Source of the DNA: Alphaproteobacteria bacterium
GTDB taxonomy: Bacteria > Pseudomonadota > Alphaproteobacteria > SP197
DNA length: 64,000 nucleotides
Assembly (NCBI GenBank): GCA_965228895.1
Contig: OZ245842.1
Location: 2,336,001 to 2,400,000 of the forward strand
Reading direction: 5' to 3'
Under the pieces are notes generated by a model. The model was not told where the DNA came from. It did not search any database and saw only the letters and a list, made by a program, of their open reading frames with translations. Below, piece by piece: positions 1 through 64,000 of the stretch. Position 1 is the stretch's first letter. Each line of letters starts with the position of its first letter. A program made the translations under genes and the position numbers.

Positions 1-196
1 TGCCGGCATGGAGGAGCGGGAGTTTCCGTTGAGCGCACAAACGGTCCGCGCACAAGCCGGCGACGCCTTGTTGGTCAGCGAAGGCGTCCGTCACATCCTG
101 GCGCCGACCTGCGTGATACCCGACGGTTCGAGCGATCAGTCGCTCGCCGCCGTCGCACTTGCCGTCGACCAGTTCGTGCATGCACGCACAACGTAA
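1..196 (+). CDS. Probable 3' end of a gene entering from the left edge; product unknown
   Basis: Frame open from the window edge to TAA at 194-196 with GC-rich codon usage; no recognisable motif. Confidence 0.35.
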   Translation, partial: AGMEEREFPLSAQTVRAQAGDALLVSEGVRHILAPTCVIPDGSSDQSLAAVALAVDQFVHARTT

Positions 197-307
197 CCCA
201 GGAACCCGAGCTCTTCGCGCGTCACGGGCAGATTGATCCACAAGACCGCCATGCGTTCACCCAGCAGTGATTTGTGCGTTAGCGGTTGATTGCCGACCGT
301 GACATCG

Positions 308-1060
308 ATGGCTGAATACGACGACGGCTCGTCCGCCGCCCCCAGCCGGCGACGATTTCTCAAGGGCGGCGCCCTGTTCTCTGCCGCAGCCCTGGTGCTT
401 CCCGAAGTGCCGGCCGCTCTGCTGACGGAGCAACCCGAAGTCAGCGCCGCGAGCGCCGTCGCCTTCTTTGATACGCTGGCCCTGACCCAGGAGCGGCGTG
501 GCAACATGCGCCATACATGGGTCAGAAAGTGGGGTTGGCCGGTGACCGTTCGCTTGCACGGCTCGGTCGCCGACTCATTCCGCGACGATGTCGCGGCTGC
601 CATCGATGTTCTGACACGGCTGACAGGCCACGAAATCGTCCTTGACGGCGACGGTGTCACGCGAGTCGGCACGATCGATATCGTGGTCAGCCCGCACGAT
701 GAGATCCATGGACAATTCCCCGCACCGGGTGCTGTCTGCAATACCCACACACGCGGTGCGCGCGGCGCGCTTTATTTCGCACGGGTCGATATCAGCGAAG
801 ACTTCACGGATTGTCTGCGTCACGAATTGATGCATGCGATGGGTTTTGCCAATCATTGGAAAAGTCCTGCCGCCGATGCCTCGATGCCGTCGATCCTGGC
901 CATGCGCAATGCGCCGTTTCGGTCCGTAGACTATTCTGACTGGGACCGCCTGGCACTACGCCTGCTCTATCACCCGGACATGCAGCCCGGCCTGCCGCGT
1001 GGCATTGCCTTGGAGAAAGCCGAAACCATGCTGATCGAGGCGCTGCAGGACGCCACCTAA
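308..1060 (+). CDS. Tat-exported HExxH zincin-like protein (DUF2927-like)
   Basis: SRRRFLK twin-arginine motif plus hydrophobic stretch; CLRHELMHAMG HExxH motif; C-terminal 'D..ALRLLYHPDMQPG' typical of DUF2927. Start taken at ATG 308. Confidence 0.7.
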   Translation: MAEYDDGSSAAPSRRRFLKGGALFSAAALVLPEVPAALLTEQPEVSAASAVAFFDTLALTQERRGNMRHTWVRKWGWPVTVRLHGSVADSFRDDVAAAIDVLTRLTGHEIVLDGDGVTRVGTIDIVVSPHDEIHGQFPAPGAVCNTHTRGARGALYFARVDISEDFTDCLRHELMHAMGFANHWKSPAADASMPSILAMRNAPFRSVDYSDWDRLALRLLYHPDMQPGLPRGIALEKAETMLIEALQDAT

Positions 1061-1067
1061 GGACACC

Positions 1068-1207
1068 CTAGAGCGGATCATGGTTAGATGGGACCGCTTG
1101 ACGGTCCCATCTAACCATGTGAATCCGCTCTTTATCGATGAGTAGAGCGGATTCACCTGTCTTGATGTCATCGCGAAGCGAATCCATCAAAACAGGATCT
1201 GCTCTAG
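1068..1207. repeat. 140-bp twin-hairpin palindromic repeat (MITE/RIME-like), copy 1
   Basis: Ends CTAGAGCGGATC...GATCTGCTCTAG (12-bp inverted repeat, 1 mismatch); internal perfect 18-bp stem CATGGTTAGATGGGACCG/CGGTCCCATCTAACCATG plus a second hairpin; recurs inverted at 2694-2833. Confidence 0.9.
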
Positions 1208-1887
1208 GCGACCCTTTCGCACAGGTGAAAGACAGAGCGGCAGGGGTGAGAGAACTCACGTTGGACGATGCGCCAGCCCGCGGCCGTTATCACGGCTTCC
1301 CAGTCTTTCACCGCGAATCCCTTGTAGCCGAGCTCCCACTTGTGGCCCCAGGGGTCGGGGTCCGGCGCGAACGATTTGAACCGGCGGAACTTCTTCAGTG
1401 ACAGATACTGACGCCATGTGAAGGGATTGAGATAGACCGACCAGGCGAACTGGAACCCTTCATAGGGGACCGACAGCACGAGGTACGGAGCACCGCTGGC
1501 ATGAAACGCAGCCAGAATTGACGGAGCCGTATTCCACGACAGGTGTTCCAAGGTCTCGCAACACATGATGGCGTCGAAACCTTCGATGCCCGATGGGTCG
1601 AGCGTGGTGAGGTCCGCCTCGATGTTCGGCCGCTCGGGTCTGTGGAAAGGCGGTGGGAAGAGGTCGAGTGTCGTGACGTCGTATCCGCCGTTGTCCAGCA
1701 TCGCTGTCACCAGGCCCAGATAGGGCCCGACTTCCAGGATTCTGTTCACGTCGAGGCCGGCCAGCATATGAACCTGCAGCCACTGATGGCCGATGCGCTT
1801 CTCGGAGTAATACTGGTGCCACTCCGCCCGCCGCTTGGCGTCGTCGAGATGCGGGACGTTCTCCGGTGTCAGGGTTTCGCGGCTCAT
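1204..1887 (-). CDS. Class I SAM-dependent methyltransferase
   Basis: ILEVGPYLG motif I, VTTLD, FDAIMCCETLEH; start at MSRETL (1887); TAG stop lies in the repeat terminus. Confidence 0.8.
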   Translation of the reverse strand: MSRETLTPENVPHLDDAKRRAEWHQYYSEKRIGHQWLQVHMLAGLDVNRILEVGPYLGLVTAMLDNGGYDVTTLDLFPPPFHRPERPNIEADLTTLDPSGIEGFDAIMCCETLEHLSWNTAPSILAAFHASGAPYLVLSVPYEGFQFAWSVYLNPFTWRQYLSLKKFRRFKSFAPDPDPWGHKWELGYKGFAVKDWEAVITAAGWRIVQREFSHPCRSVFHLCERVA

Positions 1888-2036
1888 GGGCGGCGACCCT
1901 ATCGGAGGCCCCCGTGGGGCACAACGCGCGAAATGAGGCAAGCCAATGCCGTCGTGACAGGCCTTATCGGCAGGCGGTCTCGGCGCTCGTCGTCCCGACG
2001 CCCGTGGCGCCAATCGGCGCGTTTGGAATCCGGCAC

Positions 2037-2681
2037 CTAGTCACCCCAAGTCCCGATGTCCTGGCGCGCCAGAACGCTCGCAACGGAGGGCCGCTTCTTC
2101 AGCTCTTGGGTCAGCCGGGCAACCGACGGATGGCGGTTCATGAAGCCCGTGACATCGTCATCGGCCCACAAGGCGAACATGACGAGGTAGACGTCAGCAG
2201 CGCTGAGCCGGCCACCAGCAAGATAACCATCGTCTTGCAGCGCAGTCTCGATCATTGTCCATTGCGTAGCCAAGACGACTGATGCCCGCTTCTTGACGGC
2301 GCCGAACTGGGCGGGGTCGTCGATACAGTTCTCCGGATGAATGAGCTGCATGAACGCCGGGTAGAGCGACGCCGACAGAAACGATATCCAGCGCAGGTAA
2401 GAAACCCGCGCGGGATCATCCAGTTTCGGCGCCAGATCACCCGAAGAATGGCGGTCGGCCAGGTAGAGCATGATGGCGCCTGACTCCGTCAACAGCCGGC
2501 CATCATCCAGCTCGAGCGCCGGCACCTGGCAAAGTGGATTGAGTTTGGCGTACCAGGCGGGGTCGATCTGGTCGCGGTAGCCGGTAACGAGCACCCGCGA
2601 GCACGGCGCGCCCAGTTCCTCCAGCAGCCACTCGACCGCGAGGGAACCGGCGAACGGGCGGCCGAACAGGCGATAACTCAT
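2037..2681 (-). CDS. Glutathione S-transferase family protein
   Basis: LNPLCQVPAL, TESGAIMLYL, LSAADVY; AAAGGAGG Shine-Dalgarno upstream of ATG 2681. Confidence 0.88.
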   Translation of the reverse strand: MSYRLFGRPFAGSLAVEWLLEELGAPCSRVLVTGYRDQIDPAWYAKLNPLCQVPALELDDGRLLTESGAIMLYLADRHSSGDLAPKLDDPARVSYLRWISFLSASLYPAFMQLIHPENCIDDPAQFGAVKKRASVVLATQWTMIETALQDDGYLAGGRLSAADVYLVMFALWADDDVTGFMNRHPSVARLTQELKKRPSVASVLARQDIGTWGD

Positions 2682-2693
2682 GACGCGGCCTCC

Positions 2694-2833
2694 TTTGAGC
2701 AGATCCTGTTTTGATGACATCGCTTCGCGATGGCATCAAGGCAGGTGAATCTGTTCTACAAATCGATAGAGAGCGGATTCACATGGTTCGGTGGAACCGT
2801 CAAGCGGCTCCTCCTAACCATGATCCGCTCTAG
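2694..2833. repeat. 140-bp twin-hairpin repeat, copy 2 (inverted relative to copy 1)
   Basis: Reverse complement aligns ungapped to 1068-1207 with about 19 mismatches in 140 by manual count; one end CTAG intact, the other mutated. Confidence 0.9.
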
Positions 2834-3977
2834 CGCGGCGGATCATATCCTTGGCGATCACGAGTTGCTGGATCTGCGACGTGCCTTCGTAGAGCCGGTA
2901 GATCCTGACATCGCGATAAAGCCTGGAGACCGCGTAGTCGTTGATGTAGCCGGCGCCGCCGTGGATCTGGACGGCGCGGTCGGCGACCCGCCCGAGCATT
3001 TCGCTGCAGTAGTACTTGGCTTCCGCTGCAATGCGCGGCAGCTTCTCGCCGGCTTCGTAACGCTGGGCGGCGTCACGCACCAGTGCCCAGCCGACATCGT
3101 GTTCGGTTTGGCTATCGGCCAGCATGGCCTGGATGAGCTGGAAATCCGCGATGGCCTGACCGAACTGCTGGCGTTCGATGGCATAAGCCACGGATTCCTG
3201 GATCAACCGGTCGGCGAGGCCGCAGCAGCATGCCGCAATATGCAACCTGCCCTTGTCCAGCACCTTCATGGCCGTCTTGAACCCGGTTCCCTCGACACCG
3301 CCGATCAAAGCCGATCCCGGGATCCGGCAGTCCTCGAAGATGACATCGCAGATCTGACCACCTTTCTGGCCCATCTTGTTTTCAGGTTTGCCCAGCCTGA
3401 TGCCCGGCGTATCGGCTTCGACCAAAAAGGCGGATACGCCGCGTGCGCCCTTTTGGTCAGGATCGGTGCGCGCCATGACCGTGAACAGATCCGCCGTCGG
3501 CGCGTTCGTGATGTAGCGCTTGGTGCCGTTGAGCACGTAACCGTTGCCGTCGCCAGTGGCCCGGGTCTTCACCGAGGCGGCGTCGGAGCCAATATCCGGC
3601 TCGGTCAGTGCGAACGAGGAAATCATGTCGCCGGAAGCAAGCTTCGGCAGATAAGCCTGTTTCTGTTCCTCCGTACCGTCGATCAGAATGCCTTGGGAGC
3701 CGATGGCAACATTGGTGCCGAAGGCCGAGCGAAAGGCCGGTGCCGCATGGGTGATCTCATAGGCCACCCTCACCTCCTCGGTGATCGAGAGACCCAGACC
3801 GCCATACTCTTCGGGGATCGTCAGGCCGAACAGACCCATCGCCTTCATCTCGTCGATAATGGCCGGCGGTATCGTGTCGGTGGCGTCGACCTCGGCCTCG
3901 GCCGGGATCAGGCGTTCCCCGACGAACCGCTGGATCGTTTTGACAAACTGCTCAAGTGTTTCCTGATCGAGCGCCAT
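2814..3977 (-). CDS. Acyl-CoA dehydrogenase
   Basis: FALTEPDIGSD, LNGTKRYITN, ERQQFG, QIHGGAGY, LYEGTSQIQ; start MALDQE at 3977. Confidence 0.93.
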   Translation of the reverse strand: MALDQETLEQFVKTIQRFVGERLIPAEAEVDATDTIPPAIIDEMKAMGLFGLTIPEEYGGLGLSITEEVRVAYEITHAAPAFRSAFGTNVAIGSQGILIDGTEEQKQAYLPKLASGDMISSFALTEPDIGSDAASVKTRATGDGNGYVLNGTKRYITNAPTADLFTVMARTDPDQKGARGVSAFLVEADTPGIRLGKPENKMGQKGGQICDVIFEDCRIPGSALIGGVEGTGFKTAMKVLDKGRLHIAACCCGLADRLIQESVAYAIERQQFGQAIADFQLIQAMLADSQTEHDVGWALVRDAAQRYEAGEKLPRIAAEAKYYCSEMLGRVADRAVQIHGGAGYINDYAVSRLYRDVRIYRLYEGTSQIQQLVIAKDMIRRARADHG

Positions 3978-4106
3978 GGGTTCCCTTTCCGAGATCGTTC
4001 GGCGCACGATAGCGACAAATTTTCTGAGAACCCAGGCATCATGCCGCCAAAGTGGTGTTTGCCTGTGCTATGACACCTGCGCCAGCGCCAGGGAGGGCGA
4101 GGATTC

Positions 4107-4853
4107 ATGAGCGGCGTCATGCTTGTAACGGGCGGCAGTCGAGGCATCGGCGCGGCGATCGCGCGCCGGGCAGCCCAGGCCGGTTACGATGTCGCCGTGA
4201 ACTTTGCCGGTCGTGCCGATAAGGCAGCGGAGGTCGCCGCGGACGTCCAGAAGCTGGGACGCAAGGCCATGACGATCCAGGCCGACACGGCCGATCCGCA
4301 AGCCGTCGAGGCCATGTTCGCCGAGACCGACCGCGTTCTGGGTCCCGTGACGGCGCTCGTCAACAACGCCGGCATTGTTGAGAAGATGACCACGGCGGAG
4401 CTGGATCCGACGCGCCTGAGCCGCATGATCGACGTCAACATCACCGGGTGTTTCCTGTGTTCCCATCAGGCGGTCCGGCGCATGGGCCGCTCGTTCGGCG
4501 GTGACGGCGGCACCATCGTCAACATCTCGTCGCGCGCCGCGGCGTCCGGCGGTCTTCCCGGCTCGATCGGCTATGCCGCGACCAAGGGTGCGGTGGACAG
4601 CATGACCCTGGGTCAGGCCAAAGAACTGGGACCGGAAGGAATCAGGGTTGTCGCCATCCGCCCTGGCTTGATCCACTCTGACATCCACGAGCCGAACGGT
4701 GGCCGTGACGCCGTCCACAAGATGGCGGCGGCGTCGGTCCCCTTGGGTCGCGGCGGCGAGCCCGATGAGGTCGCCGGTCTTGCGGTGTGGCTGTGTGGTG
4801 ATGAGGCAAGCTATGTAAGCGGCGCGCTGTTCGATGTCGGCGGCGGCCGCTAG
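4107..4853 (+). CDS. Short-chain dehydrogenase/reductase (SDR)
   Basis: TGGSRGIG, NNAG, YAATK catalytic motif. Confidence 0.93.
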   Translation: MSGVMLVTGGSRGIGAAIARRAAQAGYDVAVNFAGRADKAAEVAADVQKLGRKAMTIQADTADPQAVEAMFAETDRVLGPVTALVNNAGIVEKMTTAELDPTRLSRMIDVNITGCFLCSHQAVRRMGRSFGGDGGTIVNISSRAAASGGLPGSIGYAATKGAVDSMTLGQAKELGPEGIRVVAIRPGLIHSDIHEPNGGRDAVHKMAAASVPLGRGGEPDEVAGLAVWLCGDEASYVSGALFDVGGGR

Positions 4854-4889
4854 GTACAGTTAGAGAGCACGAGACGGTGAACCGATAAC

Positions 4890-6593
4890 ATGAACAAGAT
4901 CTCCTCCAACCTTTCCGGCGCTCAGGTTTTTGTCGCGGCCCTAAAACGCCATGGCGTCGATATCATGTTCGGCCAGAGCATCCCGACGCTGTTCTATCTG
5001 GCGACCCCCGACTACGGCATCGAGCAGATCACCTACCGGACCGAGAACGCCGGCGCGGTCATGGCCGATGCCTACGCCCGGATCTCCGGCCGTATCCCGG
5101 TCGTCACCGCCCAGAACGGTCCCGCGGCAACGCTTCTGGTTGCCGGGCTTGCCGAAGCATTGACCGCGTCCATTCCCATCGTCGCGTTGGTTCAGGAAGT
5201 GCCCGCCGAAAACCGCGACCGCAACGCGTTCCAGGAACTCGATCAGCTCGAGCTGTTCAAGGGCGCGGCCAAGTGGATCAGACGGGTCAGCGAGCCCGGG
5301 CGGATTGATGACTATGTGGACATGGCGTTCAAGGCCGCCGGCAGCGGCCGGCCAGGTCCGGCCGTGTTGTTGTGCCCAGCCGATCTGATCGAGCGCGCGG
5401 GTGCTGCCTCGTCGTCGCGTCACGAGAACCTGGGGCGCTATCCGATCGACCGCCCGGTCGCCGACCCCGTCGCGGTCAGCAAGGCTGCAGACCTGTTGGC
5501 TGCCGCCGACAACCCGTTCGTCTGGGCCGGTGGCGGCGTTCACAGCTCGCGTGCCTGGAACGATGTCGCGACACTGCAAGAGACCTGTCACCTGCCCGTC
5601 GCGACGACGACCATGGGCAAGGGTGTGATTGACGAAAGCCACCCGCTGTCGATGGGTGTAATCGGCTATTACATGGGTACCGGCGGCGCGACACGTCACC
5701 TGCGCCCCATGGTCGAGCGGGCCGACGTGATCTTGGCGGTCGGCAACCGCACCAACCAGAACGGCACGGACTCGTGGTCGCTGCTGCCGGAAGGCGCTCG
5801 GATCATCCATATCGATATCGACCCGATGGAGATTGGCCGAAACTACGAAGCGCTCCGGCTGGTCGGTGACGCCAGCCTGACCTTGCGTGCGCTGACAGCG
5901 CAGTTAGAACAGCGTGACCTGACCAAACGTCAGACCGCCCGCAGCCGCGTCGAAACGGAGATATCGTCGGCCCGTCTTCAGCACCTCGAGGAACGCTCCG
6001 CGCGGGCGAGCACCGATGCTCATCCGATCCGGCCCGAAAAGCTTATGGCCGACCTCGACGCCATGCTGACGCCCGAACACATCGTTGTCGCCGACGCGAG
6101 CTATGCTTCAATCTGGATCTGCAACAACCTGATGAGCCGGCGTCCGGGCATGCGGTTTTTAACACCACGCGGCATGGCAGGGCTTGGCTGGGGTCTGCCC
6201 TATGCGCTGGGCGCCAAACTCGCAGAGCCCAAGGCGCCGGTCTTCGCGCTGGTGGGCGATGGCGGTTTCGCCCACGTCTGGTCGGAGCTCGAAACCGCCT
6301 ACCGTCATGGTTTGCATGTTGTGTTGGTCGTGCTGAACAATCAGATCCTGGGTTATCAGAAACACGCGGAGAATGCCCGTTATGGCGACCACACAGGCGC
6401 CGTCTATTTCCAGCCGGTCGATCATGCGGCCATTGCACGCGCCTGTGGTTGCCGCGGCGTTACCGTCACCGAGGCCGCCGCATTCCACGCGGCACTCGCC
6501 GACGCGTTTGCCGCAACGAAGGAAGCGACCACTGTGATCGATGTCATGGTCGACCCGGATGCCCACCCCCCGATTACCGCCTTCGAGAGTTGA
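4890..6593 (+). CDS. ThDP-dependent enzyme, acetolactate synthase large-subunit-like
   Basis: RTENAG, QNGPAA, GRPGP, GDGGF...NN ThDP-binding motif; no adjacent ilvH-like regulatory subunit. Confidence 0.88.
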   Translation: MNKISSNLSGAQVFVAALKRHGVDIMFGQSIPTLFYLATPDYGIEQITYRTENAGAVMADAYARISGRIPVVTAQNGPAATLLVAGLAEALTASIPIVALVQEVPAENRDRNAFQELDQLELFKGAAKWIRRVSEPGRIDDYVDMAFKAAGSGRPGPAVLLCPADLIERAGAASSSRHENLGRYPIDRPVADPVAVSKAADLLAAADNPFVWAGGGVHSSRAWNDVATLQETCHLPVATTTMGKGVIDESHPLSMGVIGYYMGTGGATRHLRPMVERADVILAVGNRTNQNGTDSWSLLPEGARIIHIDIDPMEIGRNYEALRLVGDASLTLRALTAQLEQRDLTKRQTARSRVETEISSARLQHLEERSARASTDAHPIRPEKLMADLDAMLTPEHIVVADASYASIWICNNLMSRRPGMRFLTPRGMAGLGWGLPYALGAKLAEPKAPVFALVGDGGFAHVWSELETAYRHGLHVVLVVLNNQILGYQKHAENARYGDHTGAVYFQPVDHAAIARACGCRGVTVTEAAAFHAALADAFAATKEATTVIDVMVDPDAHPPITAFES

Positions 6594-7030
6594 TGATGAA
6601 CAAAGCCGCGAACCCTTTGATCCCCGATGGTTTCGTCAAGCATGAGTCGGACGACCCTTACGAAGAGTTGAACGGCCTGGTCTACATCAACGACATGGGT
6701 GACGGCCGCGTCGAGGTCGGCTTGCTGGCCGACGAACGCCACGCCAATGAGTACGGCGCGGTGCATGGCGGTGTCATGATGATGATGGCCGATGCGGCGC
6801 TCTGCATGAACTCGCGATGGCACGACCCTAAGGAAGGCGCCATCACCGTGTCGGCGCACAATGACTTTGTCGCCGGCGCCCAGATCGGCGAGTTTCTGGA
6901 AACCCGATCCAGTGTCGTTCGGCGCACAGGTTCGTTTTCGTTCATGCGCTGCGACGTAATGGTCGGCGATCGTGTCGTGATGGCATCGTCCGGTATCATC
7001 AAGCGCCTGCTGCCGAAATCTGACGGTTAG
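6593..7030 (+). CDS. PaaI-family hotdog thioesterase
   Basis: N..GAVHGGVMMMMAD motif; ATG overlaps the upstream TGA. Confidence 0.85.
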   Translation: MMNKAANPLIPDGFVKHESDDPYEELNGLVYINDMGDGRVEVGLLADERHANEYGAVHGGVMMMMADAALCMNSRWHDPKEGAITVSAHNDFVAGAQIGEFLETRSSVVRRTGSFSFMRCDVMVGDRVVMASSGIIKRLLPKSDG

Positions 7031-7032
7031 CT

Positions 7033-7440
7033 ATGATCACCTGCCGAACGATCATCCTGTTGATTGCGTCGGCATTTGTTGTTGCGACGGCGCAGGCTGA
7101 AGATGGTCGCGCCGATCCAGCAAGGATCGTCGGTACCTACCAGGGTCAAGCTGTCAGCGGCGGCGTGGTGGTCGACGTCATTACGACCTTCAGCCTCGAC
7201 AAGTCGGACATGCTGGTGGGCACCTACCGGTTTAATCAGGGTGATGAGTGGTTTGACGGCACGCTGACCAAGACGCGGTTCTCCGAACAGGGCGATGTGA
7301 CCTTTATCTGGCAAGACGCATTCGGCGCCGGCACGCTGACGGTCACCTTCGCTGACGACTATCAATCATTCACGGGCGCCTGGTCAGGTTTGGAAGATAC
7401 ATCCGACGCCTTCCCCTGGACGGGCAAGAGGACAAAATAG
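7033..7440 (+). CDS. Small secreted beta-rich hypothetical protein
   Basis: Sec-type signal peptide (...TAQA|E); alternating hydrophobic pattern; directly follows the PaaI gene. Confidence 0.6.
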   Translation: MITCRTIILLIASAFVVATAQAEDGRADPARIVGTYQGQAVSGGVVVDVITTFSLDKSDMLVGTYRFNQGDEWFDGTLTKTRFSEQGDVTFIWQDAFGAGTLTVTFADDYQSFTGAWSGLEDTSDAFPWTGKRTK

Positions 7441-7486
7441 ACACGCCGCTACAGTCGGCGCACGAAAACCAAGGGAACGAAACATC

Positions 7487-8800
7487 ATGGGCCGTTACGA
7501 CAAATCGATTGCAATCCAGGAAGAAGCGCGCCGATTCTTGGCCGGCGGCGTCAGCAGCAACTTCCGGTACCACACGATTCCCGTGCCGCTGTGTTTTGAG
7601 CGTGGTGACGGTCCCTATCTGTGGGATGCCGACGGCAACCGCTATATCGACTATGTCCTGGGCAACGGTCCGGCGATCTTGGGCCACAGTCCGGCCGGTG
7701 TTTTGGATGCGGTGCGCCACTCTCTTGATATCGGGCAGGCGTTTACGGCTATTCATCGTGGCGAGCTGGACCTGGCGCGCCGCCTGACCGAGATCATTCC
7801 CTGCGCCGAGCTCGTGCGTTTTGACATATCCGGTACGCAGGCCGACCAGATTGCGCTGCGCCTGGCGCGCGCCCACACCAACCGCACGAAGGTCATCAAG
7901 TTCGAAGGTCAGTATCATGGTTGGGCCGACAATATTCTGGCCAGCGTCGGGCCGGCGTTGAACGAGGCCGGCCCCAGCGATCATCCGACGACGGTCCTGC
8001 ACAGCCGTGGTCAGTTGGAGAACGTCGCGGAAACCTTGATCGTTCAACCGTTCAACGACATCGATCAGGTCGATGCCACGCTTAGGGAACACGCCGGCGA
8101 AATCGCCGCCATCGTGTTGGAGCCAATCGCCTGCAATTCCGGCGTTGTCGAACCGGAGCCGGGCTATCTCCAAGGTCTGCGTGCGCTGTGTGATCGCGAA
8201 GGCGTGGTGCTGATCTTTGACGAGGTGATTACCGGTTTTCGTGCCGGCTTGGGCGGTGCCCAGGAACGTTATGGCGTGACGCCGGATCTCGCCGTCTTTG
8301 CCAAGGCGGCGGCAGCCGGTTTCGCGATCAGTATCGTTGCCGGAAGACGTGATATCATGGAAGGCGTCATCGACGGTGTCATTCACGGCGGCACCTACAA
8401 TGGCCTGACGTCCAGCATCGCGGCATGCAGCGCGGCGATCGACGAGCTGGAGCGAGATGAGCGGGCTGCTTATCGGCGCATGGACAATGCCGGCGGTCGA
8501 TTGGTCGACGGATTAAACGACCTCGGCCGCAAGCACGGTTTGCCGCTGCATGCCCAGGGCATCGGCGCCATCTTCACGACAGTCTTTTCCGAGAACGGAC
8601 CGCTCAAGAACTATCGCGACTACAAAAGCACGGACGAAACCATGCGTTTACGTTTCGTCGAAGAAATGCAAAACCGTGGCGTGCGCGTCACCGCGCGGGG
8701 CACCTGGTTCATGTCAACGGTGCATGGCGATAGCGAAGTGGATGCGACGCTCGAAGCCGCCGATGCGGCGCTCGCGGCGATGTCTCAATCCCCGTCCTGA
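7487..8800 (+). CDS. Class III PLP aminotransferase (glutamate-1-semialdehyde aminomutase-like)
   Basis: WDADGNRYIDY, KFEGQYHG, FDEVITGFR, DLAVFAK (PLP lysine), HGGTYNG. Confidence 0.9.
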   Translation: MGRYDKSIAIQEEARRFLAGGVSSNFRYHTIPVPLCFERGDGPYLWDADGNRYIDYVLGNGPAILGHSPAGVLDAVRHSLDIGQAFTAIHRGELDLARRLTEIIPCAELVRFDISGTQADQIALRLARAHTNRTKVIKFEGQYHGWADNILASVGPALNEAGPSDHPTTVLHSRGQLENVAETLIVQPFNDIDQVDATLREHAGEIAAIVLEPIACNSGVVEPEPGYLQGLRALCDREGVVLIFDEVITGFRAGLGGAQERYGVTPDLAVFAKAAAAGFAISIVAGRRDIMEGVIDGVIHGGTYNGLTSSIAACSAAIDELERDERAAYRRMDNAGGRLVDGLNDLGRKHGLPLHAQGIGAIFTTVFSENGPLKNYRDYKSTDETMRLRFVEEMQNRGVRVTARGTWFMSTVHGDSEVDATLEAADAALAAMSQSPS

Positions 8801-9957
8801 TCCTGGTCGGCGAAACCAAAGGTCCCCTGCTCGACCAGCCAGGCCAACACCATGTCGACTGTTTCAGGTGCGAAGAGCCCGCTGATCATGGCGTGGTCGA
8901 TCGACGTGGCTGACGCCAGCACGCTCGCGAGTTCCTGCGGACAGGCAATCGACGCGCCATCGGCGAACAGGAGCGAACGGCCGTCGGATAACGCACCATG
9001 CGCCAGACGTGAACCGGCCCAGCGTTCCAGGACATCGCCCGCCGCCAGCCGCTCGCGAATGGACTGGCCGTCAAGTGGGATCGCCGGCGGGTGCGCGGGC
9101 ATACGCGGTTCGCTTGTCAACTCGCCCACAAGAGCCATCATCTGATCGGGATCCTGCGCGCAGGCCAGGAGGATGTCGGCCATCGCTTTGACGTCGGCGG
9201 GATCTATTGACGTCGTATCGCCATCGCAGGCTGGACGACCGGCATCAGTGAACCGGGGTTCGCTTTCGGCGTCGTTCAACCAACGGACGAGCAGCTGATC
9301 GGCGAGTTTGCTGGAGAGATCTGTAAGACCCGGCGCTCTGAAGCCAATCGACAACGTCACGCTCATGTCGTCCAGCGCGACGCCGTCATGTGGCACGCCC
9401 GGCGGCAGATAAAGCACGTCGCCTGGTTCGAGATCGTGCTGCTCCTCCGGTTCAAACGATGATTGGAGGCGCAGCGGTTGATTCGGCACAAGCGGCGACA
9501 CCGGACCGCCATACGCCCAGGACCGGCGGCCCTGAGCTTGCAGCAGGAAGACGTCGTACTGATCGACATGAGGACCAACGCCGCCACCGGCCGCCGATAG
9601 AGACACCATCACATCGTCGACGCGCCAGCGCGGCAGAAAACCAATGCTAGCGATCAGGTCGTGCAGTTCCGGCACCCAGACTTCCGTCGACTGAATCAGC
9701 AACGACCAGCCGGCCTCCGGCAGATCATCGAAGGTCGCCGGATCAAGGGGGCCATGGGTGACGTCGAACGTTCCTCCACGGCGAACCACAAGGCGAGACT
9801 GGACTTGGGGTTCGCACGCGAGATCGAACAGGTCATCGGGATCGAAGGGCAGGACAAAACCGGCAAAGGCTGCCGGACACATCAGGGTCCGCTGTTGCCA
9901 TATACTGGTCAAGAAGTGTTGGGATGTCGTTCCATCAGGAAATCGGAATGTATTCAT
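8785..9957 (-). CDS. roxA: JmjC/cupin 2OG-Fe(II) oxygenase, RoxA/YcfD (ribosomal protein L16 hydroxylase) family
   Basis: WRVDDVMVS, GVGPHVDQYDVFLLQ, LEPGDVLYLPPGVPHDG, SIGFRAP. Confidence 0.8.
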   Translation of the reverse strand: MNTFRFPDGTTSQHFLTSIWQQRTLMCPAAFAGFVLPFDPDDLFDLACEPQVQSRLVVRRGGTFDVTHGPLDPATFDDLPEAGWSLLIQSTEVWVPELHDLIASIGFLPRWRVDDVMVSLSAAGGGVGPHVDQYDVFLLQAQGRRSWAYGGPVSPLVPNQPLRLQSSFEPEEQHDLEPGDVLYLPPGVPHDGVALDDMSVTLSIGFRAPGLTDLSSKLADQLLVRWLNDAESEPRFTDAGRPACDGDTTSIDPADVKAMADILLACAQDPDQMMALVGELTSEPRMPAHPPAIPLDGQSIRERLAAGDVLERWAGSRLAHGALSDGRSLLFADGASIACPQELASVLASATSIDHAMISGLFAPETVDMVLAWLVEQGTFGFADQDQDGD

Positions 9958-10116
9958 GCCAAACCTGCCATGCGACACGCACTACACGCGACCAGTTGAT
10001 CAAGAACCGAACCGATCGAGTTGCCTTGCGGTAAAAAACGCGCTGAAATAGGTCTTAACAAGGGTTCTGCGGCCTCGGCCGCTCCAATAACGGTGGTTTC
10101 AAAGGGAGAAGATAGT

Positions 10117-11214
10117 ATGACGATCAAGAAGTTTACGACCACACGACGGGACGTGCTGAAGAAAACGACCGTTGCCGCGGCCGCCAGCACGCTTCCCGTC
10201 GGTACATTTCTGCGCCGCGCTTGGGCGGCAGAGCCGATCAAGGTTTCGTCCTATGGTGGTTATTTCGAAGACATGCTGTCGGAATACGCCTATCCGGAGT
10301 TCGAGAAAGCATCCGGCATTCAAGTCGAAACGGTTTCCCAGCCCGGCGGCTATGCCTGGTTCACGCAGCTTGAGAACGGCATGTCGGCAGGCAACGCGCC
10401 CGTGGACATCACCATGGCGGCCGGCGGTTCGATGCGTCGCGCCAATCATCTCTTCACGCCACTCGACCCGGCACGTGCGCCGAACATGGCGAACATTCCC
10501 GACTATCTGATCTATCGGAACGCGGACGGACTGCCGGTCGGTTCACCCATGCTTGCCTGGTACACGACGTTCGTGACCAATGTTGAAACTTGGCCTGAAG
10601 CGCCGACAAGTTGGGCCGATGCGTGGGATCCGAAGTATGTGGATTCCTTCGGTTGGGCAAACAGCGCCGACTCCAGTTATCTGATTGACATTGTCGCCCG
10701 CACGTTTTTTGACGGCCAGGACATCATGAAGTCCAAAGACGGTCTGATCACCTGCATGGAGAAAGGCGTCGAACTGAAGGACAACGTCAAGCTCTGGTAC
10801 AATGACGAAGGTCAGTTCCAGGCGATGTTGCAGTCTGGCGAACTGACTGGTGGCCAGTACTATCATGACGTCACCGAAGTCATGATTGCCGACGGCTTCC
10901 CGATGCGCTCGACCTTCCCCAAGGAGGGCGGCGTGATCGACTTTGGTGCCTGGGCCATGTTGACCAGCACCGACAAGGTCGATCAGTGCTATGAGTTCAT
11001 CAACTGGTGCGCCTCGCCTGAAGCACAGACCGTGACAACGGAGAACCTGTGGACCGCCCCGGTTCTACCGCGCGATATGCTTCCCAATCTGTCGGATGAA
11101 TCCTTCAATCTGGCGTCAAGTGAAATCCCGCCTATCGTTATCGACTATGACATCTACGTCGAAAACGGAGACTGGATCGCCGAGAAGTGGCAAGAGCTGC
11201 TGACCGGAGCGTAA
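10117..11214 (+). CDS. ABC substrate-binding protein, PotD/PotF-like, Tat signal
   Basis: TRRDVLK, AWA cleavage site, PTSWADAWDPKY, FPKEGG; heads an ABC operon. Confidence 0.88.
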   Translation: MTIKKFTTTRRDVLKKTTVAAAASTLPVGTFLRRAWAAEPIKVSSYGGYFEDMLSEYAYPEFEKASGIQVETVSQPGGYAWFTQLENGMSAGNAPVDITMAAGGSMRRANHLFTPLDPARAPNMANIPDYLIYRNADGLPVGSPMLAWYTTFVTNVETWPEAPTSWADAWDPKYVDSFGWANSADSSYLIDIVARTFFDGQDIMKSKDGLITCMEKGVELKDNVKLWYNDEGQFQAMLQSGELTGGQYYHDVTEVMIADGFPMRSTFPKEGGVIDFGAWAMLTSTDKVDQCYEFINWCASPEAQTVTTENLWTAPVLPRDMLPNLSDESFNLASSEIPPIVIDYDIYVENGDWIAEKWQELLTGA

Positions 11215-11225
11215 GGGAATTCCTT

Positions 11226-11262
11226 TGGGCGGGGGCTTAAGACCTCCCGCCCTTTCCCTTTT
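11226..11262 (+). terminator. Intercistronic stem-loop after the binding-protein gene
   Basis: GGGCGGGGG...CCTCCCGCCC followed by TTTCCCTTTT. Confidence 0.55.
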
Positions 11263-11306
11263 CATGACGCCGTCCCGAAAGGGACTGGGGCAAGGCGGAT
11301 GATTTT

Positions 11307-12362
11307 ATGAGCGGCCTTCAGCTATCCAGCATCACAAAGAAGTTCGGGCAGATTACCGCTGTCCACGACATCAACCTCGAGATCCCTAACGGTAAGTTCG
11401 TTTCATTTCTGGGGCCATCGGGGTGCGGCAAGACGACATTGCTGCGCATGATTGCCGGTCTTGAGGCACCGACCGATGGTGCGATCCTGCTTGACGGCGA
11501 AGACATCACGCCGATCCCGACCCATCAACGCAGTATCGGCATGGTCTTCCAGTCGCTCGCGCTGTTTCCCCACCTTAGTGTCGGGGACAACGTGACCTAT
11601 GGTTTGCGCATCCGCGGGATGGACAAGGCAAAGCGGCGGGCCCGCGCGGGTGAGTTGCTGGACCTGGTTCGCTTGCCCGGCGTCGAGGAACGTCGGGTCT
11701 CTCAGTTGTCTGGCGGTCAACGGCAACGTGTCGCGATCGCCCGTGCGCTGGCTTTGGAACCAAAGCTCTTTTTGCTCGACGAGCCGCTATCGGCACTCGA
11801 CGCTAAGCTGCGCGAAGAAATGCAGGTCGAACTGCGTATTCTTCAAGAGCGCCTGGGTATCACCACGATCATCGTGACGCACGATCAGCGCGAAGCCATG
11901 ACCATGTCCGATGAAGTCGTGGTCATGTCGACGGCGAAGATCCAGCAGATGGGCCCGCCGCTCGAAATCTACCGGACGCCGGCAACCGCGTTTGTCGCCG
12001 AGTTTATCGGCACCAGCAACTTGATGAACGTCAAGGTGATCGGTGAGGGTGAGGTAGAAGCGCACGGCGAGCGGTTTACCGTGGAAGCGATTGCCGATGG
12101 CCTTGCCGCAGGATCCGATGCGGTGTTGTCAATCCGTCCCGAAGAAGTTCACGTGTTGCCGTCCAGCAATGTCGGTCCAAACCAAATGACCGGCAAGGTT
12201 ACGTTTGTGCGCGATGTCGGCGCGAGTATCGAGACCTTTGTCGACTGTGGCGACCACACCGTCGTCGGCCTGGCGACACCGAAGGAACGGCCGGACATTG
12301 GGGTCGGCGACGAGGTCCGCGTTGAATTGCCGGCCGAAGCGTGCGTGGTCGTCAAGCCATGA
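11307..12362 (+). CDS. ABC ATP-binding subunit (PotA-like, C-terminal TOBE)
   Basis: GPSGCGKT, LSGGQRQR, LLDEP, VTHDQ. Confidence 0.95.
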   Translation: MSGLQLSSITKKFGQITAVHDINLEIPNGKFVSFLGPSGCGKTTLLRMIAGLEAPTDGAILLDGEDITPIPTHQRSIGMVFQSLALFPHLSVGDNVTYGLRIRGMDKAKRRARAGELLDLVRLPGVEERRVSQLSGGQRQRVAIARALALEPKLFLLDEPLSALDAKLREEMQVELRILQERLGITTIIVTHDQREAMTMSDEVVVMSTAKIQQMGPPLEIYRTPATAFVAEFIGTSNLMNVKVIGEGEVEAHGERFTVEAIADGLAAGSDAVLSIRPEEVHVLPSSNVGPNQMTGKVTFVRDVGASIETFVDCGDHTVVGLATPKERPDIGVGDEVRVELPAEACVVVKP

Positions 12363-13294
12363 GCGTTGCCGAGGCATCGACACCGGTGGTGGAAGATGAA
12401 CGCCATGGCGTTTTCTATCGGTTCTTCATTACTGGCATCGTCGAACCGATACGCCGGTATCCGCTGGGCCTGTATCCCACCATCATGCTCGGGGTGTTCT
12501 TTTTCATTCCGTTCCTGATCATGGTCGATATCAGTTTCTGGCACCGTGTTGAGTCGCGCAATTACGTGCGGGCGTTTGAACTCACGCACTACGCGCGGTT
12601 CTTTTCGCCGCTCTTCACACGGCATCTTTGGGTTTCCGTCCAGTTCGCCATGCTGGCAAGCGCCTTTTGCTTGGTCGTTTCCGTCCCATTCACTTATTTC
12701 CTGAGCCGGTTCCGGCGCAAAGGCCAGGTTGTGGCGCTGGTGTTTGTGCTGTGCGTTCTTTCGCTCTCCGAAGTGATCATTGCCTATTCGTGGTCGGTCC
12801 TGTTATCGCGCTCAGCGGGCATACCGAAGTTTCTCTTTGAAATTGGCATTCTGGATAGCCCGGGCTCCTGGTTCCCTGGCTTCTGGGCGGTGATGTGCGG
12901 TCTGACCTATTTCAACGTGCCGCTGGCCATCCTGGTGCTCTATCCCCAGTGCACGCGTCTTGAGCGCGAATTGACCGAGGCCGCGCAGACGCTTGGCGCG
13001 TCTCCCATCGTGACGTTCTGGACCGTCGTCATCCCGCTTCTCTGGAAGGCGATCCTGGCCTGTTTCATCCTGCTCTTTGTCTTCACCATGGGGGCCTTCG
13101 TGACGCCGTTGTGGTTGGGTGAACCGGAGAACACGATGTATGCCCAGCTTATTGCCGATCAGATGCTGAGTCGGAACAACGCTCCGTTTGCGGCGGCGCT
13201 CGGCGTCTTCCTGGTCATCGTGACCCTGGCCCTTGTGGCCGTTACCTTTGTCCTGGGTAAGGAACGCAGCCCGGTTGCGGGAGCAAGACGATGA
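12359..13294 (+). CDS. ABC permease (PotB-like)
   Basis: Multiple TM segments, EAAQTLGA motif; ATGA overlap with the ATPase gene. Confidence 0.92.
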   Translation: MSVAEASTPVVEDERHGVFYRFFITGIVEPIRRYPLGLYPTIMLGVFFFIPFLIMVDISFWHRVESRNYVRAFELTHYARFFSPLFTRHLWVSVQFAMLASAFCLVVSVPFTYFLSRFRRKGQVVALVFVLCVLSLSEVIIAYSWSVLLSRSAGIPKFLFEIGILDSPGSWFPGFWAVMCGLTYFNVPLAILVLYPQCTRLERELTEAAQTLGASPIVTFWTVVIPLLWKAILACFILLFVFTMGAFVTPLWLGEPENTMYAQLIADQMLSRNNAPFAAALGVFLVIVTLALVAVTFVLGKERSPVAGARR

Positions 13295-14094
13295 TTGTTT
13301 CTGTCTGCAAACGCATCTTCATTATCGTGTCGTTCATCGTGCTCAGCGCACCGCTGTTCATCGTTGCCGGTGTCTCGCTGAACGAAAAGAAGCTGATGTT
13401 CTTCCCGCCCAGAGGCCTCTCGCTCAAATGGTACCCTGAGGTCTTCGAGAAGACGGTCTGGTTCGAGGCGTTGAGCAACAGTTTGATCATCGCAGCCTGC
13501 GCCGCGCTGCTGGCCGTTTCGATTGCGCTGCCGACATCCTACTTCCTGTGGCGCTACCGCGTTACTTACGCCAAGGTCCTGTTTGGCCTGGGTCTTGTGC
13601 CGTTCTCTCTGCCGCCCGTGATCACCGCGCTCGGCATGTTGATCTTCTGGGCGCAGTGGATCGGGTATGCCGGTCGCATCGAGAACATCATCATCGCGCA
13701 CGGCGTGTTTCTTGTGACCTTGCCCATGGTGATGATTTCCCTGGGCCTTGAGTCGATCGAGCAGGAGTTGCTGGAGGCCGCCGAAACCATGGGCGCCAAC
13801 CGACGCAAGGTGTTCACCACCGTCATCTTTCCCATGGTGTTCCCCTATATGTTTGCGGGATACGCCTTTGTGTTCGTGGTCAGCATGAACGAATACATCA
13901 TCTCGTTCTTCCTCGGCCAATCGGCGACCATCACCCTGCCGGTGCAGATTCTGTCGAGTCTGAGGTCAGGTTATTCGCCTGTGACGGCATCGGTCGCGGT
14001 CATGTTCATTCTGCTCGCGGTGGTCGTCTTCTCCCTTGTCGCCCGCTTCAGCGACCTGCCCAAATTGTTGGGCGCGTGGTCGCCCAAGGAGTAA
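13291..14094 (+). CDS. ABC permease (PotC-like)
   Basis: EAAETMGA motif, TLPVQI. Confidence 0.92.
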   Translation: MIVSVCKRIFIIVSFIVLSAPLFIVAGVSLNEKKLMFFPPRGLSLKWYPEVFEKTVWFEALSNSLIIAACAALLAVSIALPTSYFLWRYRVTYAKVLFGLGLVPFSLPPVITALGMLIFWAQWIGYAGRIENIIIAHGVFLVTLPMVMISLGLESIEQELLEAAETMGANRRKVFTTVIFPMVFPYMFAGYAFVFVVSMNEYIISFFLGQSATITLPVQILSSLRSGYSPVTASVAVMFILLAVVVFSLVARFSDLPKLLGAWSPKE

Positions 14095-14126
14095 GTTTCG
14101 GGTCCCACATTCACTGAGGATACGCC

Positions 14127-14780
14127 ATGTACAAACTCCACGGCGGTTCGTTCACACGCGCTCTGGCGCCGCAAATGGTCTTGGAAGAAGCGGGCCTGCC
14201 TTATGAACTCCATGTCGTCGACATGGCGGGTAAGGAGTTTCGCAACGAGGCCTACCGCAAACTCAACCCGGCGGGTTTCGTGCCGGCGCTTGAGACACCG
14301 GAGGGTGATGTCCTCCACGAGGCCGCCGCCATCATGCTCTATCTGACCGACCGACACGGGTTGGAGGACTTGGCGCCATCACCGACCGATCCGCAACGTG
14401 GTGTCTTCTTGAGCAAACTCTTCTACTTCACCAACGACCTGCAGCCGTCGTTCAAGCGGTTCTACTATGCCTCGCGCTACGCCTTGCATAAATCCGACAT
14501 CGACGACTTGCGAGCCCAATGCCGCGAGATCATCCTCGAGCGTTGGCAGGTGCTGGAGGACTGGCTGGCGACGAACGGTCCCTATCATCTGGGCGACCGG
14601 ATGACGTTCGCCGATTTGCACTTGGCCATGTGGATCGCCTACGGCTTTGACAAACCTGCCGATTTTCTGGACGCGTTCCCGGCCTCGCGCCGGCTCTATG
14701 ATCTCTGCCTGAAACGCCCGGTCGCCGGTCCCATGCTGCGTGACCTCGTGGATATCATCGCAGGACGTAGAGCGGCGTAA
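14127..14780 (+). CDS. Glutathione S-transferase family protein
   Basis: LNPAGFVPAL, EAAAIMLYL, TFADLH. Confidence 0.85.
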   Translation: MYKLHGGSFTRALAPQMVLEEAGLPYELHVVDMAGKEFRNEAYRKLNPAGFVPALETPEGDVLHEAAAIMLYLTDRHGLEDLAPSPTDPQRGVFLSKLFYFTNDLQPSFKRFYYASRYALHKSDIDDLRAQCREIILERWQVLEDWLATNGPYHLGDRMTFADLHLAMWIAYGFDKPADFLDAFPASRRLYDLCLKRPVAGPMLRDLVDIIAGRRAA

Positions 14781-14783
14781 AAA

Positions 14784-15575
14784 CTAGAGGTCTGTCATCA
14801 GGTCGCTGTTCTTCAGGTCGGTCACCAGCATCGCGCCTGGCGTGTGCGTGATGCAGATCTCTGGCTTGGCGCGCTCAAGCGCGACCTGAGGCGTCACGCC
14901 ACATGCCCAAAACACCGGTATCTCACCGTCGCGCAGGACGGCGCGATCGCCGAAGTCGGGTTTGTTCAAGTTCATGATGCCGATCGCGGCGGGATCGCCG
15001 ATTTGTACCGGCGCGCCGTGGGCGTGGGGAAAGCGCGCCGTGATGATCTCCGCGAGACCAGCATCTGCCCGCGTAAACGGCCGCATGGAGACCACCATCG
15101 GTCCGCCAAACGGCCCGGCCTCGCGGGTCGGTATCGCGCTTCGATACATCGGCACGGTCGTATCCTGTTCGATGTGGCGCAGGGAAAGGCCCGATGCCAT
15201 CAAAGCCTCCTCGAAGGAGAACGAGCAGCCGAGCACGAAGGCGACGAAGTCGTCGCGCCACAGTCCGGTGATGTCGCCACTATCACCGGCGTACCGGCCG
15301 TCATGAAAGATGCGGTAGGACGGTAGGTCGCTGCGCATGTCGACCGCCTCGCCCAGGTCCGGAAGCGACGGATCACCGGGCGCTGAGCGTCCCAGCAGCG
15401 GGCATGGTTTCGGGTTATTCGCGCAATACTGTGAGAAATCGTCCGCATAGGTTGCCGGCAGTATCACCACATTGCCCTGGACGAAGCCTGGCGCCTGACC
15501 AGCCGTATGAACGGTATGACGACCAGACCGTGCCGCGGCACGAAGTGCCTTGGGTGATGTGTGGATGTCCGTCAT
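14784..15575 (-). CDS. DUF1445 putative hydro-lyase / D-glutamate cyclase family
   Basis: [43 protein letters not shown]. Confidence 0.88.
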
Positions 15576-15751
15576 GTGACACTAACGCGCAGGTTTGCTC
15601 CCGGTATGCGAGCATCTTGCCACATTAACGGTCAGCCGCGGGGCGAAAGTTCCACGTTGTCAGGTGTTCGAACAGTTTCGGCGTTCACCAATTCACTTGA
15701 GTGGCATAGAGTGCCGGTGGACCGCCACACTGGATGCAGGGAGAGAACATC

Positions 15752-16906
15752 ATGACAAAGATTATGGATATTGCAGAGTTCCGGTCGCGCTTGGATAACC
15801 ACGACATCTCGCGCCGTGACGTTCACAAGGTCTTGGCCTCTGTCGGCTTGGGCACGGCAATGCTGCCAGCGATCCCCGGTATGGCGCGTGCGCAGGATGG
15901 CCTCGGCACCGACACCGATCTCATGGTGTTCACATGGGCGGGCTACGACGTGGCGGAGCTTGCCGGTAGCTACATCGAAAAGCACGACGCCTTGCCTTCC
16001 TTCACGCTTTGGGGTGAGGAAGAAGAAGCGTTTCAGAAGATGCGCGCCGGTTTCAGGCCCGACATCGCCTGGCCGTGCTCCTATAGCCTGAAGCGCTGGT
16101 GGGATGCCGGCCTTCTCGCCAACCTCGACACCAGCCGTCTAGACCATTGGGACGACGTTTTCTCGTCCCTCAAGACGATCGAAGGCGCTCAGATCGAGGG
16201 CGAGCAGGTCTTCTTCCCGCTTGATTGGGGCAACAGCTCGGTCCTGTTCCGGCCCGACTTGGCGCCTGAATACGCGGGTGCCGAGAACCATTCGTGGATG
16301 ATACTGTTCGACGAGAAATATGCCGGCCGGCTCGGCATTTACGATTCCGTCGATGGTGTCTTCGGTGTCGTCGGCGCGGTGATTGGCGCTGAGAACCCGT
16401 TCGATATGACCGACGAAGAACTGGAACGCGCGACCGAGATGATGCGCAAACAGCGTGACGTCTTGCGGTGGTACTGGACCGACATCACCTCGGTCGAGCA
16501 AGGATTGGCGACTGGCGAGCTCGTCGCGTCCTATGCCTGGAACAGTTCCGTCGTCGAACTCAAAAAACAGGGTGTCGAGATCGAGTACATGAACCCCAAG
16601 GAAGGCATCTATACCTGGGTTTGCGGCCTCGTTCACATTGCGACCGGCGAAGGCAATCAAGACAAGGTCTACGACTACCTGAACGCCGTGTCCTCAGTCG
16701 AATCCGGCATTTTCGAGATCACCGAGTATGGCTACGGCCACTCAAACAAGAAAGCGTTCGAGGCGGTGCCTGAGGAAACCTTGGCCGACCTTGGGCTGAC
16801 TGATCCGGAGACCTTCCTCTCGAGCAGCCGTTTCTTCTCTGAGATCCCGCCGACGACCCGCGAGAAATACATCGCGCTGTTCGACGAAATCAAGGCGGGT
16901 TTCTGA
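15752..16906 (+). CDS. PotD/PotF-family substrate-binding protein, Tat-like signal
   Basis: ISRRDV, FTWAGYD, EEAFQKMRAG, DWGNSS, PKEGIYTWVCG. Confidence 0.88.
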   Translation: MTKIMDIAEFRSRLDNHDISRRDVHKVLASVGLGTAMLPAIPGMARAQDGLGTDTDLMVFTWAGYDVAELAGSYIEKHDALPSFTLWGEEEEAFQKMRAGFRPDIAWPCSYSLKRWWDAGLLANLDTSRLDHWDDVFSSLKTIEGAQIEGEQVFFPLDWGNSSVLFRPDLAPEYAGAENHSWMILFDEKYAGRLGIYDSVDGVFGVVGAVIGAENPFDMTDEELERATEMMRKQRDVLRWYWTDITSVEQGLATGELVASYAWNSSVVELKKQGVEIEYMNPKEGIYTWVCGLVHIATGEGNQDKVYDYLNAVSSVESGIFEITEYGYGHSNKKAFEAVPEETLADLGLTDPETFLSSSRFFSEIPPTTREKYIALFDEIKAGF

Positions 16907-16932
16907 GCGAAATCACTTACTGAGCGAGCATC

Positions 16933-16965
16933 ACGGGTCGGCCTTATGCCGGCCCGTTTTGTTTT
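16933..16965 (+). terminator. Rho-independent terminator
   Basis: ACGGGTCGGC-CTTAT-GCCGGCCCGT followed by TTTGTTTT. Confidence 0.7.
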
Positions 16966-17032
16966 CACTGGGCGTTTTCAAGTGCGACTGACCCGCCTAT
17001 TCTCTCGGCACACGGTCGGGGTTTAAGGGGAC

Positions 17033-18646
17033 ATGCCACAAGTCGATCCGCGTGACGATCAAAGCGTCGGCAAGGTGCTGGCCACGCGCGTTGAACGCCA
17101 TGGCGACGCACCGTTCCTGATCTGCGATGACGATGTCATCTTGAGCTATCGGGATGCTGACCGCGCCTCGAACCAGGTCGCCAACGCCCTGATGGACCTG
17201 GGCATCGAAGCGGGCGAGACCGTGCTTGTCATGATGCCGAACGTGGCCGAGTTTGCCTTCGTTTGGCTGGGCCTCGGCAAACGCGGTGCGATCCAGGTCC
17301 CCGTCAACACGGCCTATCGCGGCAACTTGCTGGTGCACGTGCTGAATGACTCATCGGCGCGTACCATGATCGTCGAGACGCAGTTTCTGGAGCGTTTGGC
17401 CGACGTTGCTGACAAACTGGAACATCTGGAGCGCTTGATCGTGTTCGATCGTGGCGACAGCGCGACAGCCATGCCGAGCGCCCTCGCCTCGATGGCGAAC
17501 GTGGATTTCGCCGCGCTGTTGGACGCGCCGGATACGCCGCAGGAGGGACTTCCAAGCTACCGTGACATCAAAGCGGTCATGTACACGTCTGGCACGACCG
17601 GCCCATCGAAAGGCGTGATGATCACCCATGCGCACGCCTATACCTATGCCCATGGCGGGATTGACCTGATGGACCTGACGCCGGGCGATGTCTATTACGC
17701 GCCTTTGCCGCTGTTTCACATCGCCGGTCAGTGGGCCATGGTCTATGCCGCCATGATCGGCGGCGCGGCGGCCGTGATCACCGAGCGCTTCAGCGTCGAG
17801 CGGTTCTGGCATGACGCCAAGCGGTTCAACGCGACGGTCACGTTTTTTCTAGGCGCCATGGCGAACTTCCTGTCGGGACAACCGGAACAACCAGACGACA
17901 AGGAGACACCGATCGATCGTGCGCTGGTCGTGCCGATGTTCCCGGAGGTCTATGACTTCGGCAAGCGGTTCGGGATGCGCATCAAGACGACCTATGGATC
18001 GACGGAAGTCAACGCGCCGCACCGCCTGGATTTCGACCACCCGGACTGGAAGACCTGCGGATACCTGCACGACGAACTGTTCGAAGCCAAGATCGTCGAC
18101 GAGCACGATGAAGAAGTCCCCAACGGCACGGTCGGCGAGTTCTGCATTCGCGCCAAGGAACCGTGGCTCTTGATGGCGGGCTACTGGCGTCACCCCGAGT
18201 GGACGGAAACCGCATGGCGCAACCTGTGGCTTCACTCCGGTGACGCCATGTACCGCGATGACGCCGGTTTCTATTACTTCGCCGACCGCGTGAAGGATTC
18301 GATACGCCGGCGCGGCGAAAACATCTCGTCCATGGAAGTCGAGACCGAGGTCAACAGTCATCCGGCGATTCTGGAATGCGCTGTGTTTCCCGTTCCCAGC
18401 GTGCACACCGAAGACGAGGTGATGGCGAGTATCGTTCTCAAAGACGGACAGTCAATTGATCCCCTCGAGCTCATTCGGTTCCTGGAACCACGCATGGCCT
18501 ATTTCATGGTGCCGCGATTTGTCGATGTCGTGGCAGCGCTGCCCAAGACGCCGACCGGCAAGATCCAGAAGTACGAGCTGCGCGACAAAGGGGTGACGCC
18601 GTCGACCTGGGACCGTGAGGCGGCGGGCGTCAAGCTTAAGCGCTGA
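17033..18646 (+). CDS. Acyl-CoA synthetase (CaiC-like ATP-dependent CoA ligase)
   Basis: YTSGTTGPSKG, YGSTE, HSGD, RRRGENISS, PKTPTGK. Confidence 0.92.
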   Translation: MPQVDPRDDQSVGKVLATRVERHGDAPFLICDDDVILSYRDADRASNQVANALMDLGIEAGETVLVMMPNVAEFAFVWLGLGKRGAIQVPVNTAYRGNLLVHVLNDSSARTMIVETQFLERLADVADKLEHLERLIVFDRGDSATAMPSALASMANVDFAALLDAPDTPQEGLPSYRDIKAVMYTSGTTGPSKGVMITHAHAYTYAHGGIDLMDLTPGDVYYAPLPLFHIAGQWAMVYAAMIGGAAAVITERFSVERFWHDAKRFNATVTFFLGAMANFLSGQPEQPDDKETPIDRALVVPMFPEVYDFGKRFGMRIKTTYGSTEVNAPHRLDFDHPDWKTCGYLHDELFEAKIVDEHDEEVPNGTVGEFCIRAKEPWLLMAGYWRHPEWTETAWRNLWLHSGDAMYRDDAGFYYFADRVKDSIRRRGENISSMEVETEVNSHPAILECAVFPVPSVHTEDEVMASIVLKDGQSIDPLELIRFLEPRMAYFMVPRFVDVVAALPKTPTGKIQKYELRDKGVTPSTWDREAAGVKLKR

Positions 18647-18647
18647 C

Positions 18648-19814
18648 GTGGACTTTGCTCTCTCAGAGAACCAAATGGCGCTGCGCGACACGGTCGCCGC
18701 GGTCGTCTCCGGTTTCGATGACGGCTTTTGGCTCGCCTGTGACCGTGCGGGTACGTTCCCGGACGCCTTCTATAACGCCATAGCCGAAGGCGGCTGGCTC
18801 GGCGTTGCTATGCCTGAAGCATATGGCGGTGCCGGTCTTGGCGTCATGGAAGCAGCCTTGATGATGCAGACCGTCGCCGACAGCGGCGGCGGCATGACGG
18901 CCGCGTCGGCCATCCACATCAATATCTTCGGCCCCCACCCGATTGTCGTGTTTGGCACGCCCGAACAACAAGAGACGTGGCTGCCACCGCTGATTGCCGG
19001 AGAGCAACGGTGCTGCTTCGGCATTACCGAACCGGATGCCGGCCTGGATACAGGACGGATCGGCACAACCGCTGAACCCGCGACTGGCGGTTACGTCGTG
19101 CGCGGAAAGAAGATCTGGACGTCAACAGCGCAACACGCCGACAAGATCATGCTGTTGGCCCGTACAACACCGGCCGAACAGTGTGCCAAGCGTACCGATG
19201 GTCTCTCGCTTTTTTACACAGACCTGAACCGCAACCATGTTGAGATACGCGAGATCGAGAAGATGGGGCGCGCTGCCGTCGACTCGAACATGGTCTTTAT
19301 CGACGACCTGCCGGTACCGCGCGACGATCTGATTGGCGAGGAGGGCAAGGGCTTCAGCTATCTTCTCAATAGCCTCAACCCCGAACGTATCCTGATCGCC
19401 GCCGAAGCCGTCGGCCTTGGCCGCAACGCGCTTGCCCGTGCCGCCGCCTATGCCGGCGAGCGTGTGGTGTTCGATCGGCCAATCGGTCAGAACCAGGGGA
19501 TTCAGCATCCCCTGGCGCAAACTTGGATCGACCTACATGCCGCCGAGCTGATGGTGCGCGAGGCCGCTTGGCTTTACGACAATGGCCGGCCATGCGGCGC
19601 CGAAGCGAACGCGGCCAAGTATTTTGCGGCGGAAGCGGCCCATACGGCGGCGACCCGGGCCGTGACGACCTTGGGCGGCATGGGGTACGCGCGCGAGTAT
19701 CATGTGGAGCGCCTGTTGCGCGAATCGATGATCCCAAAACTCGCGCCGATCAGCGCCCAGATGGTTCTCTGCTACATCGCCGAGACCGTGTTGGGCCTGC
19801 CGAAATCCTACTGA
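18648..19814 (+). CDS. Acyl-CoA dehydrogenase
   Basis: FGITEPDAG, GKKIWTS, LNPERI, LGGMGYAREY; GTG start just after the ligase stop. Confidence 0.9.
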   Translation: MDFALSENQMALRDTVAAVVSGFDDGFWLACDRAGTFPDAFYNAIAEGGWLGVAMPEAYGGAGLGVMEAALMMQTVADSGGGMTAASAIHINIFGPHPIVVFGTPEQQETWLPPLIAGEQRCCFGITEPDAGLDTGRIGTTAEPATGGYVVRGKKIWTSTAQHADKIMLLARTTPAEQCAKRTDGLSLFYTDLNRNHVEIREIEKMGRAAVDSNMVFIDDLPVPRDDLIGEEGKGFSYLLNSLNPERILIAAEAVGLGRNALARAAAYAGERVVFDRPIGQNQGIQHPLAQTWIDLHAAELMVREAAWLYDNGRPCGAEANAAKYFAAEAAHTAATRAVTTLGGMGYAREYHVERLLRESMIPKLAPISAQMVLCYIAETVLGLPKSY

Positions 19815-19879
19815 ACGGCCTTGCGAACGGGTCCGGCGTTTGATTGAATCGTGACCCCACGGCCAAGGAGTGGCAGCCG

Positions 19880-20749
19880 ATGACAAGCGAACGCGCCCTC
19901 ACCCCGGATCAGATCGTTGCTTATCACCGCGACGGTTATGTGGTGATCCCTGGTTTCCTGGATGCCGACGAGCTCGCGCCGATGCAGCAGGCGATCAAGG
20001 ACGATCCCAGCATTGGCGGACGCCTGACCACGGTCCATGACGGAAGCCAGAAGACCCAGCATGATTATCTGGGCTGGGTGCGCCATGGCGATGACTGGTT
20101 GGGCACCTGCACGCGCCTTGCCCGTATTGTCGACGGCGCGGCGACGCTGATCGGCGAACCGGTCTATCACTTCCACTCGAAACTCGTGAAGAAACCGGCC
20201 GGACGCAGCGGTCGGGTGGTCTGGCACCAAGACTACGGCGGTTGGTACCAGGATGGGTGTTTGATGCCAGACATGCTGACCTGCATCGTCGCGCTGACGC
20301 CGGCGACCGAAGAAAGCGGCTGCCTGCATATGTTGAAAGGCTCGCACAAGATGGGCCGGGTCGATCGCATTCGTGACGATCACGCTTATGCCAACATCAA
20401 TCCCGTACGACTGGCCGGCATGCTCGATCGGTTCGAGGATGTTGCGGTTGAGCTCTCGCCCGGCGACGGCCTCTACTTCCATGGCAATGTCGTGCACAGC
20501 TCGGGCGACAACCGCGCCAGCCACGATCGGCTGCTGTTGGAGTTCTCCTACAACGGTATCAGCAACGCACCGGTGTTCGACAACCAGGACCACCATGCCG
20601 TCAAACCGATGACAATCGCGCCTGACGACGCCCTGCGCAGCGGCGACTTTGCCGGCGTCTTCGGGTCGACACCGTTGAATGATCTCGACGACCCGAACGA
20701 CGAAGGTTACACAATCTACTACCGAGATAGTTTTCCCGACCTGAGTTGA
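19880..20749 (+). CDS. PhyH-family 2OG-Fe(II) dioxygenase (proline 4-hydroxylase-like motif set)
   Basis: HFHSKLVKK, WHQDYG (HxD), FHGNVVHSS..N...R; AAGGAG SD. Confidence 0.85.
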   Translation: MTSERALTPDQIVAYHRDGYVVIPGFLDADELAPMQQAIKDDPSIGGRLTTVHDGSQKTQHDYLGWVRHGDDWLGTCTRLARIVDGAATLIGEPVYHFHSKLVKKPAGRSGRVVWHQDYGGWYQDGCLMPDMLTCIVALTPATEESGCLHMLKGSHKMGRVDRIRDDHAYANINPVRLAGMLDRFEDVAVELSPGDGLYFHGNVVHSSGDNRASHDRLLLEFSYNGISNAPVFDNQDHHAVKPMTIAPDDALRSGDFAGVFGSTPLNDLDDPNDEGYTIYYRDSFPDLS

Positions 20750-20761
20750 CGTGTCGTTCGC

Positions 20762-21598
20762 TTAGTCCCGTTCGGCCGATCGACTGATCAGGAACATGCG
20801 CGCGTCCGTCGAATAGGCCGGCAGCGGTTCGGCGGCGAGTTCGGGATTGTCCGCCATGAACTCGTCGAATGCCTCGTTCTGCCCGATTGCTCCTTTGTTG
20901 AAGCGGGAGCCCCAGTCATCAAAGAACACGACGGCCTGGTCCTTGATCAGCGGCGCACAGAAATCGAGAGCTTCTTTTGACGCCGAATAGATGTCGCAAT
21001 CGACCATGATCAGGCTCGCCTTATCGACGCCCAGCTCTTCCGCCGTCTCGGCCGTCAGTGTATCGCTGAACCAGCCCTTCACCAGGCGCACGTCATCCAT
21101 GGCGACGCCCGCATCGCTCAAGTAGCGTTCCGTCGCCGTGATGGTCGACGCAAAGCGTCCGGGCGTCCAGCCCTGGTCGGCTGCCTCAGCCGGCATGCCT
21201 TCGAATGAATCGAAACCAATCAACATGACACCGGAAAGGCCAGCTTTGCGCAGGGCATGGTACATGCAGGACATCGACGTTCCGCGGCTGACGCCAAACT
21301 CAAGATACTGACCAAAGTCGTGACCGCCGGCCCGCAACCGCTGAATGGCGACGTCGCAACCGTTGGCAAACTGCTCCGCGGAGACCAGCGGCGTCCACCT
21401 AAGCCATCCTCTTGCCTGCAGGCGCCACTTGACACGGCGTACCAAGGACAGCAGTCCGGCTGATTGCAACAGATTGCGTAAGCCCGCGCCAAAGCCGGAT
21501 CGCCGTCGCGGCGCGCTGACAGGCGTCAAATCAATGCTGTCGCCGACATTGGAAATGTCGGGCTCGCTTGGAACAGCTGATTTCGGTCGCGTGGTCAC
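20762..21598 (-). CDS. TylF/MycF-like O-methyltransferase
   Basis: YLEFGVSRG, GFDSFEGMP, LVKGWFSDTL, VDCDIYS, FFDDW. Confidence 0.85.
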   Translation of the reverse strand: MTTRPKSAVPSEPDISNVGDSIDLTPVSAPRRRSGFGAGLRNLLQSAGLLSLVRRVKWRLQARGWLRWTPLVSAEQFANGCDVAIQRLRAGGHDFGQYLEFGVSRGTSMSCMYHALRKAGLSGVMLIGFDSFEGMPAEAADQGWTPGRFASTITATERYLSDAGVAMDDVRLVKGWFSDTLTAETAEELGVDKASLIMVDCDIYSASKEALDFCAPLIKDQAVVFFDDWGSRFNKGAIGQNEAFDEFMADNPELAAEPLPAYSTDARMFLISRSAERD

Positions 21599-21856
21599 GT
21601 CGAATGCCTGTTTCGATGCAGTATGGTAAAGAAATCGTACGGATCACGTCAAATACGGGCACAATACTAACCAGTCGCGACCTTTGCCATGCAGACTATT
21701 ATGGGTGGGTACATGGCCCGTTCGGAGAAGATATCGTTTCTATAGTGATTCAAATGAGCGTGCGTCGATACGCGGCCGCACCGGGCTTTGGCGATACCGC
21801 CGCCTGCGCACAACCGAAGATTCTAACGCCAATCCCCGTGCTTCGGACGCCCGGGC

Positions 21857-22750
21857 CTAGGCGACTTTGACTTTCCCGCCCTGGATCGGCCGGTCGGCGC
21901 CATCGGCGAAAAGATCACTCCCGCCCGAAGACAGCTCCTGGTAGCCCTGGATGATGTCATAGGGGTCCTGGAAGTCCTGGACCCAGCCCAGGAACGGCTT
22001 GTGCAGATTGAAACCCAGAAGGCGCGCCAATCTCTCCGGCATTTGCCGGACCTCGTCGGCGGAAACCGACAGGTACCAATTCTGCTCCTGCCGCAACCAG
22101 CCGAGCGCATAGCCGGCGAACATCGCGATGCGCCATTGGTCCGATGTCACATTGCGGCCGCCGCCGTGATAGGTGCCGCCCAGGAAGACGCAGAACGACC
22201 CCTTCGTCATGACCGCGGGCACCGTCTCGTCATTCTGGGGCACGCGCTCGTCGTCCCAAAGATGGCTGCCGGGAATCAAGCGGGTCGCGCCGTTCGCTTC
22301 CGTGAAGTCCGTCAACGCCCAGAAGGCGGTACAGCAGGCGTTCCGTTCGCTTGGATGGGCGAGCGGATAAAGCAGATCGTCACGGTGCAGCGGCTGAGGC
22401 GTTTCGTCGGGACCGATCGCCGTGATCGAGTTCGAGTTGAGCTGGTAGCTGTCGCACCACGGACCCAGCGTCAGGTCCATGATTTCCAGGACCTTGTTGT
22501 GCACGATGAAATCCGCGATTCCCCCGCTCTTGCCGAACAGGGAGTGAAGGCGCTTGGTGTGAAAACCGACAAAATCGCCCTCACCGCAGGATTTCTGCTG
22601 GAGATAGGGTGCGAGATCGCCCAGCAGCCGATCGATCGGTGCCGCGTCGATGGCGTCAGCGACAATGACACAGCCATCCCGCTTCAGGATCTTGTCCAGG
22701 TCGTCCTGACCGATGGTCGGATCAACGGTTTCGATTCTGGACTCAGCCAT
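21857..22750 (-). CDS. PhyH-family 2OG-Fe(II) dioxygenase
   Basis: QPLHRDD, DFTEANGATRLIPGSH, YHGGGRN, GWLRQEQN; GGAGGAG SD. Confidence 0.88.
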   Translation of the reverse strand: MAESRIETVDPTIGQDDLDKILKRDGCVIVADAIDAAPIDRLLGDLAPYLQQKSCGEGDFVGFHTKRLHSLFGKSGGIADFIVHNKVLEIMDLTLGPWCDSYQLNSNSITAIGPDETPQPLHRDDLLYPLAHPSERNACCTAFWALTDFTEANGATRLIPGSHLWDDERVPQNDETVPAVMTKGSFCVFLGGTYHGGGRNVTSDQWRIAMFAGYALGWLRQEQNWYLSVSADEVRQMPERLARLLGFNLHKPFLGWVQDFQDPYDIIQGYQELSSGGSDLFADGADRPIQGGKVKVA

Positions 22751-22811
22751 CGTAGTCTCCTCCACGACGTCAGATGTCAGATAAGTCTACATGCTAAAGG
22801 AGGGCGGCGCC

Positions 22812-23633
22812 ATGAGCGACGAAACCACCATTAAAAACCGGTTCGTGGTCGAAAAGGACGGTCATATCGCCTGGCTGATCTTCGACCGGCCGGAAAAACT
22901 CAATGCCATGTCGAGCCAGGGATGGCGCGACTTCGGTCATCACCTGCGCGAGCTGATCGAAGACCGCGACATCCGCTGCCTGATCCTGGCCGGCGAAGGC
23001 CGCGGCTTTCTGGCGGGCCACGACGTCGGCGAAATGGTCGAGCATGTCGAGCAGTTCGAGACCGGCGAATACACGCTGGGCGATCTTCATGAGAATCAGA
23101 AGCTGCTGCAGGAGACCACGCGCCTGATCCGCAAGGCGCGTTTTCCCGTCATCGCCGCCGTACAAGGCGTCGCCGTCGGCGCCGGCTGCGAGGTAACGCT
23201 GGCCTGCGATCTCGTAGTCGCGGCCGAAGGTACGCTGTTCGGTTTCCCGGAGGTCAATGTCGGTGTCACCATCACCAATGGCGGCACCTGGCTCTTGCCG
23301 CGCAAGGTCGGCTTGGCGCGGGCGCGCGAGCTTGCCTATACCGGCGACTTCGTCGATGCCGAGGAAGCCTATCGTATCGGCCTCGCCAACCGCGTCGTTC
23401 CCGCGGGCGACCTGCGCGAGGAAGCGGAGAAGCTGGCTCGGCGGATCGCCGGCCGCGCGCCGCTGCCCGTCCAACTGCACAAGACGATGATTGATCGCGG
23501 CCAGGAGACTTCGCTCGAGACCATGTTGAACTTCGAGACGGAGTCACTGGTCGTTACCGCCCGGACCAACGATCACGGCGAAGGCGCCCGTGCCTTTTTC
23601 GAGAAGCGGGAGCCGGAGTTTACCGGCACATAG
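22812..23633 (+). CDS. Enoyl-CoA hydratase/isomerase family protein
   Basis: RPEKLNA, FLAGHD, AVGAGCE, FPEVNVG. Confidence 0.9.
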   Translation: MSDETTIKNRFVVEKDGHIAWLIFDRPEKLNAMSSQGWRDFGHHLRELIEDRDIRCLILAGEGRGFLAGHDVGEMVEHVEQFETGEYTLGDLHENQKLLQETTRLIRKARFPVIAAVQGVAVGAGCEVTLACDLVVAAEGTLFGFPEVNVGVTITNGGTWLLPRKVGLARARELAYTGDFVDAEEAYRIGLANRVVPAGDLREEAEKLARRIAGRAPLPVQLHKTMIDRGQETSLETMLNFETESLVVTARTNDHGEGARAFFEKREPEFTGT

Positions 23634-23637
23634 TGCG

Positions 23638-24351
23638 TTAGACGGCGTGGCCCGCGATGGCACGATGCAGCGCTGCGCGGGCCAACAAGCGAGTCGAATC
23701 GAGTGGTCGTATCGGCGCGTTGGTCTCGTCGACCACAAGTGGGATCTCCGTGCAGCCCAGTATGACGGCATCGCAGCCTTCGCGCCCGAGCCGCTCGATG
23801 ACGTGTACGATGTAGTCGGTTGATTCCGCCTTGGTAAAACCACGCACCAGTTCGTCCATGATGATGCGGTCGATCTCGGCCCGCTCGTCGCGATCGGGGA
23901 TCATGTACCGCAATCCACGGCTGGCGAGTTTCTCGGGATAGACGCCGCTCTCGACCAGCCAGCGTGTTCCCGTTAACGCGAGACAGCGGCAGCCTCGTTC
24001 GACAGCCACTTCGGCAACGACATCGGCGATGTGCAGCCACGGCAGCGGTGACCGTTGTTCGACACGGTCAAAGGCCTGGTGAATGGTGTTGTCGGGGCAA
24101 ATCAGGAAGTCGGCGCCGGCGGCCGCCAACTTGTCGGCCGAAGCCAACATCAGGTCGGCGATACCCTGCATATCTCCGCGCTCCAGGCAGTCGGTATAGG
24201 CCTGAAGCGAAGGGGTATGCATGGTGACTTCCGGATGCGCGTGGCCGTCCAGAAACGACGGCCCTTCGGTGCAGATTGTCCGATAACACAAGGACGCACC
24301 TTCGGCCGAACAGGCGGCAATACCAATGTGCTGTGGGGTTAGCCCCGCCAC
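23638..24351 (-). CDS. Aspartate/glutamate racemase family protein
   Basis: ICPDNTIH, ILGCTEIP, LDSTRLLA. Confidence 0.85.
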   Translation of the reverse strand: MAGLTPQHIGIAACSAEGASLCYRTICTEGPSFLDGHAHPEVTMHTPSLQAYTDCLERGDMQGIADLMLASADKLAAAGADFLICPDNTIHQAFDRVEQRSPLPWLHIADVVAEVAVERGCRCLALTGTRWLVESGVYPEKLASRGLRYMIPDRDERAEIDRIIMDELVRGFTKAESTDYIVHVIERLGREGCDAVILGCTEIPLVVDETNAPIRPLDSTRLLARAALHRAIAGHAV

Positions 24352-24366
24352 GTCAGGCGACGCTTC

Positions 24367-25326
24367 TCAATCGCCAGCCCGCTCACTCGGCGTGGCTTCT
24401 TCGCGCAGCGACGCATTTAACAGGCGGATGTGTTCGACGCCGATACCGCAACAGCCGCCGATAGCCGTCGCGCCCTGGGCAATCCAGCCCGCCGCCTGCT
24501 CGACCAGGTCGGCCGGCGGAATGATGTCCTTGAACTGCCATTGCGGCATTTCGAAATAGCCGGAGTCCGGATAAGCCATCATCGGGCCGGACCAGTGTTT
24601 ACGAAGGATGTCGAGCGCCGGTCCGATCACGTGGACATTGGTGTGCATCGGCCCCATGACCGCGCCGCCGCCGGCCTGGATAGCCGCATCGACGACTTCG
24701 TCGAACGGATAGTTTTCCCAGGCGAAGGAGACGATCCGGCCGTCATCCTCCTGGCGTGCGCTCATGCCGACCCAGACGGGCAGACCGGTCTCGTGGGCGG
24801 CCTCGATCAGGGGTTTCATCTGCGACGGACGCGACATCATCTCCATGATGATGAGGTCGGCGCCGGCATCCTTGATGACGCCGGCGAGTTCGCGGGCGTT
24901 GGCCTGCAGTTGTTCGCTCGACGGCAAGGCATCTGGATCGTTACGCGCCTCACCGGGCACCATCGGCATCATGTGGGACATGGAGGCGGCCACAACGACC
25001 TCGCGGTCGCCGGCGGCCCGGTCGCGCGCTTCGCGGGCGATCTCGACGGCGCGCCGGTTGAGCGGCTCGACCTTGTCGCCCATGCCGGCCGGCCCCAGCA
25101 TGTTGCGGGAACTTGCATAGGTGTTGGCCGTGATCACGTCAGCGCCGGCGGCGATGTAATCCTCGTGGACCTGGCGCACGGCATCGGGGTCGACTTCGGT
25201 CGCCAACGCGCACCAGGCATCGCTGTTCATCGGGACGTCGCGGCGTTCAAGCTCGGTGCCGGTACCGCCGTCCAGAATGGCGATCCCGCCAGCCGCCAAT
25301 CGTGCGTGAAGGGTGCTTAGGTCCAT
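24367..25326 (-). CDS. Homocysteine S-methyltransferase family protein
   Basis: LDGGTGTEL, HEDYIAAGADVITANTY, AYPDSG, GGCCG. Confidence 0.9.
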   Translation of the reverse strand: MDLSTLHARLAAGGIAILDGGTGTELERRDVPMNSDAWCALATEVDPDAVRQVHEDYIAAGADVITANTYASSRNMLGPAGMGDKVEPLNRRAVEIAREARDRAAGDREVVVAASMSHMMPMVPGEARNDPDALPSSEQLQANARELAGVIKDAGADLIIMEMMSRPSQMKPLIEAAHETGLPVWVGMSARQEDDGRIVSFAWENYPFDEVVDAAIQAGGGAVMGPMHTNVHVIGPALDILRKHWSGPMMAYPDSGYFEMPQWQFKDIIPPADLVEQAAGWIAQGATAIGGCCGIGVEHIRLLNASLREEATPSERAGD

Positions 25327-25353
25327 CGCCGCCTCCCCCGATGCGGAAAAGAT

Positions 25354-25652
25354 TGGTGCGCCCGCTAGGACTCGAACCTAGGACCCACTGATTACTCCAC
25401 CACCACGGCTTTCGCCGCCCCTTTCGGGTTTGTGGCCCGGACTATACCTTCGCCCTATCCCCGAGGGAACGTAGGCGGGTGCCGTCTAGTCTCTACACCT
25501 TCCCCAGGACATGCTCCCTGGGGCTTGGCTCGGGATTGCCACTGGCCAAAGGCCGCTGAGGGTTCCCCGAATTTGACACCTTGTCACCCGACGGTTTCCC
25601 GCCGGGGCTCCCAATCGAAAGTCAGTTGCTCTACCACCTGAGCTACGGGCGC
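25354..25652 (-). tRNA. tRNA-Lys(UUU), intron-containing; 5' exon 25652-25618 (35 nt), 3' exon 25394-25354 (41 nt)
   Basis: Joined exons give a 76-nt cloverleaf: acceptor GCGCCCG/CGGGCGC-ACCA, D arm GCTC...GAGC, anticodon arm ACTGA-CTTT|TAA-TCAGT, T arm CTAGG-TTCGAGT-CCTAG, encoded CCA. Confidence 0.95.
25395..25617 (-). ncRNA. Group I self-splicing intron (IC3, Azoarcus-like), 223 nt, no ORF
   Basis: Minus strand: P AAATTCGGGGAA, Q AATCCCGAGC, R GTGTAGAGACTAGA, S AAGGTATAGTCC; P3 GGTGTC/GGCACC; P7 GACTA/TAGTC; GAAA-capped P2 and P9; 5' exon ends in U, intron ends in G. Confidence 0.95.
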
Positions 25653-25702
25653 TACCGGGACGGGGTTTTAGCTGATTACACCGGTAATGCAATACGTCAA
25701 CG

Positions 25703-26458
25703 TCAGCCGCCGAAGACCTGCTGCAACAGCTCCGTCGAGCGCGCGACGGGATCGGTCCTGATCGCCGCTTCCTGTTCGGCCAGATAATGAAAGATGCCGT
25801 CTAACGTTCCATCAAGCGCATAGTCAGTCAGGTCCGCCTGAACATCCGGCACAAAGGGGATGCTGTCGTATTCGCCCATCATGGCGTCATAGGACTGGAT
25901 GGCGCCGACCTCGCTCAAGCTGCTGTCGACGATCGGGCGCATGCGTGTCTTCAGATCCTCGCTGGTCGTGCGCCGGAAATACTGAGTCGCCGCATCGTCG
26001 GGGCCGTTCAGGATGCCGCGCGCGTCATCCAGCGTCATCTGGTCGATGGCGCCGAAGAACACATCAATCGCCTCGCCCGATGCCTCTTCGGCGGCGCGGT
26101 TGATCCGGAGCTCCAGGTCATCGGCCATGTCCGACATGCCGACGGCCTTGAGCGCGTCTTGCACCGTACCCAGTGTTTCCGGCAGCGGGATATGAATCGA
26201 CGGGTCGGCGTTGAAGCCGTCGGCGACGCTGACCTGATCGACCGTGCGTTCGCTGGCGAGACGCAAGGCCTCACGCAAACCGGAATCAATTTCGCTGTTG
26301 CTGAGCCCGGCACCCAGATTGCCACCGCCATCGCTGGACCCGCTGCTGCCGAGATCGCCCAGCGAATCGGTAATCCCGTCAAGCAGACCATCGGCGCGTA
26401 CTGCGGCGGGCAGCGTCAAGCCGGCCACCACGCCAAAAACAAAGCTACGACGTCTCAT
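25703..26458 (-). CDS. DUF4197 family exported protein
   Basis: MRRRSFV N-terminus, GLREAL, IHIPLP, NRAAEEA, AATQYFR, IRTDPVARSTELLQQVFG. Confidence 0.85.
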   Translation of the reverse strand: MRRRSFVFGVVAGLTLPAAVRADGLLDGITDSLGDLGSSGSSDGGGNLGAGLSNSEIDSGLREALRLASERTVDQVSVADGFNADPSIHIPLPETLGTVQDALKAVGMSDMADDLELRINRAAEEASGEAIDVFFGAIDQMTLDDARGILNGPDDAATQYFRRTTSEDLKTRMRPIVDSSLSEVGAIQSYDAMMGEYDSIPFVPDVQADLTDYALDGTLDGIFHYLAEQEAAIRTDPVARSTELLQQVFGG

Positions 26459-26517
26459 CGTTTCTCCCCCCAATAGTTTGCGCTCTCACGTGATACGGGC
26501 CAGCAGGCCCGGATGGA

Positions 26518-27267
26518 TCATGCGGCCTCGGTCAGAATGATCGGGCCCCGCTTGGTTGCAACCAGCGTGTGTTCGTACTGTACCGAGCGATACTGCGGCG
26601 CGGTGACCAATGTCCATCCGTCTTCGGTGTCATCTGCCCAGGTCGCGCCGGTCGATAGAAAGGGTTCGATCGTGAACACCATGCCTTCTGTGATGACCCG
26701 CTTGTCATGGCGGTCGCGCCATGTCGGGATAACGGTGGGGTCCTCGTGAAGGCTTCTGCCGACGCCGTGGCTCGCAAGATTGCGGATCAGCGAATAACCC
26801 TTCTTGTCGGCGAATGTCTCAATGCGCGCGCCGATACGGTTCAGTCGGCGGCCCGAACGCACCTCGTGGATGCCCTGCCACATAGCGCGGCGACCGTCGC
26901 GGCACAACTGCGCGATGTCCGACTCCACCGGCGGCACCGGAAAGCTGCCGCCGGTATCGGCGAAGTAGCCGGCTTTCTCGGCAGAGACGTCGATGTTGAC
27001 GAGATCGCCCGGCCGGATCACGCGCTCGCCCGGAATGCCATGGGCGACCTGTTCGTTGATGCTGATGCAGGTTGCGCCGGGAAAGTCGTAGCACAACTCC
27101 GGCGCCGACTGAGCACCATCCGCTTCGAGCAAGCGTCGGCCGAGATCGTCGAGCTCCTGCGTCGTCATGCCAGGCTCGATCGCCGCGGCCATGGCTTTTA
27201 GGACGCGTGCGACAATCGCGCCAATCTCCTTCAGTGCTTCTAGGTCGTACTGGTTGGCTATGGTCAT
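26518..27267 (-). CDS. map: Type I methionine aminopeptidase
   Basis: CISINEQVAHGIP, NIDVS, DTG, HGVGRSLHE, FTIEPF, QYEHT. Confidence 0.93.
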   Translation of the reverse strand: MTIANQYDLEALKEIGAIVARVLKAMAAAIEPGMTTQELDDLGRRLLEADGAQSAPELCYDFPGATCISINEQVAHGIPGERVIRPGDLVNIDVSAEKAGYFADTGGSFPVPPVESDIAQLCRDGRRAMWQGIHEVRSGRRLNRIGARIETFADKKGYSLIRNLASHGVGRSLHEDPTVIPTWRDRHDKRVITEGMVFTIEPFLSTGATWADDTEDGWTLVTAPQYRSVQYEHTLVATKRGPIILTEAA

Positions 27268-27306
27268 GTATGTCCATATGGCCTTTCGAATGATCGTCGG
27301 CCAACA

Positions 27307-28470
27307 CTATAGCGGCATTATGTCACCGCTTTCATAGCTGGCCAGGAACCCATCGGCCCACGTATCCAAGCTGCTATCGGTAATGGCGTCACGCAAGGTC
27401 GCCATGAGCGTTTGATAGAACGTGATGTTGTGGGCCGTCAGCAACATGGGACCCAGCATCTCCTGGCAGCGGAACAGATGATGCAGGTAGCCCCGGCTGT
27501 GCCGTGTGCAGGCGACACAGCCGCAGGTCTCGTCCAGCGGGCGCGTGTCGTCCTGGTGGCGCGCGTTGCGGATGTTGACGGTGCCGCGTGCGGTAAAGGC
27601 CTGGCCGGTGCGACCGGACCGGGTCGGCAACACGCAATCGAACATGTCGATGCCGCGTTTCACCGCACCGATGATGTCGTCGGGCCGGCCGACCCCCATC
27701 AGATAGCGCGGTTGGTCCGCCGGCAGATGCGGCACGGTCATGTCGAGCACATCGAACATGGACTGCTGGCCCTCGCCAACCGCAAGGCCGCCGATCGCGT
27801 AACCGTCGAAGCCGATCGCCGTCAGGGCATCGGCCGAGGCGCGGCGCAGGTCTTCGAACGTGCTGCCCTGAACGATACCGAACAGGCCGTAGCCCGGCCG
27901 CTCCACAAAGGCCTCGCGGCAGCGTTCCGCCCACCGCATGGAACGCTCCATCGACTCGCGGGCGATATCGTGGCTGACCGGCCAGGCCGTGCACTCGTCC
28001 AGAACCATGGTGATGGTCGCGTCCAGGTCGTTTTGGATCGCCATGGCGCGTTCGGACGTCAGTTCATGACGACTGCCGTCGACATGGCTCTTGAACGCGA
28101 CGCCCGCTTCGGTGATTTCGCGCCGTTCGGCCAGCGAGAATACCTGATAGCCACCGGAATCGGTCAGAATCGGTCCCGGCCAGTCCATGAACCGGTGCAG
28201 TCCGCCAAGGGCAGCCACCCGTTCCGAACCCGGCCGCAGCATGAGGTGATAGGTGTTGGCGAGAACAATATCGGCACCGGCAGCGCGCACCTGGTCGGCC
28301 TGCATGCCCTTGACCGTCGCCGCCGTACCGACCGGCATGAAGGCCGGTGTGCGTACAGGGCCATGGGCGGTCGCCAACGTGCCCGTACGGGCGGTGCCGT
28401 CCGTGGCGCTGATCGTCAGCGCCATGGCCGCCGGCGCGTCGCTGGCTAAAACGGGTTCGCTGTTGGTCAT
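27307..28470 (-). CDS. tgt: tRNA-guanine transglycosylase
   Basis: [39 protein letters not shown] zinc site. Confidence 0.96.
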
Positions 28471-29051
28471 GTTGCCAGCGTTTCGACAAGCGATTCCGCC
28501 GCCGCCCTTGCCGCGCGACGGTACGTGTCCGGAAGATTGAGCTGGGCCAGCGATTCGTGGTTGTAGTAGATGCCGACCACGCCATAGGCCACGGACCAGC
28601 AGCGGCTCTTATCGGCCGACGGGAAGTGACGACATAGGATATCGGCGACGGCCTGAATGAAGTCATCGAACCATGCCTTGACGAGCGTTCGAAGGTGATC
28701 GTCGCGCGCGGCAGCAGCGATCATGGCCTCGACAACTTGGACATCTTCCGCATAGTCCTCGCCATCATCCCAAAACAGGTAATCCAGCAGGGCATGTGCA
28801 GGCCGGTTGTCCGGCATGCTTGCAACCATTGTGGCCACATCGGCGCGGTACTTGCCGAGCGATCGCTCCGCGAGAGCCAGAACAAGATCGTCGCGATTGC
28901 CGATGTAGTGGCGCAGGATCGAGCGCTTGACGCCCGCCTCGTCGGCAACGTTTTCCAGTGACGTCGCATCCAGTCCCTGGCGCGCCACGCAACGCGCGAA
29001 AGCATCCAGGATAAGCGCCGTCCGCTCTTCCGTCAGATCAGGTCGGGGCAT
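28467..29051 (-). CDS. TetR-family transcriptional regulator
   Basis: N-terminal HTH ([20 protein letters not shown]); divergent from the 29161 gene. Confidence 0.88.
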
Positions 29052-29096
29052 GCGGCTCCCAATATCACAATCGTGTGTCCGGTACAGTCCAACTTA

Positions 29097-29116
29097 GTTT
29101 GTCACAATTGACAAAC
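29097..29116. promoter_or_regulatory. Candidate TetR operator
   Basis: Perfect 8-bp inverted repeat GTTTGTCA-CAAT-TGACAAAC in the 110-bp divergent gap; contains TTGACA. Confidence 0.65.
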
Positions 29117-29160
29117 AAGCTGCTGCCTTTCATGTTTGTCGCTGGCGCCAATCTACCGAG

Positions 29161-31158
29161 GTGATCGACGTGCTCCAAGACCGCACACGCCAGTCTTCAC
29201 GAAGGTCGTCGATCGTTTTGGCCCTGCTTCTTGTTGCCGGCTCCGTCGCGGCGACCGCCCCGCTGCTTGCCGACGATGCGACTATGAACCATGACCTTAT
29301 GGAGCCGGCCCCGCAGGACTTCAGTGACTGGCACGGCGAGACCGTCGACGTCATCGGTATGCGCGTCGTTGACGTTGACGGTCAGGTGCACCGCATTGGC
29401 GTTGACGATTCGGCCAGGCCAGCCGTTCTGGTATTCCTCGACAACTATTGCCCGGTCTCCAGCCGTTACGCCCCTGAGCTCCAGGCATTCGCGGATCAGG
29501 CGGCCGAGGCAGGCTTCGACTTTTTTGGTGTCATGTCCGACCCGCTCATCACCCCAGAGGAAGCGCGCCAGTTCGCCCGGGACTACGGTATCGACTTTCC
29601 CGTCATCTTCGACGGCTCCGGTGATCTGGCGGTGCGCCTCGATCCGCTCGCGACACCGGAGACCTTCGTCATCGATACCGATAACCAGGTGCTCTATCGC
29701 GGCCGTATCGACAACCGCTTCGAAGCGATCGGTGTTCTTCGCAACACCATCACATCGCATGATTTGATGGACACCATGGCAGCGCTTGACGTTGGCGACA
29801 CGCCGGTGCCCGTGCGGACCATGCCGGTCGGTTGCGTCTTTGAGGCGTGGGATCACGGCATACCCGAACAGGTGACCTATAACCGCGACATCGCTCCCCT
29901 GCTCAACGCCAACTGCGTGGAATGCCATCGTGCCGGCAGCGTCGGACCGTTCGTTTTCGAAACCTATGAACAGGCAAAGCGCCGATCAAAAATGATCAGT
30001 CTGGTCACCCTGCAGGGTCTGATGCCGCCGTGGCGCGCCGCACACGGCTTCGGCGCCTTCCGCGATGAGCGTCATCTGAGCGATAGGCAAGTCGCCATGC
30101 TCCTGTCTTGGGCCAACGCCGGCGCTCCGCTCGGCGACGAGGCCGACGCGTTGCCCGCGCCAGACTGGCCGGCTGACGGCTGGCAACTCGGCGAACCCGA
30201 TTTGGTGGTGGAGATGGCCGAACCCTACGCGCTACCCGCCACCGGCCCCGACATCTACCGTTACTTTGTCATTCCGTTCGAGCTGCTGAACGACGCTGCG
30301 ATCAAAGGCCTGGAGTTCCGTCCCGGCGACACTTCGGTCGTGCATCACGCCAACATCTTTGTCGACTACAGCGGCCGGGCCCGCGAGGAAGACGCCAAGG
30401 ATGATGAACCCGGCTTCTCGGTCTTCGGCACCGGCGGTTTCTTCGACTATAACGGCGAACAGGACACCTGGGGCATTGGCGGCTGGACGCCGGGCGCCGA
30501 GCCCTATCGGCTGCCGGACGATTACGGCATGTGGCTGCCCGAAGGTGAAGGCGACATCGTCTTCGAGATCCACTATCACCTGACCGGCAAGGCGACGGCG
30601 GATCAAAGCCGTATGGGTTTCTACTTCGCCGACACCGCCGTTTCCCAATGGGTCGACGGATTTGTCATCGGCACCCAGGACGTCAATATCGCGCCGGGCG
30701 ACGGTGACTACTGGCGCCAGTTCCACATGGATATCCCCATCGACATGACGCTGGTCGATCTGCTGCCCCACATGCACTACCTGGGAACAGAAGCCATCGC
30801 GACGGCGACACTGCCCGATGGCACGCAGATCCCCCTGATCCACATCGAACACTGGGATTTCCGCTGGCAGAACGTCTACGTCTTCCGCGAACCCATCCTG
30901 CTGCCCGCCGGCAGCCGCATCGATGCGTGGTTCAGTTTCGACAATTCCGCGAGCAATCCCTACAACCCCGCCGACCCGCCGGTTCAGATTGGGTGGGGCT
31001 GGGGCAGCGACGAGGAAATGTGCGAGATCTGGGTCAGCTTCGTGCTCGACGACTGGCAAGACCGCGATGCCATCATACAAGCGTCTTATGGAAGCTGGTA
31101 TCAGGACGCGAGCTTGCGTTCACCGCCGCCCGCCCTCGACGACCTGCTCAGTCACTGA
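29161..31158 (+). CDS. Exported fusion: redoxin (thioredoxin fold) + c-type heme domain + copper type II (PHM/DBH-like) monooxygenase domains
   Basis: Signal peptide; FLDNYCPVS, TPETFV..YRGRID, PVGC; CVECH and MPPW; VVHH, HYH, PHMH, EEMC. Confidence 0.8.
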   Translation: MIDVLQDRTRQSSRRSSIVLALLLVAGSVAATAPLLADDATMNHDLMEPAPQDFSDWHGETVDVIGMRVVDVDGQVHRIGVDDSARPAVLVFLDNYCPVSSRYAPELQAFADQAAEAGFDFFGVMSDPLITPEEARQFARDYGIDFPVIFDGSGDLAVRLDPLATPETFVIDTDNQVLYRGRIDNRFEAIGVLRNTITSHDLMDTMAALDVGDTPVPVRTMPVGCVFEAWDHGIPEQVTYNRDIAPLLNANCVECHRAGSVGPFVFETYEQAKRRSKMISLVTLQGLMPPWRAAHGFGAFRDERHLSDRQVAMLLSWANAGAPLGDEADALPAPDWPADGWQLGEPDLVVEMAEPYALPATGPDIYRYFVIPFELLNDAAIKGLEFRPGDTSVVHHANIFVDYSGRAREEDAKDDEPGFSVFGTGGFFDYNGEQDTWGIGGWTPGAEPYRLPDDYGMWLPEGEGDIVFEIHYHLTGKATADQSRMGFYFADTAVSQWVDGFVIGTQDVNIAPGDGDYWRQFHMDIPIDMTLVDLLPHMHYLGTEAIATATLPDGTQIPLIHIEHWDFRWQNVYVFREPILLPAGSRIDAWFSFDNSASNPYNPADPPVQIGWGWGSDEEMCEIWVSFVLDDWQDRDAIIQASYGSWYQDASLRSPPPALDDLLSH

Positions 31159-32191
31159 CGTCCGGTTCCAGCAGGCAGGCATCGCCGTAGGAATAGAACC
31201 GATAGCCCGCCTTGATGGCGTGGGCATAGGCCGCCTTCATGCGCGCGGTACCGGAGAACGCCGAGACCAGCATGAAGAGCGTTGAGCGCGGCAGGTGAAA
31301 GTTGGTGATCATGCGGTCGACCACCTTGAACCGGCTGCCTGGCACCAGAAACAGCGCGGTATCACCGGAAAAGGGCCGGACGTTGCCGTTGTCATCGGCT
31401 GCGCTTTCCAGCAGGCGGACACTCGTCGTCCCGACCGCAACCACCTTGCCGCCTTGTTGGCGGGCGTCATTGATCGTCGCAGCGGCAACCGATGACACCT
31501 TGCCCCACTCGGCGTGCATGACGTGATCGTCCGTGTCGTCGGTCTTGATCGGCATGAAGGTGCCGATGCCGACATGGAGCGTGACGCGGACAATCTGGAC
31601 ACCCATCGCCTCGATGCGCGCCAGCAAATCGTCGGTGAAGTGCAGCCCTGCCGTCGGCGCGGCGACGGCGCCCGTCTGGTCGGCATAGACGGTCTGGTAG
31701 TCCTGGCGGTCCCGGCCTTCCGGACCCGCCTTGCGATCGATGTAAGGTGGCAGCGGCATGATGCCGTACCTGTCCAGAAGCGTCATGAGGTCATCGCTGC
31801 CCGTCGCGAAGGCGAGCGTCACCTCGCCCCCCTCGCCCTTGGCCGTGACCTCGGCCGAGAATCCATCGGCGAAGTCGATCGAGACGCCTGGCTTGAGTTT
31901 GCGCGCGGGGCGCGCCAACGCCTGCCAGGTGCCGTCGGCATGGGCCCGGGTCAACGTCACCTCGACCTTGCCGTCGCCTTTCTTCCCTTGAAGGCGTGCC
32001 GGAAAGACGCGGGTGTCGTTGACCACTAGGACGTCGCCCGCCGCCAGATAGTCGGTGAGCTCACGGAACACCCTGTCTTCGAAGCGGCCGTCACCGCACA
32101 CAACCAGCAGGCGCGCGGCGTCGCGTGGTTCGACCGGATGGTCGGCGATCAGGTCGTCGGGAAGGTCAAAGTCGAACTGGTCGACCCGCAT
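31148..32191 (-). CDS. queA: S-adenosylmethionine:tRNA ribosyltransferase-isomerase
   Basis: PLPPYI, AAPTAGLHF, TLHVG, TNFHLPRSTL, YRFYSYGD. Confidence 0.96.
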   Translation of the reverse strand: MRVDQFDFDLPDDLIADHPVEPRDAARLLVVCGDGRFEDRVFRELTDYLAAGDVLVVNDTRVFPARLQGKKGDGKVEVTLTRAHADGTWQALARPARKLKPGVSIDFADGFSAEVTAKGEGGEVTLAFATGSDDLMTLLDRYGIMPLPPYIDRKAGPEGRDRQDYQTVYADQTGAVAAPTAGLHFTDDLLARIEAMGVQIVRVTLHVGIGTFMPIKTDDTDDHVMHAEWGKVSSVAAATINDARQQGGKVVAVGTTSVRLLESAADDNGNVRPFSGDTALFLVPGSRFKVVDRMITNFHLPRSTLFMLVSAFSGTARMKAAYAHAIKAGYRFYSYGDACLLEPDVSD

Positions 32192-32223
32192 GGGTCAGCG
32201 AGACCTGGTGAGGTGGCGGGTGG

Positions 32224-32763
32224 TCAATCGCCTTCGGCGGTCTGGCGCTGATGGCGCTGGACCGCCTCGTCCAGGCGCCGCACGACCCGCTCGGGCACGA
32301 AACTGTCATAAGCGCCGCCCAGCAGCGCGATTTCCTTCACCAGTTTGGAGGCGATGAAGGTGTGGTTCTCCGATGCCATCAGGAACACTGTCTCGATGTC
32401 GTCATCGAGCCTGGCGTTCATGCCGGCCATCTGAAACTCAAAGTCAAAGTCGGAGACAGCGCGCAGACCGCGCACGATAATGCCGGCATCACAAGCTTGG
32501 GCAAAATGCATCAACAGGCCACGGAAGGGCCTGACCTCGACCTCGGCGAGCCCGTCGCCGTCGAAATCGGCAATTTCATCGGCGACCATCTGGACCCGTT
32601 CGTCCAGGTTGAACAGCGGACCCTTGCCGGCATTGATCGCGACGCCGACGACGAGCTTGTCGACCAGCTTGCGCGAGCGCTTGATGACATCCAGATGACC
32701 GTTGGTGATCGGATCGAAGGTGCCGGGATAGATGCCGATGCGCTGCTTCGCCATGGTGCTCAC
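32224..32763 (-). CDS. coaD: Phosphopantetheine adenylyltransferase
   Basis: YPGTFDPITNGH, RGLRAVSDF. Confidence 0.96.
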   Translation of the reverse strand: MSTMAKQRIGIYPGTFDPITNGHLDVIKRSRKLVDKLVVGVAINAGKGPLFNLDERVQMVADEIADFDGDGLAEVEVRPFRGLLMHFAQACDAGIIVRGLRAVSDFDFEFQMAGMNARLDDDIETVFLMASENHTFIASKLVKEIALLGGAYDSFVPERVVRRLDEAVQRHQRQTAEGD

Positions 32764-32841
32764 AGCCTTTCTGACAGGAAAATTGTGCAGTGCATCATGA
32801 CGAGGATGGTCGCCATGGACAAGGGCTGTCTGAGTCCGCTG

Positions 32842-35670
32842 CTACGCCTCGTCATCTGAGGGCACATCGCCCTCGTGCCCGTCCGTGAGCGCCTCATCAG
32901 TCTGGCTTTCGATCATGTCCTCATCATCTTCGCCGGCTTCTTCGTCGTCGATATGGGCGACGGAGACGACCGTCTCGTCCTTGGCGACACGGAAGATGGT
33001 GACACCGCGCGATTTGCGGCCGGTGTAGCGGATTTCGTCGACCGAACTCCTGATGATCTGACCGCCATCGGAGATCAGGACGATCTGATCGCCGTCGGCG
33101 ACCGGGAACGCAGCCACCACCTCGGCGCGCGGTTTCTTGGCGCCGCGGCCCAGCTCCAGATTGTCGATGCCCTTGCCGCCACGCCCGGTGACCCGGTACT
33201 CGTAGGCCGAGGTGCGTTTGCCAAAACCGTCATTGGCGACGGTCAGCAGGAACTGCTCGCGCGCCTTCATATCCTGGAAGTCGGCTTCCTCCAGCACGAC
33301 CTCGTCCGTTGCGGCATCCTCGTCGCCGGCCGCTTCCTCGACAATCGCCTCCTCAACAGCGGCTTCGTCGTCTTCGGCGCCGTTGGCGCGGCGCTCCAGG
33401 TTGATGCGTTTCATGTAGGCGCGGCGTGTCGGCGCATCGATCTCGACATGATCCAGGATCGTCATGCCCAACACCTCGTCGCCCTTGGCCAGGCGAATGC
33501 CGCGCACGCCCGAAGACGCACGGCCGGAGAACACGCGGACGTCCTCGACACGGAAACGAATGCACTTGCCCTGGCGGGTGAAGAGCAGGACGTCCTGGTC
33601 GGGCCGGCAGGTCTCGACGCCGATCAGCCGCTCGCCCTCGTCCAGCTTCATCGCCATCAGGCCGTTGGCGCGGATGTTGCCGAAATCCGACAACAGGTTG
33701 CGCCGCACCGATCCATGGGCGGTTGCGAACATGATGTGGTAGTCGCTCCAGCTCTCTTCGTCCTCCAACATCGGCATGACGGTCGAGATGGTCTCGCCTT
33801 CTTCCAGCGGCAGCAGGTTGACGAACGCCTTGCCGCGCGATTGCGGCGTCGCCATCGGCAGGCGGTAGGTCTTCAAGCGATAAGCCTTGCCGGCGGTCGA
33901 GAAGAACAGCACCCAGGCATGGGTGTTGACGATAAAGACCTGGCTGACGAAATCCTCGTCGCGGGTCGCCATGCCGGATCGTCCCTTGCCGCCACGCCGT
34001 TGCGCGCGATAGGCCGCCAGAGGCACGCGCTTGACGTAGCCCTTGTGGCTGACCGTGACGACCATCTCTTCGCGCTGGATAAGGTCTTCGTCGTCTTGGT
34101 CGGCCTCGGCTTCGGCCAACTGGGTGCGGCGGGGATCGGCGAACTTCTCCCGGATCTCCAGCATCTCGTCGCGGATCACCGTCATCAGACGGTCGCGCGA
34201 ACGCAGGATCTCCAGGAATTCCGTGATGTGTTCGACGAGCTCGTTGAGCTCCTCGACGATCTTGTCGCGTTCCAGGCCGGTCAGGCGCTGCAGTCGCAGC
34301 TCCAGGATCGCGCGGGCCTGTTCTTCGGAGAGGCGATAGCTGCCTTTCTTATCGATGATTGCCGCGGCTTCGTCACCCTCCACCAAGGCAATCAGCGGCA
34401 CGATGTCGCCTGTCGGCCAGTCGCGCGCCATCAGTTTTTCCCGCGCTTCAACCGGGTCGGCAGAGTTGCGGATCAAGGCGACGACCTCGTCGACATTCGC
34501 GACGGCGACGGTCAGGCCGAGCAGCAAATGGGCGCGTGCCCTGGTCCGGCCCAACAGGAACTTGGTGCGCCGGGTCACCACCTCCTCGCGGAAGCGGACG
34601 AACTGCTCGATGATCTCGCGCAGGGTCAGCAGGATCGGCTTGCCGTTGACCAGCGCCAGCATGTTGCAGCCGAACGAGGTCTGCAGCGGCGTGAAACGGT
34701 AAAGCTGGTTCAAGACGATCTCAGCCATGCTGTCGCGCTTGATCTCGATCACCACGCGAACGCCTTGGCGCGCGGATTCATCGCGCAGATCCGAGATGCC
34801 TTCGATGCGCTTGTCGCGGACCAATTCGGCGATGCGCTCCAGAAGCCTCGCCTTGTTCACCTGGTAAGGCACCTCGGTGACGACGATGGCTTCGCGGTCC
34901 TTGCGGACCTCCTCGATATGCACCTTGGCGCGCATGATGACGGAGCCGCGGCCGGTCTCGTAAGCGCTACGTGCGCCGCCCGCACCCATGATCAATCCGC
35001 CGGTCGGGAAATCGGGGGCCGGGATATAGCGCATCAGATCCATGGACGAGACGCCGGGGTTGTCGATGAACGCGCAGCAGGCGTCGATCACCTCGCCCAG
35101 ATTGTGGGGCGGGATGTTGGTCGCCATGCCGACGGCGATACCGCCGGCACCGTTGACCAGAAGATTAGGGAAACGCGCCGGCAGGACCGAAGGCTCGCTC
35201 TCGCTGCCGTCATAGTTTTCGCGGAATTCGACGGTGTCCTTGTCGATATCCTCAAGCAGGGTCTCGGCGACCTTGGCGAGCCTGGCCTCGGTGTAACGCA
35301 TAGCGGCCGGCGGATCGCCGTCCATCGAGCCGAAATTGCCCTGGCCATCGATCAGCAGGAGCCGCAGGGAGAAGTCCTGGGCCATGCGCACCATGGCGTC
35401 ATAGATCGCCTGGTCGCCATGGGGGTGATACTTGCCCATGACGTCACCAATAATGCGCGCGGATTTGCGATACGGCTTGTCGGAGGTGTAGCCCTCCTCA
35501 TGCATGGCATAGAGGATGCGGCGCTGCACCGGCTTCAGGCCGTCGCGCACATCCGGCAGCGCACGCGCAACGATCACGCTCATGGCGTAATCGAGGTAAC
35601 TGCGCCGCATTTCGTCTTCGATCGTGATCGGCGCGATGTCGGACGACTCGGGAGGTGGGATCTCGGTCAA
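32842..35670 (-). CDS. gyrA: DNA gyrase subunit A
   Basis: [26 protein letters not shown], GyrA-box QRRGGKG, acidic tail. Confidence 0.97.
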
Positions 35671-35866
35671 GGTAGTGCGTATTTCTACAAGATGTTGTGG
35701 CGGCTCAGTTTTTCAGCCACCAGATCATTGGCATTTGAAGCACGAAGTTTACCATTCTTCGCAAGCGCGAACAAACTTTGTAGACGTTTTGGCCGACGTC
35801 GCTTGCAGGCCACTTAGAACCGGGTCGACCCGTCCTGGCAGGCGCCTATAATCGGACTCGCGGGCG

Positions 35867-35973
35867 CGAGGTCGGATCACGGCGTGGCAATCCGATCGCC
35901 ATTATGGAGCAAGGGCAGATTCACCCCTTCGATGTCATCGCGTAGCGATTCGATCATACGGGGTCTGCTCTTG
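35867..35973. repeat. Degenerate third copy of the twin-hairpin repeat
   Basis: 35911-35973 GGGCAGATTCACCCCTTCGATGTCATCGCGTAGCGATTCGATCATACGGGGTCTGCTC matches hairpin 2 of copy 1; upstream CGGATCA...AATCCG remnants match the base of hairpin 1. Confidence 0.7.
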
Positions 35974-35992
35974 GGATTGGGGAGCAGTGGCT

Positions 35993-37624
35993 ATGGCCGA
36001 ACGCACGTTTGAACTCGGGCTCGTGATGGCCGGCGCCATTTCTGGCGGCGCCTATGCGGCCGGTGTCACCGACTTCCTGATCCAAGCGCTCGATGCTTGG
36101 TACGCGGAAAAAGCCGCCGGTTCATCCGCGACGATGTCCCATGAGGTCAAGCTTCGGGTGATGTCGGGTGCTTCGGCTGGCGCCATGTGCACGGCGCTGG
36201 CGGCGGTCGCGCTGAATGCCGAGAGCGAGCCTGTCAGCGATGTCAAAGAACCACCCGATCCCAGCCGCAACCGGCTGTTCGATTCCTGGGTCAAGCGCAT
36301 CGATATTCGGCATCTGTTGGGCGAGCGCGATCTGGGACCCGATCAGCCCGTGCGCTCGGCGCTCGACGCTTCTATCCTGCGCGAGATCGCGCTCGACGGT
36401 CTCAAGATGACCCCGTCCGCATCCCCTCGCCCTTACGTCGACAATCCCCTGGCTGTCTTTCTGACCGTCGCCAACCTGCGCGGTGTGCCCTATGGCTTCG
36501 GCCTCGCGGGCGATGCCGGCCCGTCGCGCTACGGCATGCTGGCCCATGCCGACCACATGCGGTTCAAGGTGACGCGCGGCCAAAGCGATGATGCGCTTTA
36601 TCAAACCCTCGACGTCGCCAGCCTGCCGGCAGGCCCCTGGGAAGGGCTGGCTGACGCTTCACTGGCAAGCGGCGCCTTCCCGATCGGGCTGCAATCGCGG
36701 CTGCTGAAGCGCCCGGCCGGTCAGTACAGCGAACGCCTGGACTTCGATGGCAAAGCAGCCCTGCCGGGCAGCGCCACCGACGAGTATGACTTTTTGTGCG
36801 TCGACGGCGGCCTGATGAACAACGAGCCTCTGGAACTGGCGCGGCGCTACTTGAAAGGCGTTGACGTGCGCAATCCGCGTCCCGGCGATGAGGCTCACCG
36901 AGCGGTCATCATGATTGACCCGTTTCCCAACAAGGCAGCCTATCCTGACCCCTATGAACCCCATGACGACGTGGTCGGCGTGATCAAGGCGATGTTCGGC
37001 GCGCTGGTCAACCAGGCGCGCTTCAAGCCCGAAGAGCTGGCGCTGGCCGAACGCGACGACGTCTACAGCCGGTTCATGATCGCGCCATCGTTGAAAGACG
37101 ATCAGGGCAACGTGGTTGATCCGGCTATGACGTCTGCCATCCTGGGGGGCTTTGGCGGTTTCCTCGCCGAAGACTTCCGCCGGCACGACTTCCAGCTCGG
37201 GCGGCGCAATTGTCAGCGGTTTCTTGGCCGATACTTCGTCTTGCCAGAAAACAACCCGGTGTTTCAGGACGCGCCGGAAGTCCTGCGCGCATCGCTTTGC
37301 GTGCGCAACGAAGACGGCACGCCGCGCCTGTTCAAGGACAAGGCGTCACGTCTGTTGCCGTTGATCCCGTTGTGTGGCGCAGCCACCAACCCGATCAGCG
37401 TCCCGGACCGCCCCACGGCGAATGTTGTTGACCTTGATCTGCTGCACGGTCTGATCAAGCGGCGCGCGACCCATGTCGGCGAACGCCTGATCGATACGCA
37501 GCTTGGTGGGGTCGCGCCCTGGGTCGTGCGGGTGGGCGCCAAGAAGTACGTGCAGTGGAGCGCCGGCGCCAAGGTCGCCGACAAGGCGCGTGCCATTCTG
37601 GAGAAAGAACTGGCCCGGCTTTAA
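35993..37624 (+). CDS. Patatin-like phospholipase family protein
   Basis: GAISGGAY glycine loop, GASAG nucleophile, ASGAFP, DGG. Confidence 0.85.
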
Positions 37625-38106
37625 AACGGAATCTCGTCATCGATATCGCTGCCGGCGCCGCCACCCACGCCGCCGCCTGTATCGCCACCGCCCTGGTTGT
37701 AGCCGGAGTAATCGTCTCCGCCGCCACCGCCGCCATAACCACCGCCGCCTTCGCCGCGGCTGTCGAGCATCTGCAGATCGCCGCGGAAGCGCTGGACCAC
37801 CACCTCGGTCGAGTACTTGTCCTGACCGGACTGGTCCTGCCATTTGCGGGTCTGCAACTGGCCTTCCAGATAAATCTTGGAGCCCTTCTTCAGGTACTTC
37901 TCCGCGACATCACACAGGTTGGGATTGAAGATCACCACCCGGTGCCATTCGGTGCGCTCCTTGCGCTCGCCAGACTGCCGGTCTTTCCATGACTCCGACG
38001 TCGCAAGCGACAAGTTACACACAGGGTCGCCACTGTTGAGGCGTCGGATTTCCGGGTCGCGGCCGAGATTTCCCACCAAAATGACTTTGTTCACGCTGCC
38101 GGCCAT
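37621..38106 (-). CDS. ssb: Single-stranded DNA-binding protein
   Basis: [21 protein letters not shown], Gly-rich linker, DDEIPF. Confidence 0.97.
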
Positions 38107-38121
38107 GTTCTACTCCTGTTC
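38107..38121. promoter_or_regulatory. Alphaproteobacterial LexA box (GTTC-N7-GTTC)
   Basis: GTTC-TACTCCT-GTTC in the ssb/uvrA divergent gap, overlapping the ssb SD (AGGAG on - strand). Confidence 0.6.
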
Positions 38122-38310
38122 CTCGACATTTGCGGCACCCTAGACCAGGCCCGCACCCCTGTCATCTGCGACGAATCGGTTGGCGTAGAACATCACAGCG
38201 GGGTTTAAAAAGCGACTGCCGGAGGGGTGCTGCGGCGTCGAATTCGGGGGATGCTTGCAAGCCCCCGTTCCGCGTTCTAACAAGCTTGTTCTCAAGGGAA
38301 GAGACACGGC

Positions 38311-41166
38311 ATGCACAAGTCGATCCGCATCCGCGGCGCGCGCGAACACAATCTGAAAAACGTGGATCTTGAGATCCCGCGCGACCGCCTTGTGGTGATC
38401 ACGGGACTGAGCGGCTCGGGCAAGTCGTCGCTGGCGTTCGACACAATCTATGCCGAAGGCCAGCGACGTTACGTCGAGAGCCTGTCGGCCTATGCCCGTC
38501 AGTTCCTGGAGCTGATGGAAAAGCCGGATGTCGAGCATATCGAGGGCCTGTCGCCAGCGATCTCCATCGAGCAGAAGACGACCTCGAAGAACCCGCGTTC
38601 GACCGTCGGCACGGTGACCGAGATCCACGACTACATGCGCCTTCTATGGGCGCGCGTCGGCGTGCCCTATTCGCCGGCGACCGGCCTGCCGATCGAAAGC
38701 CAGACCGTTAGCCAAATGGTCGACCGCGTCATGGCGATGGAGGCTGGCACCCGGTTGATGCTGCTCGCGCCGATCGTCCGGGGCCGCAAGGGCGAATACC
38801 GCAAGGAGATGGCCGAGCTGATGAAGCGCGGCTTCCAGCGGGTCAAGATCGATGGCGAGGTCTATCAGATCGAAGATGCGCCGAAGCTCAACAAGAAGCT
38901 GAAGCACAACATCGAGGTCGTGGTCGACCGTGTGGTTGTGCGCGAAGGCTTGGAGACGCGGCTGGCCGACAGCATCGAGATGGCGCTCAGCCTGGCCGAC
39001 GGCCTGGTCTTCGCCGAAAACGCGGATACCGGCGACCAGACCATTTTCTCAGCCAAGTTCGCCTGCCCCGTCTCCGGCTTCACCATCGACGAGATCGAAC
39101 CGCGCCTGTTCTCGTTCAACAATCCGTTCGGCGCCTGCCCCGCCTGTGACGGTCTGGGCTCCAGGCTTTACTTCGATCCGGAACTCGTTGTACCCGACGA
39201 GCGCTTGTCGCTGGGCAAAGGCGCGATCGCGCCATGGGCCAACTCGTCATCGCAGTACTACGTGCAAACCCTGGAATCGCTGGCCACCCACTTCGGCGAG
39301 GACATGACAACGCCTTGGGCGACGCTGCCCAAGGTCATGCGCGAGACCATTCTCTATGGTTCCGGCGATGAACCGGTGACCATGACCTTCGATGACGGCT
39401 TGAGGACCTACGAAACCCACAAGCCTTACGAAGGCGTCATTCCCAATATGGACCGGCGCTGGCGTGAGACGGAAAGCGAGTGGGTGCGCGAGGAGCTCGC
39501 CAAGTACCACAATACCGCGCCGTGCGAATCCTGCGGCGGCTATCGGCTGAAACCGGAATCTCTGGCGGTCAAGATCGACCGGCTACATATCGGCGAGGTC
39601 AGCGGGATGTCGATCGGCGGCGCCGGCCGTTGGTTCGAAGAGCTGGAAGCCAAGCTCAGCGAAAAGCAGCAGGCGATCGCCCATCGAATCCTGAAGGAGA
39701 TCAACGAGCGCCTGGGTTTCCTGAACAAGGTCGGTTTGGAGTATCTGACCCTGTCGCGTAACTCAGGATCGCTGTCGGGCGGTGAAAGCCAGCGTATCCG
39801 TTTGGCATCACAGATCGGCTCGGGTCTGACCGGCGTGCTCTATGTGCTCGACGAACCGAGCATCGGCCTGCATCAACGTGACAATCAGCGCCTTTTGGAC
39901 ACGCTGGTGCGCCTGCGCGACCTCGGAAACACGGTGATCGTCGTTGAACACGACGAAGAAGCGATCCGCGCCGCCGAATACGTCGTCGATATGGGGCCGG
40001 GGGCCGGCGAACATGGCGGCAAGGTCGTCGCCCAAGGCCTGCCGGCCGAGGTGATGGCCAATCCCGACAGCCTGACCGGCCAGTATCTGACCGGCATGCG
40101 CCAGATCGAGGTGCCGAAGAAACGCCGCAAGGGCAAGAAAAAGCAGGCGCTGAAGGTCGTCGGCGCAACCGCGAACAACCTGCAGAAGGTAACCGCGACC
40201 ATCCCGCTGGGCACCTTCACCTGTGTGACGGGGGTTTCGGGCGGCGGCAAGTCGACCCTGATCATCGAAACGCTCTATCAGGCGCTGGCCAAGAAGCTGA
40301 ACGGCGCGCGCATGCATCCAGGCGCCCACGACAAGCTGACGGGCACGGAATTCCTCGACAAGGTCGTCGATATCGACCAGTCGCCGATTGGCCGGACACC
40401 TCGGTCCAATCCGGCAACCTATACCGGCGCCTTCACGCCGATCCGTGACTGGTTCGCCGGTCTGCCGGAAGCCAAGGCGCGCGGCTACAAACCGGGCCGG
40501 TTCAGCTTCAACGTCAAGGGCGGTCGTTGCGAGGCCTGCCAGGGCGACGGATTAATCAAGATAGAGATGCACTTCCTGCCGGATGTTTATGTCCAGTGTG
40601 ATGTCTGTAAGGGCGCCCGGTACAATCGAGAAACACTCGAAGTTCTGTTCAAAGACAAGTCGATAGCCGATGTCCTTGATATGACAGTCGAAGAAGGGCT
40701 TGGTTTTTTCAGTGCTGTGCCAGCCATTCGCCAGAAACTTGAGATGTTGAATCGGGTCGGGCTCGGCTACATCAAGGTCGGCCAGCCGGCGACCACGCTT
40801 TCCGGCGGCGAGGCCCAGCGGGTAAAGCTGGCCAAGGAGCTGTCACGCCGCGCGACCGGACGGACCCTCTATATCCTGGATGAACCGACCACCGGCCTCC
40901 ATTTCGAAGACGTCCGGAAACTGCTCGAGGTGCTCCATGCGCTCGTCGAGCAAGGCAACACGGTGGTCGTGATCGAGCACAATCTGGAGGTCATCAAGAC
41001 CGCCGATTGGATCATCGATCTGGGTCCCGAAGGCGGCGACGGCGGCGGCCGCATCGTCGCAGCCGGCACCCCCGAAGCGGTCAGCGGCGTCGATGAGAGC
41101 TACACCGGGCACTACCTGGCCGGATTGCTCAAGCCATCACGCAAAACGGCAGACGCCGCCGAATAG
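38311..41166 (+). CDS. uvrA: Excinuclease ABC subunit A
   Basis: [21 protein letters not shown], two LSGGE/DEP cassettes, zinc fingers. Confidence 0.97.
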
Positions 41167-41177
41167 GGCAATTGGAC

Positions 41178-41588
41178 CTACATCAACTGCTCGAGCGACT
41201 CCTGAGCCCGGCCCGCGGCATCTTTGGCGGTGACGATGTCATTGGAGCCGAGGCCCGACAGGGCTGATGTCAGTGCGCTTTCCAGGGCGAAACGTGTGTC
41301 CGCATCGCTGGTGTCGGCGATAGCGCCGGCGCCCATGCCCTCACAGGGGTTGCCGGCGGCCGCGTTGAAGCCGACACCGTCGGGACCGACCAGGCAGTTC
41401 ACGACATGCTGCAGGTGCGTGTGGACGTCGCCGATTTCGGCGCCGTTCGACGCATAGCCAGCATGGATAGAGGCTTCGGCGACCTCCTCCGCAGCATCAT
41501 CGGCCTGCACAGGCTGCGTCGCGATCAAGAACAAAGACGCTGTCGCGAAGACAAAGCCTTTCAAAACAATTCCGGTGGCGTGTGTCAT
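41178..41588 (-). CDS. Small secreted helical protein with His cluster and two Cys
   Basis: GGAGGA SD, signal peptide (VQA|DD), HAGYA, HTHLQHVVNC, GNPC. Confidence 0.7.
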   Translation of the reverse strand: MTHATGIVLKGFVFATASLFLIATQPVQADDAAEEVAEASIHAGYASNGAEIGDVHTHLQHVVNCLVGPDGVGFNAAAGNPCEGMGAGAIADTSDADTRFALESALTSALSGLGSNDIVTAKDAAGRAQESLEQLM

Positions 41589-41675
41589 GGTCCTCCCAAT
41601 TCCTCGACCAGTTAGAGGAAAGCCCCCCAGGGCTGTTGGATCATAGGACACCGCCAGTTAAGCGTGAAACCATCT

Positions 41676-41711
41676 AAAGTGGCGGAGGCCGCAGGTAACC
41701 TCCGCCATTTT
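41676..41711 (-). terminator. Stem-loop, probable terminator of the 41805 gene
   Basis: AAAGTGGCGGAGG...CCTCCGCCATTTT. Confidence 0.6.
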
Positions 41712-41804
41712 CTTGACGAAATGTTGGCAGTCCAGCGTCAATTTGAGAGCCGGTCAGGTTGGGTCGATCCGTTCGGCGAGCCAACCCAACCATGTGAACT
41801 TGTT

Positions 41805-42941
41805 TTAGACGCCGGCCTTCACCTCTTCCCACATGGTCGTGACCTTATCCAGGTTGTTCATGTAGCGGGTGAACTCGGTGCCGGCCAGGAAGGTATCGAC
41901 GTCCTTGGCCAGGCCGATCGAATGCAGGAACTCTTCGGAGAACGGCTCGTAGGCCTTCTTGTTGGCGTGGCCGTAGTACCAGTTCTCGATCTCAAAGATG
42001 CCGGCCTCCGGCGACAGGAAGGAGTCGATGACATCGTGGGCCTTGTCGTACATGCCGTGTTCGATGGCGGCGGGATGGATGCATAGGCCGCAGACCCAGG
42101 TGATGGCGCCCTCCTTGGGGTTCATCCACACCCAATCGGCCTCGGGGTCGGCTTCCTGCACGTTCCAGATCAGCGAGTTCCAACCGACCGCGATGACGAC
42201 CTCGCCGGACGCCATGGTCTGCGCGATTTCCGTCATGGAGCGGCCGAGCGTGCGGTTGAGCGGCATCTGTTCGGCGAGTTTGGCGTGAACCTGCTCTAAC
42301 GCCTGGTCATCGAGGTTCCAGGGATCCAAACCAAGAACCAAAGACGCGATGATCGCGGCATCGGATGAATAGTCTATCATCGAGACGCGACCGCTGTATT
42401 TCTCGTCCCACAGCGCCGTCCAGGTCTGGTCATCCGGTGCGGCGTACTCCGGCGCCAAATCGCCCCGCAGCATGACCGAGGTCTGCCCCCAGTCCTCGGG
42501 CACAAACACCCGCTCACCGTTGATCACGGTGTCCGGCAGGTCCTTGAAGCTCTGAATGATGTCGGGCCAGTTGCTCAGCTTGCCGGTATCGATCGGCGCC
42601 AGGAAACCGGCGTCGTACCAGATCGGCACGACCGCCGAGCAGGGAAAGGTGATGTCCGGCTGGTAGCCGGCGCGCATTTTGTTGAAGGCGGAATCTTCGT
42701 CGTCAAAGAACGTGTAATTCGGTTCGGCGCCATGTTTCGCGACATAGTGCGTCATGAACTCCGGACTGTCATAGCCAACCCAGGTGAAGAAGACGGGATG
42801 TTCGCCTTCCTGCGCCAAGGCGTTCGATCCGACCATCGGCATCATCGCGGGGACGACGCCGAACGCGCCCATCAGTTGCTTGGCCTGGCGGCGGGTGATC
42901 TTGCCGCTAAACAAGAGATCCTGGAATTGACTGACGTCCAT
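41805..42941 (-). CDS. Orphan PotD/PotF-family substrate-binding protein, Tat-like signal
   Basis: ITRRQA, FTWVGYD, AFNKMRAG, DWGQTS, PKEGAITWVCG; clear paralog of 15752-16906. Confidence 0.88.
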   Translation of the reverse strand: MDVSQFQDLLFSGKITRRQAKQLMGAFGVVPAMMPMVGSNALAQEGEHPVFFTWVGYDSPEFMTHYVAKHGAEPNYTFFDDEDSAFNKMRAGYQPDITFPCSAVVPIWYDAGFLAPIDTGKLSNWPDIIQSFKDLPDTVINGERVFVPEDWGQTSVMLRGDLAPEYAAPDDQTWTALWDEKYSGRVSMIDYSSDAAIIASLVLGLDPWNLDDQALEQVHAKLAEQMPLNRTLGRSMTEIAQTMASGEVVIAVGWNSLIWNVQEADPEADWVWMNPKEGAITWVCGLCIHPAAIEHGMYDKAHDVIDSFLSPEAGIFEIENWYYGHANKKAYEPFSEEFLHSIGLAKDVDTFLAGTEFTRYMNNLDKVTTMWEEVKAGV

Positions 42942-43061
42942 GTCGCACTCCCTTCCCGCAGCGGCGGCCACGGCGGCCGCGCCGCATGTGTCTGTTGGTT
43001 GAGAACGTTCTCTCGAATAAAAGCCTAGCACGGAAACAATCCGGGCTTGCAACCGTTGCGG

Positions 43062-44219
43062 TTAGGTGCGCCGGAAGTGTTTGCTCAAGGCAAGGGCCTG
43101 GCCTTGGTAGTGGCTGCCCAGATCGGCGCCATAGAGCTTGTCGGGCACCTGCATCAACCGCTCGTAGCGCAGCCGCCCCATCATCTGGCCGTGCTCAAGC
43201 AGAAACGGCACCTCGTGGCTTCTGACTTCCAGGACCGCGCGCGATCCGGCGTCGTCGTCCGGGCTCCAGCCGAAGCCGGGATCGAAGAAGCCGGCATAGT
43301 GCACACGAAACTCACCGACCAGAGTGTCATAGGCGACCATCTCGGCAGCGTGTTCGGGCGGCACCTTGACCCGCTCCCGGGTCGCCAGGATGTAGAAGTC
43401 GTCGGGATTGAGAATCAATCCCCGGCCCGGCCTGGCGTGGATTGGCTCCCAATAGTCTTCGGGATCCAGCACGCCCTTTTTGTCGACATCGATAACGTCG
43501 GCATGCTGCTTGGCCTTGTAGCCGACCAGCGAACCTGCGCCCTCACCCTCCAGATCCAAGGTGAAGGCGATGGAATCGTCGCGGATCGATTGGGCGCCGT
43601 CGGGCGTGTCGACCAAGCGGTACTGCTCATGCAGCCGCTCCAGCGTGTCGCGCCCAAACTGGGGCGAGCCACGCCGCAGTCTGAGCTGGCACAGCCTCGA
43701 CCCCGGCCTGACGACAACGCTGAACGTGCGCGGCGAGACCTCGGCATAGAGCTTGCCCTTGTATCCCTTGGGGATGCGGTCGAACTCGGTGCCGTAGTCG
43801 GTGATGATGCGGGTGAAGATATCCAGCCTGCCGGTCGAACTCTTCGGGTTGGCGATACCCGCGATGTCGCCGGACAGGCGCAGTTCCTCCTGGATCGGCA
43901 CGATATAGACGCAGCCGCACTCCAGCACCGCACCACCGGCAAGATCGATCTGGTGCATACCGAGTTCGCGCAGTTTGCCCTCGACCGGCGCGCGCTTGCC
44001 GGTCAGGAAGCTGGCGCGGACGCGCCATGCCACGTCACCCAGGCGCAGGTCGATGCTGGACGGCTGGATCTGGTCGTCGTCAAGCGGCGACGCGGGCAGG
44101 ATATCGGCGCCAATCAGTTCGCGGATGCGCTGCGACGGCAGGACGCCGGTGGTAAACCCGGACTGCGCCTTGTTGCCGTCTTCGGCCATAGGAAAGAGTG
44201 GCGTCGGCGCCTGAGCCAT
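43062..44219 (-). CDS. dcd: dCTP deaminase (long alphaproteobacterial type)
   Basis: IQPSSIDLRLG, NPKSSTGRLD, HYAGFFDPGFG, YQGQALALSKHF. Confidence 0.9.
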   Translation of the reverse strand: MAQAPTPLFPMAEDGNKAQSGFTTGVLPSQRIRELIGADILPASPLDDDQIQPSSIDLRLGDVAWRVRASFLTGKRAPVEGKLRELGMHQIDLAGGAVLECGCVYIVPIQEELRLSGDIAGIANPKSSTGRLDIFTRIITDYGTEFDRIPKGYKGKLYAEVSPRTFSVVVRPGSRLCQLRLRRGSPQFGRDTLERLHEQYRLVDTPDGAQSIRDDSIAFTLDLEGEGAGSLVGYKAKQHADVIDVDKKGVLDPEDYWEPIHARPGRGLILNPDDFYILATRERVKVPPEHAAEMVAYDTLVGEFRVHYAGFFDPGFGWSPDDDAGSRAVLEVRSHEVPFLLEHGQMMGRLRYERLMQVPDKLYGADLGSHYQGQALALSKHFRRT

Positions 44220-44484
44220 GGCGTGCCGATCCTGTGCAAGCTGTGAGAGCTTAACCTAACAGGTGCCCGCGTCGGCGAAAGGTCGGATGCGCCAAGTTTG
44301 ACCACAAAACATCATCATAATGTTCCACATGAAGTGGAGTCGTTTTCTTATTCTGTTTCAAAGGCTTCGAGACCTGTCCTCACTTTACACTGACTGAAGA
44401 ACACTGTTCCATCCACCGTAGAGCCGACCCGGACGTCGCACGGCGCCTGTTGACGATCACCGGCGGGGGCTCTACCTCGCCTGC

Positions 44485-45831
44485 ATGGGACAGAGGATCC
44501 ACGTTATCGGCGGCGGGTTGGCCGGATCAGAGGCAGCGTGGCAGATCGCGCGCGCCGGCCTTGCCGTCGTGCTGCACGAGATGCGGCCGGTCAAAGGCAC
44601 GGACGCCCACAAGACCGACAGTCTGGCCGAACTGGTGTGTTCGAACTCCTTCCGCTCCGACGATGCCGAAAACAACGCGGTCGGCCTGCTGCACGAGGAA
44701 CTTAGGCGCGGCGGTTCGGTGATCATGGCCGCCGCCGATCGCCACCAGGTGCCGGCAGGCGGCGCGCTGGCGGTCGACCGCGATGGTTTTGCCGCCTCGG
44801 TCCAGCAGATGATCGAGAGCGAACCGCTGATCACGATCAAACGCGACGAGGTGACCGCCCTGCCCGATGCCGATTGGGGCCAGGTCATTGTCGCCACCGG
44901 ACCGCTGACGTCGGAAAGCCTGGCCGCGGACATCCGCGCGGCGACCGGCGAAGAACATCTGGCCTTCTTCGACGCCATCGCACCCATCGTCCACCGCGAC
45001 AGCATTGACATGGATATAGCGTGGTTCCAGTCACGCTATGACAAGGCAGGCCCCGGCGGCGACCGGGCGGCCTACATCAACTGCCCGATGGATATGGCGC
45101 AGTACGACGCCTTCATTGATGCGCTGATGGCGGCCGAAAAGACCGAATTCAAGGCATGGGAGGAAGACACGCCCTATTTCGAGGGCTGTCTGCCGATCGA
45201 GGTCATGGCCGAACGCGGCCGCAACACGCTGCGTTATGGGCCGATGAAGCCGGTTGGCCTGACCGACCCGAACACCGACGCGAAGCCGTTCGCTGTCGTG
45301 CAATTGCGCCAGGACAACGCGCTGGGCACGCTCTTCAACATGGTGGGCTTCCAGACCAAGCTGAAATACGGCGCGCAGACCGAGGTCTTTCGCATGATCC
45401 CGGGACTTCATAACGCGCAGTTCGCGCGCCTGGGCGGCATTCACCGCAATACCTTTATCAACAGCCCGCGACTCCTGGACGGTGCGCTCAGGCTGAGGCG
45501 CCGGCCGCACCTGCGTTTCGCGGGCCAGATCACCGGGGTCGAGGGCTATGTCGAGAGCACGGCGCTGGGCCTTCTGGCCGGGCGCTTCGCGGTTCTGGAA
45601 GCCGCCGGCCGGGCGATCATTCCGCCGCCGTCGACGACCGCGCTGGGCGCCCTGCTCAATCACGTGACCATCGGCGCCGATGCCAAGACCTTCCAGCCCA
45701 TGAACTGCAATTTCGGACTCTTCCCGCCGCCCGACCCGCGTCTGCACAAGTCCGAGCGCCGGGCGTCCTTTGTCAGCCGCGCGCGCCACGACCTCAGCAT
45801 CTGGCTCGGCGAGGCGGAGGCCGCGCAGTAG
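44485..45831 (+). CDS. trmFO: Folate/FAD-dependent tRNA U54 methyltransferase
   Basis: [47 protein letters not shown]. Confidence 0.95.
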
Positions 45832-45837
45832 GCCGGG

Positions 45838-46689
45838 CTAGAGCCGTTTCGTCATGGCGTGGAAGGCCGCCTTTACCATGCGCCCCGCGCTTCGTTCGGC
45901 AACCCGTGGATTGAAGACGTCATAGCCAAGCCTGCGCATCCGGGCGAGGTCGCTGTTCGCTAAGGATACCGGCAAAAGGGCCGGCACCGCCGCGCTGGGC
46001 AACGCCTGCGACAAGGCCCGGGCACGCTTGGTGTGCTCACGAGCCAAGGCGGCGACTGCCCCAACGGTTGCCGCCAACGCCGGACTGTTCCTGCCGGACC
46101 TGAGTTCGCGTTCGGTCAGGCCGTACGCAGCCATGGTCTCGGACGGCAGCAGGACGCGTCCGGCGGCCAGGAAGTGCGGTGTTGCGCGCAACAGACCTGT
46201 CATCGCTTGCGCGGTTCCCGTTGCTTCGGCCGCCTCGTGCGCGACCTCTCCTCTGACACCGAGCACGCCGAGTGCCAGTTCGACCACCGGTGAGGCCGTG
46301 CGCCGAGCGTAGGTTTCCAGCGCCTCGAGCGTCTTGGGTTGGGTTGCCTCCAGATCCGCGCCACGAGCGTCGACGAGCGCATCGAGCAGGTTGCGGTCGA
46401 GGTCATAGCGTTCGATCGCCGGCTGCAGCGCCGTCACCACGTCATGGCGACGAAACGTGCCGCCATAAAGGCCCTCGATCGCCTCGCGCCACCACTGCAG
46501 GCGGATCTCGCCCAGCATCGGCTCGCTGATCTTGTCCTGGACCGCCGCAAGCTCCGCATTGAAGGCATAGATCGCCAACAGGTCCTCGCGCCGGTCCGGC
46601 GGCGCAAAGAGAGCACAAAACCAGCGATCCCGGTCATAGCGTTTGACCGCGACCGCACATGCCGACAGATTGGCGTCAGCGCGGCCCAC
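45838..46689 (-). CDS. Squalene/phytoene-synthase-fold protein, NDUFAF6-like
   Basis: IYAFNAELA, EPMLGEIRLQWWRE; lacks a DDxxD motif. Start uncertain (GTG 46689 chosen to avoid overlap with hpnC). Confidence 0.8.
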   Translation of the reverse strand: MGRADANLSACAVAVKRYDRDRWFCALFAPPDRREDLLAIYAFNAELAAVQDKISEPMLGEIRLQWWREAIEGLYGGTFRRHDVVTALQPAIERYDLDRNLLDALVDARGADLEATQPKTLEALETYARRTASPVVELALGVLGVRGEVAHEAAEATGTAQAMTGLLRATPHFLAAGRVLLPSETMAAYGLTERELRSGRNSPALAATVGAVAALAREHTKRARALSQALPSAAVPALLPVSLANSDLARMRRLGYDVFNPRVAERSAGRMVKAAFHAMTKRL

Positions 46690-46744
46690 ATTGCCCCCAG
46701 ACCCAAATGGAATGACTGCTCCGTCCGCACATTGTGGCACGATC

Positions 46745-47581
46745 ATGGAGGTTCAAGCGCCGTCCCGCGACCATACATCGGAGAATTTCCCCGTTGCCTC
46801 CTGGCTGTTGCCCAAGGAGAGCCGGCCGCATGTGCTCGCGTTCTACCGCTTCGCCCGCGCCGCCGACGATATCGCCGACGGGACCGAGCGCACGGTGGCC
46901 GAAAAATGCGACCGCCTGGACCGTATGCTGGGCGTCCTGGACGGCGCGGCACCGGCAAGCGGGCCTGAGCAAGCCGCAGCCCGTCTTGTTGAAAGCCTGG
47001 CACAAACCGGCGTCACCGATCAGTACGCGCGCCAGGTGCTGCAGGCGTTCCGTCGGGATGCCGAAAACCCGCGCTGCCGGACCTGGAGCGATCTGATGCT
47101 CTATTGCCGCTATTCGGCCGCTCCGGTCGGACGGCTCCTGATCGACACCACCGGCGAGGATGCCGCCGCCTACCCGGCGTCGGATGCCCTATGCGCAGCG
47201 CTTCAGGTGCTGAATCACATGCAGGACTGCGGTGACGACCGTCGGCGCATCGACCGCGTCTACATCCCGACCGACTGGCTGGCCAGCGAGGGCGCGTCGG
47301 TGGAGGATCTGGACAATAATCAGGCGAGCCCCGGACTGCGCAAGGTCCTCGATCGCTGTCTCGACGGCGTCGACGTCCTGCTGACCCAGGCCGCGCCGCT
47401 CTCGCGCCTGCTGGGTCGCAGTCGGTTGCGCTACGACGCTGCGGTCATCTATGAAATCGCCTGCCGGCTCACACAACGGCTTCGGCGCAGCGACCCGCTG
47501 GCGCGGCGGATCGCGCTGAGCAAACCCGAGCGCGGCATCTGCCTGGTTCGCGGCCTGGTTCGAGGCTTGCAACACCGATGA
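46745..47581 (+). CDS. hpnC: Squalene biosynthesis protein HpnC
   Basis: ENFPVASWLL, FARAADDIAD, YCRYSAAPVGR, LNHMQDC. Confidence 0.9.
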   Translation: MEVQAPSRDHTSENFPVASWLLPKESRPHVLAFYRFARAADDIADGTERTVAEKCDRLDRMLGVLDGAAPASGPEQAAARLVESLAQTGVTDQYARQVLQAFRRDAENPRCRTWSDLMLYCRYSAAPVGRLLIDTTGEDAAAYPASDALCAALQVLNHMQDCGDDRRRIDRVYIPTDWLASEGASVEDLDNNQASPGLRKVLDRCLDGVDVLLTQAAPLSRLLGRSRLRYDAAVIYEIACRLTQRLRRSDPLARRIALSKPERGICLVRGLVRGLQHR

Positions 47582-48441
47582 CACAGGCGGCCGACAGGAT
47601 AGGCGAAGCCGAGAGTTGGGCTCATGTCGAACGTCTCGTTCAGGGCTCCAAGAGCTCGTTCTACTGGGCGATGCGGCTGCTGCCGGCCGCCAAGCGCCGC
47701 GCCATGTTCGCGATCTACGCCTATTGCCGGGAACTCGACGACATCGCCGACGAACCGGCCCCCGAAACCGAGAAACAGCAAGGGCTTGCCGCGTGGCGGA
47801 AGGAAGTGAACGCTGTTTATGAGAACGCGCCGACGACGCCACTGGGGCGGACGCTGAACGATGTGCGCCAGCACTACCCAATCCGGCGCGACGATCTGCT
47901 TGCGGTCATCGACGGGGTCGAGACCGATGCCGACGGCCCCGTGGTTCGGCCCAGCCTGGCCGACCTCGAACTCTATTGTGACCGTGTTGCGGGCGCGGTC
48001 GGCCTGCTATCCGTCGCCGTTTTTGGGGCCACCGGGAGCGCGGGCAAAGCGCTCGCGCGTTCGCTGGGCCGCGCGCTTCAGTTCACGAACATCTTGAGAG
48101 ACCTGCGGGAGGATGCCGCTGATGGTCGCGTCTATCTGCCGGACGAGTGGCTGCGCGATGCCGGCATCGAAGCCAGGTCGCCGGCAACGATCATGGCCGA
48201 TCCCGCCTTGGCTGGCGTGTGCCGCACCATGGCGGCCGCAGCCAACAGCTATTTCGAGCAAGCGGATAGCGCCCTGGCAGACTGCGACCGTCGCGCCGTG
48301 CGCCCGGCGGTCGTGATGATGGTGAGTTATCGCCGGCTGTTGCACAAAATGGAGCGGCGCGGCTGGCCGCCGGCGGGTGACAAGGTTCGCCTTTCGGCAA
48401 TGGAAAAGCTTGCTATCGGCGTCTATCACGGCCTGCTGTGA
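47578..48441 (+). CDS. hpnD: Presqualene diphosphate synthase HpnD
   Basis: SSFYWAM, YCRELDDIAD, YCDRVAGAVG, TNILRD. Confidence 0.92.
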   Translation: MTQAADRIGEAESWAHVERLVQGSKSSFYWAMRLLPAAKRRAMFAIYAYCRELDDIADEPAPETEKQQGLAAWRKEVNAVYENAPTTPLGRTLNDVRQHYPIRRDDLLAVIDGVETDADGPVVRPSLADLELYCDRVAGAVGLLSVAVFGATGSAGKALARSLGRALQFTNILRDLREDAADGRVYLPDEWLRDAGIEARSPATIMADPALAGVCRTMAAAANSYFEQADSALADCDRRAVRPAVVMMVSYRRLLHKMERRGWPPAGDKVRLSAMEKLAIGVYHGLL

Positions 48442-49649
48442 CAGTTTTTGTCATTGGCGCCGGCATCGCCGGGCTCGCCGCAGCGCTGGCCGTGGCACAA
48501 AGCGGCCGCGATGTGACTGTCATTGAAGCGGCGCCCCAGGCCGGCGGCCGCTGCCGTTCGCTCGACGACGCTACCCTGGAGCGGCGCATCGATAACGGCA
48601 GCCATGTGCTGCTGGGTGCCAACCCTGCCGCTTTCGCTTATCTGGAAACCATCGATGCGCGTGACACGGTCATGCGTCTGGACCTCGCCGGCTATCGCTT
48701 TGCCGACCTGGAAACCGGCGAACGGTGGTCTTACCAGGCTGGCCTGCCCATGCCTGGGGTCAGCCTGTGGCACCACCTGCGCACACTCGGCCTGTTCCTT
48801 GCCGGTGCTGACCGGACAGTCGCCCAGGCGCTTGGATCCGGTCCGCTAATGCGCCGGTTCTGGGCGCCGATGACCTTCGCGATCTTAAACACCGCGCCCG
48901 ACGAGGCTTCCGCCCACATGCTGCGGCGTGCGTTCATGGCGATCCTCCGTCATGGCCGTCGAGGTCTTCATATGCACATGGCGCGCGATGGCCTGAGCGA
49001 GAGCTTTGTCGATCCGGCTCTGGACAAGCTCAGAAAGCTTGGTGCCACCACGCGGTTCGGGCAACGGGTCGTCGGCCTGTCGTTTGACCGGAAACGCGTG
49101 ACGGCACTGTCCCTGGGCGACCAATCGATACCGCTCGCCGATGGCGATTGGGTCATTGTGGCCACCGGTCCAAAGGCGGCAGGCGACCTTATCCCAGGCC
49201 TTGTGACACCAAAGGGCGACAATGCGATCGTGAACGGACACTTCCTGGTCGACGGCATCGGCGAAGCCGACGGCCGGCCCGGCGCCATGGGTCTGGTCGG
49301 CGCCACCGCCCAGTGGCTCTTTTGGCGCGAAAGGGTTGTCTCGGCCACGGTCAGCGCCGCAAACGATCTGGCCGCGCAGGACAACGCCGCCATCGCGGCA
49401 ATGCTGTGGCGCGACATCACCCGGGCGCTGGATTTGGGCGACGCGCCCCTACCCCTTTTTCGAATCGTGAAGGAGAAGCGCGCGACCTTTGCGCAAACCT
49501 GCGCCAACGATCGGCGGCGGCCGCCATCCAGGACGCATATCAGCAATCTCCTGGCTGCCGGCGACTGGACCGACACCGGCCTGCCGGCGTCTATCGAAAG
49601 CGCGGTTCGCTCAGGCAACCGGGCCGCACAGCTTGTGTTGGCAGTCTGA
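48438..49649 (+). CDS. hpnE: Hydroxysqualene dehydroxylase HpnE
   Basis: GAGIAGL, GGRCRS, IDNGSH, EKRATF, AGDWTDTGLPASIESAVRSG. Confidence 0.92.
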   Translation: MTVFVIGAGIAGLAAALAVAQSGRDVTVIEAAPQAGGRCRSLDDATLERRIDNGSHVLLGANPAAFAYLETIDARDTVMRLDLAGYRFADLETGERWSYQAGLPMPGVSLWHHLRTLGLFLAGADRTVAQALGSGPLMRRFWAPMTFAILNTAPDEASAHMLRRAFMAILRHGRRGLHMHMARDGLSESFVDPALDKLRKLGATTRFGQRVVGLSFDRKRVTALSLGDQSIPLADGDWVIVATGPKAAGDLIPGLVTPKGDNAIVNGHFLVDGIGEADGRPGAMGLVGATAQWLFWRERVVSATVSAANDLAAQDNAAIAAMLWRDITRALDLGDAPLPLFRIVKEKRATFAQTCANDRRRPPSRTHISNLLAAGDWTDTGLPASIESAVRSGNRAAQLVLAV

Positions 49650-49876
49650 CGCGTCGTCGAACGCTGGGGAATGAATTAGAAAGAATTTACTTCTCAATCT
49701 AGACACGAAGCGCGTTCTGGCCCTTAAATGGCGCCAGTGAATACGGCCGACGGCACGGGGTGTTCGTCGGTCAAGAGCGTCGGTCGAGCGCAACTGCGGT
49801 CCAACGTTACGCACAACAGTTAGCGGTGAACGGCGTTCACTTTGAAACATCGTCTAGATGTGGTGGGGGTTAACCA

Positions 49877-49969
49877 ATGGCGAAAATTCTGCAGTCCTTA
49901 CCCGCAACGGTGATTGCCGGCGTTGTCCTGACGGTCATCGTCGCGATCATCATTCTCGCTGTAAACTGA
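49877..49969 (+). CDS. 30-aa single-TM small ORF (MAKILQSLPATVIAGVVLTVIVAIIILAVN), not in the ORF track
   Basis: ATG 49877 after GGGGG, GC-ending codons, hydrophobic helix, TGA 49967-49969. Confidence 0.65.
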   Translation: MAKILQSLPATVIAGVVLTVIVAIIILAVN

Positions 49970-49994
49970 TGCCACGGTGATGAGGGGGTAAGTT

Positions 49995-50495
49995 ATGGAC
50001 GAATTCTTCTGGTCGTTTCTGTTCCGCTATCTGCACGTCATCAGCGGCGTGATGTGGATCGGTCTGCTTTGGTATTTCAACTTCGTGCAGATCCCGAACA
50101 TGCCCAAGATCCCGGATGAGCAAAAACCGGCTATCGGCAAGGTGATCGCGCCGGCGGCGCTGTTCTGGTTCCGCTGGGGCGCCATGGCGACCATCGTGAC
50201 CGGTCTGATCCTGGCCTGGTTGAACGGCTATCTGGTCGACGCCATTCTTGTCGGCATCACCGATAACGGCGGCAGCACCGCCATCGGCATCGGCATGTGG
50301 CTGGGCACCATCATGTTCATCAACGTGTGGATGGTGATCTGGCCCAACCAGAAACGTGCGCTCGGCATTGTCGAGGCCGACGCCGACAGCAAGGCCAAGT
50401 CGGCCCGCACGGCGATGCTGTTCTCTCGAACCAACACGATGCTGTCGATTCCCATGCTGTTCTGCATGGTGTCGCAGCAGAATCCCTGGTGGTAG
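49995..50495 (+). CDS. PuuD-like (urate hydroxylase N-terminal domain) membrane protein without a cytochrome c domain
   Basis: RYLHVISGVMWIGLLWYFNF, WFRW, NVWMVIWPNQK, SRTNT; GAGGGGG SD. Confidence 0.8.
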   Translation: MDEFFWSFLFRYLHVISGVMWIGLLWYFNFVQIPNMPKIPDEQKPAIGKVIAPAALFWFRWGAMATIVTGLILAWLNGYLVDAILVGITDNGGSTAIGIGMWLGTIMFINVWMVIWPNQKRALGIVEADADSKAKSARTAMLFSRTNTMLSIPMLFCMVSQQNPWW

Positions 50496-50518
50496 GCCGA
50501 GAAGAGCGGTTCGTATCC

Positions 50519-50551
50519 AAGAGAGCGGGGCCTTCGGGTCCCGCTCTTTTT
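50519..50551. terminator. Bidirectional terminator between convergent genes
   Basis: AAGAGAGCGGGGCC-TTCG-GGTCCCGCTCTTTTT. Confidence 0.8.
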
Positions 50552-50553
50552 CG

Positions 50554-50931
50554 TTAGACCGCGATCATCGCCGCGGCGACGTGACGGCCGTCGGCGACCA
50601 GCAGGTTGAAGGTGCGGCAGGCCGCGCCCGTGTCCATGACATCGGCAATAATGCCCCGCGGGCGAAGCGCGTCACGCACGGCTTGGTCGACGCGCGGCAC
50701 ATCGTGACCACTGCCAATCAGCAGGATGTCGACGGGTTCGGCGGCGTCGCAAACAGGGACCAGGCTGGCGGCCGTTACATCGGCGATCGAGGCAACCGGC
50801 CAGGCAAGGACGGTCGAGGGCAGGACAATCAGGGAGCCTTCGTAGCGCTGACCGGAGATACGAAATCCGCCGTCGCCATAGGCCTGCACCAGCTTTGGGC
50901 CGCTCTCGGCATCCGGCGTCATGTCCCGCAT
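50554..50931 (-). CDS. Mth938-like / NDUFAF3-like (DUF498) protein
   Basis: YGDGGFRISG, ILLIGSG, MDTGAACRTFNLLVADGR. Confidence 0.88.
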   Translation of the reverse strand: MRDMTPDAESGPKLVQAYGDGGFRISGQRYEGSLIVLPSTVLAWPVASIADVTAASLVPVCDAAEPVDILLIGSGHDVPRVDQAVRDALRPRGIIADVMDTGAACRTFNLLVADGRHVAAAMIAV

Positions 50932-50935
50932 CGGC

Positions 50936-51904
50936 TTAGGGCGTCGCGTCCGCCGAGGCGTCCCCTTCGTCATCCTCGGCCTTGTCCTCGGTTTTGTCGA
51001 ACGTGCGGCGCCCTGGCTGGAGGTAGAGCAGCAGCGGGGCGGCGACAAAGACCGAGGAATAGGTGCCGATGATGACGCCCCAGATCATGGCCAGCGTGAA
51101 GCCGGCAATAACCTCGCCGCCGAAGATATAAAGAGCGAACAAGGCAATCAGGGTTGTGCCGCTGGTCATGATCGTGCGCGACAGCGTGTCGTTGAGCGAC
51201 TTGTCCAGCAGGTCGACGAGCGGCAGTTTCTTGAATTTGCGCAGGTTTTCCCGAACCCGGTCGTAAATGACCACCGTATCGTTCATCGAATAACCGACGA
51301 TGGTCAGCAAGGCCGCCACGATAGGCAGGCCGAAGTCGAGTTGCGTCAATGAGAACAGACCGATGGTCAAGATGACGTCGTGCAGCAGCGCGATGACGGC
51401 GCCCAGCGAGAACTGCCACTCGAAACGCAACCAGATATAGATCAGCATCGCGCCCAGCGCGATCAAAACGGCCATAACGCCTTTTTCGATCAACTCTTGG
51501 CTAACCTGGGGCCCAACGAACTCAATACGCCGATAGTCGACAGGGCCGAAGTCGTTGTCCAGAACGCCCCGGACAATCTCGACGGCGGCCTGCTGGGCCG
51601 CCTCGTCGCCTTCCTGGCGCTGAATCCGGATCAGGACGTCGGTATCCTGGCCAAACTCCTGAAGCGATACCTCGCCAAGGTCCAGATCGTTGAGCGCGTT
51701 GCGCATGCCGCCGATATCGGCCGGGCCTTCGCTTCGCACTTCCACCAGCGTGCCGCCGCGAAAGTCGATGCCGAAGTTCAGACCCATCACGAGGAACAGC
51801 ACAATCGACGCCACGATGCCGACCGCCGACAGGCCCATGGCCATGTTGCGCCAGCGCATGAACGGCACATGCGTGTCTTTGGGAACCAGGCGAAGCGGTT
51901 TCAT
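50936..51904 (-). CDS. secF: Protein translocase subunit SecF
   Basis: GIDFRGG, VGPQVS, HDV, GYSMNDTVVIYDRVRE. Confidence 0.96.
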   Translation of the reverse strand: MKPLRLVPKDTHVPFMRWRNMAMGLSAVGIVASIVLFLVMGLNFGIDFRGGTLVEVRSEGPADIGGMRNALNDLDLGEVSLQEFGQDTDVLIRIQRQEGDEAAQQAAVEIVRGVLDNDFGPVDYRRIEFVGPQVSQELIEKGVMAVLIALGAMLIYIWLRFEWQFSLGAVIALLHDVILTIGLFSLTQLDFGLPIVAALLTIVGYSMNDTVVIYDRVRENLRKFKKLPLVDLLDKSLNDTLSRTIMTSGTTLIALFALYIFGGEVIAGFTLAMIWGVIIGTYSSVFVAAPLLLYLQPGRRTFDKTEDKAEDDEGDASADATP

Positions 51905-51913
51905 GGCATCGTC

Positions 51914-53494
51914 CTAGAGCGGCAAGGCTTGCGGCCGGCGGCGGCGCAGCCACAAAACGGCGAACAGGCGGGTCACCATGATCGCGGTAAACAGCGATGT
52001 CAGGATCCCGATTGCCAGGGTCACGCCGAAACCTTTGATTGGTCCGTCACCCAAGGTGTACAGCAAGGCCGCGGCAATAAACGTGGTGACGTTGGCGTCG
52101 ATAATCGTCGTCAGCGCCCGCTTGTACCCCGCATCCACGGCGTTGAACGGCGTACGTCCGTTGGCGACCTCCTCGCGTATTCGCTCGAAGATCAAGACGT
52201 TGGCGTCGACCGCCATGCCGATGGTCAAGACGATACCGGCAATGCCGGGCAGCGTCAGCGTCGCCTGCAGCGTCGAGAGCGCGCCGCCGATCAGGATGAT
52301 ATTCGCGATCAGCGCGATGTTGGCGAAGATCCCGAAAAGACCATAGCTCAGAACCATGAAGACGATGACGGCGACGAGGCCGATGACCGCGGCCATTTCG
52401 CCGGCGCGCACCTGATCAGCGCCCATGTTCGGACCCACCGTGCGTTCTTCCAGGATCAGCAACGGCGCCGGCAGAGCGCCGGCACGCAGCAGCACGGAAA
52501 GGTCGTTGGTCTGTTCGGGCGAAAAGTTGCCGGTGATGATGCCGGCACCCTGGCAAATCGGGCTGTTGATGCGCGGCGCACTGATGACCTTGTCGTCCAG
52601 CACGATCGCCATGGGCAGGCCGACATTGTCGGTCGTCGTTTCGCAGAACCGCCGGCCGCCGGCACTATCAAAGCGGAAGGAGACCACCGGGCGGCCTTGC
52701 TCGAACGACGGTTGCGCGTCGGTCAGGTGTTCGCCACTGACCATGACCCGCTTGCGTACGACGTAGTACTGGATCGGAACGCCAGCCTCTATCTGGTCAT
52801 CGGTCCGATGCTCTTCCAAAAGCTCGGAGCCCGCCGGAATGTCGCCGGCGAGCGCTTGGCTCAGTGGTGTCTCGTTATCAACCATCCGGAAGGTCAGTTT
52901 GGCAACCGTGTCGGGATCAATAATGCTGGAATCACTGATGCCGGGCAGCTGAATGATGATCCGGTCGAGCCCCTGACGTTGAATGGTCGGCTCGCTAACA
53001 CCGAATTCGTTGAGGCGGTTCCCCAGGATCTCGATGGCCTGCTGCGTGGCATTGCTGATGCGCTGATTGATGCCCTGCTCTGTCAACGCAACCGAAATGG
53101 TGCCGTCATCGTCGAAACTGACCTGGATGGTTTCGTCACGATTTTGTAATGCCAGCCGGGCCGCCTCAAGATCGGCCGCGTCGCGCAGCATCATGACCAA
53201 CTGCTGATTGTTCCAACCCTGTGACCGCACACCGATGCGTTCGTCGCGCAGGATCGCGCGAAAGTCGTCCTCGACCGTCTCCATCCATTCGTCGAGAATC
53301 GCCTCACTCTCGACCTCCAGGAGAACGTAGGAACCACCTCGCAGGTCAAGGCCCAGGCTGATCTGCTTATGAGGCAGCCAGTCGGGCAGTCCGTCCAGGC
53401 TGTCTTTGGGCAGCAGGTTGGGCAGCGCAAAGAGTATGCCGAGCGCACAAACGGCGACGACGACGGCAATCTTCCAGGCGGGGAAGTGGAGCAT
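51914..53494 (-). CDS. secD: Protein translocase subunit SecD
   Basis: LGLDLRGG, GVSEP, LRAGALPAP, GMAVDANVLIFER. Confidence 0.96.
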   Translation of the reverse strand: MLHFPAWKIAVVVAVCALGILFALPNLLPKDSLDGLPDWLPHKQISLGLDLRGGSYVLLEVESEAILDEWMETVEDDFRAILRDERIGVRSQGWNNQQLVMMLRDAADLEAARLALQNRDETIQVSFDDDGTISVALTEQGINQRISNATQQAIEILGNRLNEFGVSEPTIQRQGLDRIIIQLPGISDSSIIDPDTVAKLTFRMVDNETPLSQALAGDIPAGSELLEEHRTDDQIEAGVPIQYYVVRKRVMVSGEHLTDAQPSFEQGRPVVSFRFDSAGGRRFCETTTDNVGLPMAIVLDDKVISAPRINSPICQGAGIITGNFSPEQTNDLSVLLRAGALPAPLLILEERTVGPNMGADQVRAGEMAAVIGLVAVIVFMVLSYGLFGIFANIALIANIILIGGALSTLQATLTLPGIAGIVLTIGMAVDANVLIFERIREEVANGRTPFNAVDAGYKRALTTIIDANVTTFIAAALLYTLGDGPIKGFGVTLAIGILTSLFTAIMVTRLFAVLWLRRRRPQALPL

Positions 53495-53503
53495 CGAGGC
53501 CCG

Positions 53504-53881
53504 TTACTCGTCCTTCTTGTCTTTGTCTTTTTCGGCCTTGTCGTCACCCTGATCGTCATCCCGCGTCTCGGTGCGCTGATAGACATCCGCGACCATGGAC
53601 TGCCGGCATTTGACCTTGACGTTGGGCGCAATCTCGACCAGCAGCACGCCGTCGCCCTCGATGCGCGCAATCCGGCCAATTAGACCGCCTTGGGTTACGA
53701 TCTGGTCGCCGCGCTTCAACGCGCTCAGCATCGCCCTGTGATCCTTGGCGCGCTTTTGCTGCGGCCGGATCACGAAGAACCAAAACACGCCGAACATGGC
53801 CACCATCATGAAGATGAAGACCGGGTCGAATCCGCCGGCGCCGCCGCCGGCTGCCTGTGCGTATGCCGGTGAAATCAGCAT
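53504..53881 (-). CDS. yajC: Preprotein translocase subunit YajC
   Basis: IRPQQKR, GDQIVTQGG; upstream of secD. Confidence 0.95.
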   Translation of the reverse strand: MLISPAYAQAAGGGAGGFDPVFIFMMVAMFGVFWFFVIRPQQKRAKDHRAMLSALKRGDQIVTQGGLIGRIARIEGDGVLLVEIAPNVKVKCRQSMVADVYQRTETRDDDQGDDKAEKDKDKKDE

Positions 53882-54060
53882 GCGTTTCTCCTGTCGGAAA
53901 GGGACGGCGGACTATAGCCACACGCGGCCCCAATGCAAGCGGCGCGACGGCCACAGGCTGGGTAGAAATTCGGCCTGCGGGCCTTCACCTTCGGTGATCA
54001 AATGGCCGGAGTGACCGACACGGCTGGCGGGTGCTGGGGTGCCCCGCCCCAGAGAAAGGG

Positions 54061-54101
54061 ACGGCGTTGAGCGGTTCTGCCGTTCCGCTCAACGCCGTTT
54101 T
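54061..54101 (-). terminator. Stem-loop downstream of the response regulator
   Basis: 14-bp stem ACGGCGTTGAGCGG/CCGCTCAACGCCGT. Confidence 0.65.
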
Positions 54102-54131
54102 ACGCGCTCGACCCCCTAAGGGAGGACTTCG

Positions 54132-54800
54132 TTAGGCGGCGATCTGATTGTTGATCGCCCAAATGGCGGCCTGGGTGCGGTTTTGCACGGCCGTCTTCTT
54201 CAAGATGTGCTTGATGTGCACCTTCACGGTCGCCTCGGCGACGTTGAGCTGGTTGGCGATGACCTTGTTCGCCTCGCCTGCCGCCAGATGGCGCAGAATT
54301 TCGGTCTCACGGTCCGACAGATCGACACCGTCCACCGAACGGCCAATCTGATCGCCCGAGCCGCGGGTACCCGCCTGCTCGATGACCATGGGAATCAGGC
54401 CAGAGGAAAACACGCGCTCGCCGGTGAGGACCAGTTTCAGCGAGGCGAGCAGCGCCTGGGGTGACACATCCTTCAAAAGATAGCCATCGACACCGGCGCC
54501 GAAATAATCGCCGAGCACCTTGCGATCGAGGTCATCGACCAGAACCACGAGCTTCATGTCCGGCTTATCCTTGCGCATCTGTTCCATTTTGGCATGTATC
54601 TCGTTGTCCCGATTTGGAGCATTCACGATCAACATGCTGGGTTCTTCAGGACCGTAGTCGCCGTCGGCAAACTCCGCCAGTGAGGCAATCTGGCCGATCA
54701 CCTGGAAGCTGGAATTGTCGAACAGGCGGATCATGCCCTCCCGCGAAAGGCGGTTAGGGTCAACGATTACAACGGTTGCGTTCGTTTCGATGGAGCTCAT
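54132..54800 (-). CDS. NarL/LuxR-family response regulator with atypical receiver
   Basis: Receiver fold (VIVD, GYLLK) plus LSDRETEIL...NKVIA..L...EATVKVH HTH. Confidence 0.9.
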   Translation of the reverse strand: MSSIETNATVVIVDPNRLSREGMIRLFDNSSFQVIGQIASLAEFADGDYGPEEPSMLIVNAPNRDNEIHAKMEQMRKDKPDMKLVVLVDDLDRKVLGDYFGAGVDGYLLKDVSPQALLASLKLVLTGERVFSSGLIPMVIEQAGTRGSGDQIGRSVDGVDLSDRETEILRHLAAGEANKVIANQLNVAEATVKVHIKHILKKTAVQNRTQAAIWAINNQIAA

Positions 54801-55079
54801 GTTATCTACCCCTGGTCCTGAAGCCTGAAACCTTCACCCGTTTACCCAGCCGGTACTCGGCTGAGGTGGGCGACACATTCGGAATAGCTAGAAGCAGGTA
54901 TCGTGCCAGTCTGACGACGTACCCCGTTGGATGCTGCAATTGGTGCGAGTCCCCTGGGGATAAGCCCAAAATGGCCGCACTATGATACCGATGGTGATGG
55001 TGCGGGTTCCCGACACCCGTTGAGATAGCGGGCCCGGACTGCTAGATGCATCGGCATCAGTGTATCGAAGGAGGACTCC

Positions 55080-56288
55080 ATGCCCGGACCCTTGGACGGA
55101 ATTCGTGTCGTCGACGTGACCGCGATGGTCTCAGGCCCCTATGCGACCATGATGCTGGCCGATCAGGGTGCGGACGTCATCAAGGTGGAGAACCCGGCCG
55201 GAGGCGATCATACCCGCGAGTCCTCAAACCTGCGCAATGGCTTTTCTGCCTCGTTCCTGAACAACAACCGTAACAAACGCTCCGTCGCCCTGAACCTTAA
55301 GGACTCCCGCGGCATCGACGCGCTGATGCGCCTGGTCGCCGACGCCGACGTCTTTGTCCAAAACTTCCGTCCCGGCGTCGTCGACCGCATGGGTATCGGT
55401 GAAGCGGCCTTGCGCGCCGTTCGTCCCGATCTGGTTTATGTCTCCATCAGCGGTTTCGGACCGAACGGTCCTTATGCCCACAAGCCGGTATACGATCCCC
55501 TGGTCCAGGCACTTTCCGGTCTGGCGACGGTCCAGGCCGGATCCGACGAAGAACGTCCGCGCCTGGTTCGCACCATCCTGCCCGACAAGCTGACCGGCGT
55601 TACGGCAGCGCAGGCAATCACGGCGGCGCTGCTTGCCCGCGAGCGCAGCGGGCACGGGCAGCATGTCGAGGTCTCGATGCTGGCAAGCGTCGTCTCCTTC
55701 CTGTGGGGTTCCGACATGGGCAGTCAGACCTTCGTTGGCGGCGAACTGCCGCAACAGGAGGCAGCCAGTTTCATCGACCTGATCTATCAGACGGCGGATG
55801 GTCACATCAGCGCAGCCGTTCAGTCGAACAAGGAATGGCTTGCGCTGACCAAGGCGCTTGAGCGTCCTGAATGGCTGGACGACCCGCGCTTCCTGACGCC
55901 CGCGCTGCGCCAGGACAACATCAACGACCGTTTGGCGCTGACCCAGGAGGTGCTGATCACCGACACGTCCGCCCACTGGCTCGGCCGGCTTGAAGCTGAA
56001 GGTGTACCGTGCGCTCCGGTGCTGACCCGCACCGAAGTCATCGATCACCCGCAGATCGTCGCCCAGGAGATTGTCGATGAAATCGACCATCCGATAGCCG
56101 GCAGGTTGCGTCAATCGCGGCCCCCGGCGCGTTTCTCCAAGACGGCGACAGAGCACCGTCATGGCGGACCTGATCTAGGCCAACACGGCGACGACGTGAT
56201 GGCGGAGATCGGCTACAGCGCCGACGAGATTGCGGCCCTGCGCCGTGATGGCGTGCTCGGCCAACCGTCTAACCAGGCGGCCGCATGA
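55080..56288 (+). CDS. Family III CoA transferase (CaiB/BaiF)
   Basis: LADQGADVIKVE, NRNKRS, NFRPG, YDPLVQA. Confidence 0.92.
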   Translation: MPGPLDGIRVVDVTAMVSGPYATMMLADQGADVIKVENPAGGDHTRESSNLRNGFSASFLNNNRNKRSVALNLKDSRGIDALMRLVADADVFVQNFRPGVVDRMGIGEAALRAVRPDLVYVSISGFGPNGPYAHKPVYDPLVQALSGLATVQAGSDEERPRLVRTILPDKLTGVTAAQAITAALLARERSGHGQHVEVSMLASVVSFLWGSDMGSQTFVGGELPQQEAASFIDLIYQTADGHISAAVQSNKEWLALTKALERPEWLDDPRFLTPALRQDNINDRLALTQEVLITDTSAHWLGRLEAEGVPCAPVLTRTEVIDHPQIVAQEIVDEIDHPIAGRLRQSRPPARFSKTATEHRHGGPDLGQHGDDVMAEIGYSADEIAALRRDGVLGQPSNQAAA

Positions 56289-56995
56289 TCGATTTCTACT
56301 ACTGGCCGACACCCAACGGCTGGAAGGTCTCGATCATGCTGGAGGAGTGCGCGCTTCCCTACCGCATGATCCCGATCAACATCGGCAAGGGCGACCAGTT
56401 TGCACCCGAGTTCCTGGCGATCAGTCCCAACAACCGCATGCCGGCGATCGTCGATCATGACGACCCCGACGGGCCCCTGCCGATTTTTGAGTCCGGTCCC
56501 ATTTTGATGCATCTGGCGGAGAAGACCGGACGTTTCATGCCGACTGATCGGCGCGGCCAAAAGGAACTGCGCGAATGGCTGTTCTGGCAGGTCGGCAATT
56601 TGGGTCCGATGGCCGGGCAGCACAGTCACTTCTTCAACTACGCACCCGATGACGAACTCTATGGTCAGAAACGTTACGCCGACGAATACCACCGCTGCAT
56701 CGGCGTGCTGGAACGCCGTCTGGAGGGCCGTGATTACATTCTCGGCGACTATTCGATTGCCGACATGGCGAGCTTTCCCTGGATTCTGATCGCCAAGGCC
56801 ATGGGCCAGCCGCTTGACGAGTTCCCCAACGTCATCCGCTGGCGCCAGGCGATCAAAGAGCGCCCGGCGGTCAGACGCGGGGTCGACCTGGGCAAAGACC
56901 AGCGCCGCAACGAGCCGCCGAGTGATGAGGAGCGCGAGATCCTGTTCAACCAGCGCGCCCAACCGGCTGCAGCGGACGGCGGGAACGGGCGTTGA
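56285..56995 (+). CDS. Nu-class GST (YfcG/YghU-like)
   Basis: TPNGWK, SPNNRMPAI, FESG, GPMAGQ, YSIAD. Confidence 0.9.
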   Translation: MIDFYYWPTPNGWKVSIMLEECALPYRMIPINIGKGDQFAPEFLAISPNNRMPAIVDHDDPDGPLPIFESGPILMHLAEKTGRFMPTDRRGQKELREWLFWQVGNLGPMAGQHSHFFNYAPDDELYGQKRYADEYHRCIGVLERRLEGRDYILGDYSIADMASFPWILIAKAMGQPLDEFPNVIRWRQAIKERPAVRRGVDLGKDQRRNEPPSDEEREILFNQRAQPAAADGGNGR

Positions 56996-57846
56996 GCGAT
57001 TCCGACAAGCTCGCGCTTCTGGCGCGAATCGCCGATGCGCTTGATCGTCTGGCGCCTCCGCCGCCCGGTGAGATCGATCTCAAACAGGCCGACGCTTTCG
57101 TGTGGGACGCCGAGAGCGCGGACCTGAAGCCGGTCGCCAAGGTCAACGCCGTACCTTTGCAACTGCTCAAGGGCATCGATCTGGTGCGCGACATCCTGCA
57201 CGGCAATACCAGTCGGTTCGCGCGCGGCCTCAGCGCCAACAATGCCTTGTTGTGGGGCGCGCGCGGCATGGGTAAGTCCAGCCTGATCAAGGCTGTCCAC
57301 GCGGCGGTCAACGCCGACAATCCAGGTTCCCTCGCGCTGATCGAAATCCATCGCGAGGATATAGCCGGCCTGCCCCGCCTTCTCGACCGCCTTCGCGCGA
57401 CGGATCGGCGCGCCATCCTGTTCTGTGACGATCTGTCGTTTGAAACCGACGACACGACCTTCAAGTCGTTGAAAGCGGTTCTGGAAGGCGGCATCGAAGG
57501 CCGGCCGGACAACGTGATTTTCTATGCCACGTCGAACCGCCGCCATCTAATGCCCCGCGACATGATGGAGAACGAACGCTCGACGGCGATCAATCCGGCC
57601 GAGGTGATCGAGGAAAAGGTCTCCCTATCGGATCGCTTTGGCCTTTGGCTCGGCTTCCACGGCTGCGACCAGGACACCTATCTCACGATGGTGAAGGGCT
57701 ATGTTGATCACTTCGGCCTGACGATCGACGACGAGGCCTTGAAGGCCGAGGCATTGGAATGGTCGACGACACGGGGCGCACGATCGGGCCGCGTCGCCTG
57801 GCAATTCGTCCAGGACCTTGCCGGACGTTTGGATGACCAGACCTAG
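56992..57846 (+). CDS. DUF815 AAA+ ATPase
   Basis: WGARGMGKSS, FCDDLSF, YATSNRRHL, EKVSLSDRFG. Confidence 0.9.
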   Translation: MSDSDKLALLARIADALDRLAPPPPGEIDLKQADAFVWDAESADLKPVAKVNAVPLQLLKGIDLVRDILHGNTSRFARGLSANNALLWGARGMGKSSLIKAVHAAVNADNPGSLALIEIHREDIAGLPRLLDRLRATDRRAILFCDDLSFETDDTTFKSLKAVLEGGIEGRPDNVIFYATSNRRHLMPRDMMENERSTAINPAEVIEEKVSLSDRFGLWLGFHGCDQDTYLTMVKGYVDHFGLTIDDEALKAEALEWSTTRGARSGRVAWQFVQDLAGRLDDQT

Positions 57847-59111
57847 AGAGGCTCCAGGTAGAGCATTGGATCGACCGCCTCCGAGCCCTTCCTGATCTCG
57901 AAGTGGGTCTGCGGCCCGCCGACACCGCCAGTGGTCCCGACGCTCGCGATGACCTGGCCGCGTATCACCCGCTGACCGCGCGCGACCCGGACATCCGCGT
58001 TGTGGGCGTAGGCGGTGACCCAGCCGTCGCCATGGCGCAGCAGCACGAGATTGCCGTAACCGTCCAGTTCGTCGCCGACATAGGCGACAACGCCGTCCTC
58101 GGCGGCGAAGACCGGCGTTCCGGCCGGTGCGCTGATGTTGATGCCGTCGTTATGCAGGCCGTTGTCCTTGGGCCCGAAAGACGACAGAACCGGTCCGGTC
58201 ACCGGCCAGGAAAACTTGCCGCCCGTGCGCGCGGGGATTTCCGCAACGTTGACCGGACCGGCGGTAACCGCCGGCGCCACGGGTTTCGGTTGCGGCAATG
58301 GCACGCCGGCCACGGTAAAGGGTGCCGGCGGCGGCTCGGGCGGCGGCGCTTCGACCACGACCGTGGTTTCCTCAGGCGCGACGCTCGGTGTCGTCGGGGT
58401 TGTTGGTGTTGTCGGCGCCGGAACCGAACCGTCACCGGCCGGCAACACCAGACGCTGACCGACAAAAAGTTGATAGGGCTGATTCAAACCGTTGGTGCGG
58501 ACCAGTTCACTGGTGGTGATGCCGTAGAGGCGCGAGATGCCGTAGATCGACTCACCGCCGCGCACCACATGGGTACGCTGTGCCGGCAGTCGCACGGTCT
58601 GACCGATCAACAGATGGTATGGCGGCACAAGATTGTTGGCCTGGATGATGTCGCGCACCGCGATGCCGTAGCGGCGTGACAGCGCATAGACCGTATCGCC
58701 CGCCTCGACCTTGACATCCTGACCTTCCGGCATGGACGGCGGCGCCAGCACGAGCTCCTCATCGACAAAGACGGCCTGCGGCTCGGGCTCCACGATCACC
58801 TCGACAGGCGGCGCCGGTTCGGGTTCGGCGATGATCACAACGGTGCTCGGCTCGCTGCCGGGTTTGTAGGCGGGTAATGGCGGCGCCGAGGCACCCGCAA
58901 TCGTGGTGCCCGGTTTCGGCTGCGGTAGTGGCACTGCCGGTTCGGCGGCCGCACTGGGCGTAGCAGGAGCGGATGTGCCGAACGCCGATTCGACATAGGG
59001 CACGGGCGGCGGACCCTGATTACAGGCCGCCAGCGCCACACAAGCCAGCAGAAGGACCAATCCCCGCCGAATCATCTGCCCTGAGCTCCCGTCACTCGCG
59101 CGGTCGTTCAT
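57843..59111 (-). CDS. nlpD: NlpD-like lipoprotein: two LysM domains plus M23 peptidase-like domain
   Basis: LAAC lipobox, two LysM repeats, FSWPVTG, NDGINI, AYAHN, HFEIRK; surE-pcm-nlpD context. Confidence 0.85.
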   Translation of the reverse strand: MNDRASDGSSGQMIRRGLVLLLACVALAACNQGPPPVPYVESAFGTSAPATPSAAAEPAVPLPQPKPGTTIAGASAPPLPAYKPGSEPSTVVIIAEPEPAPPVEVIVEPEPQAVFVDEELVLAPPSMPEGQDVKVEAGDTVYALSRRYGIAVRDIIQANNLVPPYHLLIGQTVRLPAQRTHVVRGGESIYGISRLYGITTSELVRTNGLNQPYQLFVGQRLVLPAGDGSVPAPTTPTTPTTPSVAPEETTVVVEAPPPEPPPAPFTVAGVPLPQPKPVAPAVTAGPVNVAEIPARTGGKFSWPVTGPVLSSFGPKDNGLHNDGINISAPAGTPVFAAEDGVVAYVGDELDGYGNLVLLRHGDGWVTAYAHNADVRVARGQRVIRGQVIASVGTTGGVGGPQTHFEIRKGSEAVDPMLYLEPL

Positions 59112-59742
59112 CCCCACGCCCTTCGACCAACGGCACAAAACGTACATCCATGAATGCTTCCGTGGCGATGGTATCGCCTGTGCGTCGGATCACCATAAGG
59201 CGCTGATCCCATGTATCCTGCCCAATTGGTACAATCATAAGGCCATCGTCCTTGAGCTGGGCGACCAGGTCTTCCGGCACGGCGGTGGCCGCTGCGGTGA
59301 CGATAATGCGATCAAACGGTGCTTGTTCGGGCCAACCCTTGGCACCATCGCCCCAGCGGGTCGTTATGTTGTCGAGCCCGAGCTGCTTGAACTTCCCCTC
59401 CGCAAGACGCAGCAGATCGCGGTGGCGTTCGATCGTGTAGACCCTGCGGCACATCAGCGCCAGGATCGCCGCCTGATAACCGGACCCGGTGCCGACCTCC
59501 AGGACACGCATGCGATCGCCGATCTCCAGACGCTGGGTCATCATGGCGACAACGATCGGCTGGCTGATCGTCTGCCCCATCCCGATCGGCAGCGCGGTGT
59601 TTTCGTAGGCTTGGTCCTGCATGCCATCGGCCACGAACAGATCGCGCGGCGTGCGTTCGATCGCGCTCAGGACGCGGGCGTCCGTGATGCCTTGGCTACG
59701 CAGCTCCATCAGGAGCCGGATCTTGCGCGTCTCCGCGATCAT
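59092..59742 (-). CDS. pcm: Protein-L-isoaspartate O-methyltransferase
   Basis: GQTISQP, LEVGTGSGYQ, APFDRIIVTAA, VRFVPL. Confidence 0.95.
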   Translation of the reverse strand: MIAETRKIRLLMELRSQGITDARVLSAIERTPRDLFVADGMQDQAYENTALPIGMGQTISQPIVVAMMTQRLEIGDRMRVLEVGTGSGYQAAILALMCRRVYTIERHRDLLRLAEGKFKQLGLDNITTRWGDGAKGWPEQAPFDRIIVTAAATAVPEDLVAQLKDDGLMIVPIGQDTWDQRLMVIRRTGDTIATEAFMDVRFVPLVEGRGDERPRE

Positions 59743-60491
59743 GCAAATCGGGCCGTCAGGCTCTCCATGGTTCGGTTGTCCGTCATGTCGAGGCTGATCG
59801 GCGTGACGGCGACCCGCGCCTCTGCCAGCGCGCGCAGATCTGTCCCAGCCTCGGTCGACTCCAGATCCAGGCCCCATCCGGCCATCCAGTAGTAGTCGTA
59901 GCCAAACGGATCGGCGCGCTTGACCGGCTTCTGCTTGGAGAAGTCGTGCTGACCCTGGCGGCAAACCGAGACGCCCGCCACGTCGCCCGGTTCGACCGCC
60001 GGGAAGTTCACGTTGATCAAGACGCCCTCCGGCCAACCGACATCGAGCATGCGGCGTATGACATCCGGCCCGTGGGATCGCGCGGTGTCCCAGTGCAGGA
60101 AGCGGTCGCGGTAGTCCTGGCTGAACGCCATGGCCGGCACGCCCAGAAGCGTCGCTTCCATGGCCGCGGCCACCGTGCCTGAATAGGTCACGTCATCGGC
60201 GACGTTGCTGCCCCGGTTGACGCCCGACAGGACGAGGTCAGCCGGTCGGTCGAGCACGTGGCGCAAACCCATCATGACGCAATCGCCGGGTGTTCCGTCG
60301 ACAGCGAAGCGCCGCTCGCTCAACTTTCGCAGCCGCACCGGCGTGCGCAGCGACACCGCATGGCCTCTGCCGCTCTGCTCTGTCTCCGGCGCGACAACCC
60401 AGACATCGTCGCTCAACTCGCCGGCAATCGTCTCCAGGCAAGAAAGTCCCGGCGCGTTGATGCCATCGTCGTTGCTGATCAGGATACGCAT
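59739..60491 (-). CDS. surE: 5'/3'-nucleotidase SurE
   Basis: ILISNDDGI, GTPGDCV, SGVNRG, YSGTVAAA. Confidence 0.96.
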   Translation of the reverse strand: MRILISNDDGINAPGLSCLETIAGELSDDVWVVAPETEQSGRGHAVSLRTPVRLRKLSERRFAVDGTPGDCVMMGLRHVLDRPADLVLSGVNRGSNVADDVTYSGTVAAAMEATLLGVPAMAFSQDYRDRFLHWDTARSHGPDVIRRMLDVGWPEGVLINVNFPAVEPGDVAGVSVCRQGQHDFSKQKPVKRADPFGYDYYWMAGWGLDLESTEAGTDLRALAEARVAVTPISLDMTDNRTMESLTARFA

Positions 60492-60496
60492 GCTGG

Positions 60497-61774
60497 TCAG
60501 GCGACCTTCTCGATGCGCTCGCGGCCCGCCATATAGGGCCGCAGCACTTCGGGGATCGTCACCGAGCCGTCCTCCTCCTGATAGTTTTCCAGGATGGCGA
60601 TCAGGGCGCGGCCGACCGCGACGCCCGAGCCGTTCAGCGTGTGGACGAAACGGGTTCGTTTCTCGCCCTCCGGCCGGTACCGCGCCATCATGCGCCGCGC
60701 TTGGAAATCACCGCAGTTGGAGCAACTGGAGATCTCCCGATAGGCCTGCTGGCCCGGCAGCCAGACTTCCAGGTCAAAAGTCTTGCGCGCGGAAAACCCG
60801 ATATCGCCGGTCGCCAGCACGACGACGCGGTAAGGCAGTCCCAGCCGCTGAAGAATCTCTTCCGCGCAGTTCGTCATGCGCTCGTGTTCAGCTTCGGACT
60901 GATCGGGCGCGGTGATACTGACCAGCTCGACCTTCCAGAACTGATGCTGACGGATCATGCCGCGTGTGTCCTTGCCGGCCGCGCCGGCTTCGGACCGGAA
61001 GCATGGGGTAAAGGCGGTGTAGCGGAACGGCAGCGCCGGCTCGTCGACAATCTTCTCGCGGACCATGTTGGTCAACGTCATCTCCGACGTCGGGATCAGG
61101 TAGCGGTCATCCGTTGTCTTGAACAGGTCGTCTTCGAACTTCGGCAGATTGCCGGTGCCATAGGCAACTTCCGGGCGCACCAGAAGCGGCGTCGACGCCT
61201 CGCGATAGCCGAACTCCTGCGTATGGACGTCGAGCATGTAGAGCGCCAACGCCTTTTCCAGGCGTGCGAGTTGGTCGGTCAGCACAACGAAGCGGGAGCC
61301 CGCCAGTTCCGCTGCCGTCTCGAAGTCCATCTGCCCGAGCGCCTCGCCGATCTCGTCGTGCTGTTTGGGCGAGAATGCGAAGTTGCGCGGCTCGCCCCAG
61401 CGGCGGATTTCGACATTGTCGCTCTCATCGTCGCCGATGGGCGCGTCGGCATCCGGAATGTTGGGAATGCCAGCCAACAACGTCTCGAGCGCGTCGGCCG
61501 ATGCGCGCTCGTCGTCCTCAGCGGTCTTCATGGCGTCCTTCAGCGAACCGACTTCCGCGATCGCCTCGCTGGCATCGGCGCCGGACGACTTGGCCTGGCC
61601 AATCTGCTTCGACAACTCGTTGCGCCGCTGCTGGATATCCTGAAGCGACGTCTTGGCCGCGCGTACTTGGCGGTCAAGATCGAGAATCTGCGCAGCCAGC
61701 GGGTCAAGGCCCCGCGCCGCGCAGCCCTTGTCAAAGGCCTCCGGGTTGTCCCGGATCCAGGCAATGTCGTGCAT
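60497..61774 (-). CDS. serS: Serine-tRNA ligase
   Basis: [26 protein letters not shown]. Confidence 0.97.
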
Positions 61775-61858
61775 CTTTCCGACCCGTGATTGAAACGGCG
61801 CCCTGTATAGGGCCCCTGCACGCCGGGGTCCACAAACTGTGCGCTCCGGTTCTATCGG

Positions 61859-62845
61859 CTAGCGCGTCGGGTTGAAGTCGGTTTCCTCGATGAAATCGTC
61901 TTCAGCATCGGCCGCTTCGTCATCGTCGCCATCGGGGTCATCACCCTCGCCTGTCGCTTCGCCGCGGCGGCGTTCAACAATGCCGGCAACCCAGATCGAG
62001 ATTTCGTAGAGCAGCAGCAAGGGGATCGCCAAGCCAAGTTGGCTGAACGGATCCGGCGGCGTGATGACGGCGGCCAGAACGAACACGCCGACAATCGCGT
62101 ATTTGCGCTTTTCCCTGAGGCCCTTGCTGGATGCCGCGCCGACTCTGGCCAGAAAATAGATAATGAGCGGCAACTGGAAGCTGACGCCGAAGGCGAAGAT
62201 CAGCTTCAGCAGCAGGTTGAAGTACTCGCTTATTCGGAACTCGGCATCGATTTGAAGCTGATCGGGCCCGGCGTCCTGCTGGAAGCTCAAGAGGAACTCG
62301 AGCGCGACCGGGAAGAACGCGTAGTACACCATCGCCGCGCCCATCAGGAACAGCAGCGGGAAGAAGAACATGAATGGCAGGACGACCTTTTTCTCTTTGA
62401 GATAGAGGCCGGGCGCCACGAAACCCCAAAGCTGCAGCACGATCATTGGCAGCGAGATGCACAGCGAGGCAAAGAAGCCGACCTTGACCAGAGTCAGAAA
62501 GGCTTCCGCCGGGCCGGTAAAGATGATGCGGAACGACTGTTCCTGGATCTCCTCGCAATTGGCGAGATCCTGGGGCGCGTTTCTGTCGGCTTCGTCCAGG
62601 ATGCCGAAGTTGAAATGCTCGACCAGCAGGCCGTCGACCCACGCGACAACGCCGGGCTCCTGGCACGAGCTTTTGACGACCACGTCGTAAAGCGGCATGG
62701 CCAGGAAGTTGTAGATGTCCTGGGCGAAATAGAAACACGGCAGGAACGCGATAACGATGACGATCGCGCTTCTGACCAACCGTTGCCGGAGCTCAACCAG
62801 ATGCTCCAGCAGCGGCAGTTTCGTGTTGTCGATATCGCGGATCAC
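61859..62845 (-). CDS. tatC: Twin-arginine translocase TatC
   Basis: LLEHLVELR, FVAPGLY..EK, FQLP, TPPD. Confidence 0.95.
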   Translation of the reverse strand: MIRDIDNTKLPLLEHLVELRQRLVRSAIVIVIAFLPCFYFAQDIYNFLAMPLYDVVVKSSCQEPGVVAWVDGLLVEHFNFGILDEADRNAPQDLANCEEIQEQSFRIIFTGPAEAFLTLVKVGFFASLCISLPMIVLQLWGFVAPGLYLKEKKVVLPFMFFFPLLFLMGAAMVYYAFFPVALEFLLSFQQDAGPDQLQIDAEFRISEYFNLLLKLIFAFGVSFQLPLIIYFLARVGAASSKGLREKRKYAIVGVFVLAAVITPPDPFSQLGLAIPLLLLYEISIWVAGIVERRRGEATGEGDDPDGDDDEAADAEDDFIEETDFNPTR

Positions 62846-63357
62846 CGCGCGCCGCCCGCCTGAGCCTTTCGCGGCTCCTCGCCGCCTTGATCGGCACCGT
62901 TCGCGGGCTTGGCCTCGCTAGCCGTCTCCGTCACGCTCGGGGTCGCGACCTTGGCCTGCGGCTCGGGCGTTGGATCAGACTTTGTTTCGGATTTCGGTTC
63001 GGGCGTCGTCGGGTCGACATCGTCGGCTGCCGACGCCGCTGCGCCATTCGCCTTGTTGGCTGGTTGACGCAACGCCTCGTCCGTCTCGGTCAGCTCTTTC
63101 TTGATCGCGCCTTTGGGATCGATGGTGTTCTGAATGGTCTTGCGCACATTCAGTTTGTCGACCCCCTTCTTGACGTCCTCAAGCTCTGCTTCCTTGACGT
63201 ACTGGTCGAGACTGCGCTGGAACTCGCGCGCCATCGAACGGGCTTTGCCCGTCCAATAGCCCACGGTTCGAAGAACCTTGGGCAGGTCCTTCGGTCCGAC
63301 GACGACCAGCAGCAGAATGCCGACCACCGCCATTTCGAACCATCCGATGTCCAACAT
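62842..63357 (-). CDS. tatB: Twin-arginine translocase TatB
   Basis: DIGWFE, GPKDLP. Confidence 0.93.
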   Translation of the reverse strand: MLDIGWFEMAVVGILLLVVVGPKDLPKVLRTVGYWTGKARSMAREFQRSLDQYVKEAELEDVKKGVDKLNVRKTIQNTIDPKGAIKKELTETDEALRQPANKANGAAASAADDVDPTTPEPKSETKSDPTPEPQAKVATPSVTETASEAKPANGADQGGEEPRKAQAGGAR

Positions 63358-63382
63358 GGCAGGTGCGCCTCAAAAAAGCGTC

Positions 63383-63640
63383 TTAGGCGACGTTCTTATC
63401 TTTGGCCGTATCGTCCGAAGCGGCGTTGTTCGTGGTGGCCGAGCCTTCAATTGTCGGCGGCTCTTCGCTCACGGTCTTGGCGGCGTCCGCCTTGTCCTTG
63501 TCTTCGTCCTTCATGCCGGTCTTGAACTCCTTGATGCCCTTGGCGAGATCGCCGGCAAGTTTCGGAATTCGGTCGCGGCCGAACAGAAGCAGGACGATGA
63601 CCAGCACGATGAGCCAGTGCCAAATGCTAAAGGTACCCAT
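63383..63640 (-). CDS. tatA: Twin-arginine translocase TatA
   Basis: [19 protein letters not shown]. Confidence 0.95.
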
Positions 63641-63808
63641 TTAGTGCCTCTTTTCACTCCCGATTCAGGCGCCAACGGACCGGAGCCCGAACGGCGGTTG
63701 AACCGAACATATATAGGTCTTGATCCGGGCCTGCCAGAGCAAATCTGCGCTACCACGCGCCCGGTTCACTGCATTCTAGCCTGTAATCAGGCGGTTTTGT
63801 GGTCGCCG

Positions 63809-64000
63809 TCAGCCGGCAGACCGGGGCTCCTGGCGGGTGCAGGGGAAGACAAAAACCGCATCGTCTTCGATGCGAATCCGCACATTGTCGCCAGGCGCCG
63901 GCGGCCTATCGCCGGCAATTCGGGCGCGGACTTCTTCGCCCTGGTCCAGTTTCAGGACGACCAGGCTGCTGTGACCCAGAAGGTGGTTGGCGACCACCTT
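63809..64000 (-). CDS. 3' end of a probable ABC ATP-binding protein (TOBE domain), truncated by the window edge
   Basis: LLGHSSLV..L....VRARI...PGDNVRI...VFVF TOBE-like pattern. Confidence 0.6.
   Translation of the reverse strand, partial: KVVANHLLGHSSLVVLKLDQGEEVRARIAGDRPPAPGDNVRIRIEDDAVFVFPCTRQEPRSAG

What the first reader, a model, noticed from the sequence alone, without database searches (positions are those of the whole stretch)
25354..25652. tRNA-Lys(UUU) split inside its anticodon (35/36) by a group I intron
Seen: the exons join to a clean 76-nt tRNA with anticodon loop CUUU|UAA, and the 223-nt insert has all group I core elements (P, Q, R, S, P3, P7) and a terminal G. The splice sites are fixed by pairing. 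P1 pairs exon CUUU plus the first intron C with GGGAG, with the U.G wobble at U35. P10 pairs intron GAUUG with 3' exon UAAUC. Established: the classic bacterial tRNA group I introns are Leu(UAA), fMet(CAU), Ile(CAU) in Azoarcus and Arg(CCU) in Agrobacterium, at other loop positions; a Lys(UUU) host is not among them. Inference: if this is the only Lys(UUU) gene, AAA decoding depends on a ribozyme, and standard tRNA callers would report the tRNA as missing.
Basis: partly seen in the sequence, partly recalled or inferred. Interest (0 to 1): 0.92.

Follow-up and report, generated by a model that had tools for sequence, protein, structure and literature searches.

The report
Group I intron splitting tRNA-Lys(UUU)
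The only gene for the lysine tRNA that reads AAA in this alphaproteobacterium is interrupted inside its anticodon by a small self-splicing-type (group I) intron, one member of a family of such lysine-tRNA introns found in several dozen other bacterial genomes.

Summary
On the minus strand, window 25652-25354 is a tRNA-Lys(UUU) gene: exon 1 is 35 nt, the intron 223 nt, exon 2 41 nt with CCA. The intron lies between anticodon positions 35 and 36.

- **Intron identity:** it matches Rfam Intron_gpI (48.3 bits, E 3e-11, 1.7 bits under the gathering score). It has a U35·G wobble in P1, a terminal G and a 5-bp P10.
- **Structure:** across 37 related Lys introns, 96.4% of cells pair and 40 of 62 pairs show compensatory changes. 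This includes the P3/P7 pseudoknot.
- **Dependence:** the genome has no other Lys(UUU) gene, yet about 27% of Lys codons in long ORFs are AAA. Splicing is therefore needed.
- **Tool behaviour:** default ARAGORN and Rfam at gathering report nothing. ARAGORN's intron mode miscalls tRNA-Arg(UCG).

It is not unique. I found 41 distinct Lys(UUU) introns, mostly in alphaproteobacterial MAGs, in two registers: 34/35 (26) and 35/36 (15). They form one well-supported clade next to alphaproteobacterial Leu(UAA) introns.

A 2020 preprint lists 21 host/site types, but its table is an image I could not read. No RNA data were available, so splicing is inferred. I rate it a new member of a known kind, of moderate interest.

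The parts
25618..25652 (-). tRNA-Lys(UUU) exon 1: tRNA positions 1-35, ending with anticodon U34 U35
   Evidence: Sequence. ARAGORN on the in-silico spliced gene. Collinear with uninterrupted Lys(ttt) genes of relatives. Contigs of other organisms break exactly at 25617/25618.
25395..25617 (-). Group I intron, 223 nt, no ORF
   Evidence: RF00028 at 48.3 bits, E 3.1e-11. Covariation of P2-P9 in 37 relatives. 67-75% identity to Leu(UAA)/Arg(CCU)/Lys introns of other genomes.
25354..25394 (-). tRNA-Lys(UUU) exon 2: positions 36-76, U36 through the encoded CCA
   Evidence: Homology of other organisms' contigs breaks at 25394/25395.
25617..25621 (-). P1 5' strand: exon C32 U33 U34 U35 plus intron c1. 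The 5' splice site follows U35 (25618).
   Evidence: Pairs with GGGAG at 25612-25608, with U34·G and U35·G wobbles. All 15 Lys 35/36 introns found have GGGAG here.
25608..25612 (-). Internal guide sequence GGGAG (P1 3' strand)
25612..25616 (-). P10 intron strand GAUUG, which pairs with exon 2 UAAUC (25394-25390)
   Evidence: 5 pairs, the first being U·G.
25587..25606 (-). P2 hairpin, 8 bp with a GAAA loop
   Evidence: Sequence. All 8 pairs show changes on both sides among relatives (helix 2).
25575..25580 (-). P3 5' strand GGUGUC
   Evidence: Pairs with 25483-25478. 100% of cells paired, 3 of 6 pairs compensatory (helix 3).
25478..25483 (-). P3 3' strand GGCACC
   Evidence: helix 3.
25529..25571 (-). 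P4 (25571-25565 with 25535-25529) enclosing P5
   Evidence: helices 4-6.
25498..25528 (-). P6/P6a hairpin
   Evidence: helices 7-8.
25487..25493 (-). P7 5' strand G-A(bulge)-GACUA
   Evidence: Pairs with 25444-25439. 100% of cells paired. Two pairs switch U-A/C-G and U-A/A-U/G-C among relatives (helix 9). It is a pseudoknot with P3.
25439..25444 (-). P7 3' strand UAGUCC
   Evidence: helix 9.
25452..25476 (-). P8 hairpin
   Evidence: helices 10-11.
25402..25436 (-). P9 stem carrying two GAAA-capped hairpins
   Evidence: helices 12-14. Sequence.
25395..25395 (-). Terminal (omega) G; the 3' splice site follows it
   Evidence: Sequence. This is the only site that gives a 7-nt CUUUUAA loop together with U at -1 in a wobble pair.

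Best explanation
This is the resident tRNA-Lys(UUU) gene of an alphaproteobacterial chromosome, interrupted between anticodon nucleotides U35 and U36 by a 223-nt group I intron with no ORF. The intron belongs to the bacterial tRNA-intron lineage called IC3 in the literature.

The proposed pathway is:
1. The gene is transcribed as a roughly 300-nt precursor.
2. The intron folds into P1-P9, with the P3/P7 pseudoknot.
3. An external guanosine attacks after U35, which sits in a U·G wobble of P1.
4. The terminal G then enters the G site, P10 aligns exon 2, and the exons are ligated.
5. The product is a 76-nt tRNA with anticodon loop CUUUUAA.

The genome has no other Lys(UUU) gene, and C34 of tRNA-Lys(CUU) reads only AAG. 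Decoding of AAA therefore depends on this splicing.

**Shown:** the sequence anatomy, the covariance-model match, covariation, uniqueness of the gene, AAA usage, and synteny with intron-less orthologues.

**Inferred:** that splicing occurs, that it is autocatalytic, and that the 5' cut follows U35 rather than U34.

The intron belongs to a single clade of Lys introns. The clade's nearest relatives in my sample are alphaproteobacterial Leu(UAA) introns, which share the same CUU 5' context. My inference is transposition from Leu to Lys at 34/35, followed by a one-nucleotide shift to 35/36 in the sub-lineage that includes this window.
For: - **Covariance model:** RF00028 matches full length, 48.3 bits, E 3.1e-11. 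It is the only hit in the 5.53-Mb genome.
- **Spliced product:** ARAGORN calls the in-silico spliced product tRNA-Lys(ttt), 76 nt.
- **Collinearity:** the spliced product is collinear with uninterrupted Lys(ttt) genes in 22 of 23 relatives' loci, with 64-69 of 76 positions identical.
- **Splice-site anatomy:** P1 with U·G, P10 of 5 bp, and a terminal G.
- **Covariation on 37 Lys introns:** 62 pairs in 14 helices, 96.4% of cells paired. 40 pairs change on both sides. 0 of 500 shuffles reach any observed measure. Slid controls give 26-46% paired and 9-16 such pairs.
- **Sole gene:** no second Lys(UUU) gene by ARAGORN or BLAST.
- **Codon use:** AAA is 26.6% of Lys codons.
- **Conservation in the genus:** both same-genus genomes (G001, G002) keep the intron at 96% identity with the same flanking genes.
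- **Synteny with an intron-less orthologue:** a genus of the same family has an uninterrupted Lys(UUU) next to the same homocysteine S-methyltransferase gene.
- **Clade:** all 41 Lys introns plus one Lys-like gene form a clade with support 100/100.
Against: - No RNA evidence exists here. No RNA run holds the stretch, so splicing and the junction are untested.
- The Rfam score is 1.7 bits below the curated gathering score.
- Single-sequence folding is not distinctive: z = -1.55, and 12 of 200 shuffles fold at least as well.
- P1 has two adjacent U·G wobbles, so the ribozyme could in principle also cut after U34. With the same 3' site, that would give a 6-nt loop.
- A second U/terminal-G combination exists formally (CU|AGUAA).
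- The direction Leu to Lys and 34/35 to 35/36 rests on an outgroup rooting with several unstarred branches.
Confidence: 0.9

Rival explanations
1. The gene is a dead tRNA gene inactivated by a decayed intron, and AAA is read some other way.
For: No RNA data. The Rfam score is just under gathering. In one other genome (G124) an intron-bearing Lys-like gene with an odd anticodon loop sits beside an intact Lys(UUU), so decay of such genes may happen.
Against: There is no other Lys(UUU) gene. AAA occurs 8,216 times in 2,516 long ORFs. Every core helix is intact in this sequence and kept by compensatory changes across relatives. The intron is 96% identical in the two congeners, and the differences in stems are paired. 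In G043, G094 and G133 the next-best matches I examined to a Lys(UUU) query were Lys(CUU) or other tRNA genes.
Confidence: 0.04
2. The intron is real, but the 5' cut follows U34 (34/35, as in the sister Lys introns), or both U34 and U35 are used, so that part of the product is aberrant.
For: U34·G and U35·G are both wobble pairs in P1. In the 26 related 34/35 introns the cut follows U34.
Against: Exon 2 starts UAA here, not UUAA. A cut after U34 joined at the terminal G would therefore give a 6-nt loop. All 15 35/36 introns have the extra G in the guide (GGGAG) together with UAA, and all 26 34/35 introns have UUAA. This co-variation fits a fixed U35 site.
Confidence: 0.05
3. The exons belong to another tRNA: ARAGORN's Arg(UCG) reading, or the formal CU|AGUAA reading.
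For: ARAGORN -i calls tRNA-Arg(tcg) i(39,221). CU|AGUAA also has U at -1 and G at the intron's end.
Against: The ARAGORN reading puts neither a U at -1 nor a G at the intron's end, and leaves 2 intron nucleotides in the loop. In the CU|AGUAA reading, U33 pairs with A (not a wobble) and the anticodon AGU has A34. The tRNA body matches Lys(UUU) genes of relatives at 64-69 of 76 positions. Williams 2020 describes such ARAGORN miscalls.
Confidence: 0.01

Closest known systems
[quoted passage not shown]
   Same: Same fold. Sequence identity is 67-73% in the core. P2 and P9 are GAAA-capped. There is no ORF. The guide GGAG pairs with the same CUU of the anticodon loop. These are the nearest non-Lys relatives in the trees.
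   Different: The host is tRNA-Lys(UUU). The site is one nucleotide further 3' (35/36 rather than 34/35). The guide has an extra G (GGGAG).
Lys(UUU) 34/35 introns found here in other genomes (for example L005/G043 and the Pseudolabrys and Sphingomicrobium MAGs)
   Same: Same host tRNA and same intron clade, with support 100/100.
   Different: Splice site CUU|UUAA with guide GGAG, against CUUU|UAA with GGGAG in the window.
tRNA-Arg(CCU) intron of Agrobacterium and Bartonella (BbgpI)
   Same: An alphaproteobacterial tRNA anticodon-loop group I intron without an ORF. The host tRNA gene is unannotated because callers miss it. It was shown to self-splice (PMC7717549, passages read). It is homologous by BLAST.
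   Different: The site is 36/37, 3' of the anticodon. It forms a separate clade with support 98/98.
Azoarcus tRNA-Ile(CAU) intron (recalled as the structural model of IC3; cryo-EM paper PMC13168695 seen in a search listing only)
   Same: A small (~200 nt) tRNA intron. As I recall it, the overall architecture with GAAA tetraloops on P2 and P9 is the same.
   Different: The host and the site (36/37) differ. I made no direct sequence comparison, because no Azoarcus sequence was fetched.

Membership tests
Group I intron (Rfam RF00028 Intron_gpI) | Covariance-model match | tested here: inconclusive
   48.3 bits against a gathering score of 50. E is 3.1e-11 and 6.7e-11 genome-wide, over the full model 1-253. 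The match is statistically clear but sits under the curated cut-off, so the gathering scan lists nothing.
Group I intron | Conserved core helices P3-P8 with the P3/P7 pseudoknot, kept by compensatory changes | tested here: met
   P3, P4 and P7 have 100% of cells paired. 40 of 62 pairs overall change on both sides. 0 of 500 shuffles reach the observed values.
Group I intron | 5' splice site after a U in a U·G wobble of P1, formed with an internal guide sequence | tested here: met
   U35·G (and U34·G) in P1, CUUUc/GGGAG.
Group I intron | Terminal G (omega G) before the 3' splice site, and P10 with the 3' exon | tested here: met
   G at 25395. P10 is UAAUC/GAUUG, 5 bp.
Group I intron | Guanosine-binding P7 (a G-C pair next to a bulged nucleotide) | tested here: met
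   P7 is G-A(bulge)-G-A-C-U-A with U-A-G-U-C-C. The G-C pairs never vary in 37 sequences (helix 9). That this arrangement is the G site is recalled knowledge, not tested here.
Group I intron | Self-splicing with GTP and Mg2+ | not testable with these tools
   No RNA run holds the locus.
Bacterial tRNA anticodon-loop introns (IC3 lineage) | Homology to the Leu(UAA) and Arg(CCU) tRNA introns, and a site within the 7-nt anticodon loop | tested here: met
   BLAST identity of 67-75% to introns that ARAGORN and manual reading place in Leu(UAA), Arg(CCU) and Thr(GGU) genes. Trees. The IC3 label itself comes from Williams 2020 and was not tested.
tRNA-Lys(UUU) | Cloverleaf with anticodon UUU after removal of the insert, and a body like Lys(UUU) of relatives | tested here: met
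   ARAGORN calls tRNA-Lys(ttt), 76 nt. 64-69 of 76 positions are identical to 22 uninterrupted Lys(ttt) genes. The discriminator is A and CCA is encoded.
tRNA-Lys(UUU) | Charging by LysRS and decoding of AAA | not testable with these tools
   Inferred from it being the only Lys(UUU) gene.
Mobile group I intron with homing endonuclease | An ORF for a homing endonuclease inside the intron | tested here: not met
   The intron is 223 nt. No ORF of 80 aa or more overlaps 25354-25652. The longest Lys(UUU) introns found are 315 nt.

The most novel reading that the evidence does not exclude
The Lys-intron clade may record stepwise retargeting of an ORF-less ribozyme by reverse splicing within and between anticodon loops. 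The proposed series is:
1. Leu(UAA) 34/35.
2. Lys(UUU) 34/35, which has the same CUU context and the same GGAG guide.
3. A one-nucleotide slide to Lys(UUU) 35/36 after the guide gained a G. L065, a 34/35 intron that already carries GGGAG, sits beside the 35/36 group in one tree (support 70/90).
4. Lys(CUU) 35/36 (G347), and a Lys-derived gene whose loop reads UAU (G124).

If true, this would be a natural series showing intron sliding by one nucleotide inside an anticodon. In the window's type, two adjacent U·G wobbles in P1 would mean that something other than the wobble alone sets the cut.
Probability: 0.35. Interest if true: 0.65.

Novelty: new member of a known kind. Interest (0 to 1): 0.45.

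Why it matters
**Annotation.** In this genome, and in others of the clade examined (G043, G094, G133), the decoder of AAA is invisible to default tRNA callers and to Rfam at gathering thresholds. The tRNA set looks incomplete as a result, and ARAGORN's intron mode gives a wrong identity (Arg).

**Physiology.** About a quarter of lysine codons depend on a ribozyme reaction. The intron sits in the part of the tRNA that must later be modified. (U34 and A37 modifications of tRNA-Lys are established knowledge and were not examined here.)

**Evolution.** The family offers 41 natural variants in two adjacent registers, plus host switches. That is good material for testing how ORF-less group I introns change target sites.

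[quoted passage not shown] This is therefore an extension, not a new principle.

Tried and rejected
- **RNA evidence:** The look-up of sequencing runs listed no RNA holder, only three runs kept as contigs. Read laying on them showed no joint across the intron. Contigs cannot show splicing, so this says nothing about expression.
- **Single-sequence folding**: z = -1.55, not informative. RNAalifold cannot draw the P3/P7 pseudoknot. It drew two small spurious helices, which I replaced by P7 and the base of P6 before counting.
- **Promoter/terminator scan** of 25150-25900: 0 sites of either kind.
- **Viral contigs** scanned with the Lys-intron pattern: 0 matches.
- **AU tests**: a single clade for the 35/36 introns (p 0.33), for the 34/35 introns (p 0.46) or for Lys without the UAU gene (p 0.42) cannot be rejected. 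I therefore do not claim repeated shifts, although the free trees need 2-3 changes.
[quoted passage not shown] Those inserts are 22-49 nt, too short to be group I introns, so I do not count it as a precedent.
- **Literature, text searches** for group I intron with tRNA-Lys, tRNALys, tFind, and Lys.3Ug/Lys.4Ug found no text naming a Lys(UUU) group I intron.
- **Literature, Williams 2020:** Table 1 and Fig. 3 are images and its supplements are closed. I cannot say whether Lys is among its 17 new types. Given its method (Rfam at 18 bits or more, plus ARAGORN, on 80,413 genomes), I think it likely.
- **Literature, other sources:** tRNAscan-SE 2.0, the tmRNA database paper and Hausner 2014, read as passages only, do not mention Lys introns.
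- **Sampling limits:** the Lys introns were found by BLAST with this intron and by a pattern derived from it. Unrelated Lys introns would have been missed, so 'one clade' holds only for what these searches can see.
- **Rows left out:**
  - 4 of the 41 Lys introns (294-315 nt) were left out of alignment A2.
  - 4 of the 51 class-level genomes with only 22-37-nt matches (G419, G175, G056, G350) were not examined.
  - 3 fetched stretches gave no intron-tRNA call (L112, L123, L124).
  - 3 of 39 pattern loci are cut off by the end of the locus or contig (L070, L074, L085), and 1 is a false positive (L093).
Full report
**What is there**

The feature lies on the minus strand.
- Window 25652-25618 is 35 nt that read as tRNA positions 1-35.
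- 25617-25395 is a 223-nt insert.
- 25394-25354 is 41 nt that read as positions 36-76, with CCA encoded.

I joined the two outer parts by coordinates in a script. The result is a 76-nt cloverleaf that ARAGORN calls tRNA-Lys(ttt), with anticodon loop CUUU|UAA.

The insert matches Rfam Intron_gpI over the whole model (1-253) at 48.3 bits. E is 3.1e-11 in a 601-nt search and 6.7e-11 for the whole genome, where it is the only hit. The score is 1.7 bits under the family's gathering score of 50.

That explains the tool behaviour. The default gathering scan of the 64-kb window returns nothing, neither intron nor tRNA. Default ARAGORN finds no tRNA in the window. With introns allowed, ARAGORN miscalls the locus as tRNA-Arg(tcg) i(39,221). 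Williams 2020 describes this kind of error (whole text read).

**Anatomy**

Read directly from the sequence and checked by script:
- **P1:** exon C32 U33 U34 U35 plus intron c1, paired with intron GGGAG (25612-25608). U34 and U35 both form U·G wobbles.
- **P10:** exon 2 UAAUC paired with intron GAUUG.
- **Last intron base:** G (25395).
- **P2:** 8 bp with a GAAA loop.
- **P3:** GGUGUC/GGCACC.
- **P4:** UUCGGGG/UCCCGAG.
- **P6:** a long hairpin.
- **P7:** G-A(bulge)-GACUA with UAGUCC.
- **P9:** a stem carrying two GAAA-capped hairpins.

P1 holds two adjacent wobbles, so it does not fix the 5' cut on its own. The cut after U35 follows from the terminal G and from the need for a 7-nt loop.

Of the eight formal positions, only two combine U at -1 with G at the intron's end.
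- **CUUU|UAA** is the Lys(UUU) reading.
- **CU|AGUAA** is the alternative. In it U33 pairs with A (no wobble) and the anticodon would be AGU.

**Is the fold real?**

I collected 41 distinct Lys(UUU) introns (sources below) and aligned 37 of them. The 4 with inserts of 294-315 nt were left out. Each row runs from anticodon stem to anticodon stem (A2).

RNAalifold recovered P2, P3, P4, P5, P6, P8 and P9. I added P7 as a pseudoknot and the base of P6, and removed two small spurious helices.

On that structure:

| Measure | Observed | Controls |
|---|---|---|
| Pairs / helices | 62 / 14 | n/a |
| Cells that pair | 96.4% | slid by 1-3 columns: 26-46% |
| Pairs changed on both sides | 40 | slid: 9-16 |
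| Shuffles reaching any of the five measures | 0 of 500 | n/a |

P3, P4 and P7 are paired in 100% of cells. In P7, two pairs switch between U-A, C-G, A-U and G-C. Single-sequence folding is not informative by itself (z = -1.55).

**Is it the only Lys(UUU) gene, and does it matter?**

- ARAGORN on the 5,528,408-base single-contig genome finds 49 tRNAs and a two-piece tmRNA. For lysine it finds only Lys(ctt), at 1226108.
- BLAST of the in-silico spliced tRNA against the genome finds the two exons at 100%, then Lys(CUU) at 87.5%, and nothing else Lys-like.
- 3,688 ORFs have 300 codons or more. In the 2,516 of them that pass a simple GC3/GC2 filter, AAA occurs 8,216 times against 22,728 AAG, or 26.6% of Lys codons.

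C34 reads only G-ending codons (established decoding rules). AAA therefore needs the product of this gene.

**Relatives and origin of the locus**

- Both same-genus genomes (G001, G002) carry the whole precursor at 96% identity. They have the same neighbours: a homocysteine S-methyltransferase, DUF4197 and an M24 peptidase.
- 22 of 23 loci from other relatives hold an uninterrupted Lys(ttt) gene. These include other genera of the same family. The genes are collinear with the spliced product, with 64-69 of 76 positions identical. The one locus without a call is a contig end.
- In one genus of the same family, the uninterrupted gene sits next to the same methyltransferase gene (58% identity). 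The intron therefore sits in the resident, syntenic gene.
- In public contigs laid on the region, one contig in each of two runs spans the whole stretch with the intron: identical in X1 (possibly the source of this DNA) and 2 differences in X2.
- Contigs of other organisms in the same runs match only the exons. They break exactly at 25394/25395 and 25617/25618. Loose ends at the exon 1 boundary (25618; 3 contigs in X1, 1 in X2) continue as the start of exon 2, as in an uninterrupted Lys(UUU) gene.

**How common is it?**

*Class-level BLAST.* A BLAST of the 223-nt intron against 401 genomes of the class (G000 included) hit 51. I looked at 47 of these 51 genomes.
- 7 carry the intron in Lys(UUU): G000, G089, G133, G260 and G388 at 35/36, and G043 and G094 at 34/35.
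- 1 carries it in Lys(CUU) at 35/36 (G347, 366 nt).
- 1 carries it in a Lys-like gene whose loop ARAGORN reads as Ile(tat) (G124).
- The rest are in Leu(UAA)-type, Arg(CCU) or Thr(GGU) genes.
- G136 gave no call.
- The 4 genomes not examined had matches of only 22-37 nt.

*Pattern scan.* An exact-pattern scan of one genome for each of 185,579 species found 39 loci. It required the Lys 5' half, a GGAG guide and the GTCAAA of J3/4.
- 35 resolve as Lys(UUU) plus intron.
- 1 is a false positive.
- 3 are cut off by the end of the locus or contig.

The record titles are mostly alphaproteobacterial MAGs: Pseudolabrys, Beijerinckiaceae, Xanthobacteraceae, Sphingomicrobium, Sphingobium, Rhizobiaceae, Rubrimonas and Parasphingorhabdus. 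There is one isolate, Neomegalonema perideroedes DSM 15528. A few MAGs are labelled Gammaproteobacteria, Opitutaceae or Acidobacteriota; mis-binning cannot be excluded.

After removing 3 duplicates, the set is 41 distinct sequences: 15 at 35/36 and 26 at 34/35. All 15 of the 35/36 introns have guide GGGAG with exon 2 UAA. All 26 of the 34/35 introns have UUAA, and all but one (L065) have guide GGAG. No match was found in viral contigs.

**Phylogeny**

The tree used 66 introns. The P1/guide columns and the 3' tail were left out.
- All 41 Lys introns plus the G124 gene form one clade with support 100/100.
- The Arg(CCU) introns form another (98/98).
- Alphaproteobacterial Leu(UAA) introns lie between them when the tree is rooted on Arg.

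AU tests do not reject a single clade for the 35/36 type (p 0.33) or for the 34/35 type (p 0.46).

I then added the Lys(CUU) intron and two Thr introns, giving 69 rows.
- 12 of the 15 35/36 introns, the Lys(CUU) intron and the G124 gene form a starred group (95/95).
- That group is nested among the 34/35 introns.
- L065, a 34/35 intron that already has GGGAG, sits next to the 35/36 group (70/90, unstarred).

My reading, as inference: a Leu(UAA) intron, whose guide GGAG pairs with CUU, moved to the identical CUU context of tRNA-Lys(UUU). One sub-lineage then shifted by one nucleotide along the U run, and the window's intron belongs to it. The rooting and several branches are weak. In addition, the Lys set was gathered with this intron as bait.

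**Other genomes of the clade**

I searched five genomes with an uninterrupted Lys(UUU) gene as query.
- In G043, G094 and G133 the best further matches are Lys(CUU) or other tRNAs. No uninterrupted Lys(UUU) was seen among the loci examined. They therefore seem to depend on the interrupted gene, as G000 does.
- G089 also has an uninterrupted Lys(UUU) inside an array of nine tRNA genes.
- G124 has an intact Lys(UUU) beside the odd intron-bearing gene.

**Literature**

- **Williams 2020** (bioRxiv 10.1101/2020.01.27.920355, whole text read) names four classical types: Leu position 3, Arg position 5, fMet position 2 and Ile2 position 5, all IC3. It reports 17 new ones from 80,413 genomes. The list is in an image table and in supplements that I could not see.
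- **Text searches** found no paper naming a group I intron in bacterial tRNA-Lys(UUU).
- **PMC5733544** claims introns of 22-49 nt in a cyanobacterial Lys(CTT) gene. These are too short to be group I introns (passages read).

**Verdict**

The observation and the interpretation are right. The sequence is a real, structurally intact group I intron at 35/36 of the only tRNA-Lys(UUU) gene. It is a new member of a well-known kind, with a host and site outside the four characterised types. It is not a singleton, and it has probably already been counted in a 2020 survey. Splicing itself remains to be shown.

Noticed in passing
L036 (G124:C24, about 39118-39397): An intron of the Lys clade (252 nt, with a long extra hairpin at its 5' end) interrupts a tRNA with a Lys-like body. 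ARAGORN reads the loop as Ile(tat), with a shifted anticodon stem and G at position 37. The same genome has an intact Lys(UUU) (L101). It could be a recruited or a decaying copy. It sits on a long branch (0.85-0.95).
   Followed up: partly
L116 (G347:C1, about 518200-519500): A tRNA-Lys(CUU) gene is split at 35/36 (CUCU|UAA) by a 366-nt intron of the same clade. The guide GGGGAG pairs with CUCU. The P6 region holds a run of short GATATG-like repeats.
   Followed up: partly
L051 (G334), L114 (G150), L125 (G305): tRNA-Thr(GGU) genes are interrupted at 36/37 by related group I introns. G150 and G305 also carry a Leu(UAA) intron.
   Followed up: partly
L103 (G089:C42:5009-7313): An array of nine tRNA genes (Val, Thr, Lys(UUU), Leu, Gly, Leu, Arg, Pro, Ala) holds an uninterrupted Lys(UUU), in a genome that also has the intron-bearing Lys(UUU).
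   Followed up: no
L072 and L095 (two contigs of one MAG record set, CAVSXH01): Two intron-bearing Lys(UUU) genes occur in one bin, with closely related introns of 315 and 214 nt. This may be a true duplicate or a binning effect.
   Followed up: no
L065 (OY969784.1, about 3637-3870 of the locus): A 34/35 Lys intron whose guide already reads GGGAG, as in the 35/36 type. It is a possible intermediate of the one-nucleotide shift.
   Followed up: partly
G000:C1:1205059-1205369 (outside the window): ARAGORN reports a two-piece (permuted) tmRNA with tag ANDNEAFAVAA, and a tRNA-SeC elsewhere in the genome.
   Followed up: no
window 22791-28470: The neighbours are ordinary housekeeping genes: enoyl-CoA hydratase, Asp/Glu racemase family, homocysteine S-methyltransferase, DUF4197, M24 peptidase and queuine tRNA-ribosyltransferase (Pfam). 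No integrase or transposase lies beside the tRNA gene.
   Followed up: yes
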